Below, one piece after another: positions 1 through 64,000 of a stretch of 64,000 nt of DNA. Position 1 is the first letter of the stretch. The number at the start of each line of letters is the position of its first letter. The stretch comes from Longimicrobiales bacterium. Lineage in GTDB: Bacteria; Gemmatimonadota; Gemmatimonadetes; Longimicrobiales; Gaopeijiaceae. Both the position numbers and the translations under genes were made by a program. The notes under the pieces were generated by a model. The model was not told where the DNA came from, searched no databases, and worked only from the letters and a program-made list of their open reading frames with translations. The DNA is taken from contig CBDCKN010000003.1 in assembly GCA_965218295.1 (NCBI GenBank), positions 256,001-320,000 on the forward strand, read 5' to 3'.

Positions 1-765
1 GTCTACGCTGTGCACCAAAGATGGACTGACGTTGGGCTGCGCCGATCCGTACCCAAGGTTCTCGATCTTCTTGCGCACTCCTTTGTATCGCAAGGAATAA
101 AATAGAAATCGATTATCAATCCGGTTGGGATCGCGAATGGAGAAACGCCCAACTCGCTGGTTTAGTACCGCCGGAAGATCGCGATGCCGAACCATGGCGA
201 TATCGCCTATGTACCCGGTCATGGCGATGAGAATATCGTTGTGCTGAAGCTCAAACTCGCCAGCGTCTGAGGCAACCTGTGGCGACACAAATGAGCAGCC
301 GTCCATGATAAGGCTACCACTCTTCACGTTCTGTATTTTGACAACTGGGATGCCAGTATCAACCCAGTCGCTGCTCTTAAACGCATATCCTGACCGTACG
401 GACGCCACATCGCCAAGACGCACAACATCAAACTGATCCACGATGTCCGGCTCCTCTACTGCCAGCAGCACCACATGCTCACGCTCGATCTTCTTTCGGA
501 ATTGGTCGGGTACGGCATCCCAGACGAACAGGTCTACCCGGAACGGCAGGTTGCTTTCCTCGAATGCTTCCTCAAGGTCGGAAACCCGGCTGGCTTGCTC
601 CGGCGTTGCGAAAACCACCATATCCAGATCAGACTGCGGGCGAGAGGTCCATTTGGCGCGGGATCCATAGACCCACACGGTCGTGTTCGGCAGATGCCGC
701 GCAAGCAGTGCCAGAACGGTTTGGCGCTGTTTGGCGGTAATATCGATCACCCCGTCCATCCCCAT
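1..765 (-). CDS. hsdS: Type I R-M specificity subunit with N-terminal MNT (minimal nucleotidyltransferase) domain; runs off the window edge
   Basis: Not in the ORF track because it is open at the edge. Manual translation from ATG 765 is stop-free to base 1: [48 protein letters not shown] (GSx10DxD)...LPFRVDL, then HsdS-type VRLGDVASVRSGYAFKS...DILIAMTG...NQRVGR...GSAQPNVS. Confidence 0.88.
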   Translation of the reverse strand, partial: MGMDGVIDITAKQRQTVLALLARHLPNTTVWVYGSRAKWTSRPQSDLDMVVFATPEQASRVSDLEEAFEESNLPFRVDLFVWDAVPDQFRKKIEREHVVLLAVEEPDIVDQFDVVRLGDVASVRSGYAFKSSDWVDTGIPVVKIQNVKSGSLIMDGCSFVSPQVASDAGEFELQHNDILIAMTGYIGDIAMVRHRDLPAVLNQRVGRFSIRDPNRIDNRFLFYSLRYKGVRKKIENLGYGSAQPNVSPSLVHSVD

Positions 766-1202
766 GCTTCCCCGCTCATCGTCTGATAGAGTCCGATGGC
801 GTCATCGATGAAGTCCGGTATTATCTCCAGGCAGTCTTGCGCCTTTGTGCCGTCGTAGTCATGAGAAGTACCGATGCGTGCGTCGACGTAGAGCCACCAC
901 TGCTCCAGCGGTGTAGAGAACAGATCGTTCTCGTAGGCAAGCCTGAAAATAGGCTTAGGACTGTTGGGAGGATCTGCGATGCCCAGTTCTTCGATGAGAT
1001 ATCGCTTTAGTACCTTCCACAAGCAGTCATAGCAGGTCTCAAAACGCTGGATCACCGACTCAGCGATGCCTTCCTGGTTCAGGACAGGCAGAGAGGTATC
1101 CAGGTTCCGGTAGTTGGCATGCTGTTCCTCAAGACGTGCAAGGGACATTTGAAACTTTTCATATTCGATCATGGCTAATGCCTCTGCTCCTTCACGCTTC
1201 AT
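747..1202 (-). CDS. HEPN-domain protein (HI0074/nucleotidyltransferase substrate-binding family), putative RNase toxin
   Basis: Contains [11 protein letters not shown] and RIGTSHDY (Rx4HxY). Overlaps the hsdM stop by 4 nt and the MNT-hsdS start by 19 nt. Confidence 0.85.
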
Positions 1203-2749
1203 TCATCGCTAGCGAATCCAAAGATCGTAAGATTGGCTTCGATGGCGTCGTCCAGCTTCGCGCCTTTGGCCTGTTGCTCGCGAAACTCGGCGACCAGTCG
1301 TTTCATCTTGTCCTCGAACGGCTCACCGTCGTCCTCTTGGGGCTCCACGCCGACATAGCGGCCAGGCGTCAGCACATGGCCGTGCCTACTCACCTCCTCC
1401 AGTGCCGTGCTCTTGCAAAAGCCGGGAATGTCGGCGTAGCCGTCGTCCTCCTCTCCCCTGCGCCAAGCATGGTAGGTGTCGGCGATGCGGGTAATGTCTT
1501 TGTCAGTAAGCTCGCGGTGCGTCCGGTCCACCATCCGGCCGAGCTTCCTCGCGTCGATGAACAGGATCTCGCCCTGGCGCTTGCGTCGGCGCGCCAGGAA
1601 CCACAGGCAGGCGGGAATCTGAGTCGAGTAGAAGAGCTGGCCCGGAAGGGCCACCATGCAGTCCACTAGCTCCGCCTCGATCAGGTTCTTCCGGATCTCT
1701 CCCTCACCCGACTGATTCGACGACATCGACCCGTTGGCGAGCACGAACCCCGCAACGCCCTTGGGCGCGAGGTGGTGGACCATGTGCTGGACCCATGCGA
1801 AGTTGGCGTTGCCCTTCGGCGGGATGCCGTAGCGCCAGCGCTTGTCCTCGACCAGCCTGTCGCCTCCCCAGTCCGAGACGTTAAACGGGGGATTGGCGAG
1901 GATGAAATCGGCCTTCAGGTCCGGATGGCGGTCGTTATAGAAGCTGTCGCCGTGGGCGATCTGTCCCCCAATGCCTCGTATGGCCAAGTTCATCTTCGCG
2001 AGCCGCCACGTCGTGTAATTCGACTCCTGCCCGTAGATCGAGATGTCGCCGCGCGCCTTGCCGCCGTTGCCGTTTCCGCTGGAGTGGGCGCGAATGAACT
2101 CGATCGACTGCACGAACATGCCCGAGGACCCGCAGCAGGGATCGTAGACCCGCCCCCGGTAGGGCTCCAGCATCTCGACGAGCAGCTTGACGACGCAACG
2201 CGGGGTATAGAACTCACCGCCCCTCTTGCCCTCGGCACTCGCGAACTGTGAGAGGAAGTACTCGTAGACGCGGCCGAGCACGTCTCGGGAGCGGGCTTCG
2301 GCGTCCCCGACGCGGATGTTGCCGATCATGTCGATCAACTGGCCGAGCCGCTGCTTGTCCAGGGCGGGCCGCGCGTAGTCCTTGGGCAGCACCTCCTTCA
2401 GCGCCGGGTTGTCGCGCTCGATCGCGGCCATGGCCCGATCGACGGTCTGTCCAATGGTCGACTGCCTCGCCTGGGCCTTCAGGTGTGGCCAGCGGGCTTC
2501 CCGCGGCACCCAGAAGATGTTTTCGGCGATGTACTCGTCGCGGTCCTCTGCGGCCTCGTCCCCCCACTTTGCCAACACCGCCTCGTGGCGCTCCTCGAAG
2601 GCGTCCGAGATGTACTTCAGAAAGATGAGCCCGAGCACGACATGCTTGTACTCGGCGGCATCCATCGAGCCGCGTAGCGCATCGGCCATCGCCCACAGCT
2701 CGGCCTCGTAGCCGGTCGTGGCTCCGCTGTCGTTTTGCGTGCCTGCCAT
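1199..2749 (-). CDS. hsdM: Type I R-M DNA methyltransferase subunit
   Basis: [20 protein letters not shown]-terminus, [16 protein letters not shown] and NPPF motifs. Start trimmed to MAGTQ (2749); 2767 is an alternative. Confidence 0.95.
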
Positions 2750-2982
2750 TGCTGTCGCGGTCCTCATTCTTCGTCGCTGTGGAGGAACTTGGGGAGCTGG
2801 GTCGTAAGCAAAGATACGACATGGCATCTGTCCTGCCATCGCAGGGATCGCCGACGCAGGGTGTCCCATGCCCGGCGGACCTGCGCTGCGCAGGGATCGA
2901 CTAGTCCGGAAACCGGCGGAGAACACCGTTGAATGATAGGAGATTGGGTGCCGGGCACGATCTCGGCCGATCCCGGGAACCA

Positions 2983-4503
2983 TCACCGGCTCGGGCCATG
3001 ATCGCGCTCTGGGCCGCGCCGGCGCATCATCTCCAGCGCGCGCGCAACGTCTCGGCGAGCTTCTTGTAGTATTCGGCCAAGCGTGTCATCCGTCCGTCGA
3101 GCCGCTCGATTTGCCTCTGCAAGGTTTCGCTCTGCACGGCCTGCCGCTCGACACGCCGCCTCAAGGCTTCGACCTGCTCTGAGTGCCGCCGCTGTTCCGT
3201 CTCGCACTGCGCGGACAACCTCTCCAAGGCCGCCGTCAACTGCCGTTCCAACTCGGTCATACAGCCTCCTCACTCTCTCGACAGCTTCACGTAGGGCCGA
3301 TCGCGCACGGTCCAGGGCGGATAGGCCAGCGTGCCGGCCGGCAGCACCACGAACCGCTCCCCCTCGATCTCCCGGAGCGCGATCCCCCAAGTGTCCTTCT
3401 CGAACTGAGCCAGCGTCTGCCGGGCCTCCTCGATGTCCCGGTCGAGTTCGGCGACCGTCTCGATCCGGACTTGGATGCGCGTCCACAACCAGTGCATCGT
3501 CGCCCAGCTTCCGCCGCAGATACCGAGCCAGAGGCTCAGGCCGACCACCAGGGGCCGGAGCCATGCCCTCAGCAACAGCGCGCGCATCCGCCCAGTCGCC
3601 GCCTCCGTATCGCGCTCGATGGTACGCAGCGCGTTCCTCGCGACGCGCCGCGAGTTCTCGCCAAGCCGATCGAGCTCGTCCGCGGTCAATCCCTCGATCT
3701 CCCGGCGTTCCCTCTCCAGCCGCTTCCGCAGCCGGTCGGTCAAGCCGCTCACGCTTGAAGTCATGGGCGTACAGCTCTCCTTTCAGACGCCACCGGTCCC
3801 CGGTCGCGGGGTACAGCGCCGTCAGGTAGTCCTTTCCTTGGCGCGGCACTTCGAGGCCCGCCTCCTGCAAGGCGGTGACGACATCGGCCCGGTTCCGCAC
3901 CGTGCCGTGCTCGACACGCTGGAGCAGGTAGTCGTGGATCAGGTCGCGGGGGGAGGATTCGAGCCCGAGCCCGGCCCGCAGCCGCGCCGCCTCGATGTAG
4001 GCGCGGTGTCCGGGTTGCTGCACCCTGGCCCGCGCCGGATCGTCGGGCCGGCTCCAGCCGTGTTCGGCGTTGACGGCGTCGCGCAGCGGACCGAAGGTCT
4101 TCTCCCAGCCGGGCGGCGCGATGTTGAGGCTCCGGCCGGTCTCCAGGTCGCAGCGCGCGGCCAGGACATGCACGTGAGCGCCGCCGCCGCGCTCGCGATG
4201 CAACACGGCCGCCCAGGCGTAGCGGTCGGGCTCCAGCCTCGCCCAGGCTGTCCGCTCGAACTCATCCAGAACCTCGCCGATCTGGTCGTCGGTCGGAGCG
4301 TCTTCCGGCGCCCAGGCGATTACGCCCGATGTGTACTTGTGCTCGAACGCCAGCGCGTCCGCCACGGCGGCCACCTGGTGGGGATTTCCCCGGAGGACCT
4401 CGACGCCTTCGCGCGGCTTCCCGGCCGCGTCCCGCCCACCGAGAAGGTAGTCGGCCGCCGCACGGGCCGAGCCGGTCCCGCGGGCCAGGAACTTAATGAG
4501 CAT
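2983..4503 (-). CDS. Relaxase, ColE1 MbeA/MobA-like
   Basis: [27 protein letters not shown] and [11 protein letters not shown] motifs. Lies downstream of mobC and contains nested mobB/mobD. Confidence 0.9.
3027..3260 (-). CDS. MbeD/MobD-like coiled-coil protein nested in the relaxase
   Basis: [15 protein letters not shown] start resembles MbeD. Its position matches the ColE1 mob layout. Confidence 0.7.
3270..3764 (-). CDS. MbeB/MobB-like mobilisation protein nested in the relaxase
   Basis: Coiled coil plus one TM segment in an alternate frame. Conserved in the second copy at 34809-35303. Confidence 0.75.
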   Translation of the reverse strand: MTSSVSGLTDRLRKRLERERREIEGLTADELDRLGENSRRVARNALRTIERDTEAATGRMRALLLRAWLRPLVVGLSLWLGICGGSWATMHWLWTRIQVRIETVAELDRDIEEARQTLAQFEKDTWGIALREIEGERFVVLPAGTLAYPPWTVRDRPYVKLSRE

Positions 4504-4831
4504 CGCGATCCGGGAACCCGACGGGGGCCAGCGCCGCGAGCGCCCGCTCGATGGCGATGAGGTGGCCGGTCACCTCGACGGCCTCGACCGCCCCCTTGTG
4601 GGTATTGGCCCAGCGGGCGATCTGGTTGAGGTTGTTGCCGATGCGCGCCAGCTCGCGGGTGCGCTCGCGCTCCACCTCGGCGTGCGGCACGGTCCAGGTG
4701 CGCACCCGGCCAACCGACCGGCGCACCAGATCCGACAGCGTCAAGCCTGCGGAACGCGCCTTGGCGTGCCACTCGGCACGCTCCGCTTCGCTGGCGCGGA
4801 TCTTCACCCACACGGCGCGTCCAGCGTTCAT
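4493..4831 (-). CDS. mobC: MobC relaxosome protein
   Basis: RHH-like N-terminus and ELARIGNNLNQIAR motif. Confidence 0.92.
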   Translation of the reverse strand: MNAGRAVWVKIRASEAERAEWHAKARSAGLTLSDLVRRSVGRVRTWTVPHAEVERERTRELARIGNNLNQIARWANTHKGAVEAVEVTGHLIAIERALAALAPVGFPDRDAH

Positions 4832-4877
4832 GACGTGCCGTTGCCGTTCGGGGGGTCCAGAGGGGGCACAGCCCCCC

Positions 4878-4932
4878 GCCAGCCCCTGCCGGGGACCCGC
4901 GAAGCGTGGGCCCCAAAGGGTATGCTGGCTTA
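4878..4932. other. Putative oriT (copy 1)
   Basis: Inverted repeat GCCAGCCCC...GGGTATGCTGGC ending in CTGGCTTA, like the ColE1 nic (TATACTGG^CTTA). Sits just upstream of mobC. Confidence 0.72.
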
Positions 4933-5135
4933 CGCGCCTTAGACGCGGCCGACAAGCTCGTGCGCCGCAGCTGCGGGCGCACCGAAGCTCGACGGAAATC
5001 GGGCGGCCCCCCGGTCCTCAACACGCCGACCGTCGAGGGCGAGCCGTTGCAGCTGTTTGGCGCGGAACGCCCCACTCGCCGCCTCCGCCCGCCCGCGCCG
5101 TGGCTCTCGGCCCCGGCATCCTCGCGCGGTTCCGC

Positions 5136-5366
5136 CTAAGCGCCGTCATCCCGGCTCTCCTCGATGCGCTCGCGCATCCATTCGTCCACCTCCCCCTCGA
5201 TCCAGCCCACGGCGCGCGATCCCAGCGAGACCGGGCGGGGGAAGCACCCCTGGTCCAGCCGCACATAGATCGTGCTCCGCGCCAGACCCGTGCGGGCCTT
5301 CACCTCCGGCAGCCGCAGGAACCGGGTCGGCGGGTTCGTTCTCTGTTCCATCGGTTGTTCACTCAT
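5136..5366 (-). CDS. AlpA family regulator/excisionase
   Basis: FLRLPEVKARTGLARSTIY...FPRPVSLGSRAVGW motif. Start at MSEQ. Confidence 0.92.
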   Translation of the reverse strand: MSEQPMEQRTNPPTRFLRLPEVKARTGLARSTIYVRLDQGCFPRPVSLGSRAVGWIEGEVDEWMRERIEESRDDGA

Positions 5367-5643
5367 CGCTCTGATCCTCCTCGTTCTCTTCGTGCGTGAC
5401 GTAGGCGTCCGGTGCCGATGGCGACGGGGGCGGCGCCCGCGGGCCACCCGAGCCCCCGTCGTAGTCGTCGATGAACGCCAGAACCCGGTCCGCCGTCCTC
5501 AGCGACATGGAGCGTCCGCCCTCGATCTGGCGCATCAGATTCGGATCGCCCAACGCCTTCATGCCGAACGTCGTCGGCCTCAGGCCCGTGCGCCCGAGGA
5601 AGGCGCTCACGCGCGAATTGAACTGCCGCTCCAGCGTCTCCAT
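5359..5643 (-). CDS. Cro-like HTH protein
   Basis: FLGRTGLRPTTFGMKALGDPNLMRQIEGGRS..LRTADRV. A homolog lies at 44147. Confidence 0.75.
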   Translation of the reverse strand: METLERQFNSRVSAFLGRTGLRPTTFGMKALGDPNLMRQIEGGRSMSLRTADRVLAFIDDYDGGSGGPRAPPPSPSAPDAYVTHEENEEDQSDE

Positions 5644-5790
5644 GCCCGAAACGTTGAGGAGCCGTCTTGGTGGACGTCAACCCTTAGGAAATCTCCTAAA
5701 GGCTTGTAGCGGCTAGAGATAGCCAGTACGGTACGCGAGCTGTTGGACACCGCCGCCAGTGGCATGGCGGACACCCCCTCCGCAGCGCTC
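5644..5790 (-). promoter_or_regulatory. Conserved leader with palindromic operator and TTGAC -35 (copy 1 of 3)
   Basis: Palindrome TTAGGAGATTTCCTAA followed by GGGTTGAC. Homologous to 31520-31675 and 44000-44146. Confidence 0.6.
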
Positions 5791-6071
5791 GCCAGAGGTT
5801 CCCGTCAAGGGTCTTGGAGATCGGTCGGGAGGCCGTCTGGTTGGGCGATAGTGAGGGAGGGAGACTGAGTAAGAACGGCCTCGTCGTTCTCCGCGAAGCG
5901 CTCGGGCAGGCTCCCCGTACTGAGCCGAGCCACGGAGACTACCTTCAGCGCATGGTCCAACGCGGCGATCCAATGATGGATCCCTTTGCCGAGAGCGGTG
6001 TGGGAGTGGCAAGGTCCATCCAATGCAGGCAATTCGGTCGCGTCATCGCTCCGACCGACCGGCCGGCTCCA

Positions 6072-7268
6072 TTAGGCCGCTCCGGTCGGCACCCACGGTG
6101 GCACTGCGCTACTGATGTATTCGCACCACGCCTGAAGGACTTCGGCGCGGCGCTCCAGCAGGTCGGATCGCTGATACGCCTGAACAACCCGGCTTCTCGG
6201 GACGTGGGCGAGGCAGGCTTCCGCGACCTCCGCCGGGACGCCCGATTCGGCCATCCACGACCGCGCGCTCGACCGGAACCCGTGCAGCGTCGAGTCCACC
6301 CCGGCACCCCGAAGCACGCGCCCCGGCGCGTTCACGGCCAGCGGCCCGCCCGACCTCGACGGAAACACCAGCGCCGACTCACCGGACAGCGCGCGCGCCC
6401 GTTCGAGCACATCGAGCGCGCCCGTGCTCAACGGCACGGTGAACTCCCGGCCCGCCTTCATCCTCAACGCCGGAATCGTCCACCGCGCCGACTCCAGGTC
6501 GATCTCATCCCAGCGCGCCCCGCGCGCCTCTCCGCCCCGAACGGCGGTCAGCACGATCAGTTCCACACACAACGCAGCCGCCGAGGGCGCATCCCCCAAC
6601 CGCCGGATCGCCCGGAGCGCCGTCCGGACCTCCTTGTGCGGAAGCGCGCGATAGTGCTCCGGCCCGGTGCCGTTCACCCTCGGCAGCGCCGCCACCGCCC
6701 GGTCCACCGGATTGTCCGGGCGGTAGTTCCGGCCGATGCACCAGCGAAAGACGGCGGAGATCCGGTGCCGGGCCTTCCGCCCGGCGGCGGGCTTCGAGTT
6801 CCAGATTGGTGTGAGGCAGCGGAGTACGTCCGCGCTCGTGATCCGGTCCGCAGGCTTGTCCAGCAGCGGGGCGGCATGCAGACGAAATGTCGACTCCCAC
6901 TGCTCGGGAAGCGGGCTCCCAGCCTTCCACGCGTCGCGGTGAAGCTCGATGGTCCTTTCGGCGGCATCGGCGAACGTCGGGACGCCGCGTCCTCCGCGCG
7001 GGTCTTGGCCCAAGCGGACGCCCCGGCTGTTGTCCAGCGCCTTCTGCCGGGCCTCGGCGAGCGTCACCTCGGGATACGGCCCGAGCCCGATCGAGGTGAG
7101 CCGTCCGTCGATCCTGACGCGTTGCCGCCACGTCTTCGTGATCCGGCCGCTAGCCGTCCGGTGGACCCGGAGACTCAGCCCCCGCCCGCCGCGTCCGTCG
7201 CCGTAGACTCCGGGTCGGCCGACCGTCCGAACGAACGCGGCGGTGAGTGTCCTCGGTCGCTTGGTCAT
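6072..7268 (-). CDS. P4-like tyrosine integrase with Arm DNA-binding domain
   Basis: YGDGRGGRGLSLRV..GLGPYPEVTLAEAR arm domain, LTAVRGGE, HGFRSS, LAH, AYQRSD. Start at MTKRPR. Confidence 0.95.
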   Translation of the reverse strand: MTKRPRTLTAAFVRTVGRPGVYGDGRGGRGLSLRVHRTASGRITKTWRQRVRIDGRLTSIGLGPYPEVTLAEARQKALDNSRGVRLGQDPRGGRGVPTFADAAERTIELHRDAWKAGSPLPEQWESTFRLHAAPLLDKPADRITSADVLRCLTPIWNSKPAAGRKARHRISAVFRWCIGRNYRPDNPVDRAVAALPRVNGTGPEHYRALPHKEVRTALRAIRRLGDAPSAAALCVELIVLTAVRGGEARGARWDEIDLESARWTIPALRMKAGREFTVPLSTGALDVLERARALSGESALVFPSRSGGPLAVNAPGRVLRGAGVDSTLHGFRSSARSWMAESGVPAEVAEACLAHVPRSRVVQAYQRSDLLERRAEVLQAWCEYISSAVPPWVPTGAA

Positions 7269-7739
7269 GGCTTCCTTCTTTGGTGGTGTATCACTTTGTG
7301 CCTCACTACATAAAGAAGAATACACCGGATGCCAATGGAATACAAGAGGACAGTTCTACCGGGCGTCACGCTGAAACCATTGCAATACAGGATGTTACGG
7401 GACTTCTAGTGGACTACTGTGGATCGCCTCGGATCATGACTGGAGAGTTCAACCAGGACTGCACGATCTGCCGCACTTGCCGTCCTACCATACCTGATGC
7501 TGCCGTGCTTAAAGGGCGAGAAAACGGCATCAAATGGCGGGACACGAAATGGCAACAGCCTGGGCTATCAGGCAATCGGGGCGAGGGCGGACCGGTCGGT
7601 GGCGCACTGGACAGGCTGCCCTATAGCGACTTGTAGTAGTCACGAATCTTGACGGCCATCAGAAGTCTGCGAGTAAGGGTTACCTCAGGGGGTTAAAGTG
7701 CCCGGAAAGGAGTGGTGGTCTCTGTTCTGGCTTTCGGGC

Positions 7740-7900
7740 CTACCGCGTCGCCGCGCCCGTGCAGCTCTCCTCGTTCACGCGCAGGTACTCCAGGACGAAG
7801 GTGTCCACGGACTCTGACAAGCCTTGCATGGTGGAGGCAGCGCGTTCCGCGCCGCCGCTGTGCGTCCCGATGAAGCTATCCGTCCGCACATCGGGGATGC
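7740..7900 (-). pseudogene. 3' fragment of a hypothetical gene
   Basis: Minus strand reads ...GLSESVDTFVLEYLRVNEESCTGAATR* with no clear start. Confidence 0.35.
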
Positions 7901-8123
7901 CGACGGGCCAAGGCCGCCGCCGTGATCACCGACGCACATCAAGAATCCTGGCTATCTCGCACGGCATCTCAGAAAGGGCGCCATGCTGGACAGCGATCCC
8001 GGCCTAGTGGTAGACTGACGATCCCCTCAAGCCAACGTGAGGAACCCCTCCTACGGCAGCGAATGGGACCTACCCACAACGTTCACACACGTCTTGCCCC
8101 TAAACCCTTAGGAGGGCGGAACC

Positions 8124-9890
8124 ATGGCATTTCAGATTCCGATCACGATCAAGGAGGCGATCGACCACATTCACAACAACCGTTACCTGCTTCCGGCCAT
8201 TCAACGGGAGTTCGTTTGGCAGCCGTCTCAGATCGAACGGCTCTTCGACAGCCTCATGCGCGGCTATCCGATCGGATCGTTCCTGTTCTGGCGAGTCGAT
8301 CCCGAAACTGCGAAGGACTACAGGTTCTACAAGTTCATCACCGATTACGATCAACAGGAACCCCACAACCAACCCCATGGGGCGCCTGCGGCCGTGCCTG
8401 GCCTGAAGGCGGTGCTCGACGGGCAGCAACGCCTCACGGCGCTGAATGTCGGGCTGTGCGGGTCCGGTAAGTGGAAGCTTCCCCGCCTATGGTGGAAGAA
8501 CCGGTGCGCTTGGCCGGAACGACAGCTCCACCTCAATCTCCTCGCGCCTCCGACGGAGGACGAAGAGGAACTCTCGTACAAGTTCCGCCTCCTCCCGCCC
8601 AAACCTGACCCGCAGGGCTGCAAACACTGGTCCCTGCACGCCCAACGCCGGAACGACCACGAATATTGGTACCGCGTGGGAGATATCCTCGGTTTCGAGG
8701 ATGCCGCGGACCTGATCGACGTCGTCTTCGACCTTGGGCTCGTGGATACAAAGAAGCCTCTGAGAATGCTCACCAGGCTCCACCACGTCGTTCACAGCGA
8801 TGGCATCGTCTCGGCCTACGAAGAGGCAGACCAGGACCCCGAAAAGGTCCTCAACATCTTCGTTCGCACCAACAGCGGCGGCACGTCGCTGTCCTACTCG
8901 GACATGCTCCTCAGCATGGTAGTGGCCCAGTGGGAAGACGCGCGCAAGGAGATTCACGAGCTCGTTGACGAAATCAGGGGCATCGGCAGGGGCTTCTCTT
9001 TCAATCACGACTTCGTGCTTAAGGCTTGCCTGATGCTCGGCGACAGCGACAGCATCCGATTCAAGGTCGTGAACTTCAGAAAGTCGAAGATCGGCACCCT
9101 GCAGCACCAATGGCATCATATCAGGAGAGCCATCACAGAAACGGTGGAGCTCGCATCCTCGTTCGGCTACTCTGGACAAAGTCTGGCATCGGCAAACGCC
9201 CTGTTGCCGATCGCCTACCATCTCCACCGCCGGCAGCAATCGTTGGGTGCCGAGGACCTCAAGACGATTCGCGACTGGCTGATTCGCTCGCTGCTGAAGC
9301 GCGGGATATGGAGCAGCGGCGCTGACAGCCTGCTGATGGCAATCCGCAAGGCAATGCAGCGGAGTTCCTCCCACAACGGTTTTCCGGCTCGCGCGATCGA
9401 GGAGGAGATGCGTACGCGTGGCAAGGGGCTGACTTTCGACGATGAGGAACTCCAAGACCTGGCCGACGCCGCGTACGATGGAAGGGCCTACAGCCTCCTG
9501 TTTCTCCTGTACGATTTCGTCGACGTAGCCACGAACCGCTTCCACATCGACCATGTCTTCCCGCGCGCGCTGATGACCCCGGCGCGCCTGAAGAAGGCCG
9601 GCGTCCACGAGGAAAAGATCCCCGAGTATCTGGATCGGGTGAACCGCCTGGCCAACCTCCAACTCCTCGAGGGAAAGATTAACATGATCAAGGGCGCCAA
9701 GCTGCCTGCCGACTGGCTGCGCGAGCAGTACTCCGAGGAAACAAGGCTGAATCACTGCCACCTGCACGATCTGGGCGACGTTCCAACCGAAGTCACGGGT
9801 TTCCTGGACTTCTACGAGACACGCCGAACCCGTATCCTGGACAAGCTGCGCCGCCTACTCGTTTCCGACAGCACGGAGAACCCGGACTAG
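8124..9890 (+). CDS. GmrSD-type (DUF262 + DUF1524/HNH) modification-dependent restriction protein
   Basis: LPAIQREFVW, LDGQQRLT, IFVRTNSGG and C-terminal HIDHVFP...NRLANLQLL. Confidence 0.9.
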   Translation: MAFQIPITIKEAIDHIHNNRYLLPAIQREFVWQPSQIERLFDSLMRGYPIGSFLFWRVDPETAKDYRFYKFITDYDQQEPHNQPHGAPAAVPGLKAVLDGQQRLTALNVGLCGSGKWKLPRLWWKNRCAWPERQLHLNLLAPPTEDEEELSYKFRLLPPKPDPQGCKHWSLHAQRRNDHEYWYRVGDILGFEDAADLIDVVFDLGLVDTKKPLRMLTRLHHVVHSDGIVSAYEEADQDPEKVLNIFVRTNSGGTSLSYSDMLLSMVVAQWEDARKEIHELVDEIRGIGRGFSFNHDFVLKACLMLGDSDSIRFKVVNFRKSKIGTLQHQWHHIRRAITETVELASSFGYSGQSLASANALLPIAYHLHRRQQSLGAEDLKTIRDWLIRSLLKRGIWSSGADSLLMAIRKAMQRSSSHNGFPARAIEEEMRTRGKGLTFDDEELQDLADAAYDGRAYSLLFLLYDFVDVATNRFHIDHVFPRALMTPARLKKAGVHEEKIPEYLDRVNRLANLQLLEGKINMIKGAKLPADWLREQYSEETRLNHCHLHDLGDVPTEVTGFLDFYETRRTRILDKLRRLLVSDSTENPD

Positions 9891-9963
9891 CACGGCTGGC
9901 AGCCAGAAGGGCTGTCCCAGTGCGGCAGGGCTGGCGAGGCTCGCTTTACCAAGCGAAAGGACC

Positions 9964-10362
9964 GTGAGAATTCTGGAAAACCTGAAGATCACTGAGTTGA
10001 TCGACCGCGCGACGTGGCGGGAAGCCGTCACCTACCGGGACACATGGCCCCATGAATACGTCCTCAGCCGCAAGGACGGCCAGCATGAATTGGTCGAGCT
10101 GGTTGTTGCCCGCTTCCGGGCTGGGGAGGGTGTCGCCGGCACTTTCTTCGGCAGGCCGAACACCTATTTGTTCATCGGCGACTACAATTACTGGCTCATG
10201 ACTCACTGGGACGCGGTCAACCTCGACGACGGGCAGGACTACGTGCTGAACCGAGCGCGCCTGTATCGCGACCGTCGTGACTTCGTCATTCAGACTGGCG
10301 ATACCGGGAAGCGCGAGGACTACCCCGCCAAACCGTCGAGGTCAATTCACCGCGCCGACTGA
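9964..10362 (+). CDS. Hypothetical protein
   Basis: Globular-looking 132-aa ORF (WREAVTYRDTWPHEY) co-oriented downstream of GmrSD. Confidence 0.65.
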   Translation: MRILENLKITELIDRATWREAVTYRDTWPHEYVLSRKDGQHELVELVVARFRAGEGVAGTFFGRPNTYLFIGDYNYWLMTHWDAVNLDDGQDYVLNRARLYRDRRDFVIQTGDTGKREDYPAKPSRSIHRAD

Positions 10363-10542
10363 CGCTGATTGGGAATTTCCACCCCGACCGACGGGCGACA
10401 CCCGTGCGGCGGGCGGCCCCAGTGCGGCCGACCAGCCATCAGGACGCGCCGCCAGGACACAAAGACGGGCAAGCCAGCCTCCCGTGACCGCCGCCCGAGT
10501 GCGGGCCTCAAGGGGGGATCGAAGGGGGGCGGAGCCACCCTC

Positions 10543-10596
10543 GCCAGCCCCTGCCGGGGACCCGCGAAGCGTGGCCCCAAAGGGTAAGCTGGCTCA
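10543..10596. other. Putative orphan oriT (copy 2)
   Basis: Near-identical to 4878-4932. Only the first codons of a mobC-like start remain near 10420-10440. Confidence 0.62.
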
Positions 10597-10639
10597 TGAC
10601 AGGTAACCGGTCATGAGCCGGCGCCTCAGCGGATCGGTT

Positions 10640-10715
10640 CGGCCTCCGGGTCTCGTGTCGACGCTTGCCAGCTAGATACGCGGCCCAGGCCTCCATGACC
10701 TCGCGCCTCCGGGCT
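10640..10715 (-). pseudogene. C-terminal remnant of a P4-like integrase
   Basis: Reads RREVMEAWAAYL, compared with RAEVLQAWCEYI at the end of 6072-7268. Confidence 0.55.
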
Positions 10716-10747
10716 CGGTTTGGTCAAGAATTGTCCAATGCGAGCAG

Positions 10748-11623
10748 CTATAGCAGTCCCCAAATCCACTTGATCATGAATCCAAGAATCAAACAGGCAA
10801 TCAAATAGACCGTGCCCCAAAAGTAACTGGGACGGTCATGAAAAAGGCTCCTGAAGACATAGTGCAAGAGGCCAACTATGGCTTTAGTCTGGGCTTCGTC
10901 GAAGCCAGCTTCCTTGAGGTGGCGGTAGTAGGGGTGGTGGTAGGGTTCGTCTGGATCTTCAAACACGACGTCAACTATGGCTTCGGCCTGAGCTTCTTTG
11001 AAGCCGGCGGTATTGAGGATACGTCGGGCTTCCTGGACTCTGTCCTTTCTGTCCCGGAACTGGTGGAGGCCGGACGTCGGCCAATCAGTCTTGTGTCCGT
11101 AGGTGCTCAGGCACAAGGCATCAACTATGGCTTCGGCCTGGGCTTTCTTGAAGCCGTAATTCCTAAGGTAGCTTCTGGCGTTCATACCTTCAAATCCGGG
11201 ATCGTTTTCTTCAGATTGGAGCCCGTGAACGAACAAGGCATCAACTATGGCTTCGGCATCGTCCTGGAAGAAACTTTCACTGAGGGTGCGGCTGTGGATT
11301 TTGTGCCGGTCTTCGGTCAAGACGTCAACTAAGGATTCGGCCTGGGCTTCGTCGAAGCCGGCGTTCTTGAGGAGATATGTGTTGGCTCTATAGGCTTCGT
11401 CGGGATCTTCAAACATGACGTCAACTATGGCTTCGACCTTGATCTTGGCGAAGGAGGCGGCGGTGAGTGTACGGCGAGCTTTCCGGGCTTTCGTGGCCTT
11501 GGACCATTGGTCGTCACGGATGATGGAAGTCAAGGTGACGTCAACTATAGTTTTGGCCTTGGCCTCGGTGAAGCCGGCGGCCTTTAGTGTGCGGCGTATC
11601 TTTGAGCGACCATAAAAATACAC
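10748..11623 (-). CDS. Tandem-repeat membrane-anchored protein (repeats resemble the DUF1640/CCDC90 head motif)
   Basis: About 7 repeats of LxxAGFxEAQAEAIVD plus a C-terminal TM helix. GTG start at 11623 follows an AAAGGGG RBS. Confidence 0.7.
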   Translation of the reverse strand: MYFYGRSKIRRTLKAAGFTEAKAKTIVDVTLTSIIRDDQWSKATKARKARRTLTAASFAKIKVEAIVDVMFEDPDEAYRANTYLLKNAGFDEAQAESLVDVLTEDRHKIHSRTLSESFFQDDAEAIVDALFVHGLQSEENDPGFEGMNARSYLRNYGFKKAQAEAIVDALCLSTYGHKTDWPTSGLHQFRDRKDRVQEARRILNTAGFKEAQAEAIVDVVFEDPDEPYHHPYYRHLKEAGFDEAQTKAIVGLLHYVFRSLFHDRPSYFWGTVYLIACLILGFMIKWIWGLL

Positions 11624-11683
11624 GGTTTCCCCTTTCGTTCTGGCAATCAATCCTCCCGCCACTGATAGTACCGGTCCACTGCG

Positions 11684-12914
11684 TGTACAGAGATGGTAAT
11701 GACCTGACAGTTGGCCCTCGCCGGAGCTGTGTCTAGGCTGCCTTCGTCTTAGCCTCCTCCTTCCTGGCCTTTGCGGCCTTCCTGGCGTCGGTGAGACCGG
11801 CCTTGAAGACCTGATAGGGCGTGCGGCCCTCCATGGCTCGACCGCGGTGCGGCCGCTTCCGGTTGTAGGTCTCCAGATACGCCTCGAGGTCCTGCTGCAT
11901 CTCCTCGACGGTCTCGTACCAGGTGGTGCGGCCCTTCACCCTCAAGTGCTCGTCGAGGAGCGTGCGGTGGAAGCGCTCGATGAAGCCGTTGGACTGGGGC
12001 CTGCCCACCTTCGTCGTGCGGTGCTCGATGTCCTCGAGCTGAAGGAACAGCTCATATGGGTGACGGTCCGGACGGCCGCAGAACTCGCGGCCGTTGTCGC
12101 TGAGCACGGTCTTCACCCGGACCCGGTGCTCATCGAAGAACGGCAACACGTCGTTATTCATCACCTGCACCGCCGTGAGCGGGAGCTTGCTCGTGTAGAG
12201 CCGGCCCCAGGCGTAGCGGCTGAAGCAATCGAGCACGGTCTGCAGGTACACCTTGCCGACCCCCTTCAGCGTTCCGACGAAGAACGTGTCCACGGCGACG
12301 AGGTCGCCCGGGTAATGGACTTCGATGTGGCGCTCCCGGAACTCGGGACTGAAGCGCTCCAGCAGCTCGATCTGCTCGTCGGTCAGCTTCAGCTTCCGTT
12401 CCCTGGCCGTCTCTTCGAGCCTGAGCAGCCGTTCGTGCTTCGTGGTGAGGCCATGCCGGCTCCACACGCCCCGTACGCCTCCTGAGCTCACCTGGATCCC
12501 TCCGAGCAGCAACTCGTCCGCGACCCGCTGAGCTCCGTGCGTCGGAGCCTCCAAGGCGTGGGCCAAGACCGCCTGCTCAATCTCTTCACTCACCCGGTTC
12601 GGGTGCGGTCCCTTCGGCCCCGGAAGCTGGTCGATCAGCCCCTCGGCCCCGTAAAGCTGGAAGTTCCTCCTGATCTCGTAGAACTGCTGCCGGCTGTAGC
12701 CCACGATCTTGCACGCCTTGCTCACGTTGCCGAGCTCCTGGGCCAACTGTAGCAGGCTCAGCTTGCGGCGCGCTATCTTCTCCCCCTGGACGGTGGTCAT
12801 CTTCTCTCCCGTGCTAAGTGAGTGACTTCGACATCTCTCAATTAGCTCCGGCGAGGGCGGCTGGCCACCGTCCTCTCTCGTGGTCAACTGTCAGGTGAAT
12901 ACCGTCTCAGCACA
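11684..12914 (-). mobile_element. IS481-family insertion sequence
   Basis: 30-bp imperfect IRs (TGTACAGAGATGGTAATGACCTGACAGTTG / TGTGCTGAGACGGTATTCACCTGACAGTTG) flanked by the direct repeat CACTGCG. Confidence 0.92.
11733..12800 (-). CDS. IS481 DDE transposase
   Basis: LAQELGNVSKAC HTH, VAVDTF, SDNGREF, PQSNGFIERF, YNRKRPH. Confidence 0.95.
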   Translation of the reverse strand: MTTVQGEKIARRKLSLLQLAQELGNVSKACKIVGYSRQQFYEIRRNFQLYGAEGLIDQLPGPKGPHPNRVSEEIEQAVLAHALEAPTHGAQRVADELLLGGIQVSSGGVRGVWSRHGLTTKHERLLRLEETARERKLKLTDEQIELLERFSPEFRERHIEVHYPGDLVAVDTFFVGTLKGVGKVYLQTVLDCFSRYAWGRLYTSKLPLTAVQVMNNDVLPFFDEHRVRVKTVLSDNGREFCGRPDRHPYELFLQLEDIEHRTTKVGRPQSNGFIERFHRTLLDEHLRVKGRTTWYETVEEMQQDLEAYLETYNRKRPHRGRAMEGRTPYQVFKAGLTDARKAAKARKEEAKTKAA

Positions 12915-13199
12915 CACTGCGTCCGGCCTGCAAGAGGGCGGGCAATTCGGTTCCAGTAGCGACCAAGTCCCGCGCCATACCTACCCGGAAGTTAGTGTCT
13001 GCCAGAAAACCCTGCCAATCCTCTGTAGCGGGGCCGTTTGATGGTATTTTCGAGGTGACGAATCTGCGGTTTGGGCCGGGGCGCTGACGGGCTCTATGAT
13101 CTCGCTGAGGCTCTTTTCGATCCGGTCAAGCGACCCGAAGTCCACCGTCCCGCCTACCCAAGCCCTCGAGAGCCCCCGCAGGACGCGCCGAACGCCTTC

Positions 13200-13330
13200 G
13201 GAGGTGGTGGGGTCCGGCTTCCCCCGCCTCGAAGCGAGCGGCCATCGAGCCAGTCCTGCAGGCGGCGTAGCGCCCCCTCGTAGGCGCGCCTGGTGTTCGC
13301 GCTGACCCGAAGCTGCGGCGAGCTCGCGGG
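13200..13330 (-). pseudogene. Tyrosine recombinase N-terminal (SAM-like) fragment
   Basis: Reads SANTRRAYEGALRRLQDWLDGR with no catalytic domain. Confidence 0.45.
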
Positions 13331-13479
13331 CCCTCTCCCGGACGGTCGGGAGGCCCTCTCCCTCGGTGTGCCTTTCGAGTGCGGATCCCATCGTGTCCAG
13401 ACCGGCAACATCGTGGAGCGGATCTCAGTCCAGGTCTGCTTCTCCGCGAGAGCGACAGCAGCGAATTGTATACGTGTAT

Positions 13480-13783
13480 CCAGGCATGAGGTGGCTCGCA
13501 AGATCCGCTCGCACGACGTGCTCGAGGTGCTGGCCGATCTGTTCGTCCGACACGGGCCTCTCGAGTATCTGAGGTCGGACAACGGACCGCAGGCGGCCGT
13601 GCTAGTCGAGCAATGGAGGCGCGAGTACAATACCGTCCGACCCCACAGCGCCTGCGGCGGCTTTCCCCCGGCCCCTGAGGCGATTAAGCCGTCGCCCTGG
13701 TTCCTGAGGATGCCCGTCCTTCACGGCCCTCCACAGATGCTGGGACTAACATAGGATGTGGTACCGCTCTTGGGGGCAGGTCA
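13480..13783 (+). mobile_element. Internally deleted IS3-family remnant with right end
   Basis: YLRSDNGP joined directly to VEQWRREYNTVRPHS. Ends ...TTGGGGGCAGGTCA. Confidence 0.8.
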
Positions 13784-13849
13784 GAATCCCTTGATCGGGG
13801 TCCTTGGGAGGCGGTATCCTCAAATGAAGGCCATCGGACTCAACTGGAG

Positions 13850-14719
13850 GTGACTCAAATGCCTTTGTCCTGGCAGTTACACGCCTTCGGAGCCACGCTT
13901 GCGATCTGCACCCTGCTCGGCCGAGCGGAACAAGGTGCGGGTCAACAGCCGGGGTCTTACGGGTGGTACGTGAGCGCGAGCGGCGGGACGAACTGGAACT
14001 CCGTGATGAAGCAGGCGGGCCATAACCGGGACAATATCTGTTACCCGAATTTCCGTTGCAGCGGCATGCCGGAGGGCTATCGCTGGTTTTACAACCTTCC
14101 CTCGGATCTCGGTACTGCTTTTGAAGTCGCCGTCGGTCGAGATTTCGGCGACGTGCGCGTGGAGGTGTCGGTCTCCCAGCGATCGAACAACATCGAGCAA
14201 GAGTTCACCGACATTACCTTTCTGGATGGATCTCCGATCCTGCCTAACGAAGACAGCAACTATACGTCGGCCAACACAACCAGGGTCGATGCTCTGGGTG
14301 CGCGCACGCTGTCCCTGAACGCCTATCACGACTTCGCGTTCGCAGAAAGCCGGGTCATGCTTTACCTGGGCGCCGGGCTGGGCCTGTCCTTCGTCGAGCT
14401 GTCGGGGCTGTATTTCAGCAGCGAATACTCGTGCATTAGTCAGCCATGCGGCGGTCGTCCCGCGGCGGAGTACAACAGTCTGCAGGACGTTGATCTGTCC
14501 GACAGCGGTCTTTCCAAGCAGCTCTTTGCCGGCACCGACTATCGTCTGGGCGACAAGCTCCTACTCGGCCTGAAGGCGTCCTACAGCTGGGTCGACGACC
14601 TTGTGGACACGAGTCCTTACGAGGTGCATCCGTTTCCCATAATGAACGACACCGAAATCAGTCGCATCAATCCCTGGTCTATGATGCTCGGCTTGAAGTA
14701 CCTGCTGCTCAGCGATTGA
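13850..14719 (+). CDS. Outer-membrane beta-barrel / surface-antigen-like protein
   Basis: Signal-like N-terminus, WYVSASGG, LSLNAYHDF, YLGAGLG, AGTDYRL and terminal GLKY strand. Confidence 0.75.
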   Translation: MTQMPLSWQLHAFGATLAICTLLGRAEQGAGQQPGSYGWYVSASGGTNWNSVMKQAGHNRDNICYPNFRCSGMPEGYRWFYNLPSDLGTAFEVAVGRDFGDVRVEVSVSQRSNNIEQEFTDITFLDGSPILPNEDSNYTSANTTRVDALGARTLSLNAYHDFAFAESRVMLYLGAGLGLSFVELSGLYFSSEYSCISQPCGGRPAAEYNSLQDVDLSDSGLSKQLFAGTDYRLGDKLLLGLKASYSWVDDLVDTSPYEVHPFPIMNDTEISRINPWSMMLGLKYLLLSD

Positions 14720-15077
14720 GGGATCGTCCCGACGGATATTGACATGCGCCGCGTCGGTGCGGTCCGACCACTACGCGGCCAGCGCTTTGGGATCAACATT
14801 GCCTGGTTTTCCACGGTGAGCCTGTAGGGCTGTTCGCAGCGCAGACTTTGCTCGTGTGTCCTCGGCGAGTTCCCCATTGATTTGGCCGACGAGACCTCTA
14901 GCGGCCTCTCCTGGTCCGCGTCCCCTCAACCGACCCCAGCAGCTGCCTGCCGCCATATGTCCTTCGTGTGGCGCTCGACTCAGGACGCACCGGCAAGAGG
15001 GACGGGGGGCGAGCCCCCCGCCCGCGAACTCCGCCGGAGCGCGGGCCTCAGGGGGGATCGAAGGGGCGGAGTCCCTC

Positions 15078-15131
15078 GCCAGCCCCTGCCGGGGACCCGC
15101 GAAGCGTGGCCCCAAAGGGTAGGCTGGCTCC
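15078..15131. other. Putative orphan oriT (copy 3)
   Basis: Near-identical core to copies 1 and 2. Its flank 14980-15075 resembles the mobC leader at 36370-36465. Confidence 0.62.
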
Positions 15132-15796
15132 CGTGCGCCAAAACCGCCGGACTCGCCGATCTGGAACGCCGTGTTGATCTTGTCGAGCGCTCCGTCCCAC
15201 GCGGCGAGGGGCGATCCCGAAATCGCCCGTACCCTCACCTCAAGAGGGACACCGAGGGCAACTGGGACCGAGCGGCGGGATACAAGCCGAGCAGAACATG
15301 CTGGCAGCTGGCCAGGCTTGACCGTGGAGCCATTGCGCTACGTGCATCCTTCGGCCCTCACAGTCAGTCTGCCAGGGCTTGGCGTGAGATGCCGAACGGA
15401 CCCGACCTTGACGAAGCGGGACTTCGGGTCTCGATGTTTCTTCGATGTTTTTTTCTGGAAAACCTTACTGAAACATGCGGGCTTTTCATCGGGCTAGAAA
15501 CAGACGACTAAGCCCTTCTCCTGCTCTATGAGCAGGCGGTCAGTCCCCGTTTGGTCCCTTGGCTAGAACGATCTGTCGCCAAGGCGCGCACGATACTGTG
15601 CACGTTCACGACACGGATCCTTGGGGGGTGGGGGTGGGGGAGGGGTGAACTATTTCGCCTCTTATTTCTTAACCCCAGAATCGCAAGTCCGTTAGGAGGG
15701 CGTGGCCACAAATTTCCGCCGCCGCAACTCACGCCGATAGATCAGCTGGGGTGCATTGCACTTGGGCTCCCGTGGTACCGTGAGCGCACTCACGTC

Positions 15797-15940
15797 CTAT
15801 AACGCCGGACTCAAGCACGGCCCTCGGGTACGCTGTCGCGGGGAAGCCGGAAGCTCTAACGTGAGCAACGGGCCGGCCGCTTCGCGGACACTCCGGTGGC
15901 TGTGCCACCTCCGCGTCTTGAGCCAGTGAGCCCGTTACGC
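15797..15940 (+). repeat. attC-like site A
   Basis: CTATAAC...GAGCCCGTTACGC. The upstream ORF stop lies in the TAAC box. Homologous to sites C and D. Confidence 0.75.
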
Positions 15941-15992
15941 GACACGCTAAAGAGACGTCTTGACGTTGTGACGTATAGCGCTATAGTGACCC

Positions 15993-16226
15993 ATGAGCAC
16001 GAAAACAAAGCGTACAACGGTCTACTTCTCTCCTTCCGTACATCGAGCCTTACGACTCAAGGCCGCCGAGACGGAGCAAAGCGTATCCGACCTCGTGAAC
16101 GAGGCAGTCCTCGGGATCCTCTCCGAAGACGCGGAGGATCTCGAGGCGTTTGAGGCACGCGCGAACGAGCCAAGCCTCTCCTTCTCCGATGTGCTGCAGG
16201 AGATGAGGCAGAGCGGTGAGCTATGA
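15993..16226 (+). CDS. CopG/RHH antitoxin
   Basis: KRTTVYF..HRALRLKAAETEQSVSDLVNEAV..EDAEDL. Confidence 0.85.
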   Translation: MSTKTKRTTVYFSPSVHRALRLKAAETEQSVSDLVNEAVLGILSEDAEDLEAFEARANEPSLSFSDVLQEMRQSGEL

Positions 16227-16470
16227 TCTCCAGATCAAGCCCTCTGCCGTCAAGGAACTGAAAGCTCTCCAGGAAGCGGATCGCGGCCGGGTCGTCGATC
16301 GCATCCATGCTCTGGCCGAGGACCCCCGGCCTCGTGGCTGCGAGAAGCTAACCGGTGGATTTCGGTACCGGGTACGCCAGGGATCGCATCGTGTCTTGTA
16401 CGAAGTCGACGATGAAGCCCAGATCGTCACCGTCGTGAAGATTGGCCACCGCCGAGACGTGTATCGATAG
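16216..16470 (+). CDS. RelE/ParE family toxin
   Basis: PRPRGCEKLTG..YRVRQG..RVLY..IGHRRDVY. Confidence 0.92.
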   Translation: MSYDLQIKPSAVKELKALQEADRGRVVDRIHALAEDPRPRGCEKLTGGFRYRVRQGSHRVLYEVDDEAQIVTVVKIGHRRDVYR

Positions 16471-16489
16471 TTTGCGGTGTACGCGCGTC

Positions 16490-16638
16490 GCGTAACGCCG
16501 CTCTCCCGCCGAACCCTTCGGTGCGCCTTCGCGCATTACGTGTTGTGGCACTATCGTGGAGACCGACGGGCCCGTCCCTTCGGGGCACTCCGTTCGCGGA
16601 CGCTCACTCCGCGCCGGGAGCGCGTGAGCCCGTTACGG
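16490..16638 (+). repeat. attC-like site B
   Basis: GCGTAAC...GAGCCCGTTACGG. GCGTAAC is the exact complement of the cassette start GTTACGC (15934). Homologous to site F. Confidence 0.8.
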
Positions 16639-16690
16639 ACATGCGCTTTAGCGGGAAGCAAGACTTTGGCCCCCGAGGCTCCCCGTTAGG

Positions 16691-17257
16691 TCACGGCCAT
16701 AGCGCGGCGAAGATGGCGCCGGTAGCGAGCCCATAGAGCACGGCGTCGATCACGTGTTTCCACGTATTGCTCCACGGTGCTCCGAAATAGACGGCGGCCG
16801 TGATGACTCCTGCGCCGTGTCCCATTGCCGCCACTGTCGCCGAGATCCGAAACACATCCATGGCCGGCTGCCCAGCGGCGAAGCCTGTACCTGTCACATA
16901 CGCCACCAGCCCGGACAATACCAAATAGAAGATGAAAAGCTGTACTAACTTCCTCCCTATCGCACTGATCGTGGGAACGCCGGACGGCACGATAAAGATG
17001 AACCCGACCGGGCCTTGGGTCAGCTTCTCTGCGATTTCAGGATCCTCCACCTCCGCGTGGGTCCAGGCACGCGGCAGCATGTAACCGCCAGGCGCGGGAG
17101 GCCGTTCTCGCATCGCGTTGATCACGCTGTCTTCGTCGGGGAGCTTCTTGAAGTCGGACTTGTGGTGGGGAAGCGCCGTCCACACGAGAAGGCTCAGGAT
17201 GAACACCGCTACGGTGGACAACAAAATGGGCAGCCACAGATCTAGCAGTGGGACCAC
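16691..17257 (-). CDS. Integral membrane protein of unknown function
   Basis: Four or five TM segments. GTG start follows a GGAG RBS. Confidence 0.8.
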   Translation of the reverse strand: MVPLLDLWLPILLSTVAVFILSLLVWTALPHHKSDFKKLPDEDSVINAMRERPPAPGGYMLPRAWTHAEVEDPEIAEKLTQGPVGFIFIVPSGVPTISAIGRKLVQLFIFYLVLSGLVAYVTGTGFAAGQPAMDVFRISATVAAMGHGAGVITAAVYFGAPWSNTWKHVIDAVLYGLATGAIFAALWP

Positions 17258-17452
17258 ATGCTTCTCCAAGTTGGGGGCAGCCAGCAAGGTTCCCCGCCCG
17301 ATAACGCAGCGCAAGAGGCCGCACCATCAAGTCACGGTTCAACCACGGATAGAGACGGCGATCTCTTAGACACGCGGGTCGCATCGAGACCCGCCAGTTT
17401 GCCTCCGGTGTTCGACAGCGCGTCGTCCTCCGAAACCGGCCTCTCAGCTGAG

Positions 17453-20020
17453 CTACAGCCAATCCGTGGGGAATTCCTCCCGGTACCGCTCAATCGCGTC
17501 GGCAGTCCCACAGATGTAGATGGCGTCGTCCGAGGCGAGTTCCAGATCGGTCGGAAAGTCCATGGTCACCGTTCCACCGCGGTCCAGTGCTACGACCGTG
17601 CATCCGGTGCGCTCGCGGATCCGCTCCCTGATCGGGTTCTTCCCTTCGAGCTGGCCCGCGCTCACGAGCGCGAGCTTGATACGCGGCTGTAGCGAGACGG
17701 TCTCACCGAGCACGTGGTGGGCCAGGAGCTGGCCGGCGACCTGACTGATCGACAGGGCGAAGTCGGCGCCGGCCCGGTGGACGCGCGCAACACTCTCGGC
17801 CAGCCGGGCACCCGCGATGATGGGAAGGTCTGGTGCGTGGTCTCGCAGCAGCGTCGCCGCATAGACCGTAGGGCTTTCAGCGCCGAGAGCCAACGCTGCC
17901 ACGCGCGCGTCGGCCAAAGGCAGAAGGTCGAGCACCTCGGGGTCGGTGACGTCTCCGACGAGGTCGACACCCGGACGCTCCTCGGAGTCGAGCACACAGA
18001 CCTCCTCGCCCACCGCCCGCAGGATCTCGGCGAGCTTCTGACCCACGCTTCCGAATCCGACCACGATGATCACGCCCTCCTCGCGGATCGGCCGTGCCAT
18101 CTCGCTGAGCTGCTCGATGCTCTCCGGCGTCCCCGCTGCGACGAGGATCGTGCCGGGAGGGATGGTCTCGTGCGGGTCCGGAGCGGCGCCCAGCTCGGCG
18201 TCGCGCCACTGTCCGATTATGTTGGCTCCGGTACGCGTCCGTATCCGCGTGGCCGCGAGCGTGGCGTGCGCGAGCGGGCTGCCGTCGTGGACCCTGAGCT
18301 CCGCCACCTCGAGGAGTCGGCTTAGCGGCCGGAAGCCCATTACCCGCGGCCCGACTTTAGCGCTGGCCCGCGCGCTCAGCATCGCCGCGAGCACGTGCGT
18401 CGGTGCGAAGGTCACGTCGGCCCCCGCGAACAACATGGGCGAACGGCGACGCGGGTCCTCGATCATCGCAACGATCTGTCCCTCGAGGCCGACCTCGCGG
18501 GCTCCTAGCGAGAGCAGGACGTTGTCGTCGTCGTCGCCGTTCAGGACCAGCGAGCGTGCACGTGCCAGCGGCCGCAGGTCCACCTCTTGCTCGGAGATCC
18601 TCGCGTGAACCACACTCCTCCCCCGTTCGTGGAGTCGACGCGCCACATCTTCGTCCTCCTCCACGATCAAGTAGGGGAGTCCCCGTCGCTCCAGCTCGCC
18701 CACGAGAGACACGATCTCCGGTCCGTGCCGGTACAGGACCACCGCGTCGGCCAGGTTGGGAAGCGTGGTCGGCGGGCGAGAGCCGTTGGCCTCCGGGGCC
18801 GCGGACTCCCTGAACTTGTCCGACCACAGGATCCCTACGCCCGCGCCTTCGAGGCGGGCAGCCCGCCCTGCGAGCAGAACGGAGCACCCCTTGAGCCCAA
18901 TTGGCGTGAAGAGGTTGAGGAGGAACGCGGTGAAGATCAGCACCGAGAATATCGCGGGTGCGATGGCGCCCTCGGCGAGGGCAAGCGATGCGAGGATGAA
19001 CGCGAGCTCGGCACGCCCGCACATCCCCACACCGACCGTGAGAGCCTCCCGCGCGGGAAGACCCATCCGGATCGCCATGCCCCCGGCGCTCACGACCTGC
19101 CCGACGATCACGGCCGTGGTGAGGACCGCGAGGAAGCCCAGGCCCGACGCGCTGATCTGGAAGGTGATCGAGAAGCCGAGGGAGATGAAGAAAATTGGCC
19201 CGAGGAAAGAGTACGCGATCCCGTACGAGCGATCGGCCACCACACGCACGAGGTTCGGGTGGGCGACCCTCTCCTCGAAGAAGAGCCCGGCCAGGTACGC
19301 GCCCAGGATCATGTGCAGCCCGATCGCCTCCGCCACCAGTCCGGCACCGATCGCGACAACGAGTACGAACGTGAAGCCCTTTCCACCCTCGGACCGGAAC
19401 GGGAGCGTCAGACTCGGATAGACGTGGCGGCCAAGCACGAAGGCGAACGCGAAGAAGGTGATGACCTTGACGAGCGTGACCGCGACGGCCGCCGGCGTGA
19501 ACGAGCCGCCCGACAACACCCCCAGGATCAGGCCGAAGAAGACGAGTGTCAGCAGGTCGTCGATGACGCAGCTCGCGACGATGATTCGGGCGACCCGGGT
19601 GTCGGCAAGCCCGAGGTCTCGGAGCGTCTTGAGCGTGATCACGACCGCCGTTGCGGTCATCGTGAGGCCCACGAAGGTCGCGCCCACCGGGTCCAGCCCG
19701 AACGCCGTGGCCACGCCGAAGCTCACCCCGAACGGCACCAGCGCGCCCACGACGGCCACGCCGAGCGAACGTCTCAGGGCGTCGAAGAACTGCCGGGGCT
19801 GCGTCTCCACCCCGGCGTGGAACATGAGGAAGAAGATGCCGATCTCGGCGAGCAGCGTGATCGCTTCGCTGGGCTCGATCCAGCCGAGCACGGCTGGGCC
19901 GACCAGAACGCCCACGATCAACTCACCCATGATCGTCGGCAGCCCGAGCGGGCGCAGAGTTACAGCGACGAGCCAGATGGCGGCTAGCAGGATCAGTAGG
20001 TCGACCGCGATGTCGTGCAT
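17453..20020 (-). CDS. CPA2 cation:proton antiporter with tandem TrkA-N/TrkA-C (RCK) domains
   Basis: GELIVGVLVGP, LMFHAGVET, VIDD and GRAE motifs. The C-terminus has IIVVGFGSVG and two RCK-C repeats. Confidence 0.9.
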   Translation of the reverse strand: MHDIAVDLLILLAAIWLVAVTLRPLGLPTIMGELIVGVLVGPAVLGWIEPSEAITLLAEIGIFFLMFHAGVETQPRQFFDALRRSLGVAVVGALVPFGVSFGVATAFGLDPVGATFVGLTMTATAVVITLKTLRDLGLADTRVARIIVASCVIDDLLTLVFFGLILGVLSGGSFTPAAVAVTLVKVITFFAFAFVLGRHVYPSLTLPFRSEGGKGFTFVLVVAIGAGLVAEAIGLHMILGAYLAGLFFEERVAHPNLVRVVADRSYGIAYSFLGPIFFISLGFSITFQISASGLGFLAVLTTAVIVGQVVSAGGMAIRMGLPAREALTVGVGMCGRAELAFILASLALAEGAIAPAIFSVLIFTAFLLNLFTPIGLKGCSVLLAGRAARLEGAGVGILWSDKFRESAAPEANGSRPPTTLPNLADAVVLYRHGPEIVSLVGELERRGLPYLIVEEDEDVARRLHERGRSVVHARISEQEVDLRPLARARSLVLNGDDDDNVLLSLGAREVGLEGQIVAMIEDPRRRSPMLFAGADVTFAPTHVLAAMLSARASAKVGPRVMGFRPLSRLLEVAELRVHDGSPLAHATLAATRIRTRTGANIIGQWRDAELGAAPDPHETIPPGTILVAAGTPESIEQLSEMARPIREEGVIIVVGFGSVGQKLAEILRAVGEEVCVLDSEERPGVDLVGDVTDPEVLDLLPLADARVAALALGAESPTVYAATLLRDHAPDLPIIAGARLAESVARVHRAGADFALSISQVAGQLLAHHVLGETVSLQPRIKLALVSAGQLEGKNPIRERIRERTGCTVVALDRGGTVTMDFPTDLELASDDAIYICGTADAIERYREEFPTDWL

Positions 20021-20161
20021 CCGGTCAACCTACAAGGCCGGGAGACGCCTGCCGAGCGGCCAACAGAACTCGATGCAGGCCACCATCGCCGGTGCTGAAG
20101 GCCCCGGGGTTCGGCGTTAGTTGACCATCAGCAGAAAGGATGGGACAATCGAGCGCACGTC

Positions 20162-20411
20162 CGATAACGCCGGACTCACGCGCTCGCCTGACAGCTATAA
20201 CGAGCACACACACACATGCCTGATAGGTATGCGGTTCGTGCTCGCGGACCTTACGGGTCCGTTTCGCTATCAGGGGGAGTGCTCGTCATAGTCCCTGCGC
20301 GCTGTCGCGCTCCGGCAACTCGGGTCTTACGATGAGCAACGGTTCGGCCGCTTCGCGGACACTCCGGTGGCTTCGCCACCTCCGCGTCTCGAGTCAGTGA
20401 GCCCGTTATCG
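20162..20411 (+). repeat. attC-like site C containing a ~97-bp hairpin insert
   Basis: CGATAACGCCGGACTCA...GAGCCCGTTATCG. Homologous to A and D apart from 20195-20291. Confidence 0.7.
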
Positions 20412-20527
20412 GACCTGCCTTTGGACAGCGTATTGTGAGGGATTGAAGTGGAGTAGTCAATATCGGTTACGGCTGCTCCAGGCGTCTCGGAACCTGTCAA
20501 CGCCAGTGAGACACTCTTGGAAATCAA

Positions 20528-21535
20528 TTAGAGAGCAATCTCCTGTGTAGTGAGGGATGGGGTGGGAGGATTGATCCAGACGGCCTCCGGGAGTGGTTTA
20601 GGCTTCGGCTCACCGGAGACGAAGCGCTCGGGATGAGCGGCCCATGCCTCACGGAGCACGGCCTTCCTGCAGGCGATGATCCGATCGGCGTGACCGAAGT
20701 GGACCTGTTCGGGGGTCAGCATCGAGATGCCGCCATGGCGGTGCTCGGCATTATACCAACGGAAGAACGAGCGACAGAAGGTCTTGGCTTGCCCCTGATC
20801 CCCGAACCGGCCGGGAAACGAGGGATGGTACTTCAAGGTCTTGAACTGAGCCTCGGAGAACGGATTGTCATCCGAGACCTGGGGTCGGCCCAACGAGCGG
20901 GTCACGCCGAGATCGGCGAGTAGTTGAGCCGTGCATTGGCTCGTCATCGGAGCCCCTCGATCGGAATGCAGGGTCAGGAGGTGGGGCTGGACGCCATGCT
21001 TCAAGCAACTCTGCTGGATCAGCCGGCTGGCCAGGGCAGAGTTCTCCCGATCCGCCACCATCCATCCCACGACGTAGCGGCTGAAGATGTCCAGGATCAC
21101 GTAGAGGTAGAAGTAACTCCACTTCTTCGGCCCCAGCAGCCGGGTGATATCCCAGGACCAGACCTGGTTCGGGCCCCTCGCCATCAACTCGGGTTTCTGG
21201 TATTTGGGATGACTCCGCTGCGCTCGACGCTCCTGAACCGGCACCTGGGAAGCCAGAACGCGATACATCGTACGCTCGCTGCACAGGTAGACGTCCTCGT
21301 CGAGCAGCGTCGCCACCACCTCGGCTGGGGACCGGTCCACGAACCGCTCCGAACACAGCGTGTCGAAGACCTTGTCTCGTTCCTTCTCGCTTAAGGCCCG
21401 GGCGGGGGTCGGGCGGGGCTGCTGATGCCCGGTCGATGGCCTCCGACGACGGTAGAACGTGGCTCGCGGCACCCTGAGCGCATCGCACGCGGGCTTCACC
21501 CCTACGTGCTTGGCTAGCTCCTGGGTCGCCTTCAT
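20528..21535 (-). CDS. IS3-family transposase OrfB (DDE)
   Basis: PNQVWSWDIT, LHSDRG, DNPFSEAQFKTLK, YNAEHRH. Confidence 0.95.
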   Translation of the reverse strand: MKATQELAKHVGVKPACDALRVPRATFYRRRRPSTGHQQPRPTPARALSEKERDKVFDTLCSERFVDRSPAEVVATLLDEDVYLCSERTMYRVLASQVPVQERRAQRSHPKYQKPELMARGPNQVWSWDITRLLGPKKWSYFYLYVILDIFSRYVVGWMVADRENSALASRLIQQSCLKHGVQPHLLTLHSDRGAPMTSQCTAQLLADLGVTRSLGRPQVSDDNPFSEAQFKTLKYHPSFPGRFGDQGQAKTFCRSFFRWYNAEHRHGGISMLTPEQVHFGHADRIIACRKAVLREAWAAHPERFVSGEPKPKPLPEAVWINPPTPSLTTQEIAL

Positions 21536-21981
21536 GAGTTCGTCCCGTCCTCGAGGCTCAATCCCAGCAGCCCTGCAACTTTTCCCTGGACGTCGATGAT
21601 CAAGTGCGCCTTCTGGAGCTCCTTCTCGAGGCGAGTGTTCTCGCGCTCCAGCTTGCGCACCTTCTCCTCCAGCGGATTGCGCTCGCGCTTACGGCCTCGT
21701 TTCTTCGACAGCGCTTTCAGGGACCCGCTATGCGCCGCCTTGCGCCATGTCGTCAGGTGCGACGAGTACAAGCCCTCCCGCCGTAGGAGTCGGCCAACCT
21801 CTCCGGGCTCCGTGCACCGGTCCGCTTCTTCGACGATCCGCAGCTTGTACGACGGAGCGAACCGCCGGCGCAGCGGCCTATCTACCACCTCCGAGTCCGC
21901 AGGAGCTGCCGCGCTTCGCTTACCGTCCCAGGTTGGTGGGGCTATTCCATTCTCTTTCATTCTCTCTCGGTGTCTCAGCAT
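21532..21981 (-). CDS. IS3-family transposase OrfA
   Basis: RRRF..YKLRIVEEAD..LLRREGLYSSHL plus a leucine zipper. Confidence 0.9.
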   Translation of the reverse strand: MLRHRERMKENGIAPPTWDGKRSAAAPADSEVVDRPLRRRFAPSYKLRIVEEADRCTEPGEVGRLLRREGLYSSHLTTWRKAAHSGSLKALSKKRGRKRERNPLEEKVRKLERENTRLEKELQKAHLIIDVQGKVAGLLGLSLEDGTNS

Positions 21982-22314
21982 CCTCGGTTTCTCTGCCTTC
22001 GCCCTACTCTAATTCCTTAGCTGCTCCGTGTCTCACGTAAGTTGGCAGAGAGGGTCTTAGCTTTGCGCCTCCGCTGGCAGACTCCAGCTATCGCGATGGA
22101 CCATCATTGTTTTGATTGCAGCAAACAGCATTTGGGCCGTTCAGTGTTTCACTCAAGTTGGGTGGCTGAGCGGAAGTGCCTCCTTTTTGGGGCTCTCTCA
22201 TCTCCTACTCGAAGGATTGTGGGTTGGTGGGTTGGCTTACTTGGAGGCTCGAATTGTCCTTCCGGTTGCAGCCTAGGACTAGGTATTACTGCGCAGGCGT
22301 AAGTCCGCTACTGC

Positions 22315-22405
22315 GCATAACACATCCGTTTACGCTGCGGCCCATTCGGGCCTTGGCCTTCGGCACCCCGCATACGCGGGGTCGTAAATGGTGAAAACGT
22401 TATAT
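22315..22405 (+). repeat. attC-like site E
   Basis: GCATAAC..CATCCGTTTACG...CGTAAATGGTG..GTTATAT forms an imperfect palindrome. GTTATAT complements ATATAAC of site D. Confidence 0.7.
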
Positions 22406-22989
22406 GACACGGTCTCGAACATGAGAGAATCTTTGAACACCGAGCCAAGCCAACTGAAGCGTGGCAGGGCTTTTCATCGACTCGTTCAACACGAGTGGCA
22501 TCTTACCGCTGAGGGTGCGATCCAGGACGAACGGCCGGTCATCCTTCGCGAAGGGATCGGAGAGAAACGCGCAGAAGAGTACGTGGGGTGGTGGGGTCCG
22601 GACGGTCGGTCGGAAGGCCTGTGCGTCGAGGAGATCGCAGAGTGGGCGAGGCGATTGGGTTTAGAAGCGGTGGTGTGGACGGCATTGCCTTCGGGACTCC
22701 GAGATTCCCCTGGCGAAGTGCCGACATCCGAGGCGGTGGTCGCCTATCTCCGGGACCTCCCCGCTGAGCCATGCAGGAAAGCACGGGAGTACATCAGGCG
22801 GGCGCCTCCGCAAATCGACACGGCTACAAGACGTTCTATGAGAGCGATCGTCAAGGGCGGACTTCTCCCCGTCCGATCGCCCCGGCTTTAGCTCGTTGAC
22901 GATCAGCCCCGAAGGTTGGGATGACGAGGTCGTTGGGTGCTTCCGGGTCGGCTGAGCAGTCTTCTTTCGCATCGTTCTCCTCGGTCGGT

Positions 22990-23240
22990 CACCGGATCCA
23001 GTGATGGACACATGCAAGCGTTGGGTGGGTCGCGCGCGGCGAACCATGGTTCTATCTGAGACTCGGCGGATAGGCCGGCCTGACGCTTATTCGGGTTCTG
23101 CGGGGGGGCCTACGGTTAGGTGAGTGCCTCGGCTTGACTGGTGGCCGGGCGAACGACTCGCTCGAGACTGCCCCCCGCACCCTGGTCCCGGACCCTGGAG
23201 CCGACGGCGAGGGGAACGCCCCGCACCACCGCCTCGTGGG
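22990..23240 (-). ncRNA. Putative bridge/seek RNA of the IS110 element (boundaries approximate)
   Basis: The non-coding 3' region contains guide-like segments matching the donor junction (ATAGAAC) and the target core. See findings. Confidence 0.55.
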
Positions 23241-23249
23241 GTCCGGGCG

Positions 23250-24320
23250 CTAGCGCGCTTGCATCGTCAGCTTCGTTGGATCGTAGAGCTCTCCTGTCTT
23301 CCAAAGCCGTAGTGTGATCGCCGCAAGCTTGCGGGTCAGGGTCACCCGTGCGAGTTCCGGTCGCATCCCGCGAGCGATCATCTCGTGATAGAAGTCCTGC
23401 AGCGGGCCAGGCCGTGCCGTGGCGGCCGTGGCCGCGCCCTTGAAGACATCCTTGAGCACCCGGTTGTGATTGCGGTTGAGCCCCCGCGTCATGGGTGCGC
23501 GGCGCCGCCGCACCGGCCGCCCCTCGACCAGCGTGTAGTCCGCGCTCGAGGAGGTCACGACGGCCAGGCCGCTGTAGCCCCTGCCCCATAGGTTCCGCTT
23601 GGTGCGGAACCGCCAGGGCGTGCGCATGGTCGCCAGCAGCAGGGCGACCCGCACCGGCCCCAGGAAGGGGACCGTGCCCAGCACGGGCCATGCCGGGTCG
23701 CGCCGTGCTTCCGTCACCATGGCGGCCTTCGCCTTGGGCCGCAGTTCACGGAGCACGTCGAGTTGGGCGTACAGCGCCTGCGCCCGGAACCGGACCCCGC
23801 GCTCGGGCAGCTTGGCGAGCCACTCGGCCCGGTGCCTCGGGTGGTAGACGCGCTTGCCCGGCGTCTTGATCCCGCGGGCCCGGAACAGCGCCTTCAGCCG
23901 CAGCATCACCCGGGTCGTGTCCTCGACCACACTCTGATAGGTCCGAGTGAGCTCCTTCAGCGTGGCCCGATGCGCGCTCCCGTGATAGACCGCCCGTAGC
24001 CCCCCGCGGCGCAGCAACTCCGACAGCTCGTCGGCATCGACCTGGTCACCCTTGTTCCCTTGCCGCGACTTCCCACGCCGGTCGCACACGACGACTCGAT
24101 CCACCACTGGCTCGAGGAGATCGTGCAGCCACTGCGCTTGGGTCCCCTCCTCGAACGCCACATGCACCGCCCCGCGCATCCCGGAGAACCATTCCACGAT
24201 CACCGGCTCCTCGGTGGCCATGATGCTGCGCGCGATCACACGCCCGCCCTCCGCCCGAACCGACGCCAGTGTCGTTGCTTGATGTACATCCAGTGCCACA
24301 TACTTCGTCGTCCGCTTCAT
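23250..24320 (-). CDS. IS110-family recombinase/transposase
   Basis: YVALDVH, FEEG, KGDQVDA (DEDD RuvC) and C-terminal SGLAVVTSSS..RKLA. Start at MKRTTKY. Confidence 0.92.
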   Translation of the reverse strand: MKRTTKYVALDVHQATTLASVRAEGGRVIARSIMATEEPVIVEWFSGMRGAVHVAFEEGTQAQWLHDLLEPVVDRVVVCDRRGKSRQGNKGDQVDADELSELLRRGGLRAVYHGSAHRATLKELTRTYQSVVEDTTRVMLRLKALFRARGIKTPGKRVYHPRHRAEWLAKLPERGVRFRAQALYAQLDVLRELRPKAKAAMVTEARRDPAWPVLGTVPFLGPVRVALLLATMRTPWRFRTKRNLWGRGYSGLAVVTSSSADYTLVEGRPVRRRRAPMTRGLNRNHNRVLKDVFKGAATAATARPGPLQDFYHEMIARGMRPELARVTLTRKLAAITLRLWKTGELYDPTKLTMQAR

Positions 24321-24449
24321 GAGGGCCGCTCCTTGTTGGGTTCCAAGCGTCTTCGTCGACATCTTCTTGGTATCCGCAAGGGGCGTGCTCTCAATATCCG
24401 TTTGGTAGAGATTGAATTGGGATGGACACACATCCGTGGGGACCGCGTC

Positions 24450-24607
24450 ATATAACGCCGGACTCAAGCTCTCGCCTGCGACTCTTACCTCCGCGCTGTC
24501 GCGCTCCGGCAGCTCGGATCTTACGATGAGCAACGGCTCGGCCGCTTCGCGGACACTCCGGTGAGCTCCGCTCACCTCTATGTCGTGAGTCAGTGAGCCC
24601 GTTATAC
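24450..24607 (+). repeat. attC-like site D
   Basis: ATATAACGCCGGACTCAAG...GAGCCCGTTATAC. Homologous to A and C. Confidence 0.8.
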
Positions 24608-24639
24608 GGAATCGCGAGAGCCAGCAAGGAGGGGTAGCT

Positions 24640-24975
24640 CTGGAGCTCCCACGACGGACTGAAGTCGAAATCCCGAGACGCAAGGTCACCGGCTACCTTC
24701 TGGCAACAGTGCACCCTGTCGGGGGCGCGAAGGCCAGGTACTTCGAGTCCCGAGGCTACAGCCTCGAATCTCCGGAAGATCTGGAGGCGGCGCTCCGGGA
24801 GGTAGCTGAGGTCGGCGAGGTCGTCACGACAGAAGCGACGCAGTGGGGAACGAAGTACTTTGTCTCGGGGAATGTCCGGGCTCCTGACGGGAACCCTATG
24901 GCACTCGGCACCGTATGGATTGTCACCGGCGAGGATGTGCCTGTGCTGGTAACCGCTTACCCGACGCGGAGATAA
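24640..24975 (+). CDS. DUF6883-like protein (putative toxin)
   Basis: The frame extends to CTG at 24640 after a GGAGG RBS: IPRRKVTGYLL..HPVGGAKARYF..TVWIV..LVTAYP. Confidence 0.65.
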   Translation: MELPRRTEVEIPRRKVTGYLLATVHPVGGAKARYFESRGYSLESPEDLEAALREVAEVGEVVTTEATQWGTKYFVSGNVRAPDGNPMALGTVWIVTGEDVPVLVTAYPTRR

Positions 24976-24979
24976 AGGC

Positions 24980-25204
24980 ATGAAAGAGCTCGATACGGTC
25001 GTTCTGCGCCGGGAGCTTCCAGAGGCCGGCCTAGAGGCGGGCGACGTCGGGGCGATCGTGCACTGCCATGCCGACGATTCCTACGAGGTCGAATTTGTCT
25101 CCGGGGAGGGTGGAACCGTGGCGGTCGTCACGCTTTCTGGCGCTGATCTGCGTCCGATTGAGGCCCGCGAGATTCTCCATGTGCGGAGCCTGGCCCACCA
25201 TTAG
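24980..25204 (+). CDS. DUF4926-like protein (putative antitoxin)
   Basis: MKELDTVVL..LPEAGLEAGDVGAIVH..YEVEF. Confidence 0.8.
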   Translation: MKELDTVVLRRELPEAGLEAGDVGAIVHCHADDSYEVEFVSGEGGTVAVVTLSGADLRPIEAREILHVRSLAHH

Positions 25205-25217
25205 GGTGCGCGACTCC

Positions 25218-25366
25218 GCGTAACGCCGCTCTCCCGCTCGGGCCCCCAGCTCCGCTTCGCGCGATGAGCGCGCAGTTACTATCGTGAACGCCACGGGCCC
25301 GGCCCCTGCGGGGGCACTCCGTTCGCGGCGCTCACTCCGCGCCGGGAGCGCGTGAGCCCGTTATGC
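25218..25366 (+). repeat. attC-like site F
   Basis: GCGTAACGCCGCTCTCCCGC...GAGCCCGTTATGC. Homologous to B. Confidence 0.8.
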
Positions 25367-25631
25367 GCCATTAGTGGGCGGCCGCATGACTAAACGGAAT
25401 GCAGGTTCTTGCGAGTGGTCGTGTGTAGGCCCGTCGCGCGTATTGTGCGACCCTGCCCGCGCCGCGCCATAATTCATAATCAGAACGCTCCGATGCAAGT
25501 GCGTCGATCCAGTGCAGGCAGGGGACCTTCTTCGGAAGCGGCGGTCGGACGTCCGAAGGCTCCGACCGGCGATGGGCCACGCGGCCCGACGACGCCCTCG
25601 GTCCCAAGTCGGGGCAGGCTCTCCCTCCCGG

Positions 25632-26118
25632 TCTCAGCCAAACGGGAGTTGTAGACCAAAGAGAAGTGGGACGTGTACGCCATCTACTCCTTGGGGCACT
25701 TCAAGGCGCACATGTAGCCGCAGAACGCCAATCACCACCGAGAGCTGACCATGCGGTTGTACGTGCCACTCATTGGCCCGACGGAGTAGGCCTCCACCGC
25801 CACCCGCTCGGACGCTGCCGAGGATGTATGAAACTCCAACGCCGATTGACTGCCTCCTAGTTCGCAGCCATCGGAGCACCTCACTCCGATCCCCCGCTGG
25901 CCCGCGTAAGCGCTCCACAGTAGCGAGGCGCTGTGGAGGTCGACCTCCAGGAACGCGCTCATGCCCCCGGATTCCAGGTTCCCGTTCCTCGTAATGGCCG
26001 CCATCCCAATGGAGGGAGTGACCGTCAGAGTTGCACCCGCGGACTCTTGAGCACGCAGCGTCCCGCGCCCGAGTCCAAAGGGCACGAGCAGGGTGAGGAC
26101 GACGAGTCGTGTCAGCAA
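25632..26118 (-). pseudogene. Secreted/beta-strand hypothetical protein, probably frameshifted
   Basis: A signal peptide lies in one frame. A beta-strand-like tail (LSVVIGV..LEVP..HVPLLFGLQLPFG) lies in another. Confidence 0.4.
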
Positions 26119-26235
26119 GGTCGGGATATCTCCGGGAACAAGGGATGGCTACCCTTAACAACGAGTCGTACCTCGGCGCTGTGACACGTGCCGATAGCGT
26201 AGGTTCCTTCCGGGTGATCGTGTTGCGTGGAGAGA

Positions 26236-26715
26236 TCAGCCCCCGCCTCCGAACAGTTCCCGCGCCTCATCTTCGGTAAGTCCGGCCTCGCCCACGTGCG
26301 CGCTGGCGTCGAGCAATTCTCGGTCCTCCGCCATTCTGGCTAGGGCCAGCGAAGCAGCAGCGGAGCCCGCACCCGACAGTGCGAACACGGGGCCCAACAC
26401 CAGAAAGGCGTCCCCTCCAAGGGCGGCGGCCAAGACAAAGATCCCGGACAGCAGAAGACCCCCAACGCCTCCCCACACTGCAAAGCGCGGAAGCGACATC
26501 TGATCAAACCTGCGACGGCCCTCAACAATCCCGAGGACCCCAGAGAACGTGACGCCGGCAAGAAAGCCAAGTAGAGCGAACCCGAGGGGAAACGGGACGT
26601 CGGCGGCGCCAACACCAACTACCAGCAGGAGCGTGACGCCCGCGCCAAACCATGCTAATGCCCAGGTCAGGCCCATCCCGATTGCACCGCGGATGCGTCG
26701 CAGCCACTTCTTCAT
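26236..26715 (-). CDS. Four-TM membrane protein
   Basis: Hydrophobic helices and a GGGAGG RBS. Confidence 0.8.
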   Translation of the reverse strand: MKKWLRRIRGAIGMGLTWALAWFGAGVTLLLVVGVGAADVPFPLGFALLGFLAGVTFSGVLGIVEGRRRFDQMSLPRFAVWGGVGGLLLSGIFVLAAALGGDAFLVLGPVFALSGAGSAAASLALARMAEDRELLDASAHVGEAGLTEDEARELFGGGG

Positions 26716-26908
26716 TGCTACCCTCCCTGTGCACGTGGATCTCTACCGCTGGTGCTGCAAGCTCCGGTCCGGCCGTGTCCGGGTGCCAGGCCAGGAGTGC
26801 GCCTCGACCGTCGCGGGGGCGATGCCTAACAGGGATTTGCTGCTGGCGCGGCTTACCAGCGGTCCGCACCGTTCGCATTGCAGCCGCGCGTGGTTGTCAG
26901 GCCCCCGA

Positions 26909-27589
26909 TCAACCGCTTGGAGCTCGAGACCCCTTCTCCCGGAATCCGATCCGGTGGTAGGGATTCACTACGCTCGTCGCCACGTTCTTGAGGTGCGCGC
27001 TGACGCGTTTCAGATAGCGCAGGTAGAGTGCCACTGTGACCGCATGCCCCGACCGTCCCGACAACTCCTCACCGGAGCACAGAGCACGCACGTGCTCGTC
27101 CACCTTGGATGAAATGATGGTGTGGGACCCCATGATGCCCCGGGCCCGAACCACGTCGGATTCCTCGAGGGCGGGCACGATGTCGTCAAACATCCGGGCC
27201 ATGATCTGCTCGATCTCAACGACCTCGTCGTGTAGCTCGAGCCCGTCGAAGGGCCCGGGAACTGCAGACGCCAACTCCACGATGTTCTTGGTGTAGTCTC
27301 CGATCCGCTCGATGTCGATAACGATCGCCGTGAGCACGAGCCCCAGGTTGATGTCAGGCTTGGCCGACACGGACATGTGCGTGACGATCTTGCGCCGAAC
27401 GCTCCGCTCGTACTTGTTGAGCCGCTGATCGCGCTTGTAGATGTCGGTCTCTAGCGCGCCCTCCGCATGGAGCGCCGTGACTGCGTGGTCGAACATGTCG
27501 TGGGAGGCCCGAAGCATCAGGATCGCCTCGTCATATGCCTCTCGCAGTGGGCCCTGAGACCTGAAGAGCGTGACGATTTCCTTCCACAT
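26909..27589 (-). CDS. PhoU-domain protein
   Basis: DIERIGDYTKNI and YLKRVSAHLKN repeats. Adjacent to the Na/Pi cotransporter. Confidence 0.88.
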   Translation of the reverse strand: MWKEIVTLFRSQGPLREAYDEAILMLRASHDMFDHAVTALHAEGALETDIYKRDQRLNKYERSVRRKIVTHMSVSAKPDINLGLVLTAIVIDIERIGDYTKNIVELASAVPGPFDGLELHDEVVEIEQIMARMFDDIVPALEESDVVRARGIMGSHTIISSKVDEHVRALCSGEELSGRSGHAVTVALYLRYLKRVSAHLKNVATSVVNPYHRIGFREKGSRAPSG

Positions 27590-27606
27590 GGTGTTTACCT
27601 TTTCGG

Positions 27607-28746
27607 CTACAGAATGAAGTAGAGAATGGGGATGATGTGGAGCACCACATATACCGTGATCACGCCCGCCGAAGTGACCCTGGTCCGAGCTGCATACGCG
27701 CCGACCTTCTGCGCCATCCAGATGGGAGCCGCCCGCAGGGGATAGAAGATCGCGATTCCCAGTAGGTTGAAGCTGAGGTGGGCAAGAGCCACGGTCACCG
27801 CAGCGGCGCTAGCGGTCGAGAATGAAGCCAGGATCGCAGTGATCGTCGTTCCGATGTTGGCTCCAAGCGTGTAGGGGAAGATCTGCCTGAGAGACAGGAC
27901 TCCGGTCCCTGCTAGCGGAACGATGAGCGAAGTCGTCGCCGAGCTGCTCTGCACAGCCGTGGTCGTCACGATACCCAGGCCGAAGCTGGTGGCATCGTTC
28001 CGGAAGAGGACCCGATCGAAGAGGGCCGCCATCCTCTCCAGGAACACGCCGCGCATCAGTCGCATCAGCTGCTGAAGGGAGATGAAGAGGATGCCCAGGG
28101 CGATGCCGATGAGCGGCAACTCGTAAGGGATCGCGCCGGAAACCCAATCGGAGAGCGGCCTCACGACGGCGTTGAGCGGGCTCGCGAGACTCATCCCGCC
28201 TGCGCCCGCGAAGACGCCTTGTAAGAAAACCGCCATCCTTTCTACCGGATGGAAGAAGATCTCCAGCGGCAGGATGACCATCGCCGCCAGGACATTGAAG
28301 AAGTCGTGCACCGTGGATGCCGCGAAGGCTCGCTCGAACTCCGCCGGACGTGTGACGTGCCCCGCCGAGACGAGCGTGTTCGTGGTCGTCGTTCCGATGT
28401 TCGCACCCATGAGCATTGGCACGGCCAACTGGATCGTGAGGACTTCTGACGCGACCAGACCGACAATGATGGTAGTGGTGGTGGACGAGCTTTGGATCAG
28501 GCTCGTCGCAAGAAATCCGATGAAGAGCCCCGCCACCGGATCCGAGGCCGTGTTGAGAAGCTGCTCGGCGAAGCCACGGCCACCCATCTTGAACGCCGTG
28601 CTCATCAGCTCGATGCTGAAGAAGAACAGGTAGAGCAGGCCGAGGAAGTAAACGCCGCGGCCGATCGCGAGGATCGGGCTGGCTTTGCGTTGGGTTTGCG
28701 ACGCGGTCGGGTGGGGCATCAGGCGCAGGTCCTTTTGTAATGGCAC
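27607..28746 (-). CDS. Na+/phosphate cotransporter (NptA-like)
   Basis: Two QSSS(T/A)TT and GANIGTT repeats. Confidence 0.92.
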   Translation of the reverse strand: MPLQKDLRLMPHPTASQTQRKASPILAIGRGVYFLGLLYLFFFSIELMSTAFKMGGRGFAEQLLNTASDPVAGLFIGFLATSLIQSSSTTTTIIVGLVASEVLTIQLAVPMLMGANIGTTTTNTLVSAGHVTRPAEFERAFAASTVHDFFNVLAAMVILPLEIFFHPVERMAVFLQGVFAGAGGMSLASPLNAVVRPLSDWVSGAIPYELPLIGIALGILFISLQQLMRLMRGVFLERMAALFDRVLFRNDATSFGLGIVTTTAVQSSSATTSLIVPLAGTGVLSLRQIFPYTLGANIGTTITAILASFSTASAAAVTVALAHLSFNLLGIAIFYPLRAAPIWMAQKVGAYAARTRVTSAGVITVYVVLHIIPILYFIL

Positions 28747-28899
28747 CGAAGAGCCGCAGAGAAACTACAGACTTGCCGCCACTGTGGAAAACCCGCTCAC
28801 CGTTACCCATCCACGTATCCGCTCGTCGCGCCCTCCGATGGGCGAACGACGGTGTACCCCGGAGGAGCTCGGGTTCAGTGCCAACGCCTGTTGGAACGA

Positions 28900-29520
28900 T
28901 CGCTCCGCTTCCTCCAACCGTAGCATGATCCCGATCTCGCGAACAACTCCAGCGTCGCTTGTCGCATTACGGGCGACGGAGTCCGACGGTGTTAGCGTTG
29001 GGCTACGCGCCGTCGGTGCGAGGAGCGAGCTGGCAAAAGGCCTCCAGCCGAGGCGTTTCCCCGTACAGAATCAGCGTATCGCCGCCGTGGATGAGCGTGT
29101 CCCCATGGGGGGCGCCTACGTACGCACCGTCAGCTCGGTGTATTCCGAGAACGAGCAGTCCACCGAGGTCCAGCTTGCGCAGCGGCTTCTCCGCCCGGGC
29201 CCCTTCCGGCTCTACCTCCGTTTCGACCACTCGATAAGCGCCCGACAAGTGGAGCAAGCTGGAATAGTCTCGCACCTCGAGCTCAGTCCACTTCCTGAGT
29301 GCCCATCGGATCAGGCCGCACACCGCCCGATCCAGCCACTTGTTCTTGACCAGAGCCCGATCAGCAGTAGCCCGAAGACCAGCAGACCGAACAGCTCCCA
29401 CCACTGTCTGGACTCCGCAGGCCCGGCGAAAGCCACGATCAGCGATGCGGCCACCGTCACCAATCCGGCATTTCCGAGCAGCATGAGAAGCATCAGGATC
29501 TTCCGCCTCACTGGGTGGTT
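28900..29520 (-). pseudogene. TrkA-C domain membrane protein, 5'-truncated and frameshifted
   Basis: NHPVRRKILMLLMLLGNAG and RDYSSLLHLSG..VLGIHRADG..GDTLILYG occur in different frames with no start. Confidence 0.7.
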
Positions 29521-30600
29521 TACTACTACGTCGTCGGATACAACATGATGTACGTCGACGTAGGCAACTTTATCGGTTCCTTCAGCTTTCTCCGCAGCCC
29601 GTCGCCAGACGAAGTTGCGCTGCTGGCGGGTGTCGAAGGCGCGCGGGAGGCGGTGATCGCAACCGACTACTCGGTCATGTCCGACTGGTTCTTCCAGATG
29701 GTATTCGTGGCGACCGCCGGGTCCATTGTCTCCGGAGCACTGGCCGAAAGGGTCAGGCTCTGGTCGTTCTTCTGCTTCACCGTGGTGCTGACCGCGTTCA
29801 TTTATCCGACCGTCGGCGCCTGGACCTGGGGCGGCGGCTGGCTTAACGCAATGGGCTTCCAGGACTTTGCCGGTTCGAGCATCGTGCATGGCACGGGCGG
29901 GGCCGGCGCGCTGGTCGTTGGGCCGCGGTACAGAAAGTTCCGCAGCGACGGCACGGTTCTCATCACGCCCCCGTCCAACGTACCAGTGGTCACCCTGGGG
30001 GTGTTCATTCTCTGGTTCGGTTGGTTCGGCTTCAATGGGGGTTCCCAGCTCGCGCTCGGGAGCGCTGCCGACGTGATCGCGATCAGCCACGTGCTGGTCA
30101 ATACCAACTTAGCGGGAGCGGCCGGGGTTATCGCGGCCATCGCGGTCTCGCGGCCAATCCTCGGGCGCGTCGATCTGCTCGCGGGTCTGAACGGCGCCAT
30201 CGCCGGCCTCGTCTCGATCACTGCGGGACCTGACATCACCAGTCACTATTGGGCCATCGTGATCGGCGCGGTTGGCGCCATCATCTGCACCGCCGGCATC
30301 AAGCTCCTCGAGAAGCTGAAGGTGGACGACGTGGTCGGGGCGGTGCCCGCGCACCTCTTCGCCGGAACCTGGGGTACGTTAGCTACAGCCATCGCGGCAG
30401 GCGCCAATATCGGCGTGCAGTTGATCGGCGTGGTGTCGATCGTCGCTTTTGCGTTCTCAGCGTCGTGGCTGATGTGGCTGGCGCTGGAGAAGACGATGGG
30501 CGTTCGTGTGTCCCAGCGGGTCGAGCAGATGGGTCAGGACGTGGCGGAGCTGGGCATCGACGCCTACCCCGAGTTCGTGCTGATGCCGGAGCAGGACTAG
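29521..30600 (+). pseudogene. amt: Ammonium transporter, N-terminally truncated
   Basis: FFQMVF, SGALAER, DFAGSSIVH, LWFGWFGFNGGS, DDVVGAVPAH. Begins mid-gene at YYVVGYN. Confidence 0.85.
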
Positions 30601-30613
30601 GAAGACGTACGGG

Positions 30614-31273
30614 ATGCCAGACGCTGGAGCATCGGACGTGGGCGAGGACCGCCCCGAACTCGCGGGACCGCCCAGCGGAAGGAGCATTTGCGTCTACCTG
30701 GGCGGCAACCTAGGACGGGAGCAGCGCTACATCGACGAGGCCGATGCCCTCGGGCGACTGATGGCGGCAGAGGGCATCGGGCTGGTGTATGGCGGCGCGA
30801 GCGTCGGACTGATGGGTGTGGTGGCAAATGCTGTGCTGGAGGGCGGCGGCTTCGTCATCGGTGTGGTCCCCCGGCAATTGTCGTATCAGGAGCTCGCGCA
30901 CGAGGGCCTCAGCCAGCTCCTCGAAGTCGCCACGATGCACGAGCGCAAACATCTTATGCAGCAGCTGTCACAGGGCTGCATCGCTCTGCCCGGCGGGTTC
31001 GGCACGCTGGAAGAGATCTTCGAAGTCCTGTGCTGGTCGCAGCGGCCGCTGGAGCTGCACGAGAAGCCGTGCTGCTTCGCCAACATCGACGGCTACTACG
31101 ACCACCTGTTCGCCTTCCTAGATCGTGCGACCGCTGGGGGGCTGCTGCTGCCGCAGAACCGCTTGCTCGCCCGGCAGGCCCCGACCGCCACGGCAGCGCT
31201 ACGGATGATTCAGGCGGCGTGGGACGAAGACGAACAGGCCATGCTTGACGTGATCAAGGCATATAGAGTCTAA
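30614..31273 (+). CDS. LOG family (TIGR00730-type) nucleotide phosphoribohydrolase
   Basis: LVYGG..GLMG, MHERK and PGGFGTLEE motifs. Confidence 0.92.
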   Translation: MPDAGASDVGEDRPELAGPPSGRSICVYLGGNLGREQRYIDEADALGRLMAAEGIGLVYGGASVGLMGVVANAVLEGGGFVIGVVPRQLSYQELAHEGLSQLLEVATMHERKHLMQQLSQGCIALPGGFGTLEEIFEVLCWSQRPLELHEKPCCFANIDGYYDHLFAFLDRATAGGLLLPQNRLLARQAPTATAALRMIQAAWDEDEQAMLDVIKAYRV

Positions 31274-31318
31274 CCTATTGATAATACAATACTTACTATT
31301 GATCTATCCACGATGATC

Positions 31319-31469
31319 TGACCTGCCCCCAAGAGCGGTACCACATCCTATGTTAGTCCCAGCACCTGTGGAGGGCCGTGAAGGACGGGCATCCTCAGGA
31401 ACCAGGGCGACGGCTTAATCGCCTCAGGGGCCGGGGGAAAGCCGCCGCAGGCGCTGTGGGGTCGGACGG
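31319..31469 (-). mobile_element. IS3-family right-end remnant
   Basis: Near-identical inverted copy of 13633-13783. Confidence 0.85.
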
Positions 31470-31519
31470 GCGCGACGCTTTGCCCAGACCGGCCTCCCGG
31501 TTGCGCTACGTCCCGTGAC

Positions 31520-31675
31520 CAAGCTTCCAGCGAGCCATGTGGGGGCGGTGGCGCTGGCGCTGGCGGCGGTGTCCAACAGCTCGCGTACCGTACTGAACAT
31601 CTCTGAACATTACAAGCAGTTAGGACGTTTCCTACGGGTTGACTTTCTTGCAAACGGCTCTTCACCGTTCCGGGC
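31520..31675 (+). promoter_or_regulatory. Conserved leader (copy 2)
   Basis: Shares the identical block CTGGCGGCGGTGTCCAACAGCTCGCGTACCGTACTG with copy 1, plus TTAGGACGTTTCCTACGGGTTGAC. Confidence 0.6.
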
Positions 31676-32651
31676 ATGGAGACGCAGAAGCAGCAGTTCA
31701 AGTCGGCGGTGAGCGATGCGATCGTTCACCGCCAGGGAAGCAAAGAGGCGCTCGCGCCATTCGGCTGGACGGGAGAAAAGGCCGGGTGGATCGCGTTCGT
31801 CTGCCTCCACAGCGGCGCGTTCACCCGCGTCCAGTGCGCGCGATTCCTCGATGCACACCCGGAACAGGTGCGGCGCGTCGTCCACGCGCTGATCGCGCAG
31901 GGCCTGGCCGCCGAGGACACCGTGCCCGGCATCCGGGGGATCGGCCGCGTGTGCCGCATCTTCTCCCGGCGGATCTACCGGGCCATCGGAGCCGAGCACA
32001 TCCGCCACCGCCGCGACGCCTCGCCCGCCGTACTCATGCGGCGCCTGCTCTCGCTCGACTACGTGATCGAGCATCCCGGCTTGCCTTGGCTGGCCACCGA
32101 ATCCGAGAAAGTCGCCGCGTTCGAGGCCCTCGGCATCGAACGCGGGCTGCTGCCCGTCCGGGTTTACCGGGGTGCCGCCGGTGCGACTCGGCGCTACTTC
32201 CCGGGTAAAGCTGCCCGTCGCGCTGGACGCCGAGAGCGCCGTCTTCGTCTACGCCGATCCCGGCCACGCGACCGCGACCGCGCTTCACTCCTGGGGTGCG
32301 GCGCACCGCGGGCTCTGGCACGCGCTTGGGAGACGAGGCCGATCCGTCGAGGTTGTCGCGGTCGCTCGCCCCTCGAGAGAGCTTGAGCGGGCACGGCGAG
32401 TCATGCGCCACTGGGCCGAGCCCTCCGGTCCAGCCGAACTCGACCCCCAGGTTCGCAAGGAGCTCGCCCGGATCGAGGAGGCCATTCTCGCGGGCGCGGT
32501 CCCGATCCTGGAGAAGTACGGCGGTCTCCAGGCCGCCATGAAGCGCAGCGTGGCGCTGGAGAAACAGGCCCGACGGCAGGCCGCCCGCGCCTCAATCCGC
32601 CGCGGCAGCACATGGCGGACCGCGCGCCTCGCCGGGGCTCGCTACCGATGA
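31676..32651 (+). pseudogene. Uncharacterised mobile-element protein (paralog of 44863-45795), frameshifted near 32205
   Basis: ORFs 31676-32386 and 32172-32651 together align with 44863-45795. The first ~13 codons resemble the Cro-like N-terminus. Confidence 0.75.
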
Positions 32652-33503
32652 GCGGCGCGCGACTTACGGCCGCACTGGAGTGCGCAAACGACGCGGGGGT
32701 ACGATTCACACTTCGGCGCCCCGGCGATTCACACGGAGCTTCCCGCCTATCCGCTGGCGCGGCAGCGTCTTGCGCTTCCGCGGACAGGCCGGCCAGCGCT
32801 GTACGGGCGGCACCGTCCGAGGCGGTAGCGACCCCCCAGTCCGAGGGCCTGGTACGGGTTCGGACGCAGGTGTGTTTGCGCACCCCTGCCCCCGTCCCCT
32901 CGGGGTCGCTACCGGCCAATTATCTCTGCGCGGGAAGGCGGTTCAGCGCCGCTTCGAGGCGGCGGAGCACCAGTTCGCCGGCCCCCTGTCCGTCGGGCTA
33001 TCGGACATCGCCGAGCAAGGCCGGGGCCGCGATGGGCGGGGCCGCAGCCCACGCCGCCAAGCCTGGGATGCGCCCGTCCTGGGCACCCAAAAGGCCTTCC
33101 CGCATGGGATACCGTGACCGGAGCGGCATCGCCGCTCCGGCGACCGTGGTGCAACCGCAAAGCAGCCAGCGACATACGGAACCGCTGGCGCGCACACCGC
33201 AACGGTGGTTCCGTGCACATGCACCTCGATGTCGATGTGCACGCGCGGTACGCCACCGACCCCCGGTGATCGGCGGTCAAGATCGGCCCCCCGAGCCGCT
33301 CTCGACACGTCTGCAAAACAACCTTCCCATCATAGCGCCGGACTCGTGAATCGGGAAGCGCCAGCGCGGCGGGTCATCGGCTCGGAGCGGCCTGAACGCC
33401 GGAAGGCCCGGCGCACGCGGAATCGCCCGTCTGGCGAAGATGCCTTTTCAGCGCGAAGTTTCAGGCGCGCAGATCGTGCAGTCCATCATCGAGGAGGAAT
33501 CGA

Positions 33504-34668
33504 ATGATGGCACGCACGAAACGAAGCCGGCACAGTTACGGCGCCGGCGAATGGGGCCGGAACCGGGTCCGGGTGTTTCCCGATCCCAAGACCGGCCTGC
33601 TCCAGATCGGAGTGGCGCGAGAACGGGCGCAGGCTGAGCAAATCGCTCAAGCACCGCGACTGGGCACGGGCGAAGAGGCAGGCGGACGAGTTCGCCGCAG
33701 GCTTCGCCGGGCCGGAGATCGGGGGCGGAGCGGAAGCCGAGCCCGAGCCGCCCACGCTGGAGACGCTTTTTGACATCTACGGTGAAGAGGTGACGCCCAC
33801 CAAGGGCAGGCAATCACGGCGGCACGACAGGGCCGCGATGCGGATGTTCCTTGGGTTCTTCGGACGGGACCGCAGCCCGGCAACGCTCTCCCAGCGCGAC
33901 TGGGACAGGTTCATCAGGGAACGACGGGCGGGGCGGGTCGGCCCGAGCGAAAGGCCCGTATCGGATCGAACAATCCAACAGGACCTGAAGCTACTGCTGG
34001 CGATCCTCAACTGGGCCGCGAAGTCGAGGGACGAGCAGGGCCGCCTGCTCCTCGATTCGAACCCGCTGCAGGGTCTGAAGACGCCCAAGGAGAAGAACCC
34101 GACCCGGGTCGTCCTCGTGGAGGAGGAATACCTGGCGCTTCTAGAGGTGTCCCGCCAAGTCGACTGGCGATTTCGCGTCGCGCTGGTGCTCGTGCACGAG
34201 ACGGGACACCGCATCGGTGCCATCCGTAAGCTCCGGTGGTCGGACATCGACATGGAAGGCGGAATCATCCGGTGGAGGGCCGAGCACGAGAAGTCCGGCT
34301 ACGAACACCGGACGCCGGTGACCATCGAGGCGATCGTCGTCTTGGAAGAGGCGCGAAAGAGGAACCCTGGGATCGGCGACGCGCTTGTGTTACCCGCGCC
34401 CGGGAATCCTTCGACGTGCGTGCGCTCCGGGCGGGCGCGCTCCTGGTGGAGGAGAGCGGAGAGGCTCGCGGGGCTGGAGCCGAAGCACCGCAGAGGCTGG
34501 CACTCGCTGAGGCGGAAGTTCGCTTCGGACCTCATGGACCAGCCGCTCAAGGTGCTGTGCGAGCTTGGGGGCTGGAAGACGGCCAGAACAGTGCTCCAGT
34601 GCTACCAGCACGCCGACGAGGACCAGCTCAGGAACGCGCTCGACAACCGCCGCAGAGTTCGGGCCTGA
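33504..34668 (+). pseudogene. Tyrosine integrase, +1 frameshift near 33610 (possibly an assembly error)
   Basis: The N-terminal ORF continues in another frame as EWRENGRRLSKSLKHRD. Catalytic part has ETGHR, HSLRRKFA, GGW and CY. Confidence 0.85.
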
Positions 34669-34671
34669 ACC

Positions 34672-34699
34672 CAATTAGCGGGAATCAATTGGCGGGAAT
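34672..34699. repeat. Tandem 14-bp direct repeat (possible integrase arm sites)
   Basis: CAATTAGCGGGAAT CAATTGGCGGGAAT directly after the integrase stop. Confidence 0.55.
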
Positions 34700-34707
34700 C
34701 CGGCACG

Positions 34708-36042
34708 TCACGCTCGTAAGTTCAATGCGAGCAAAAGGATGCACATCTGCCACCGCATGCCCGCAAGGCCTTCGTCAACTGCTGTTCTAACGCGGTCATA
34801 GAGCTCCTTCACTCGTTCGACAGCTTCACGGCCGGCCGAGTGTCCATGGTCCGGGGCGGATAGGCGAGCGCGCCGGCCGGCAGCACCACGAACCGCTCCC
34901 CCTCGATCTCCCGAAGCGTGATCCCCCAGGTGGTCGCCTCGAGCCGCTCCAGGGTCTGGCGTGCCTCCCCGATATCCAGGTCGAGGGCGGCGGCCGTCTG
35001 GATCCGGGCCTGGATGCGCGCCGACAGCCAGTGCATCGTCGCCCAGCTCCCGCCGCAGATGCCAAGCCAGAGGCTCAGGCCGACGACCAGGGGCCGGAGC
35101 CAGGCCTTGAGCAGGAGGGCGCGCATCCGACCGGTCGCCACCGCCGTATCGGCTTCGATGGTATGCAGCGCGTTCCTCGCAACGCGCCGCGAGTTCGCGC
35201 CGAGCCGCTCGAGCTCGCTCGCGGTCAATTCCTCGATCGCCTGGCGTTCGGTCTCCAGCCGTCTCCGCAATCGCTCGGTCAAGTCGTTCGCGTTTGAAGT
35301 CATGTGCGTATAGCTCTCCTTTCAGACGCCACCGGTCCCTGGTCGTGGGATCCAGGGCCGTCAGGTAGTCCTGGCCCTGGCGCGGCACCTCCAGGCCCGC
35401 CTCCCGCAGGGCGGCGACGATATCGGCCCGGTTCCGCACCGTGCCGTGCTCGACGCGCTGGAGCAGGTAGTCCCGGATCAGGTCGCGGGGCTCGGACTCC
35501 AGCCCGAGGCCGGTCCTGAGCCGCGCCGCCTCGACGTAGGCGCGGTGACCGGGGTGCTGCACCCTGGCCCGCGCCGGGTCGTCCGGCCGGCTCCAGCCGT
35601 GTTCGGCGTTGAAGGCGTCGCGGAGCGGGTCGAACGTCTTCCGCCACCCGGGGGGCGCGATGTTGAGGCTCCGGCCGGTCTCCAGGTCGCACCGCGCGGC
35701 CAGGACATGCACGTGAGCGCCGCCGCCGCGCTCGCGGTGCAGCACGGCGGCCCAGGCGTAGCGGTCGGGTTCGAGCCCGGCCCAGGCCGTCTGCTCGAAG
35801 GCATCGATAACCGCGCCGATCTGCGCGTCGGTCGGAGTGTCGTCGGGTGCCCAGGCAATCACGCCCGACGTGTACTTGTGCTCGAACCCCAGCGCATCGG
35901 CCACCGCAGCCGCCTGATGGGGGTTCCCCCGAAAGACCTCCACGCCCGCGCGGAGTTGACCCGCCGCGTCCCGCGCCCCGAGGAGGTAGTCGGCCGCCGC
36001 CCGGGCCGAGCCGGTTCCGCGGGCCAGGAACTTAATGTGCAT
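34708..36042 (-). CDS. Relaxase copy 2 (MbeA-like), C-terminus truncated
   Basis: Highly similar to 2983-4503 until ~34760, where the nested mobD remnant (MTALEQQLTKALR) also breaks off. Confidence 0.88.
   Translation of the reverse strand: MHIKFLARGTGSARAAADYLLGARDAAGQLRAGVEVFRGNPHQAAAVADALGFEHKYTSGVIAWAPDDTPTDAQIGAVIDAFEQTAWAGLEPDRYAWAAVLHRERGGGAHVHVLAARCDLETGRSLNIAPPGWRKTFDPLRDAFNAEHGWSRPDDPARARVQHPGHRAYVEAARLRTGLGLESEPRDLIRDYLLQRVEHGTVRNRADIVAALREAGLEVPRQGQDYLTALDPTTRDRWRLKGELYAHDFKRERLDRAIAETAGDRTPGDRGIDRERARAARRELAARCEERAAYHRSRYGGGDRSDARPPAQGLAPAPGRRPEPLAWHLRRELGDDALAVGAHPGPDPDGRRPRPGYRGGTPDPGAARGDHLGDHASGDRGGAVRGAAGRRARLSAPDHGHSAGREAVERVKELYDRVRTAVDEGLAGMRWQMCILLLALNLRA
34809..35303 (-). 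CDS. MbeB/MobB-like protein copy 2
   Basis: Homologous to 3270-3764. Confidence 0.75.
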   Translation of the reverse strand: MTSNANDLTERLRRRLETERQAIEELTASELERLGANSRRVARNALHTIEADTAVATGRMRALLLKAWLRPLVVGLSLWLGICGGSWATMHWLSARIQARIQTAAALDLDIGEARQTLERLEATTWGITLREIEGERFVVLPAGALAYPPRTMDTRPAVKLSNE

Positions 36043-36370
36043 CGGGGTCGGGGCGTCCGACGGGGGCCAACGCCGCGAGCGCCCGGTCGATGGCGACCAG
36101 GTGGGCGACGATCTCGACGGCCTCGGCGTTCGCTTTGAAGGTATTGGCCCAGCGGGCGATCTGGTTCAGGTTCGCCCCGATCCGCGCCAGCTCGCGGGTG
36201 CGCTCTCGCTCCACCTCGGTCGCCGGGGCGGTCCACGTCCGCGTACGCGCCATGGCCTGCCGGAGCAGCGCCGACAGCGACACGCCAGCGGCCGCGGCCT
36301 TGGCCCGCCAGTCGGCGAGCTCGGCCGGCGATACGCGGGCGGCCGCAGTGACGGTGCGGCGATCGGCCAT
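36032..36370 (-). CDS. mobC: MobC copy 2
   Basis: ELARIGANLNQIARWAN motif. Start at MADRRT. Confidence 0.9.
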   Translation of the reverse strand: MADRRTVTAAARVSPAELADWRAKAAAAGVSLSALLRQAMARTRTWTAPATEVERERTRELARIGANLNQIARWANTFKANAEAVEIVAHLVAIDRALAALAPVGRPDPDAH

Positions 36371-36468
36371 CAGGACGCATCGCCAGAGGAGAAAGGGGCG
36401 CGAGCCCCGCCCGCGAACTCCGCCGGAGGGCGGACATCCGGGGGATCGAAGGGGGCGGAGCACCCCTC

Positions 36469-36505
36469 GCCAGCCCCAATGTTGCACATTGGGTAGGCTG
36501 GCTTA
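36469..36505. other. Putative oriT (copy 4, different hairpin arm)
   Basis: GCCAGCCCCAATGTTGCACATTGGGTAGGCTGGCTTA upstream of mobC copy 2. Confidence 0.7.
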
Positions 36506-36856
36506 GGCACCATAAGGGTGCCAGACAGCCCCCCGGCGAGCGCGCCGGACGGCCTCCGGCAGCGGGAATCTCGGGTCGGCGGAATCTCCATACCCCTACA
36601 CGGAGAAGCCCTTCTCACGCGGTGTCAACAGCGTGAATCGAGGCGATTTCCCAAGGGTTCCAGCGCCGTCCCAGAGTCGGATCGGCCTCCGCCAGCGCCG
36701 CCTCCATCGCCCGCTGACTGATGGCGGACAGAGACCGGGAGGCCGAACCGATCCGCTGTTTCCGGGCTCGCAGCCGCGCGTTGGTTGTAGAGGTCGTGGT
36801 CTACAGAACGGATCGTAGATAGGTTTCTCTACACGCCTCGGTCATGGAGGAGTCGC

Positions 36857-37312
36857 GTGCAGCCTGCATCTCCGAATCATAGCACAGATCTGAGGAGCTT
36901 CCTGTCAAGAGCTGCGGAGGCTGCGTCGTACTCCGGCAAGAAGATGATGGAGTCTGCCGGTCTAAGTTGGCAGTCCCTCGCTGCATGGAAGGCCGGAACC
37001 CGAAGACCCCGTGCTGAGAGCATCCATGCGGTCGGTCACGCCCTGCTGCTTCGTGGTGATAGGATCCGCCGGATTGGCCTTGAGTTGATTCGGGCGGCTG
37101 AGCAGGCGTCTGGCCAGGGGAGGCCTACACCTGCGACCGATGATGGCCCGCAGCGCGTACTGTTCGCTCCGGCACGGGCCGCAGCCGAGACCTCCCAACG
37201 GCTGCACGACGATGGTGCGGAGGGTGCTCCCAACGACCGGCATGACTCGGGAAGGGCCTCGACAACCACCGGTAACTCGGAGGGACTGAGTCTTGGATCG
37301 CGTCACACCTGA
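36857..37312 (+). CDS. XRE-like HTH protein, possible R-M controller
   Basis: AGLSWQSLAAWKAGTRRP HTH-like segment at the head of the vsr-MTase-REase operon. Confidence 0.5.
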   Translation: MQPASPNHSTDLRSFLSRAAEAASYSGKKMMESAGLSWQSLAAWKAGTRRPRAESIHAVGHALLLRGDRIRRIGLELIRAAEQASGQGRPTPATDDGPQRVLFAPARAAAETSQRLHDDGAEGAPNDRHDSGRASTTTGNSEGLSLGSRHT

Positions 37313-37730
37313 GCAGCGTAGCAAGATGATGGCGGCCGTACGCTCCAAGGACACGAAGCCGGAACTGTTCATCCGCAGAGCACTACACGCCCGAGGCTAC
37401 CGATTCCGCCTCCATCGCCGCGACTTGCCGGGCAAACCGGACATCGTGTTCCCGTCCCGAAAATCCGCGATCTTCGTCAACGGTTGCTTCTGGCACGGGC
37501 ACGGCTGTCCGTCCGGCGCACTGCCGGCCACCCGGCGAGCTTTCTGGAAAGCAAAGATCGGCCGAAATAAGGATCGGGACGCGGAGAACCGCCGTGAGCT
37601 TGAGGCGGCGGGGTGGAACGTCCTAGTGGTATGGGAATGCGACTTGCGACGGCCGGAGCCGGTAGAGCGCGTCGTTGCTTGGCTGGAAGCCGATCGGCCC
37701 CGCAATCTTGGACGGGACGTAGAGCCATGA
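37293..37730 (+). CDS. vsr: Very short patch repair endonuclease
   Basis: RSKMMAAVRSKDTKPE, LPGKPDIV, FVNGCFWHGH, VWEC. Confidence 0.95.
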   Translation: MDRVTPEQRSKMMAAVRSKDTKPELFIRRALHARGYRFRLHRRDLPGKPDIVFPSRKSAIFVNGCFWHGHGCPSGALPATRRAFWKAKIGRNKDRDAENRRELEAAGWNVLVVWECDLRRPEPVERVVAWLEADRPRNLGRDVEP

Positions 37731-38911
37731 ACGGGCCAGACCGTCCGATTACCGTTGTTGATCTGTTTTCCGGTGCCGGGGGCATGTCCTACGGGTTCAA
37801 AGCGCATGGCGCGTTCGAGATGATCGGCGCTGCCGATGCGGAGATCGGAAAACCTACATCCGGCAACGGACGGCTACAATGCAACACCACCTATCGGAAC
37901 AACATCGGAATCGACCCCAAGCGCGTTGATCTCGCGGACGTTACTCCGACCGATGTGCGCGACGTGCTGGGAATCGGTACGCGCGCGGTCAACGTCTTGA
38001 GCGTGTGTCCGCCCTGCACCGGGTTCACACGAACCAACCCGCAGAATCATCTTCGGGACGATTGCCGCAACGGGCTCGTGTCCAGGGCCGCAGGCTTTGC
38101 CGTAGCCTTGGACGCGGACATCGTAGTAATGGAGAACGCGCGCGAACTCTTACGCGGGAATTTCCTGCATCACTATCGCGCCTTCCGCGAGCGTCTGGAG
38201 GATAACGGCTACAGCGTGTTCGGGCGGAATTACATGCTGAACCGCTTCGGGCTTCCGCAAGTGCGCGAACGGGCCATCGTGATTGCCTCCAAGGAAGGAT
38301 TGCCCCTCTACACGCTGGAGAGCATGTGGGACGGCTGGAGCGTGGAAGAAAGCGCCAAGACCGTTCGCAGGGCGCTCTCGGTCGCCTCGGGAGCGAAGGG
38401 AGCGGACCACCGTTACCCAGGGTTCGCGTCAGAAACCGTCAAACGGCGGATTGCCGCCATACCGCCTGACGGCGGCTCTTGGATGGACCTGTTGGAGCAT
38501 CCTGATGCGGAGCAACTCTTGACCGGATCCATGAAGAGGATCGCGGAGGCCGGGAGATTCGGTTCGTACCCGGATGTCTACGGGCGGATGGCGTGGGACA
38601 AACCCGCCCCTACGATCAAACGGGAGTGCGCACATATCGGAAACGGCAGGTATGCTCACCCGGAACAGGACCGGCTTTGCACGGTCGCGGAAATGGCAGT
38701 TCTGAACGGCTTTCCTCACCACTATCAGTTCAACGGGTCATCACTGGCGAACACGTATCGCCATATCGGGGACGCGGTACCCCCGCTGGTTTCCTATCAG
38801 CTCGCGCATCTCTGCCGGTGGATTCTGACGGGCGAACGACCCAGCATCCAAGAACTCGTCTTGGCTGACACAAGCTTGCGGTTGTCAGATCTCGTGCGCG
38901 ACGCGGCATGA
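37727..38911 (+). CDS. DNA (cytosine-5)-methyltransferase
   Basis: DLFSGAGG, PPCTGF, MENA, PQVRER, IGDAVPP. Start at MNGPDR. Confidence 0.95.
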   Translation: MNGPDRPITVVDLFSGAGGMSYGFKAHGAFEMIGAADAEIGKPTSGNGRLQCNTTYRNNIGIDPKRVDLADVTPTDVRDVLGIGTRAVNVLSVCPPCTGFTRTNPQNHLRDDCRNGLVSRAAGFAVALDADIVVMENARELLRGNFLHHYRAFRERLEDNGYSVFGRNYMLNRFGLPQVRERAIVIASKEGLPLYTLESMWDGWSVEESAKTVRRALSVASGAKGADHRYPGFASETVKRRIAAIPPDGGSWMDLLEHPDAEQLLTGSMKRIAEAGRFGSYPDVYGRMAWDKPAPTIKRECAHIGNGRYAHPEQDRLCTVAEMAVLNGFPHHYQFNGSSLANTYRHIGDAVPPLVSYQLAHLCRWILTGERPSIQELVLADTSLRLSDLVRDAA

Positions 38912-39610
38912 CGACCCCACCGGACTCCACGGAGCAGAGATACCTCGACGAACTGCTTGCCGCGATGCGTGGCCCTTGCGAGACCACGTTCCCTACGTCC
39001 CCGGATGCCGAGACGCAGGCAGCCGAACTGGGGTTCCCGTCCGATCCCACCTTCGCTTCACCCTCGCCGTTCCTCAGCCCGCGATTCGAGAAGGAGTTCC
39101 GAACAACACTGCTCATTCACGATTACTTCCTGAGAGCGCCACTGGCGACGAACTCGTTTGAGGCGGCGTTCGTACGCGCAGCACATGCCGCAGGTCACGA
39201 CATTCGGAAAGCGCCTGACGGTCAGCGTTTTTGGGATGTCGAGATGGACGGGCTCCGAATCAGCCTGAAGTCCACCGCGGCAGCGAATCTGCGCGTCGGG
39301 TCACTGCACATTTCCAAGCTTTGCGAGGCAGCATGGATTCAGGACGCTCGCAGTGCGGCCCACCGAGAAGACAAGACCAAGCGCTTGTTCGAGGAGTATA
39401 CCGCCGCAGTGGGTGCTATCATTCAACTTCGGCTGTTCAAGAAGAAGGCCTTCTACGAAATGGTGAGGATCCCCACCTCTCTCTTGGCTCAAGTCGCGGA
39501 TGTTCCTCGTTCCAAGTTCGCGCCGGAGGGCCCGTCCATTGGAATCCCGGTTGGCCAAGACCCGCCGGACTTCACGTTGAAACTCGATAGATCCGACGCG
39601 AAGGTCACGT

Positions 39611-40988
39611 GAGGTTGGGTCAATAGGTGTGTAAACGTATTAGGCGGCGTTCTTCCGCTGTTGGTGTGAGACGGGCTTTCCGTCTTCGAACTTTCCTCCT
39701 TCAAATACGTCCTTGAGGAGGTGAGGAGCGTCGAGCCTTCGGAACCGCTTCTCAGCCACCAAGAGCAACTTCCAGATTAGCGCCGTAGCGCTCTCGACCC
39801 GCTTGAACCGCTTCGCTGCTGTCGTCCTGAGCCGTACCGCGGCGAACGGGCTCTCGACCACGTTCGTCGTGCGTAGATGCTTCCAGTGGTCCTCGGGGAA
39901 GTCGTAGAACGCTACCATCCGCTCCCAGTCGTCCTCGAGTACGTCCACTGCTTTCGGATACCACGGCCTATAGCGTCGGGCGAACACCTCGCGGGCCTTC
40001 AGGGCCTCGGCCCGGCTCGGTGCGTAGACCACGGCCCGGAGAAGATCCTTCGCCTCGCCCTGCTCCCGCTGAGGTAGTCGGTCCAGCACGTTCCTCATCT
40101 TGTGGTTCCAGCACCGTTGCTCGCCCGCCTCAGGCCATACCTGCCGTACTGCGCCCCAGATCGCCGCGTTGCCGTCCGCCATCAAAAGCCGGGGCGCCTC
40201 GATGCCGCGTGCCTTCAGATCCCGCAACACCTCCGACCAGGACTCGACCGACTCTCGGTAGCCCGATCTCAGGGCCAACACCTCCTTCGTCCCGTCTCGC
40301 ATCGCGCCCAGCACCACCAGTAGCGCCGCCTTGTCCCGCTCGAGCCCTGCCTTCACGTAGATCCCGTCCGCCCATACGTAGACGACCTCACGGCCCTCCA
40401 GGCGACGCTGGCTCCATTCCTCGAACTCCGCCGTCCATCCCGCCCGCAGTCTCCGAATCGAAGACTTCGACAGCGGTGCCCCCTCGCCTAGCAGTCCCCG
40501 CATCGCCAGCTCGAAGTCTCCCTCTGCCAGTCCGTGCAGATACAGCTCCGGAAGCAGAGCGCCCAGCTCCTTCGTCCGCCTCGCGAACAACGGCAGCACC
40601 CGACTCTCGAACCGCTCCTCGACGCCCCGAACCCGAGGGCGTCGGAGTGTGATCGTGCCCGAGCTCATCGCCAACCGCCTCAGCTTGCCGTATCCGTTGC
40701 GGTAGCCCTCGGTCGCGTCCACCACCCTCCTGCGCTCTGACTTCTCTCGCCCTAGCAACTCCGTGACTTCCTCCTCCAAGATCTGTTGAATGAACTCCTG
40801 CGCCTTCTCCCGAACCACTTCTTCCAGAACTTCCCACACGGGCGTCCTGGACTCACCCTCGGGTCCCACCGTATTCTTCCTCACGAGGCGTCGTTCCTTT
40901 CCCCCGGGCTGTCACCCGGAGTTCGCTGGTTATTACTCAGCGGAAAGGTACGTCGCCTCTCTTTTTACACACCCTTTGATCCTAGCTC
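39611..40988 (-). mobile_element. IS256-family insertion sequence
   Basis: 25-bp IRs GAGGTTGGGTCAATAGGTGTGTAAA / GAGCTAGGATCAAAGGGTGTGTAAA with an 8-bp TSD GGTCACGT. Confidence 0.95.
39640..40884 (-). CDS. IS256 (Mutator) transposase
   Basis: YRNGY, YVWADG, QRCWNHK, LRTTNVVES. Confidence 0.96.
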   Translation of the reverse strand: MRKNTVGPEGESRTPVWEVLEEVVREKAQEFIQQILEEEVTELLGREKSERRRVVDATEGYRNGYGKLRRLAMSSGTITLRRPRVRGVEERFESRVLPLFARRTKELGALLPELYLHGLAEGDFELAMRGLLGEGAPLSKSSIRRLRAGWTAEFEEWSQRRLEGREVVYVWADGIYVKAGLERDKAALLVVLGAMRDGTKEVLALRSGYRESVESWSEVLRDLKARGIEAPRLLMADGNAAIWGAVRQVWPEAGEQRCWNHKMRNVLDRLPQREQGEAKDLLRAVVYAPSRAEALKAREVFARRYRPWYPKAVDVLEDDWERMVAFYDFPEDHWKHLRTTNVVESPFAAVRLRTTAAKRFKRVESATALIWKLLLVAEKRFRRLDAPHLLKDVFEGGKFEDGKPVSHQQRKNAA

Positions 40989-41369
40989 GGTCACGTTGGC
41001 GAACATCGACAAGCGCGTGTGTTCGGTCGTAGGAACCTGGCAACTCGCCCGGAGGGCGTAAGCGCCGATTGACGGTCGGAAGACGGGCTTTCTTGGCCGC
41101 TGCCCAGGACTACGATTCGACCGTCGACGACGAGGGGATGGTGGCGGCCAGCGCGACTAGCAGCTAGCTAGCTAAGCTAGCTGTCGCGCCCCAAGAGTGG
41201 GGACTGCCCTGACCGGAGTGGGCTCGTGCATCTGGGACGGCCCTACACCCGTCCTTTCACGGCCTAGGAGGGCCAACGACATCCGTTTCGTTGCGGCGGA
41301 GAAAATGGGGGGTAACGCTCCACATCCAACTGCGTAAGGCATTTACAGTAAACCGCTTACAGCACTCAT

Positions 41370-41570
41370 GAAAGCTGCCAGAACGGCTCGCGGCTCTTGC
41401 CGAAGAGCTGGTTGATCAGGGAGGCGACGCTGTAGGCGAGCGAGTAGGTGTCGAGCAGCGGATCGTCGAGCGGGTTCCACTGCCAGGCACCGCCGAGGCC
41501 GATCTCCAGGTAGTCGTCCCCGCGGCCGGCCTTCTCGAGGATCCCCCGCACGTCGTGGCAGAAGCACGGC
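41370..41570 (-). pseudogene. Internal fragment of a type IV coupling protein (TraD/VirD4-like)
   Basis: Reads FCHDVRGILEKAGRGDDY..WNPLDD..YSVASLINQLFGKSREPFWQ. Confidence 0.5.
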
Positions 41571-41863
41571 TAAGTCTTCGCAAGTCCCTATGGGACAAAG
41601 ACTTGGAAACACCTTACGGAGACGTGTATCACATGGTGTGTCCGAAGGCCGTAAATCGTGTTACCCGTTGGGTTTAGGACAGAAACCCACGGACCACGGA
41701 CCCACGGACGACGGATGGGCGGCTGCCACGGACCACGGGCCGTTCGTTTCACGCACATCCAAAGCACCAGCGCGACAGCCGGCCTTGACAAACTGTCGTT
41801 GCCCGCTGCGATTCGGATGCGAACCGTAAGTCCCTCCGCAGTCCACTGAGTCGGGAAGGCCCC

Positions 41864-43805
41864 ATGCAGCGTCTGAACCTGGTTGTCGCAGTGCTCTCAG
41901 TTCGCCGCCGCGTGCGGTGACGGTGGATCTCCGACGCCGACGGGTCCACCCGCCCCGCCACCCAACCGTGCGCCGACCGTGTCGGCCGCGATTCCGGACC
42001 AGAGCGTGGAGGCGGGAGCGGAGGTGACGGTGGGTGTTTCCGGGGCCTTCTCCGACCCCGACGGGGACGCCCTCAGCTATGGGGCCACCTCGGACGCCTC
42101 GGATATTGCCACAGCGAGCGTCTCCGGAAGCGATGTCACGGTGACCGGCGTGGCTCCGGGGACGGCGACGATCACGGTGACCGCGACCGACCCCGGAAGC
42201 CTCAGCGCCACGCGGACCTTCGAGGTGACGGTCAGGAGCGCCAACCGGGCGCCAACCGTATCGGCCGCGATTCCGGACCAGAGCGTGGAGGCGGGAGCGG
42301 AGGTGACGGTGGACGTTTCCGGGGCCTTCTCCGACCCCGACGGGGACGCCCTGAGCTATGGGGCCACCTCGGACGCCCCGGATGTTGCCGCGGCGAGAGT
42401 CTCCGGAAGCGGTGTCACGGTGACCGGCGTGGCTCCGGGGACCGCGACGGTCACCGTGACCGCGACCGACCCCGGAGGCCTCGGCGCCACCCAGAGATTC
42501 GAGGTGACGGTCGTGAGCGCCAACCGGGCGCCGACCGTGTCGGCCGCGATTCCGGACCAGAGCGTGGAAGTGGGAGCGGAGGTGACGGTGGACGTTTCCG
42601 GGGCCTTCTCCGATCCCGACGGGGACGCCCTGAGCTACGGGGCCGCCTCGGATGCCTCGGATGTTGCCACGGCGAGAGTCTCCGGAAGCGATGTCACGGT
42701 GAGCGGAGCGGCCCGGGGGACGGCAACCGTCACGGTGACCGCGGCCGACCCCGGAGGCCTGAGTGCCACCCAGACCTTCGAGGTCGCCGTCGAAGCGGAA
42801 GCGGACCTCGACGCTCTCTTCGCCCCGCCCACGGAGACGGAGATCGCACAGGTGGTGGCGGAGTGGGAGACCCGTGAGCCCGAGGTCAGCGGGGTTCGCC
42901 TTGAACTCGACATGTTGCACGTGTACGTGCCCACCTCGCCCCTGGGAGGCGCACCCTTCACGGTCCGGGTCCGGATCCTCTCCCACACCGTAGGGGGGTC
43001 CCGGCACTACGGTGCGGTGGTGACCCCGCCCGGTGCGGAGCCCGGCACCCTACCCGTCATCCTCCATGCCCACGGTGGGGACGACGGCGTGGAGCTCGGG
43101 CAGGTTTTTCTGTTGAATTCGTTCCTGCAGGGCCACCGCGCGGCCTTCGTGGTACCGTCGTATCGCTCCGAGCCCCTCCAGTTCGAGGACCAGGAATTCT
43201 TGTCCGAGGGTCTACCCAGCCCGTGGGACCGGGACGTCGACGACACCATGTCACTTCTCTCTGTCGCGATCGAACAGGTGCCGGAGCTGGACGGGGAGCG
43301 GGTAGCGGTCGTGGGGTTCAGCCGGGGGGGCGCCGTGGGTCTCCTGACGGCCGCGCGCGATCCGAGGATCGACGCCGTCGTCGAGTTCTTCGGCCCGACG
43401 GACCTGTTCGGCGAGTATGCGCGTGAGATCTTCGAGGAGGCGCTGGGCGGCGAGCTCCGGGATCTTCCCGGTCTCGACTACCTCAACGAGCACGTCATCG
43501 TGCCGTGGCAGCTGGGGGACCTCTCCGATGCAGAGGCTCGGCTGGAGCTGGTACGCCGATCCGGAGTGTACTTCGTCGATCGCCTCCCGCCGGTCCAGCT
43601 GCACCACGGGACCGCGGACACCGTCGTGGCCTACAGCCAGGCCCAGCGGCTGATCGACGCGATGGAAGAGGCGGGAAAGGGGGAGGAGGAGTTCGAGGCC
43701 CACCGCTATCCTGGCGCTGGTCACGAAATCGAGGCCCTTATCGTACAAGGGGCTCCCACGCGTGCGGTCGACTTCCTTCGTCGCTTCCTCTTCGAGCTTC
43801 CGTAG
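41864..43805 (+). CDS. Lipoprotein with three Ig/cadherin-like repeats and a C-terminal alpha/beta hydrolase (S9-like)
   Basis: AAAC lipobox, 3x NRAPTVSAAIPDQ..FSDPDGD repeats, GFSRGG, HHGTAD..V and GAGH. ATG 41864 is one base out of frame with the main ORF. Confidence 0.85.
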
Positions 43806-43985
43806 GCCGTATGGAGGAGTCGGCGACCTAACCGCTTCGGGGACTCGGATAGGTGAGTCAGGCAAGCCGTGGAGGGATTACGATCCGGGATCGGCTGGCC
43901 GCCACTGGGGCGTGCCCAAGCAAGGTGGCTACGCGCGCTGGCTAGAGGACAACCTGATCCCAGGCTACCGTTCGATTCAAGGGGG
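43806..43985 (+). pseudogene. Internal fragment of a DNA methyltransferase-like gene
   Basis: GDLTASGTRIGESGKPWRDYDP..GRHWGVP resembles the TRD region of Mod-like N6-MTases. Confidence 0.45.
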
Positions 43986-43999
43986 CCATGATTGTCCCG

Positions 44000-44146
44000 G
44001 GAACGCTTGCGGGGGGTGTTTTGCCATGCCGCTGGCGGAGCCTCCGGACGGGCTGCTTGCCCTGCTGAACATCTCTAAACGTTACAAGCACTTAGGACAT
44101 TTCCTACGGGTTGACGCGCTTGCCGACGCCTCTTCACCGTTACGGT
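44000..44146 (+). promoter_or_regulatory. Conserved leader (copy 3)
   Basis: TTAGGACATTTCCTACGGGTTGAC and CTGAACATCTCT..TTACAAGC are shared with copy 2. Confidence 0.6.
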
Positions 44147-44345
44147 ATGGAGACGCTGGAGCAGCAGTTCAATTCGCAAGTGCGCGCGTTCCTCGGGTGC
44201 ACGGGCCTGAGGCCGACGACGTTCGGCATGAAGGCGTTGGGCGACCCGAACCTGGTGCGCCAGATCGGGCGCGGCCGATTCGTCGTCGCTGAGGACGGCG
44301 GACCACGTTCTGGCATTCTTGGCCGGCTACGACCGGGAGTCCGGG
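44147..44345 (+). pseudogene. Cro-like HTH copy 2, frameshifted near 44280
   Basis: METLEQQFNSQVRAFLGCTGLRPTTFGMKALGDPNL, then LRTADHVLAFL in another frame. Confidence 0.7.
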
Positions 44346-44645
44346 CGGTGCGGTTGGCCTTCCCACGAGGTCAAGGCTGATCTGTTCGGTCATCACGGCA
44401 TTGGTCTAATGGTATCGCACCGATTCAGGACACACAGTCGAACGCGGCGGTCGCCCCACGGCCATCCTTCTCGATTGACGGCATCCCCAGTGCCGAGCGG
44501 CTTGCCCCGAGCCCCGCTCAAGGCCTCGCTGGCGGAGGGTGGCCGGACCTCGATTTCCGTATCTCGGTGCTCCGCAAGCAGGTGGAAAATGGCCTATATC
44601 CTACGCTATTGCGTGAATTGCCAACACCGTTTTGCGTGGATGGGT

Positions 44646-44850
44646 ATGGAGAACCTGACGAAGCAGTTCGAGCAGCGCCATGGCGACGTTACTTCGGCGC
44701 ACGCGGCTGACGCGGTCGGAGGCCGGGGAGCGCGCGATCGGGGACCGGAAGTTTGTGGGAGATGTGCGGCGGGGCCTGGACCCGGAGCCCTCCGGTTCCT
44801 CTCGACCGAGCTCGCATCACGTATCTCAGAGCCGACCTGGCGCTGGTGAC
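44646..44850 (+). pseudogene. Second Cro-like HTH, degraded
   Basis: MENLTKQF../LRRTRLTRSEAGERAIGDRKFVGDVRRG is split across frames. Confidence 0.45.
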
Positions 44851-44862
44851 GGAGGACTCGGG

Positions 44863-45795
44863 ATGATCGCCCATCTCCGGGGACGCGAGAAGACGCTCGA
44901 GCCGTTAGGCTGGACAGGTCGCCGTTCCGAGTGGATCGCGCTCGTCTGCTTCCACAGCGGCGTGTTCACCCGCGCCCAATGGACCCAGTTCATGGACGCG
45001 CACCCCGAACAGGTGCGCCGCGGCGTCCACGCGCTGATCGCGCAGGGCGTGGCCGCCGAAGAGACTGTGCCTGGGATACGGGGCATCGGCCGCGTGTCGC
45101 GGATCTTCTCCCGGCGCATCTACCGCGCCCTCCGCGCCGAGCACATCCGCCACCGCCGGACCGCCTCGACCGAGGTGCTCATGCGCCGCCTCCTCTCGCT
45201 CGACTACGTGATCGAACATCCCGACCTGCTGTGGCTGCCGACCGAACCGGAAAAGGTCGCGGCGTTCGAGGCGCTCGGCATCGAGCGCGAGCTCCTGCCC
45301 TCCCGGCTCTACCGGGGAGCCGGCGGCGACACCCGGCGCTGCTTCCCCCTCAAGCTGCCCGTGGCACTTGAGGCCGGCGGCGCCGTCTTCGTCTACGCAG
45401 AGCCCGGCCACGAGACCACGACCGCGCTCCGTTCCTGGGGCAATGCGCACCGCGGACTCTGGCGGGCGCTCCAAGAGCGCGGCCGGTCCGTCGAGGTGGT
45501 CGCCGTTGCCAGCACTTCGCGGGAGACGGAACGAGCCAAGAGGGTCATGCGCGGCTGGGCCGGGGCCTCCGGACCGGCCGAGCCCGACGCCGAGATCCGG
45601 GAGGAGCTTGCCCGGATCGAGCGCGCGATCCTTCAGGGCGCGGTCCAGATCCTCGAGGAGTTTGGAGGCTTGCAGGCCGCCTTGAAGCGCAGCGTATCGC
45701 TGACGAAGCAGACCCGGCGGCGGTCTGGACCCGGGTCCATCCACCGCGCCAGCACCTGGCGGACGGTGCGTCTCGCAGGGGCACGCTACCGATGA
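44863..45795 (+). CDS. Uncharacterised mobile-element protein (candidate replication/relaxation factor)
   Basis: Intact paralog of 31676-32651. Start at MIAHLRG after GGAGG. Motifs HSGVFTRAQ, RLLSLDYV and FPLKLP. Confidence 0.75.
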   Translation: MIAHLRGREKTLEPLGWTGRRSEWIALVCFHSGVFTRAQWTQFMDAHPEQVRRGVHALIAQGVAAEETVPGIRGIGRVSRIFSRRIYRALRAEHIRHRRTASTEVLMRRLLSLDYVIEHPDLLWLPTEPEKVAAFEALGIERELLPSRLYRGAGGDTRRCFPLKLPVALEAGGAVFVYAEPGHETTTALRSWGNAHRGLWRALQERGRSVEVVAVASTSRETERAKRVMRGWAGASGPAEPDAEIREELARIERAILQGAVQILEEFGGLQAALKRSVSLTKQTRRRSGPGSIHRASTWRTVRLAGARYR

Positions 45796-46021
45796 CCGGC
45801 GCGCGTCTTACGGCCGTACTGGCGCGTGAAAACGACGTGGGGGGTCGATTCACACTTTGGCGCTCCGGCGATTCACACGGGACCCCACGCGTATCCGTCG
45901 CGACCGCAGCGTCTTGCGCCTTCGTGGCCCGGCCCCGCGTTGTCGGACGGGCCGATCAGGCAGTGGTGGGAGCGACCCCCCAGGCCGAGGGCCTGCTACG
46001 GGCGCGGGGCTAGGTGTGTTT

Positions 46022-47668
46022 TCACACGCTGGCCCCCGCCCTCCGGGGGTCGCTCCCAGTCCATGGATCCCTTGGCGGGAAGGCCGTCCAGCGCCGCTGT
46101 GAGCGGCGTATCAACGGACCGATCCGGCTTCCGGGTCTCGGCTCTCGTCGGCCAGGTACGCGGCCCAGTCGAAGGGCAGGCTGTTCATGGTGCCGAGGCA
46201 TGGGGCCTGATCGCGCTCCACGCCGTTCGACGAACGCGAGGTAGCTAAGGCCCTTCGGGCTCGTCGGACACAGGGTCATCGTGCTTGCGCCGAGCATCCT
46301 CCACGCCCATACAAAGTCAATTAGACGCGCTCTGCCGTTGTGCCACGATCCCTCGTCAAGGCGGCAATACCACTGATTCGGAGCGCGACGCGTCGCAGGT
46401 GCGTTCGGCGGCTTCTCAGCTTCGAACGGAATTGCATCCTTCAGCTTCTCGAAACGCTCATGACAAAGGTCGACAGCCGCAGGATAGAAAGTGATCCGTA
46501 TCTTCCCGGGTTCGTCAATTGTAACGGAATGCGACCCGCGGACACACACGTCGTCGGGCAGGGTGATCGTCCGGTGCAGATAGGTAATGCCGGATTTCGT
46601 ATAGTATGTCCGGACACTGTAGTCCAACGACACTTTCACATCCTGCCACACCTTCGCCACTCCGTGCTCGCCGGCCTTCCGATTCAAGTCGCGAGCGCCT
46701 GGGCGGTTGGCGGATGACGTATGGGGATCGTCCGAAGTCCGTACCTGCCTGGCCAACAGCATGCCATCGCCGTCGGGCCGGGCGTAGTGCCCCACGACGT
46801 CGAAGTCGAACTTCCCGCGGGCCACGGCCCCCATGTCGAGCTCGGCCGTGAGGATCCCTTCGGCATCGAAGAGGGGACCGGCCAGGCAGTCTCCAGCCGG
46901 GTCGTAGATGGCACTGCCACCAGGGCACAGGGTGTCGGGCCAGGACTCGAGCTCCCCAGCGATCTCAAGGTCGTCGGGGTACATGTCGCGGGTCACGTAC
47001 TGGTTACACCCCAACACGAAGCAGCGCCCCTCCAGGGCGATGTGCTGCAGTGTTCCCTGCCAGCGGCCCCGGTAGTCGGCGGTGGGTGCGAGGTAGATCT
47101 CCACCCCCTTCCCGTACATGGCCATGCGGGCGAGGGGCATGTAGTTCTCCCAGCAGATGAGGCCACCTACACGGCCGAATGGGGCGTCGACCGTCGTGAG
47201 CGTGCTCCCGTCTCCCTCGCCCCAGATCAGGCGCTCCGCCGCCGTGGGCTTGAGCTTTCGGTGCTTGCCCAGAAGCGAGCCGTCGGCGCCGAAGTACAGG
47301 AGTGTGCAGAAAAGGGTGCCTCCGCTGTAGGTGGAGTCGCGCTCCACGACGCCCACGGCCAGGTATACGCCCGCCTCATGGGCCGCTTCACCCATGCGCT
47401 CGGTGGCCGGACCCGGCACCTCGACCGCCGTGTCCCAGTAGCGCTGCCAGACGCGCCGGCCGGCGTCGCTCCGGCCCCCCACGGCGGTACCGAAGGCCAG
47501 GCCCCAGGGATAGCCGCCGACATACGCCTCGGGAAAGACGACCAGTCCGGCGCCGTCGGCCGCGGCCTGGGCCGTAAGGTCGGTGACCTTCTCGGTGGCC
47601 CCCTCCCGGTCGAAGAAGGTGGGGGATGCCTGCACGACGGCGGCCGTCACGGTGCGATTGTCGCTCAC
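46022..47668 (-). CDS. Nitrilase (C-N hydrolase) fused in frame at ~46775 to unrelated island sequence
   Basis: VFPE, HRKLKPT, ICWENY and DVVGHYARPD, followed by unrelated lower-GC sequence. Confidence 0.85.
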   Translation of the reverse strand: MSDNRTVTAAVVQASPTFFDREGATEKVTDLTAQAAADGAGLVVFPEAYVGGYPWGLAFGTAVGGRSDAGRRVWQRYWDTAVEVPGPATERMGEAAHEAGVYLAVGVVERDSTYSGGTLFCTLLYFGADGSLLGKHRKLKPTAAERLIWGEGDGSTLTTVDAPFGRVGGLICWENYMPLARMAMYGKGVEIYLAPTADYRGRWQGTLQHIALEGRCFVLGCNQYVTRDMYPDDLEIAGELESWPDTLCPGGSAIYDPAGDCLAGPLFDAEGILTAELDMGAVARGKFDFDVVGHYARPDGDGMLLARQVRTSDDPHTSSANRPGARDLNRKAGEHGVAKVWQDVKVSLDYSVRTYYTKSGITYLHRTITLPDDVCVRGSHSVTIDEPGKIRITFYPAAVDLCHERFEKLKDAIPFEAEKPPNAPATRRAPNQWYCRLDEGSWHNGRARLIDFVWAWRMLGASTMTLCPTSPKGLSYLAFVERRGARSGPMPRHHEQPALRLGRVPGRREPRPGSRIGPLIRRSQRRWTAFPPRDPWTGSDPRRAGASV

Positions 47669-47711
47669 GGTTCTCTCCAGTGTTCCGTTGCCAAAGCAAC
47701 GGGACACTAAC

Positions 47712-48653
47712 TCAGCGGCTACAGTAAACGAACTCTGCCACCACGTCCCCCACTATGAGCAACGTCTGCGCGCTCGTGTTCTCCGGGGTGTCGTAGGGCG
47801 TGTGCCAAAGGCTGTTCTTCGACCCGTAGTCGAAGTCGATGACGTTGATGGTGGGGATTCCGGCGTCGTTGAGCTTCAGATGGTCGTCCACGACCCGGGC
47901 TGTCTCGTCCAACGGGAAATAGCGCCGATAGCCCAGGTCCGCAGCGATTCCCCAAACCCGCTGCACGAGCTGCGGCGCAGCCTCGAGGGAGTAGGCCTCC
48001 ACGGGAAATCGGGGGTCGGCGTCGCCCACCATGTCCAGAAGCACGGCGAAGTCCGGGGGGGCTTCTGAGCCCCTTCCCGTAGCGTAGTGGGCAGCCCCGA
48101 GGAACATGTCGGCCGTGGTGGGCCCGTAGTCCTCGCCGTCGCTGAAGAGAAGATCCACGCCCACGGGCGGAGCCTGCTCGGCGAACATCCGCGCCAGCTC
48201 TAGGAGCACGGCCGTGCCTGACGCCCCGTCGTTGGCACCGGGCACCGGCTTCTCCCGATCGTCGTCGTCTCGGCTCTGGTCCGCCGTCGGCCGCGTGTCC
48301 CAGTGCGTGAGGAGGAGGAGGCGTCGATCGCTCTCGAGGCCGAAACGCGCGATGACGTTCGTGAGGCTCAGGGAGTCTCCGTCGCCGGTGACGTGCTCGA
48401 ACTCGTCGAGGAACACGGTGTCGGCGAGCTCGCTGAGCTGCTCCACCATCCAGGCGAACTGGCGGGCGTGGCCCTCCATCCCCGGCACGCGCGGGCCGAA
48501 GGCCACCTGCGCCTGGAGGTCCTGAAAGGCCCGCGTGGCGTCGAAGGCCGGGCGGTCCACCCTGACCGAGATGGTCATCTCTTCGGAATCCCCACCTCCG
48601 CACCCTACCACCAGAAGCTGTAGAGCCATCATCAACGGCCATCGCTTCGTCAC
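47712..48653 (-). CDS. M28 family peptidase / glutaminyl-cyclase-like lipoprotein
   Basis: HWDTRP, GANDGASG, DGEDYG, LLDMVG, DDH, WHT and a VVGC lipobox. Confidence 0.9.
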   Translation of the reverse strand: MTKRWPLMMALQLLVVGCGGGDSEEMTISVRVDRPAFDATRAFQDLQAQVAFGPRVPGMEGHARQFAWMVEQLSELADTVFLDEFEHVTGDGDSLSLTNVIARFGLESDRRLLLLTHWDTRPTADQSRDDDDREKPVPGANDGASGTAVLLELARMFAEQAPPVGVDLLFSDGEDYGPTTADMFLGAAHYATGRGSEAPPDFAVLLDMVGDADPRFPVEAYSLEAAPQLVQRVWGIAADLGYRRYFPLDETARVVDDHLKLNDAGIPTINVIDFDYGSKNSLWHTPYDTPENTSAQTLLIVGDVVAEFVYCSR

Positions 48654-48907
48654 TTCGTCCTCGCGGTAGAATATCTCGGCGGGCATGGCGCGCTGGTGTC
48701 GCCGGGCGCCTGAGCCGGTGGGCGGGTAGCAGGACACTAGTGTTCCGTTGCCGTAGTTCTCGAGCCACCAAGAAAGTCGGATGCACCGTGCCCTCGACCG
48801 GCCGAGACACTTTGGTAACGGAACACTAGAACCCCTGGGCGGTCCCGGGGTTTCTTCCGGGTCGGGGCCCGCGTATCCTCCCGATCATCCCCTTCCTGGA
48901 GCCGTTC

Positions 48908-49234
48908 ATGAATAGACCTCCGCCCCTCGATGTGCTCGAGCAGGCCAGTGAGTGGAAAGCGCAGGGCTTGGGCGTGGCCCTGGCGACGGTGGTTCGAACG
49001 TGGGGCTCGGCTCCGCGACAGCCGGGCAGTCAGATGTGCATCAACGAGCACGGGCACTTCGTGGGCTCGGTGTCGGGCGGATGCGTCGAGGGCGCCGTAA
49101 TCCAGGAGGCCCAGGAGCTCATGGTCCATGGGGGCACCAAGCTCCTGCAGTTCGGCGTGACCGACGAGCAAGCGTGGGAAGTGGGACTGGCCTGCGGTGG
49201 CGAGGTGGAGATCTACGTCGAGAGAGTGCAATGA
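48908..49234 (+). CDS. XdhC/CoxI N-terminal domain protein
   Basis: TWGSAPR, GSVSGGCVEG, GLACGG. Confidence 0.92.
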   Translation: MNRPPPLDVLEQASEWKAQGLGVALATVVRTWGSAPRQPGSQMCINEHGHFVGSVSGGCVEGAVIQEAQELMVHGGTKLLQFGVTDEQAWEVGLACGGEVEIYVERVQ

Positions 49235-49944
49235 AGGCCGAGCTCCTGAGCCGACTGGTCGAGGACCGGCGTAGGGAGCGAGCCGTGGTCCTCGCCACGG
49301 ACCTGGACACCGGGGAGCAGCTCCTCCTCTACCCGTTGGAGGCCGGCTCGGAGGTCGGCGATCCCGAAGCCTCGGAGGAGGCCGAGCTAAACCGGGCGGC
49401 CCGCAGTGCACTCCTGAACGACCGCTCCCAGCCGATGGACGGGCCCAGCGGCCCCTTCTTCCTGCAGGTGCACAATCCACCTCACCGCATGGTGGTGGTG
49501 GGCGCGGTACACATCGCCCAGCCGTTGGCCCAGATGGCCAGCCACGCCGGCTTCTCCGTCTCGCTCGTGGATCCCCGCGAGGCCTTCAACACGGAAGCTC
49601 GCTTCCCGGGCGTCGACCGTCTCCTTTCGTGGCCGGATACTGCCCTGGCGGACCTGGAGCTGGACCATCGAACCGCCGTGGTGACCCTCACCCACGACCC
49701 CAAGCTCGATGACCCCGCGCTGGCGACGGCTCTGGGCGGTCCTGCCTTCTACATCGGAGCCCTCGGCAGCCGCAAGACACACGGCCGGCGCCTCGAGCGC
49801 ATGAGGGAGGCCGGGTTCGACGAGGAGGCTCTGTCCAGGATTCGCGGCCCCGTGGGTCTCGACATCGGAGCGCGGACGCCGGGGGAGATCGCCGCGGCCA
49901 TTCTGGCCGAGGTCATCGGAGAGCTGCGGCGGGACGTGACATGA
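49231..49944 (+). CDS. XdhC C-terminal domain protein
   Basis: VGAVHIAQ, THDPKLDD, YIGALGSRK, GPVGLDIGA. Start at MKAELL. Confidence 0.92.
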   Translation: MKAELLSRLVEDRRRERAVVLATDLDTGEQLLLYPLEAGSEVGDPEASEEAELNRAARSALLNDRSQPMDGPSGPFFLQVHNPPHRMVVVGAVHIAQPLAQMASHAGFSVSLVDPREAFNTEARFPGVDRLLSWPDTALADLELDHRTAVVTLTHDPKLDDPALATALGGPAFYIGALGSRKTHGRRLERMREAGFDEEALSRIRGPVGLDIGARTPGEIAAAILAEVIGELRRDVT

Positions 49945-50621
49945 CCGACGATGCGCTGGAGGCGGCGGATCCGACCCCGCCCGCCCCCTCCGGCGTGATC
50001 TGCGTGGTGCTGGCCGCGGGATCCTCCACCCGCATGGGGGGGCGCAACAAGCTGTTAGAGCCCGTCGACGGCGCTCCCATGGTGGCGACCGTGGTACGAG
50101 CCGCTCTCGCCTCCCGCGCCGATGAGGTCGTCGTGGTCACGGGTGAGGACCGTGAGCGGGTAGAGGCGTGCCTCTCCGGGCTCCCGATCCACCTCGTGTG
50201 GAACCCGGACCACGCCCAAGGCCTCAGCACATCCCTCAAGGCCGGTGTCTCGGCCCTCCCCGGCGGTGCACGGGCGGTCGTGGTATGCCTGGGAGACATG
50301 CCCCGAGTGCGTCCCAGTCACATCGACACCCTGGCCCGAGCCTTTCTCGCGGATCCCGATGGCTCCATCTTCGTGCCTACATGGCAAGGGCGGAGAGGCA
50401 ATCCGGTGCTGTGGACCGTGAACCTGCTCCCTGAGATCGGCACCCTCGCGGGTGACGGCGGTGCCAAAGCGCTCATGTCTCGCCACCCGACCGAGGTGCG
50501 CGAGGTCCCGGTGGATGCGCCTGGCATCCTCACCGACGTGGACACACCCGAGGCACTTCGGGAGTTGACCGCGCCCAATGACGCACGATCCCAGAATTCC
50601 GAATGTCCTCCCTCAAGATAG
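49941..50621 (+). CDS. mocA: Molybdenum cofactor cytidylyltransferase (MocA-like)
   Basis: LAAGSSTRMG..NKLL, LGDMP, GNPVLW, DVDTPE. Confidence 0.88.
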   Translation: MTDDALEAADPTPPAPSGVICVVLAAGSSTRMGGRNKLLEPVDGAPMVATVVRAALASRADEVVVVTGEDRERVEACLSGLPIHLVWNPDHAQGLSTSLKAGVSALPGGARAVVVCLGDMPRVRPSHIDTLARAFLADPDGSIFVPTWQGRRGNPVLWTVNLLPEIGTLAGDGGAKALMSRHPTEVREVPVDAPGILTDVDTPEALRELTAPNDARSQNSECPPSR

Positions 50622-51241
50622 AGGAGCGCTTCGAGCTGGACGCGCACCCTGACGAGGTCTGGGCATACCTCACTCAACCTGAGCGCATCGTCGTGTGCCT
50701 ACCGGGAGCCGAGTTCACCGAGGTCATCGACGAGCGGAACTATGCGGGCAGGGTCAAGGTGAAGCTCGGCGCGGTGGCCATGGAATACCAGGGGACGATG
50801 GAGTTCACCGAGGTGGATCCCGAGCAACGGGTCATCCGGATGGAGGGCAAAGGCCAGGAGAGGCGCGGCGGTGGGACGGCCACCCTCTCAATGGAGGGCA
50901 CGGTCCGCGAGTTGGAAGGGGACCGCTCCGAGGTCTCGGTCGTGGCGGACATCCGGCTGGCCGGCAAGATCGTCTCCTTCGGAAGGGGCATGATCCAGGC
51001 GGTCACGGCGGAGGTCTTCAGGGAGTTCACCGAACGCCTGGCCGACGAGCTGGCGGCGAACAGCCCGGCGGCAGGTCCTACCGGAGCGTCTGGAGGTCCT
51101 ACCCTAGTTTCCGGAGGCACCGGAGCGTCTGGCGCACCGCCCGGTATGGCCACCGACGCTAGCTCGGAAGCGGTGCCCCTGCTTCCGCTTCTCTTCCGGT
51201 CCCTCAGATCTTGGCTCCGGCGCCTCTTCGGGCGGGAGTAG
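50603..51241 (+). CDS. coxG: CoxG/SRPBCC protein
   Basis: CLPGA..VKVKLG..GRGMI, located in a cox cluster. Confidence 0.85.
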   Translation: MSSLKIEERFELDAHPDEVWAYLTQPERIVVCLPGAEFTEVIDERNYAGRVKVKLGAVAMEYQGTMEFTEVDPEQRVIRMEGKGQERRGGGTATLSMEGTVRELEGDRSEVSVVADIRLAGKIVSFGRGMIQAVTAEVFREFTERLADELAANSPAAGPTGASGGPTLVSGGTGASGAPPGMATDASSEAVPLLPLLFRSLRSWLRRLFGRE

Positions 51242-52412
51242 GCCGTAAGGTCAGAGCCTTTGCCAGCTCTCTCAGGCTGTTCAGGCTGTGCACAGGTCGG
51301 AAGTCGTCCACGTGCGGAAGGATGGCCCGGATGCCCTGGGCCTCCGGCTGGAACTCCTCATAGCGGAGGAGGGGATTCAGCCAGAGCAGCCGGCGGCAGG
51401 AGCGGTGGAGCCGATCTATGGCCGCTCCGAGTCCCTCCCCCCCTTCCCGGTCCAACCCGTCGGTGATCAGGAGAACCACGGCTCCCTGCCCCAGCACCCT
51501 TCGGGACCAGGAACGGTTGAATGCCTCGATGCAGGCCCCGATGCGCGTGCCGCCGTCCCAGTCCTTCACCACATGGCTCAGGCGCTCCAGCGCCACGTCC
51601 ACGTCGCGATGCCGTAGGTAACGGGTGGCGTTGGTGAGGCGGGTCCCGAACAGGAAGGTGTGCACCCGATCTCTGTCGTTGGTCAGCGCGTGCAGGAAGT
51701 GGAGGAGCATGCGGGTGTATCCGCTCATGGATCCCGAGATGTCGCACAGGGCAACGAGGGTGGGAGGCCTCCGGCGCCGGGCGCGCCACTCCAGCGGTAT
51801 GGTGGCCCCTCCGGCTCTGACCGTCGCGCGGTGCGTGCGTCGCAGGTCCACCTCGGCTCCCGCCGGGTGGGGCCGGCGCCGCCGGGTCGGCAGGTCCCGG
51901 ACCGGGAGCCGCATCCGGGCGATGGTTTCGCGGGCGGCCTCGATCTCCGCGACGGACATGTGCTCGAAGTCCTTCTCCGACAGAGCCTCCCGTTCGGAGT
52001 AGGTCATTCGGAGGTCCACTTCGACACTTTCGCGTTCCGGGCCGGCCCCCGGACCACCCTCGGCCCAGGCTTCGGCTAGACGCCGCGGCTGAGGCGGGCG
52101 CCGGGGCACGGGAACCTTTGACAGAGACAGGAGTTCCTCCAGAACCGAGTTGGAGGGAGGGCGATCCGACCAGAAGAGCTTGAAAGCCTCGTAGAACGTC
52201 GGCCGGTGCTCGCCTCGTCTCACTAGGACGGCGTGAAGGGCCCAGAAGAACTCGTCGGGGCGTGTGACGTCCACAGCGGCCAGAGCCCCCACGGCGTTGA
52301 GCACGTCGCCCGGCCCGGTGGGGAGCCCCGCCCGCCGGAGCAGCCGGGCGAAGTCGGTGACCCTTTCGGTAAGCTGCTCGCCCCAGGCGAGACCATCATC
52401 GCCGGGCGCCAC
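51204..52412 (-). CDS. coxE: CoxE VWA-domain protein
   Basis: DISGSM, FGTRLT, WDGGTRIG, ITDGLD, WLNPL. Confidence 0.92.
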   Translation of the reverse strand: MAPGDDGLAWGEQLTERVTDFARLLRRAGLPTGPGDVLNAVGALAAVDVTRPDEFFWALHAVLVRRGEHRPTFYEAFKLFWSDRPPSNSVLEELLSLSKVPVPRRPPQPRRLAEAWAEGGPGAGPERESVEVDLRMTYSEREALSEKDFEHMSVAEIEAARETIARMRLPVRDLPTRRRRPHPAGAEVDLRRTHRATVRAGGATIPLEWRARRRRPPTLVALCDISGSMSGYTRMLLHFLHALTNDRDRVHTFLFGTRLTNATRYLRHRDVDVALERLSHVVKDWDGGTRIGACIEAFNRSWSRRVLGQGAVVLLITDGLDREGGEGLGAAIDRLHRSCRRLLWLNPLLRYEEFQPEAQGIRAILPHVDDFRPVHSLNSLRELAKALTLRPTPARRGAGAKI

Positions 52413-52431
52413 CCCATGGGACGACGTCCTC

Positions 52432-53340
52432 CTAGACAACTTCCTGTAGGATGGCCAGGGCCGGCTCGCCGCGCACCCGCGCCAGGTCGTCCTCGTACTT
52501 GAGAAGCACACCTAGCGTATCGTTCACCACGTCGCCGTCCAGGCTCGACCGTCCCAGGGTTAACAGCGCCCGGGTCCAGTCGATGGACTCGGCGAGACCG
52601 GGCACCTTGAAGAGATCCTCCTGCCGCAGCCGCTGGACGAAGCCCACCACCTGACGGGTGAACTCCTCCCCCGCCTCGGGCACCCGAACCGCGACGATCT
52701 CCGTCTCACGATCCCTGGTCGGGTAGTCGATCCAGTGGTAGAAGCACCGGCGCTTGAGCGCATCGTGGATCTCGCGCGTCCGGTTTGAGGTGATGATCAC
52801 CACCGGAGGCTCCTTCGCCTTGATGGTCCCCACCTCCGGCACGGTGATCTGGAAGTCGGAGAGGAGCTCGAGGAGAAACGCCTCGAAGGGTTCGTCAGTG
52901 CGGTCCAGCTCGTCGATGAGGAGGACGGGTGGCCCCTCCGGACGTGGCGCCAGAGCTTCCAGGAGGGGCCTGTGGATCAGGAACTCGTCCGAGAAGACGT
53001 CGGACTCGAGACGGGCCCGATCCGTGACCCCCGCCGCCTCGGCGATCCGGATCTCGATCATCTGGCGAGCGTAGTTCCACTCGTAGACGGCGGACGATAT
53101 GTCCAGACCCTCATAGCACTGGAGGCGGATCAGGCGCCGCCGCAGTCCGGAGGCCAGGACCTTCCCGACCTCGGTCTTACCTACGCCGGCCTCTCCCTCC
53201 AGGAAGAGCGGCCTCCCCAGACGCAGAGACAGGTAGACGGCCGTCGCGAGAGACCGGTCCGCTACGTAGCGCTCCTCCTGGAGGAGCTCGAGGGTCTCAT
53301 CGACCGAATCCGGGATCGATACGCGCTCTTCTATGCGCAC
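52432..53340 (-). CDS. coxD: CoxD/MoxR AAA+ ATPase
   Basis: [29 protein letters not shown]. Confidence 0.93.
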
Positions 53341-54125
53341 GCCTCCACGGCACGGCGGGCCATAACGGACACCAGATGCGCCCGGTACTCCGCGCTGGCG
53401 TCCGTGTCCGAGACCAGATCGTCCTGCTCCACGCCGATGCCGTCGAGGGCTCCCGGCGCGAAGTCGGACGCCAGGGCGTCTTCCATGGCCTCCACGCGGA
53501 AGACCTTGTACCCGGCGCCGGACACCGCCACCCGGACGCCGTCGCCACCCTGGGCCACCATGACACCGGTGATGGCGTACTTGGAGGCCGGGTTTGGGAA
53601 CTTGGCGTAGGCGGCCCTCTCCGGAACGGGGAAGTGGACCGACGTGATGATCTCGTCGTCTTCGAGCGGAGTCTCGAACATGCCCACGAAGAAGTCGCCG
53701 GCGGCGATCTCACGCCGATCGGTCACGACCGTGGCCCCCAGCGCGACCAGGGCGGCCGGATAGTCGGCCCCCGGATCACTGTGTGCCACCGAGCCACCCA
53801 GCGTGCCTCGGTTCCGCACCTGCGGGTCTCCGATCCCTCCCGCCAGGTCGGCGAGAGCCGGGATGGCGTCCCGCACTTCGGCGGAGCCGTTCACCTCGGC
53901 GTGGGTCATGGCGGCCCCGATCACCAGCGTATCGCCGTCCCGCTGGATTCCCCGAAGCTCGTCGAGCCCGGCCAGCGACACCACGTCGCTGGGCGCCGCC
54001 ATGTCCAGCTTCATGATGGGGAGCAGGCTCTGGCCCCCGGCCATGAACTTGCCGTCGTCGGTCCCGCGCACGGCGCTCTGTGCCTCGGCCAACGTGCTCG
54101 GGCGATGGAACGTGAAGTCATCCAT
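53331..54125 (-). CDS. coxM: FAD subunit of a xanthine/CO dehydrogenase-family enzyme
   Basis: [24 protein letters not shown]. Confidence 0.93.
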
Positions 54126-54135
54126 GCTCTCCTCC

Positions 54136-56505
54136 TCAGCTCGTGGCCTGCGCGTCCCGGATGGTGCGCCAAACGCGCTCCGGGGTCGCGGGCATGTCCA
54201 TGTGCTCTACGCCGAGATGCGCCAGGGCGTCTACGACGGCGTTCATGACGGCTGGGGGGATTCCGATCGAGCCGACTTCCCCAACGCCCTTCACCCCCAA
54301 CGGATTGTGGGTGCAGTGCGTGATGTTGTGGCCGGTCTTGAAGAACGGCAGGTCGGCGGCACGGGGCATGCAGTAGTTCATGTACGACCCGGTCAACAGC
54401 TGGCCGCTCTCGTCGTACTTGCAGCACTCCAGCAGGGCCTGCCCGATGCCGTGCGCGAGCCCTCCGTGCATCTGGCCCTCGACGATCATGGGGTTGATGA
54501 TGCGCCCCACGTCGTCGGCGCAGGAGACCGCCACCAGTTCGACTTCTCCCGTTTCGGGACTGATCTCGACTTCGGCCACGTGGGCGCCAGCGGGATACGT
54601 GAAGTTCTTGGGATCGTAGAAGGCCGTCTCATCCAGCCCGGGCTCCAGATCCTCCGGGTAGTTGTGCGGCACGTAGGCCGCCAGCGACACGTCACCGAGG
54701 CCCAGCGACTTGTCCGTGCCCGCAACCGTGAAGCGGCCGTCCTCGAAGACGACGTCGGCCTCGGAGGCCTCCATGAGGTGCGCCGCGATCTTGGTGCCCT
54801 TGGCAATGATCTTCTGCACGGCCTGGTGGAGCGCCGAGCCGCCGACGGCCAGGGAGCGCGAGCCGTAGGTGCCCATGCCGAAGGGGATCTTGCCGGTGTC
54901 GCCATGAACGATCTCGACCTGGTCGAACGCCACGCCCAGGCCCTCGGCCACGATCTGGGCGAACGCGGTCTCGTGACCCTGGCCGGTGGAGTGTGATCCC
55001 GTGTAGACCGTGACACTCCCGGTGGGGTGCACCCGCACCTGCCCCACCTCGAAGAGGCCGGCGCGCGCTCCCAGCGCACCCGCCATGGCAGACGGAGCGG
55101 CGCCGCACGCCTCCAGGAACGTCGAGAGGCCGATCCCCCTGAGCTTGCCCCTGGATTTGGCCTCCTCCCGGCGAGCCTCGAAGCCTGCCCAGTCGGAGAG
55201 ATCGAGCACCAGGTCCAGCGTACCGTCGTAGTCCCCCGAGTCGTACTCGAGAGCCACCGGCGTCTGATAAGGGAATTGATCCGGCTGAATGAAGTTCTTT
55301 CGCCGGATCTCCACCGGATCCATCCCCAGCTTGCGCGCGGCCGCGTCCACGAGTCGCTCCAGCATGAAGGCGGCCTCCGGGCGTCCGGCTCCCCGGACTG
55401 CGTCCACCGGGACGGTGTTGGTGAAGATGGCCTTCACTTCCGAGTAGATAGCAGGTGTGGTGTAGCAACCCGCGAAGACGGGCGAGTGCATCCAGGTCGG
55501 CACCGCCGCCCCGAACGTGGAGATGTAGGCGCCGAGATTGGCGAGCGTGCTCACCCTGAGCGCCAGGAAGCGCCCCTCCTCGTCCAGGGCCAGCTCGGCG
55601 TGCGTCACGTGGTCGCGCCCGTGCGCATCGGACATGAACGACTCCGAGCGCTCGGCCGTCCACTTCACGGGGCGACCGAGCTTGATGGACGACCACATGG
55701 CGATGATCTCTTCCGCGGAGTGGAAGATCTTGGAGCCGAAGGCCCCGCCCACGTCCGGTGCCACCACGCGCAGCTTGTGCTCGGGAATCTGCAGCACGAA
55801 CGCTCCCATTAGCAGCCGGATTACGTGCGGATTCTGGCTCGTCGTGTAGAGCGTGTGGTCGCCCTGCACCGGGTCGTAGTCGCCGATCGCCGCACGAGGC
55901 TCGATGGCGTTGGGAATCAGGCGGTTGTTCACGATGTCGAGTGACACGACGTGCGCCGCCCCCTCGAGGGCGGCGCCGGTCGCCGCCTTGTCGCCCAGCT
56001 CCCAGTCGAAGCAGACGTTCCCCTCGGCGTCGTCCCAGATCTGGGGCGCCCCAGGGACGACGGCCTGGGCTAGGGAAGCCACCGCGGGAAGGCTCTCGTA
56101 GTCGACGTCCACGAGGCCGCCGGCCTCCTTGGCCTGGGCCTTCGTCTCGGCGATAACCACCGCCACGATGTCTCCAACGTGGCGGACCCGCTCCACGGCC
56201 AGCGCCGGATGGGGCGGCTCCACCATGGGTGAGCCGTCCTTGTTGTGGAGGCCCCAACCGCACGGCACGCCACCGACTCCGTCGGCGGCCATATCGGCCC
56301 CGGTGAACACGGCCACCACGCCCGGGGCGGCCGCGGCCGCCGAGGTGTCGATGCCGGAGATGTTGGCGTGCGCCTCCGGAGAGCGCACGAGGTAGGCGTA
56401 CGTCTGCCCGGGCCGATTGATGTCGTCCAGGTACCGGCCCCTTCCCGTGAGGAAGCGGGCGTCTTCCGTCCGCCGTACGGCGGCTCCGATTCCGTTCTCC
56501 GCCAT
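54136..56505 (-). CDS. coxL: Molybdopterin large subunit, form II CoxL-like
   Basis: [35 protein letters not shown]. Lacks the form I AYxCSFR motif. Confidence 0.92.
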
Positions 56506-56508
56506 GTC

Positions 56509-56976
56509 TCAGCCCCCCATCTCGGAGGCCGCAGCCTGAACGGCCTTCACGATGTTGTGGTATCCGGTGCAGCGGCAGAGGTTGCCCTCGAGCCACTCCC
56601 GCACCTCGCCTTCGGTCGGGTCGGGATTTCTGCTCACCAGGTCGAGGCTGCTCATCACCATGCCCGGGGTGCAAAAGCCGCACTGGAGGCCGTGATGCTC
56701 CTTGAAGGCCTCCTGCATGGGGTGGAACGCTCCGTTCGTCGCGAGCCCTTCGATGGTCGCGACCTCGGCGCCTTCGGCCTCGACGGCCAACATGGTGCAG
56801 CTCTTCACCGACCTGCCCCCGACGTGGACCACGCAAGCCCCGCACTGGCTCGTGTCGCACCCCACGTGGGTGCCGGTCAGGGTCAGGGTCTCACGGAGAA
56901 AGTCCACGAGAAGGGTGCGCGCTTCGACTTCATGTGAGACCGCTTGGCCGTTTACCTGCATCGACACGACTGGCAT
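56509..56976 (-). CDS. coxS: 2Fe-2S small subunit
   Basis: [26 protein letters not shown]. Confidence 0.95.
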
Positions 56977-57129
56977 GAACGACTCCCTTGTAGGGGAGGA
57001 GGTTCACGGCCGGTCCCGAGGAATCCGGCCGCGAAGGGAATGCGGTCAGGATGGGGCGCAGAAAACCTCCGGTCAAGCGACGCTGAGGCCACTCATGCGA
57101 GTCGCGTAGAAGCTGGGGCCGCCGCCCGG

Positions 57130-58596
57130 TCAGGCCGTGGCGGAGCGGCTGGTGCCTCCGCTGAGGAAGATGGCGTGTAGCGCGCTCAGGAGCTCTTCGG
57201 CGACGAACGGCTTCTGAAGGAACGGAATCTCGTAGCGCTGACAGAGTAGCATCTCCTCCTCGTCCAGCGTGGCTCCGCTCATGACCACCGCCCGGACGTT
57301 CTCGAATTCCTTGATGAGCTCCACCGCCAGACCCACGCCCTCTCCGTCCGGAAGGATGTGATCGAAAAGCAGAATGTCGGGCACCGCCTCCATGACCCTC
57401 CGGCGGGCGCCTTCCGACGACGGCGTGATCATGACCTTGTGCCCCTCGCTGGTCAGGACCCGCTCGATCCAGCCGAGGAGGGCCTCGTTGTCGTCTACGG
57501 CGAGGACGGTCACTGCCGCCATCTCCGGGCGGGGCTTCCCGCCCGTGGCCACCAGGGTGAGCTGGTCGCCCTCTTCCTGGAGGTCCACGGCGACGATGGC
57601 GCCCGGTGCCACGTCGCCGTCGGCCACCATGGCGGCCAGTGGTTGCGTGAGGTGCCGATGGATGGTGCGACGGAGCTCGTGGGCACCGTATTCCATGCTC
57701 GTCCCCTTGTCGAGCATGAAGAAGCGGGCCGCGGGTGCCACCTCGATCTCGAAGGAGCGGCTTCCCAGACGACTCTAGACGTGACGCTGCAAGTCCATCA
57801 CGTGCTGGTCCAGGATCGCCACCAGCGAATCGTTCCCCAGAGGACGGTACGTGATGACCGCGTCGATCCGGTTGACGAACTCCGGCGAGAAGTGACGCTG
57901 AACGGCCCGCAGGCCCACCCGCTCCAGGTGTGCCGAGAGTTCGGGGCCGGGCCGCCGCGGCCTGGTGTCGAAGCCCAGTCCCGGCTGGATCTCCGACATC
58001 ATGTCGCGGGCACCCAGGTTGCTCGTCAGGAAGATGAGCGCCTTCTCGAAGTCCACCTCCGAGCCGTCGCCCAGCCTCAGGGTGGCTTTGTCGAGCACAC
58101 CGAGAAGCAGCTGGGCAAGCGAGGGAGCGGCCTTCTCGATCTCGTCGAAGAGGACCAGTGAAAGATCGGACTGCTCGCTGGCCGCCGAGTCCAGGATGTG
58201 CTGGGTGAGCCGGGGCTCCGTCTGGGCGTGCCCCACATACCCAGGAGGTGCGCCGATGAGCTTGGCCACCTCGTGCTCGTTCTGAAACTCGCCACAGTCG
58301 ATCTTGACGATGCTCCGAATATCCCCGTGGAGCACCTCGGCGAGGGCCTCGACCGTCCGGGTCTTGCCAGTCCCCGTAGGTCCGAGCAGGAGAAACACTC
58401 CCACGGGCCGACCTTCGGGGGCGAGTCCCGACTGATGAAGCTGGATGCTCGGAACGATGTGCTCCAGGGCGTGGGCCTGGCCGACGACTTTGCTCGACAA
58501 CAGCCCGATCAGCTCGTCGGTCCGGCTTGGAGGTGCCATCTCGTCGCCTGGCATCACATCAACCGGCTCGGTCACGTCATCACTGGTCCCGCTCAA
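57130..58596 (-). pseudogene. Clp-type AAA+ D2 module fused to a receiver domain, split by an in-frame TAG at 57775-57777
   Basis: GPTGTGKT, FDEIEKA, FSPEFVNRID; then QRHV*SRLGSRSFEIEV in frame into YGAHELRR and a REC domain (AVDD..FDHILPDG..MSG..KP). Confidence 0.8.
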
Positions 58597-58640
58597 TTCA
58601 GGCCTCCATCAACGGATCGGCCTTGCGCGACGGACCGGCC

Positions 58641-59516
58641 TCACACGCCCGCGCTCGAGGCTTCCGCCGCGGCACCCGTCTCCACAGCGGCGCCGACGAG
58701 GTTGCCCCACTCGGTCCACGAGCCGTCGTAGTTCTTGATGCTGTCGTATCCCAACAGGTACTTCAGCACGAACCACGAGTGGCTGCTGCGCTCACCGATC
58801 CGGCAGTACGTGATAATGGGCCGCTCTCCCGTGATGCCACGGGCGCCGTAAACCGCGGCCAGCTCGTCCCGTGACTTGAACGTACCGTCGTCGTCGTTGA
58901 CCGCCATGCCCCACGGGATGTTCGACGCACCGGGGATGTGTCCCCCGCGCTGGCAGGTCTCGGGGAGTCCGGGAGGGGCCAGAATCTCTCCGCTGAACTC
59001 GGCAGGGCTCCTTACGTCCACGAGCTCGACCGCGCTGTCGCTGACCTGCGCCTTCACCTCCGGCAGGAACGCCCGGAGGTTGAGGTCGGCATCGGCGGCC
59101 TGGTAGCTCGTGGGCGACACGGAGGGCACCTCCGTCGTCATGTCCCGACCCTCCGCCTCCCACTTCTTGCGACCGCCGTCCATGAGGCGCACGTCCTCAT
59201 GGCCGTAGACCTTGAGCTGCCAGAAGGCCCAGGCCGCGAACCAGTTGTTGCTGTCGCCATACAGCACGACCGTGGATTCGGGGTCGATGCCGGACTCGGA
59301 CATCAGCGCTTCCATGTCCCCCTTGGACAGGATATCCCGCCGGACCTGATCGGCGAGCTGCGTCTTCCAGCTCCAGCCGATGGCGCCGGGCAGGTGCCCT
59401 TGGTCGTAGAGCTCCGTATCGACGTTCACCTCGACGGCGCTGACCTCCGGGTCGCTGGAGTGCTCACTCACCCAGTCGGTAGTGACGAGAACCTCGGGAT
59501 GGACGTGATCGGACAT
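58641..59516 (-). CDS. Thiosulfate sulfurtransferase (tandem rhodanese)
   Basis: GHLPGA, YCRIGERS, YDGSWTEW. Start at MSDHVH. Confidence 0.95.
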   Translation of the reverse strand: MSDHVHPEVLVTTDWVSEHSSDPEVSAVEVNVDTELYDQGHLPGAIGWSWKTQLADQVRRDILSKGDMEALMSESGIDPESTVVLYGDSNNWFAAWAFWQLKVYGHEDVRLMDGGRKKWEAEGRDMTTEVPSVSPTSYQAADADLNLRAFLPEVKAQVSDSAVELVDVRSPAEFSGEILAPPGLPETCQRGGHIPGASNIPWGMAVNDDDGTFKSRDELAAVYGARGITGERPIITYCRIGERSSHSWFVLKYLLGYDSIKNYDGSWTEWGNLVGAAVETGAAAEASSAGV

Positions 59517-59753
59517 GATTGGCCTCCTTGGGAAAGAGCCGGCGGGTAAAAAGCCCGGAGACACTCCGGGCCACCTCCACAGCGAAAACCTGTGAACGAT
59601 CGGATTCGTTCCGATCATATGCAGAGCTCTGTGAAAAGGAAACCGGAATAGCGGGACGGGGGGCTCAAGCCGTCGCCCCCCCGGGGGGGGGGGGGGGGGA
59701 ACGGGCCGAGGGGAGATCAGATCAGGTGGGTCAGTGAGTGAAGACGGCTTCCA

Positions 59754-62279
59754 TCATCCACACTCGCTGTATCCGCAGATGTGGCATTTGACGCAGCCCT
59801 CCTCGTAGGAGAGCTGGCCGGCCCCGCACTCGGGACAGCTTCCCAGGAAGCTGTTGGGAAGGTCTGTGCCCGGGGTCGCCTGGGGCTGGGTGGCCCCGGC
59901 TGCTACGCCCACGCCCAGGGGAAGCGTCTCCTGTACGCCGTCCTTCTCCGCCGTGTACTTCTCGAGGGCCTGCCCGATGGCGTCGGGCAGCGAGAGCACC
60001 TTGGTCGGACCCACGCCCACCGCGCGATCCGACGAGATGCCCCGAAGCTGATCCCTCACAGCCGGAAGGGGGATACCGGAGCGGAGGGCCAGTGAGATCA
60101 AGCGGCCGATCGCCTCGGCGTCGGCCGTGGCGGCGCCTCCGGCCTTTCCGAGCGTACAGAACACCTCGAAGGCTCTCCCGTCTTGGTCTTCGTTGATGGT
60201 CACGTAGCAGTCGCCGAGAGGGGAGCTCATCTTGACGGTGCGGCCACGGAGCATAGGCGGACGTTGCCGCTTGTGGCGCGCCGCCGCCGCCGTCAGGTCC
60301 TGCTCCTGCTGCTCCCGATAGACTTGCTCCAGCTCCACGCGGAGTCCGTGGAGCGACTCGCGCGCGTCGGCCAGCAGGTGCTCGAGCTCGACGACCTCGG
60401 CGCTGCTTCCGCTCTTCCCGCTCTCCGACTTCTCCGTCTTTCCGGTGGAGAGCACCTGGTCGGCCCTCGATCCGTCCCGGTAGACGGTGACGCCCTTGCA
60501 GTGGAGCTCGTACGCCAGCTCGTAGATCTGCCTGACGTCTTCCTCCCGAGCCTCCTTCGGGAAGTTCGTGGTCTTGGAGATGGCCGAGTCGGTGTGCTCC
60601 TGGAACGCCGCCTGCATCCGCACATGCCACTCGGGCGTGATGTCGTAGGCGGTCTTGAACACTGCCTGGACTTCCTCCGGCACCTCATCGAAGTGGATGT
60701 GGCCCTCCTCCGCGATCCGGGTCATGAGATCCTCGGAGTACCAGCCTTCTTCCTTGGCCCGAGCGACGAAGTCCGGGTTCACGTCCGGCATCCTCACACC
60801 CGCCTGATTGCGCATGAACGCCACGGCGAAGATGGGCTCGATGCCACCGGAGCATCCCGCGAAGATGGAGATGGTTCCGGTGGGTGCCACCGTGGTGAGG
60901 TTGCAGTTCCGAAGGCGACGCTCGGGCCGAATACGCCGCCCCTCCGACTCACGGGCGCACGTGTCGTCGGGACCCCAGATGGACTCTTCCCACGCCGGGA
61001 ACGCGCCGTGGCTCTCAGCCAGTCTCTCCGACGCGTTGCGAGCCTCCTCGTTAACGAAGCCCATGACCTTCCGCCCCATCTCCACGCCTTCGGGGGTGTC
61101 GTATGCGATTCCGAGCTTGATGAGCATGTCGGCCCACCCCATGACGCCCAGACCGATCCGGCGGATCGCCTGAGCCAGCTCGGTGATGGCCGGGAGGGGA
61201 TACCGGTTCGCGTCGACGACGTTGTCCAGGAAGTGGGTGGACAGGGCGACCGTCTGGCGTAGGCCGTCCCAGTCGATTCGGTCGGCGGGCTCGCCTCCCC
61301 CGCCGGCGTCCTCTTTCACGAACTTCGCCAGGTTGATGCTGCCCAGGTTGCAGACGTCGTACGGCAGGAGCGGCTGCTCCCCGCACGGGTTCGTGGCCTC
61401 ATAGGACCCGAGCTCGGGAACCGGATTGAAGGCGTTGGCACGGTCGATGAAGAAGGTGCCCGGCTCGCCGGTCTTCCAGGCGCCGTGCACGATCATGTCG
61501 AAGATCTCGCCGGCGTCCTCCTGCCCGACCACCTCTCCGCTCTTGGGGCTCACGAGGTCATAGCTGGCCTCGTTGTGCACGGCCTCCATGAAGGTGTCCG
61601 TGAGGGCGACCGAGATGTTGAAGTTCGTGATCTGGGACGTGTCGTCCTTGCACGTGATGAACGACCGGATGTCCGGGTGATCCACGCGTAGGATCCCCAT
61701 GTTCGCACCCCGCCTGGTTCCACCCTGCTTGACGACCTCCGTGCTGGCGTCGTAGAGCCTCATGAAGGAGACGGGCCCGGAGGCCACGCCCATGGTGGAA
61801 CGAACCTGCGACCCGGTGGCGCGCAGCCTCGAGAAGGAAAATCCCGTCCCCCCGCCCGACTGGTGCACCAGCGCCATGGACTTGAGCGTGTCGTAGATAC
61901 CGCTCTTTCCGTTCGACAGGGCGTCGTCGACGGGAAGGACGAAGCACGCCGATAGCTGCCCCAGCGGCCGCCCGGCGTTCATCAAAGTCGGAGAGTTCGG
62001 CTCGAACCTTCCGTCGGTCATGAGGTCGTAGAACTGACGGGCCAGCTCCTCGACAGCCGCATCCGAAGCCCCATACTCCTTGTCCGCCTCCGCGATCACC
62101 CTGGCCACCCGCCAGAACATGGTCTCCGGCTCTTCGAGCGGGTCGCCGTCCTCGTCCTTCTTCAGGTAGCGCTTTCCCAGAACGATGCGTGCGTTCTCGG
62201 AAAGAGTGGCCGGGGCAAGGTCGTCCGGCACTACGTCATCGAAGATGCTCGGATCGTCTGAACGGGACTCCTGCTTCAT
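59754..62279 (-). CDS. nrdJ: Class II (B12-dependent) ribonucleotide reductase with C-terminal TSCPD and Zn ribbon
   Basis: PNSPTLMNAG, SACFV, TNPCGEQ, APTGTIS, KGVTVYRDGSR and terminal CPEC..CHICGYSEC. Confidence 0.96.
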   Translation of the reverse strand: MKQESRSDDPSIFDDVVPDDLAPATLSENARIVLGKRYLKKDEDGDPLEEPETMFWRVARVIAEADKEYGASDAAVEELARQFYDLMTDGRFEPNSPTLMNAGRPLGQLSACFVLPVDDALSNGKSGIYDTLKSMALVHQSGGGTGFSFSRLRATGSQVRSTMGVASGPVSFMRLYDASTEVVKQGGTRRGANMGILRVDHPDIRSFITCKDDTSQITNFNISVALTDTFMEAVHNEASYDLVSPKSGEVVGQEDAGEIFDMIVHGAWKTGEPGTFFIDRANAFNPVPELGSYEATNPCGEQPLLPYDVCNLGSINLAKFVKEDAGGGGEPADRIDWDGLRQTVALSTHFLDNVVDANRYPLPAITELAQAIRRIGLGVMGWADMLIKLGIAYDTPEGVEMGRKVMGFVNEEARNASERLAESHGAFPAWEESIWGPDDTCARESEGRRIRPERRLRNCNLTTVAPTGTISIFAGCSGGIEPIFAVAFMRNQAGVRMPDVNPDFVARAKEEGWYSEDLMTRIAEEGHIHFDEVPEEVQAVFKTAYDITPEWHVRMQAAFQEHTDSAISKTTNFPKEAREEDVRQIYELAYELHCKGVTVYRDGSRADQVLSTGKTEKSESGKSGSSAEVVELEHLLADARESLHGLRVELEQVYREQQEQDLTAAAARHKRQRPPMLRGRTVKMSSPLGDCYVTINEDQDGRAFEVFCTLGKAGGAATADAEAIGRLISLALRSGIPLPAVRDQLRGISSDRAVGVGPTKVLSLPDAIGQALEKYTAEKDGVQETLPLGVGVAAGATQPQATPGTDLPNSFLGSCPECGAGQLSYEEGCVKCHICGYSECG

Positions 62280-62399
62280 ACCGCTCCTGCTCCATCGCTC
62301 AATGTGGGAAGTCGGTGGGAATACATACCCCTCATATGTTGAAAAACGGCGATAGACGGCTCCGCCAAGGCATTGCTAATGTGGAGAATTGTCTCGAGT

Positions 62400-62449
62400 A
62401 CCACAAAATATTGGGGTATTCTTAACATACACCCCCTATATCTTGTGGT
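62400..62449. promoter_or_regulatory. Tandem NrdR boxes
   Basis: ACCACAAAATATTGGGGT and ACCCCCTATATCTTGTGGT, about 31 bp apart upstream of nrdJ, resemble the acaCwAtATaTwGtg consensus. Confidence 0.75.
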
Positions 62450-62738
62450 CAAGAGTCTTCGTCGAGGAGCGCGCAAGACTGCCTGATTTCGCCGAACCAC
62501 CTCCCCAGGCAAGGCGGCAAGCGGCCGAGATCCGCTCCCGCGGACTTTGATAACACCCTCACAAGGTCCTATGTTGCGTGATATCGGGTTTGGCCAGCCC
62601 TCACAGCATATCTCGCCCCCTGCGGAGCGCCCCGCAGGCGTCCCCCCTTGCGTGTGTGGGCGCAGAATCTTGACATCGGAGCCAACGGTTGATTCGGGGT
62701 GGGGCCGCAGGCTCGGCCTCGGAGAGGGAGATCCACGA

Positions 62739-63104
62739 GTGAGAACGTTTCGCAGAGCCATCGAGCTGGGCCTCCCCATCCTGGGGATGGCCGTGGTTTT
62801 CGGCGGCGTCCTCTTCGTCCCCCCGACCAGCCTCCAGATCCAGGTCCTGGTCGTCCTGGTGGGGGTGTTGATCCTCGAAGCGGGTGTCTGGGGCCTGACC
62901 AGTCAGATTCTTCCCAACGAACGTCACTTTGTCGCCCTTCGCGACGAGGGTGACCACTTCATCAACCTCATCCGCAACCTCAACGCGGCGGCGCTGGCGC
63001 GTAAGGCCGGCCTCGAAGGAAGCGACGAGCACTTCGAGGAGGCTCTGGCCGCCATGCACGCGTCCGTGGAGCGCATGGCGGGGCTGGCTGGGGAGGAGCG
63101 CTAG
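62739..63104 (+). CDS. Small two-TM membrane protein
   Basis: GTG after GGAGAGGGAG, two hydrophobic helices, then a helical tail. Confidence 0.7.
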   Translation: MRTFRRAIELGLPILGMAVVFGGVLFVPPTSLQIQVLVVLVGVLILEAGVWGLTSQILPNERHFVALRDEGDHFINLIRNLNAAALARKAGLEGSDEHFEEALAAMHASVERMAGLAGEER

Positions 63105-64000
63105 AAGGCCGTCCCCAGTCGAAGGTACAGAGGATCATCGGCCTCGTCGTTCAGGGTGAGAGCGGCTCCCAACCTGAAGAACAGGCGCGTGTTGAAGAGG
63201 GCCAGCACCGAGAGCTGCAGCTCGGCCCCCACGGCCCCGAGCGTCGGCTCCCGCGGGTTCAGGACGTCGATGGCTGGATTCGAGTCTCCCCAGGCATTCC
63301 CGCCGTCCACGAACAAGGAGCCGCTTAATCGGTCGACATGCAGGGGGAAGAGGCCCAGGCCTCGGTGGGCGTTCAGGATCGGGAAGCGGTATTCGGCGGA
63401 TGCCGTCCAGGCGTAGCGACCTGCGCGCTGGCCCCTGAAGTACCCCCTCACGGGGAAGAGCAGTGACGAGCCTTCGAACAGCTCCCGGGGCCAACCGCCC
63501 CCCTGTGCACCACCCACGTCGAAGTGGAACCGGTCCGCTCCGGGACCGAAGGCCGCTCCCAACGAGGCTCGCCACGCGAAGACGTGGCGCGAGAAGCCCG
63601 GGCCCGCAAAGGCACGGTAACCCCGGATCCGGGCGGTAGCTTCCCGGAACCCGCGATCATCGCCGTGGACCCCGCGCAGCGAGCTCGGAAGCGAGAGCTC
63701 ACGGCGCGCCCGAAGCCGGAGAAAACCCCCGAACCCGGCCTCCGCGCTGGTGGAGAAGGCATAGGAGCGGGCGCTGCTGAAGGAGACTGTCGTCGAGGCC
63801 TCCGCCAGTCGGCGCTGCGGCCGGGAGGGGGCGAAGGGGATCTCATCCAGGTTCTCATCCAGAAGCTCGAGCTCCTCCCAAACGTGCGCGGTCGAGAATG
63901 ACACGGACGTACGGGTCCGCATCCGCTGACGGACCAGCGTCACCGAGCCTCCCAGCCTGCGCTCCCTTTCCCCGTCGAACGCCGGGATCGGGTCGCCGGG
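63101..64000 (-). CDS. Omp85/BamA-type beta-barrel C-terminus (partial)
   Basis: VRGY, SAEYRFP, FVDGGNAW and terminal LRLGTAF. Open at the window edge. Confidence 0.8.
   Translation of the reverse strand, partial: PGDPIPAFDGERERRLGGSVTLVRQRMRTRTSVSFSTAHVWEELELLDENLDEIPFAPSRPQRRLAEASTTVSFSSARSYAFSTSAEAGFGGFLRLRARRELSLPSSLRGVHGDDRGFREATARIRGYRAFAGPGFSRHVFAWRASLGAAFGPGADRFHFDVGGAQGGGWPRELFEGSSLLFPVRGYFRGQRAGRYAWTASAEYRFPILNAHRGLGLFPLHVDRLSGSLFVDGGNAWGDSNPAIDVLNPREPTLGAVGAELQLSVLALFNTRLFFRLGAALTLNDEADDPLYLRLGTAF

Follow-up and report, generated by a model that had tools for sequence, protein, structure and literature searches.

A type I restriction-modification (R-M) operon of a Longimicrobiales bacterium (contig CBDCKN010000003.1) carries a HEPN toxin gene whose predicted antitoxin, a minimal nucleotidyltransferase (MNT), is fused to the specificity subunit HsdS. 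The operon lies at the left end of the window, the 64,000-nt stretch of DNA analysed in this study. Our leading reading, which we hold tentatively and at slightly under an even chance, is that the HEPN/MNT::HsdS pair works as a type VII toxin-antitoxin (TA) module and gives the R-M system a backup abortive layer. The toxin-antitoxin assignment had been made earlier in a sequence-only reading; it holds, with domain matches for both partners and intact Rx4HxY and GSx10DxD motifs. No paper on an MNT::HsdS fusion was found in the literature search.

The gene order, determined from open reading frames (ORFs) and a domain search, is hsdM-HEPN-MNT::hsdS-hsdR on the minus strand, and every neighbouring pair overlaps. 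hsdM (1199..2749, minus strand, 516 aa) encodes the type I methyltransferase (PF02384, E 8.5e-107; PF12161, E 9.4e-29; PADLOC MTase_I) and shares 4 nt (ATGA, 1199-1202) with the HEPN gene. This arrangement, together with the RIGTSHDY motif, had been read from the letters alone and is confirmed by the sequence, the ORFs, and the Pfam domains. The 5' part of MNT::hsdS occupies 1..765 (minus strand; ORF with open ends plus domain search), and its start at 765 gives a 19-nt overlap with the end of the HEPN gene. As the sequence-only reading remarked, the plain ORF list lacks the fusion gene, because the gene runs off the window; it is listed once open ends are allowed. The leftward contig extension proposed in that reading recovered the rest of hsdS and a complete hsdR. 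MNT::hsdS ends 863 nt beyond the left edge of the window, at G000:C3:255137, and hsdR (G000:C3:255140-251991, 1049 aa) follows directly, its start overlapping the end of MNT::hsdS by 4 nt. The operon is of type I, with hsdM, a two-TRD hsdS with conserved regions, and hsdR all intact, and TIGR00348 scored above its cut-off.

The complete fusion protein is a stop-free 542-aa MNT-TRD1-TRD2 HsdS. The earlier claim that one uninterrupted ORF joins the MNT to TRD1 is borne out, PF18765/PF01909 leading into PF01420. A stop or frameshift between the two parts, which would have spoken against the fusion, was not seen. The junction was bridged with 0 gaps by Logan contigs from three of four runs (X1, X3, and X7; three studies), one of which may be the source sample; X2 had no listed piece across the junction. 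An assembly artefact or frameshift at this site was ruled out by these gapless contigs and by the homologues.

The HEPN gene (747..1202, minus strand) encodes a toxin of the HI0074/PF08780 type (PF08780, E 1e-20). Its length of 151 aa is counted from the overlapping ATG, and relatives begin near Met11 (window 1172). The Rx4HxY motif, RIGTSHDY (855..878, minus strand), fits the class I HepT/MntA definition, for which the AMPylation chemistry was described in S. oneidensis SO_3166/SO_3165 (PMC7641770). The residues Q52/E55 and R109-x4-H114-x-Y116 were aligned to HI0074 (1jog) and the Legionella HEPN (8xdj); R109, H114, and Y116 are invariant in HEPN alignment A4. By analogy, Tyr116 is the predicted AMP acceptor. 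With PF08780 above its cut-off and this motif, the protein is a class I HEPN; its TIGR01987 score (50.9) is slightly below the cut-off of 55.8. The HEPN had no PADLOC match, and P0002 was without a match to any PADLOC defence model, which counts against the backup-layer reading. The HEPN query found no match in the 40 relatives searched, and two RNA runs contained only 0.05 of the words.

The MNT domain (aa 1-100; 466..765, minus strand) is an HI0073-like pol-beta minimal nucleotidyltransferase (PF18765, E 6e-10; PF01909, E 4e-6) and matches HI0073 (1no5) with an E of 2e-15 and a TM of 0.86. Its GSx10DxD motif, GSRAKWTSRPQSDLD (aa 34-48; 622..666, minus strand), is intact in the sequence and includes W39 (651-649). 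The bit scores agree with a class I MNT (PF01909, 27.7 against a cut-off of 21; PF18765, 39.5 against 26.9), and the NF047752 MntA score (37.8) is below the cut-off of 60. After a linker (aa 101-108; 442..465, minus strand), which varies among relatives and is modelled at low confidence, TRD1 and the start of the central conserved region follow (1..432, minus strand; PF01420, E 4e-13, aa 112-247; PADLOC Specificity_I). The HsdS part has fold matches to the HsdS structures 1yf2 and 1ydx. The PADLOC model PDLC03138 'Specificity_I' also spans the MNT stretch (aa 6-126); hence, MNT-extended HsdS proteins are already present in R-M databases.

A GTG with a Shine-Dalgarno-like run stands at codon 109, after the linker, and is not conserved. 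Of the 56 fused loci scored, 18 had a start preceded by a Shine-Dalgarno-like run in the linker window, the positions being scattered, and 10 lacked any start codon in this window; seven further fused loci were not parsed. A hidden separate hsdS start was therefore rejected as a general rule, being not conserved among the fused loci; the present copy may have one. Class I pairs are two small stand-alone genes. Because the MNT is fused to HsdS with no conserved internal start, the present system is a variant of class I HepT/MntA, not a plain member.

In the structure model, the W39 loop and the linker have pLDDT values below 50, and no packed MNT-HsdS interface emerged. The model of the fusion with a HEPN dimer scored 0.56 against 0.00 for the best control, with run agreement of at least 0% and partner pLDDT of at least 83, which lends weak support to the predicted complex. 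This mark was reached by 116 of 157 solved pairs and 2 of 215 mismatched pairs; marks of 0.60 or less comprised 18 solved pairs and both mismatches. The score may reflect likeness only, HEPN/MNT being a textbook pair.

The sequence-only reading had proposed a synteny survey, taking a singleton as refutation, and the fusion is not a singleton. The MNT query matched 1,276 long protein clusters, and HsdS domains were present in 117 of the top 120. Among related GTDB loci found with this query, 46 of 80 were fused, and 42 of those had a HEPN gene immediately upstream. The MNT was carried by 52 of the 91 classifiable nearest HsdS relatives, and these belonged to three MNT subfamilies (28, 14, and 8 of the 52). 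A single clade of fused MNTs was rejected (AU p 3e-5), and the fused and free states switch about 20 times on the tree. Judged by these comparisons, the layout is widespread and has arisen with no fewer than three different antitoxin lineages. The fusion occurs in a cultured strain, on plasmid pZMOB01 of Zymomonas mobilis ATCC 10988, and near-identical operons occur in metagenome-assembled genomes (MAGs) of many phyla. The MNT had no match in viral contigs or phage genomes, and a weak search for MNT fusions longer than 950 aa found none.

The pair also occurs apart from hsdS. Free HEPN/MNT pairs accounted for 24 of 80 MNT-query loci and for 44 of 67 scored MNTs in HEPN-query loci; given these counts, the toxin is not almost always linked to hsd genes, as a guard would be. 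The same pair is unfused in the same operon slot in Acetobacter, and a free pair is on another Zymomonas plasmid. In 7 of 42 loci, hsdS was broken and the neighbouring HEPN motif intact; all seven are from MAGs and may include assembly errors. The Z. mobilis ZM4 hsdSp knockouts (PMC8432527) were considered as a natural test and set aside, pZM32 being a different system with no HEPN/MNT annotated.

Both partners of the fused loci are under purifying selection, with a dN/dS of approximately 0.19 for the MNT (78 pairs) and the HEPN (53 pairs). The free-pair values (0.55 and 0.82) came from only 17 and 19 pairs picked among mostly saturated comparisons. GSx10DxD was present in 240 of 240 long MNT matches, and Rx4HxY in 57 of 58 fused loci having a full HEPN. 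Damage to the antitoxin accompanies damage to the toxin: L019 has a stop in the MNT and has lost the HEPN His, L222 retains only the HEPN tail and has DxN in place of DxD, and L114 is an orphan HEPN without the His. In 4 of 46 loci the toxin was lost and the fusion retained. The intact motifs, the dN/dS values, the joint damage, and the toxin-first loss support a live TA pair. L143, with an intact HEPN motif and a truncated MNT, counts against the backup-layer reading.

One residue tracks the fusion within the present MNT subfamily. W39 in the G-loop was found in 55 of 61 fused and 1 of 70 free MNTs; free relatives mostly have G at this site. On the HEPN+MNT tree, 6.8 of 8 independent pairs agreed and none was opposite (p 0.016). 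Significance depended on this tree, as the MNT-only tree gave only four supported pairs (p 0.25). In sets chosen without regard to the MNT sequence, W39 was present in 15 of 15 fused and 1 of 44 free MNTs, and in 26 of 28 members of the present subfamily among the HsdS-relative set. The other two fused subfamilies lack it (0/9 and 0/22), and an own-phylum sample had W in 3 of 9 free MNTs of the same subfamily. No convincing fusion-linked HsdS residue was found; only T315, M310, and the linker stood out, without phylogenetic control. No fusion-linked HEPN column survived tree control, and D133/G137/Q140 were rejected as a clade effect in which independent pairs fail. Overall, the fused MNT is not more constrained (ratio 1.10 vs 1.15).

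A mobility module (2983..7325, minus strand) adjoins the operon in the same orientation. It holds a relaxase (2983-4503, minus strand; PF03432) and a tyrosine integrase (6072-7325, minus strand; PF00589, PF22022, PF13356), with small ORFs between them that we take to be mobC-like and AlpA-like. The window contained no tRNA, and no att pair was identified in it. The operon stands beside mobC in Acetobacter oryzoeni and on plasmids elsewhere. The hsdM-HEPN gap exceeded 150 nt in 29 of 46 fused loci, and the hsdS-hsdR gap exceeded 250 nt in 31 of 32. These gaps, and the HicAB-like and Fic-like cargo seen by eye in the slot, point to a cargo hotspot.

Class I HepT/MntA systems, including H. influenzae HI0074/HI0073 (1jog/1no5), share the PF08780 Rx4HxY HEPN and the PF01909 GSx10DxD MNT. 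In the PF08780-like, ATP-dependent Legionella pair (8xdj/8xeo; PMC11586414), the metal-site residues Q44/E47 align with Q52/E55 of the present HEPN. In the present system, by contrast, HsdS contains the antitoxin as one of its domains, the toxin is encoded upstream of it, and the hsd operon holds both. TA and defence genes embedded in type I operons are already known (PMC12255303; Payne preprint). PrrC of EcoprrI is likewise a HEPN nuclease encoded inside a type I R-M operon, described in the parts of the sources covered as an ABC-ATPase-HEPN kept inactive by R-M proteins (PMC3710099, PMC12707154); the present HEPN, in contrast, is a stand-alone 151-aa protein with no PrrC/RloC-type ATPase, has its own predicted enzymatic antitoxin, and is also found in free pairs. 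Ronin resembles it in tying a toxin to hsdMS, with release by anti-restriction proteins proposed (bioRxiv 10.1101/2023.04.06.535777). However, the Ronin toxin RonA, a membrane-type protein of 61 aa, occurs only in linkage with hsdMS, in a locus without hsdR; the present operon has an intact hsdR, an RNase-type HEPN toxin, and optional linkage. DarTG2 (PMC12255303) and other cassettes (bioRxiv 10.1101/2024.01.29.577857) likewise lie at a hotspot between hsd genes and run in their direction, but are separate genes, and the portions of these sources consulted describe no Hsd subunit with a fused antitoxin. In FhepTA (PMC13000451), the MNT alternates between free and fused forms and is stabilised by fusion, there to its own toxin; in the present system, the fusion partner of the MNT is HsdS, and a separate gene encodes the toxin.

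On the backup-layer reading, the MNT domain would use ATP to AMPylate HEPN Tyr116 and silence the RNase, as in characterised class I pairs. It would act on its own, without an assembled M2S complex; this autonomy is suggested by the free pairs, the unfused same-slot pairs, the broken hsdS genes, and the variable, low-confidence linker, and is weakened by the W39-fusion link, which it leaves unexplained. The share of fused genes among the nearest HsdS relatives (52 of 91), higher than simple tolerance of the extension would lead one to expect, also speaks against the backup-layer reading. The fusion would tie the supply, and probably the stability, of the antitoxin to HsdS synthesis. The toxin would be freed when AMPylation fails (an ATP drop, or no new MNT::HsdS in infection or stress), and detection of an anti-restriction protein would not be the trigger. 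Spread of the cassette probably occurs by exchange, at the hotspot, of a block made up of the hsdM tail, HEPN, and MNT::TRD1. The proposed defence role is read from context.

The sequence-only reading had coupled neutralisation to R-M integrity. The repeated fusion and W39 favour a special link to HsdS, while the free and unfused pairs, the broken hsdS genes, and the lack of a found interface or HsdS residue weigh against that coupling. Taken further, an anti-restriction protein (Ocr, ArdA, or Stp-like) acting on HsdS as bait would inhibit, displace, or doom the tethered MNT, perhaps via the W39 G-loop, and the HEPN would abort the infection, as in PrrC/EcoprrI or Ronin with the enzymatic antitoxin as the switch. 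We consider this unlikely. It would account for the fusion of at least three MNT subfamilies to one HsdS lineage and for W39 in the sets not picked by MNT sequence, has precedents in PrrC and Ronin, gains from an MNT::Cas3 fusion (L072) behind the same HEPN type, and is compatible with the broken hsdS copies if the trigger is a gain of inhibition. Against it stand the free and unfused pairs, the W-less fused subfamilies, the W in free MNTs, the low-confidence loop and linker, the absence of further linked columns or added constraint, and the need of a fast switch to reverse or bypass covalent AMPylation. Its broadest form, a widespread convergent guard in which HsdS senses anti-restriction proteins, the AMP-transferase switches, and W39 couples the two, would take the Cas3 fusion as a repeat of the trick, and is just as doubtful.

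Rather less probable is a selfish, addictive hitch-hiker that protects itself or a mobile element and has no defence role. With the toxin upstream on the same transcript, loss of the hsdS 5' end would be lethal, and the antitoxin could not be dropped without the hsdS start. The adjoining relaxase and integrase, the plasmid and mobC-linked copies, the near-identical operons across phyla, and toxin-first loss, after which HsdS keeps the MNT extension permanently, are in keeping with this. However, the lock covers only approximately 300 bp; breaks farther along hsdS are tolerated and leave the N-terminal antitoxin intact, so the addiction variant of the earlier note is weak. Only 3 of 61 fused loci match the mobility genes of the window in their flanks (a weak test), and fusion to a stable subunit (compare the stabilisation in PMC13000451) with covalent silencing should lower post-segregational killing. 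Neutral read-through appears the least probable: chance indels would often have fused the frames of a hotspot TA cassette whose stop overlaps the hsdS start, HsdS being tolerant. In its favour, unfused MNT copies share 1-4 nt with hsdS, the ends of many fused linkers resemble the unfused HsdS start (xAGEW vs MAGEW), the states alternate often on the tree, and in L072 and L075 the MNT is joined to unrelated ORFs downstream. Yet such other-partner fusions number 2 of 80 GTDB loci against 46 to HsdS, W39 is associated with fusion, and the fusion is highly prevalent among the nearest HsdS relatives.

Type VII HEPN/MNT pairs are abundant, and known guards of R-M systems are few. The fusion described here is common in one HsdS lineage, where the database label 'restriction endonuclease subunit S' hides it. 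Fused (Zymomonas ATCC 10988), unfused (Acetobacter), and free (another Zymomonas plasmid) pairs provide natural controls, and W39 offers a single-residue handle, making R-M control of a type VII toxin directly testable. Removing such an hsdS to raise DNA uptake would also remove the antitoxin and may be lethal.

The left edge of the window carries an R-M operon on the minus strand. hsdM (2749-1199; 516 aa; Pfam N6_Mtase and HsdM_N) is followed, with a 4-nt overlap, by a HEPN toxin-type gene (1202-747; NTase_sub_bind, PF08780), and then by an open reading frame that starts at 765, exits the window on the left, and encodes Polbeta/NTP_transf_2 followed by Methylase_S, that is, an MNT antitoxin nucleotidyltransferase as the N-terminal domain of HsdS. 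ORFs and Pfam domains bore out the hsdM-HEPN-MNT::hsdS order and the overlap described in the sequence-only reading. Extension into the contig recovered the remainder of hsdS, which completes MNT::HsdS at 542 aa, and hsdR (1049 aa), which overlaps the MNT::hsdS stop. The frame was unbroken, as claimed: contigs from three of the four sequencing runs compared crossed the MNT-TRD1 junction without a gap. In the AlphaFold model, aa 1-100 formed the MNT domain, the linker (aa 101-108) and loop 38-43 of MNT had pLDDT <50, and the rest was a normal HsdS; Foldseek matched the fusion separately to HsdS structures and to HI0073. The source genome has one HEPN and one MNT of this type.

Relaxase and integrase genes lie directly upstream of hsdM (Pfam). 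At 2983-7325 lies an integrative mobilisable element whose genes for an integrase, a small regulator, a mobC-like protein, and a relaxase are co-oriented with hsdM; no pair of att sites was found for it. A further, 85% copy of its relaxase region occurs at another site on the contig. Three related direct repeats (54-105 nt, 91-96% identical) occur at ~4877-4930, 10491-10595, and 15031-15130, of which the first, possibly oriT-like, lies close upstream of the mobC-like gene; short repeats are also present at ~10890-11435. A GmrSD-family gene (8124-9890, plus strand; PF03235, weak PF07510) adjoins the integrase end of the element. Just beyond hsdR, a partial copy (1,074 nt) of an insertion sequence that has many near-identical copies on the contig abuts the operon end (locus L001:7657-8730).

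The fusion is not a singleton: it was found in 46 of 80 GTDB loci and in 52 of 150 HsdS-anchored representatives. The MNT-only query yielded 1,276 clusters from 1,398 candidates among proteins of 298-949 aa, and PF01420 was present in 117 of the 120 best-listed proteins of the window-MNT search. A plasmid search located the same gene order and fusion on pZMOB01 of Zymomonas mobilis ATCC 10988, whose MNT matched 145 further long proteins. Among the 120 of these that were listed, PF01420 was present in 118, and the names included Xanthomonas, Pseudomonas, Ferrovum, Nitrosomonas, Methylobacter, and others. GSx10DxD was kept in all 240 listed long matches of the two queries. The GTDB set comprised the best 80 of at least 554 confirmed loci, and its fused share is biased upward because loci were ranked by likeness to the window MNT. 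The other loci were free pairs (24), free with an hsdM fragment (3), unfused or broken within an hsd locus (3), MNT fused to other ORFs (2), a fusion interrupted by a stop within MNT (1), and a short match (1). The surveyed synteny was recovered, with HEPN directly upstream in 42 of the 46 fused loci and a near-full hsdM ≤6 kb away in 40. HEPN-query metagenome loci were fused in 15 of 80 cases, and 400 genomes of the same phylum gave 19 fusions among 54 MNT matches (17 genomes; 18 with HEPN). Among the best 150 representatives anchored on the HsdS central region, the remainder were 39 without MNT, one of them an hsdM chimera, and 59 fragments.

By motif, the 52 MNT-starting HsdS formed three subfamilies (28, 14, and 8, five rows being reassigned by eye) plus 2 partial sequences. 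A tree of 61 chosen MNT rows rejected the grouping of all fused MNTs in one clade (AU p 3.4e-5), and its starred branches force at least six state changes, fusion and fission being indistinguishable in direction. hsdM of fused loci was at least 47% identical to the window hsdM (median 80%; 65/80 loci scored); hence, the fused loci represent one R-M lineage. The fusion is real, common, and convergent.

Several variants were observed. PF04480/PF18741 or PF01541 is inserted in the HsdS central conserved region of some fused proteins (P0009, P0053, P0061, and others; P0026, P0083, P0089). Stacked cassettes (L057:5959-8374; proteins P0008-P0014, P0017, P0025, P0035, and P0048) comprise a second MNT family that is joined to HsdS and has a HEPN of its own, as well as HsdS with two N-terminal MNT domains. 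In a Nitrospira MAG (L072:5594-9541), HEPN is followed by the same MNT in frame with a type I-C Cas3 (941 aa) and then cas5c; this single case parallels the HsdS fusion with a different defence enzyme as the partner, and no further MNT::Cas3 was found among proteins >950 aa.

Other cargo occupied the hsdM-HEPN junction in 29/46 and the hsdS-hsdR junction in 31/32 fused loci, including HicAB-like, Fic-like, and extra HEPN-MNT genes (labelled by eye). In L009, L014, L013, and L040, the hsdM 3' end recurs as short repeats between cargo genes of the hsdM-hsdS slot. Contigs of two runs skipped HEPN-MNT-TRD1 and led from the hsdM tail to the central region of hsdS, and contigs of two runs skipped TRD1 and led from MNT to that region; the intervening letters are not known for either kind. 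P0003-P0005 have a common MNT-TRD1 and different TRD2. The skipping contigs and TRD2 differences fit block exchange by recombination.

The MNT G-loop is solvent-exposed in the Legionella relative (PMC11586414). A Trp in this loop, W39, was invariant across 148 fused proteins, a set biased by both queries carrying W. It was present in 40/46 fused vs 0/26 free MNTs in GTDB, in 15/15 vs 1/44 in the HEPN-found set, and in 26/28 of the W-bearing subfamily of the HsdS-anchored set; the phylum set had it in 10/10 fused and also 3/9 free MNTs, and the other two subfamilies are fused without W. On a HEPN+MNT tree built without the W39 column, eight independent pairs on supported branches gave 6.8 W39-with-fusion and 0.0 opposite (median p 0.016); eight other columns failed this test. 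The association indicates one adaptation to fusion in the W39 subfamily. No structural or sequence partner of W39 was found in the model, HEPN columns, HsdS columns, or constraint comparison.

Rx4HxY was intact in 57 of the 58 fused loci whose HEPN match was ≥100 aa (the split HEPN of L054, below this length, was left out), and dN/dS in fused loci was ~0.19 for both MNT and HEPN. HEPN Q52/E55 correspond in alignment to Q44/E47 of the Legionella metal site. Damaged MNT went with damaged toxin at L019 and L222, the free pair L143 ran opposite to this pattern, and the orphan HEPN at L114 has lost its His. HEPN was lost and MNT retained in four fused loci, with HEPN-tail remnants in two. When the fusion was modelled in complex with a HEPN dimer, the score was 0.56 vs 0.00 for the best control (run agreement ≥0%; partner pLDDT ≥83). 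The mark for support was reached by 116/157 solved and 2/215 mismatched pairs; 18 of the solved pairs and the two mismatches fell in the same low band as the fusion, and structures of relatives have been solved. The model weakly backs the pairing.

Class I pairs work through Tyr AMPylation of an RNase (PMC7641770); AMPylation is ATP-dependent in the closest characterised relative, from Legionella (PMC11586414), and MNT can be stabilised by fusion (PMC13000451). HEPN genes within R-M operons and the guard idea appear in PMC3710099, and Ronin (bioRxiv 10.1101/2023.04.06.535777) and PrrC (PMC12707154) have been described. The sequence-only reading proposed such a guard, with neutralisation tied to R-M complex integrity. 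W39 tracking the fusion favours this tie. Against it stand Acetobacter plasmids with hsdM-HEPN-MNT-hsdS-hsdR and MNT as a separate gene, free HEPN/MNT pairs on Zymomonas pZZ6.01 and a Gemmobacter plasmid, and cut hsdS beside an intact toxin motif: 11 of the 42 fused GTDB loci with HEPN were flagged as without the HsdS C-terminus, and by eye seven, from MAGs, were truly cut (L010, L013, L017, L022, L030, L034, L040), three normal, and one degenerate. Linker sequences vary freely. The tethering stood and the dependence was weakened: the antitoxin probably needs no R-M complex for neutralisation, and a PrrC/Ronin-like guard is unlikely.

We tentatively favour an MNT antitoxin domain that would be produced together with HsdS and work autonomously, the HEPN/MNT pair then possibly serving as a backup abortive layer of the R-M system. 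Maintenance of the pair by selfish addiction is rather doubtful, and neutral read-through from MNT into HsdS is improbable. No description of MNT fused to HsdS was found in the literature searched, mostly outside subscription journals; the PADLOC specificity model already extends over MNT and RefSeq labels MNT::HsdS as 'restriction endonuclease subunit S'. The fusion is thus already on record in databases, though apparently without having drawn comment. Embedding of DarTG2 in type I R-M (PMC12255303) and, more broadly, of defence genes in type I operons (Payne preprint, bioRxiv 10.1101/2024.01.29.577857) has been described. The fusion combines two known kinds, type VII TA and embedded defence, and good natural controls for MNT::HsdS function exist.
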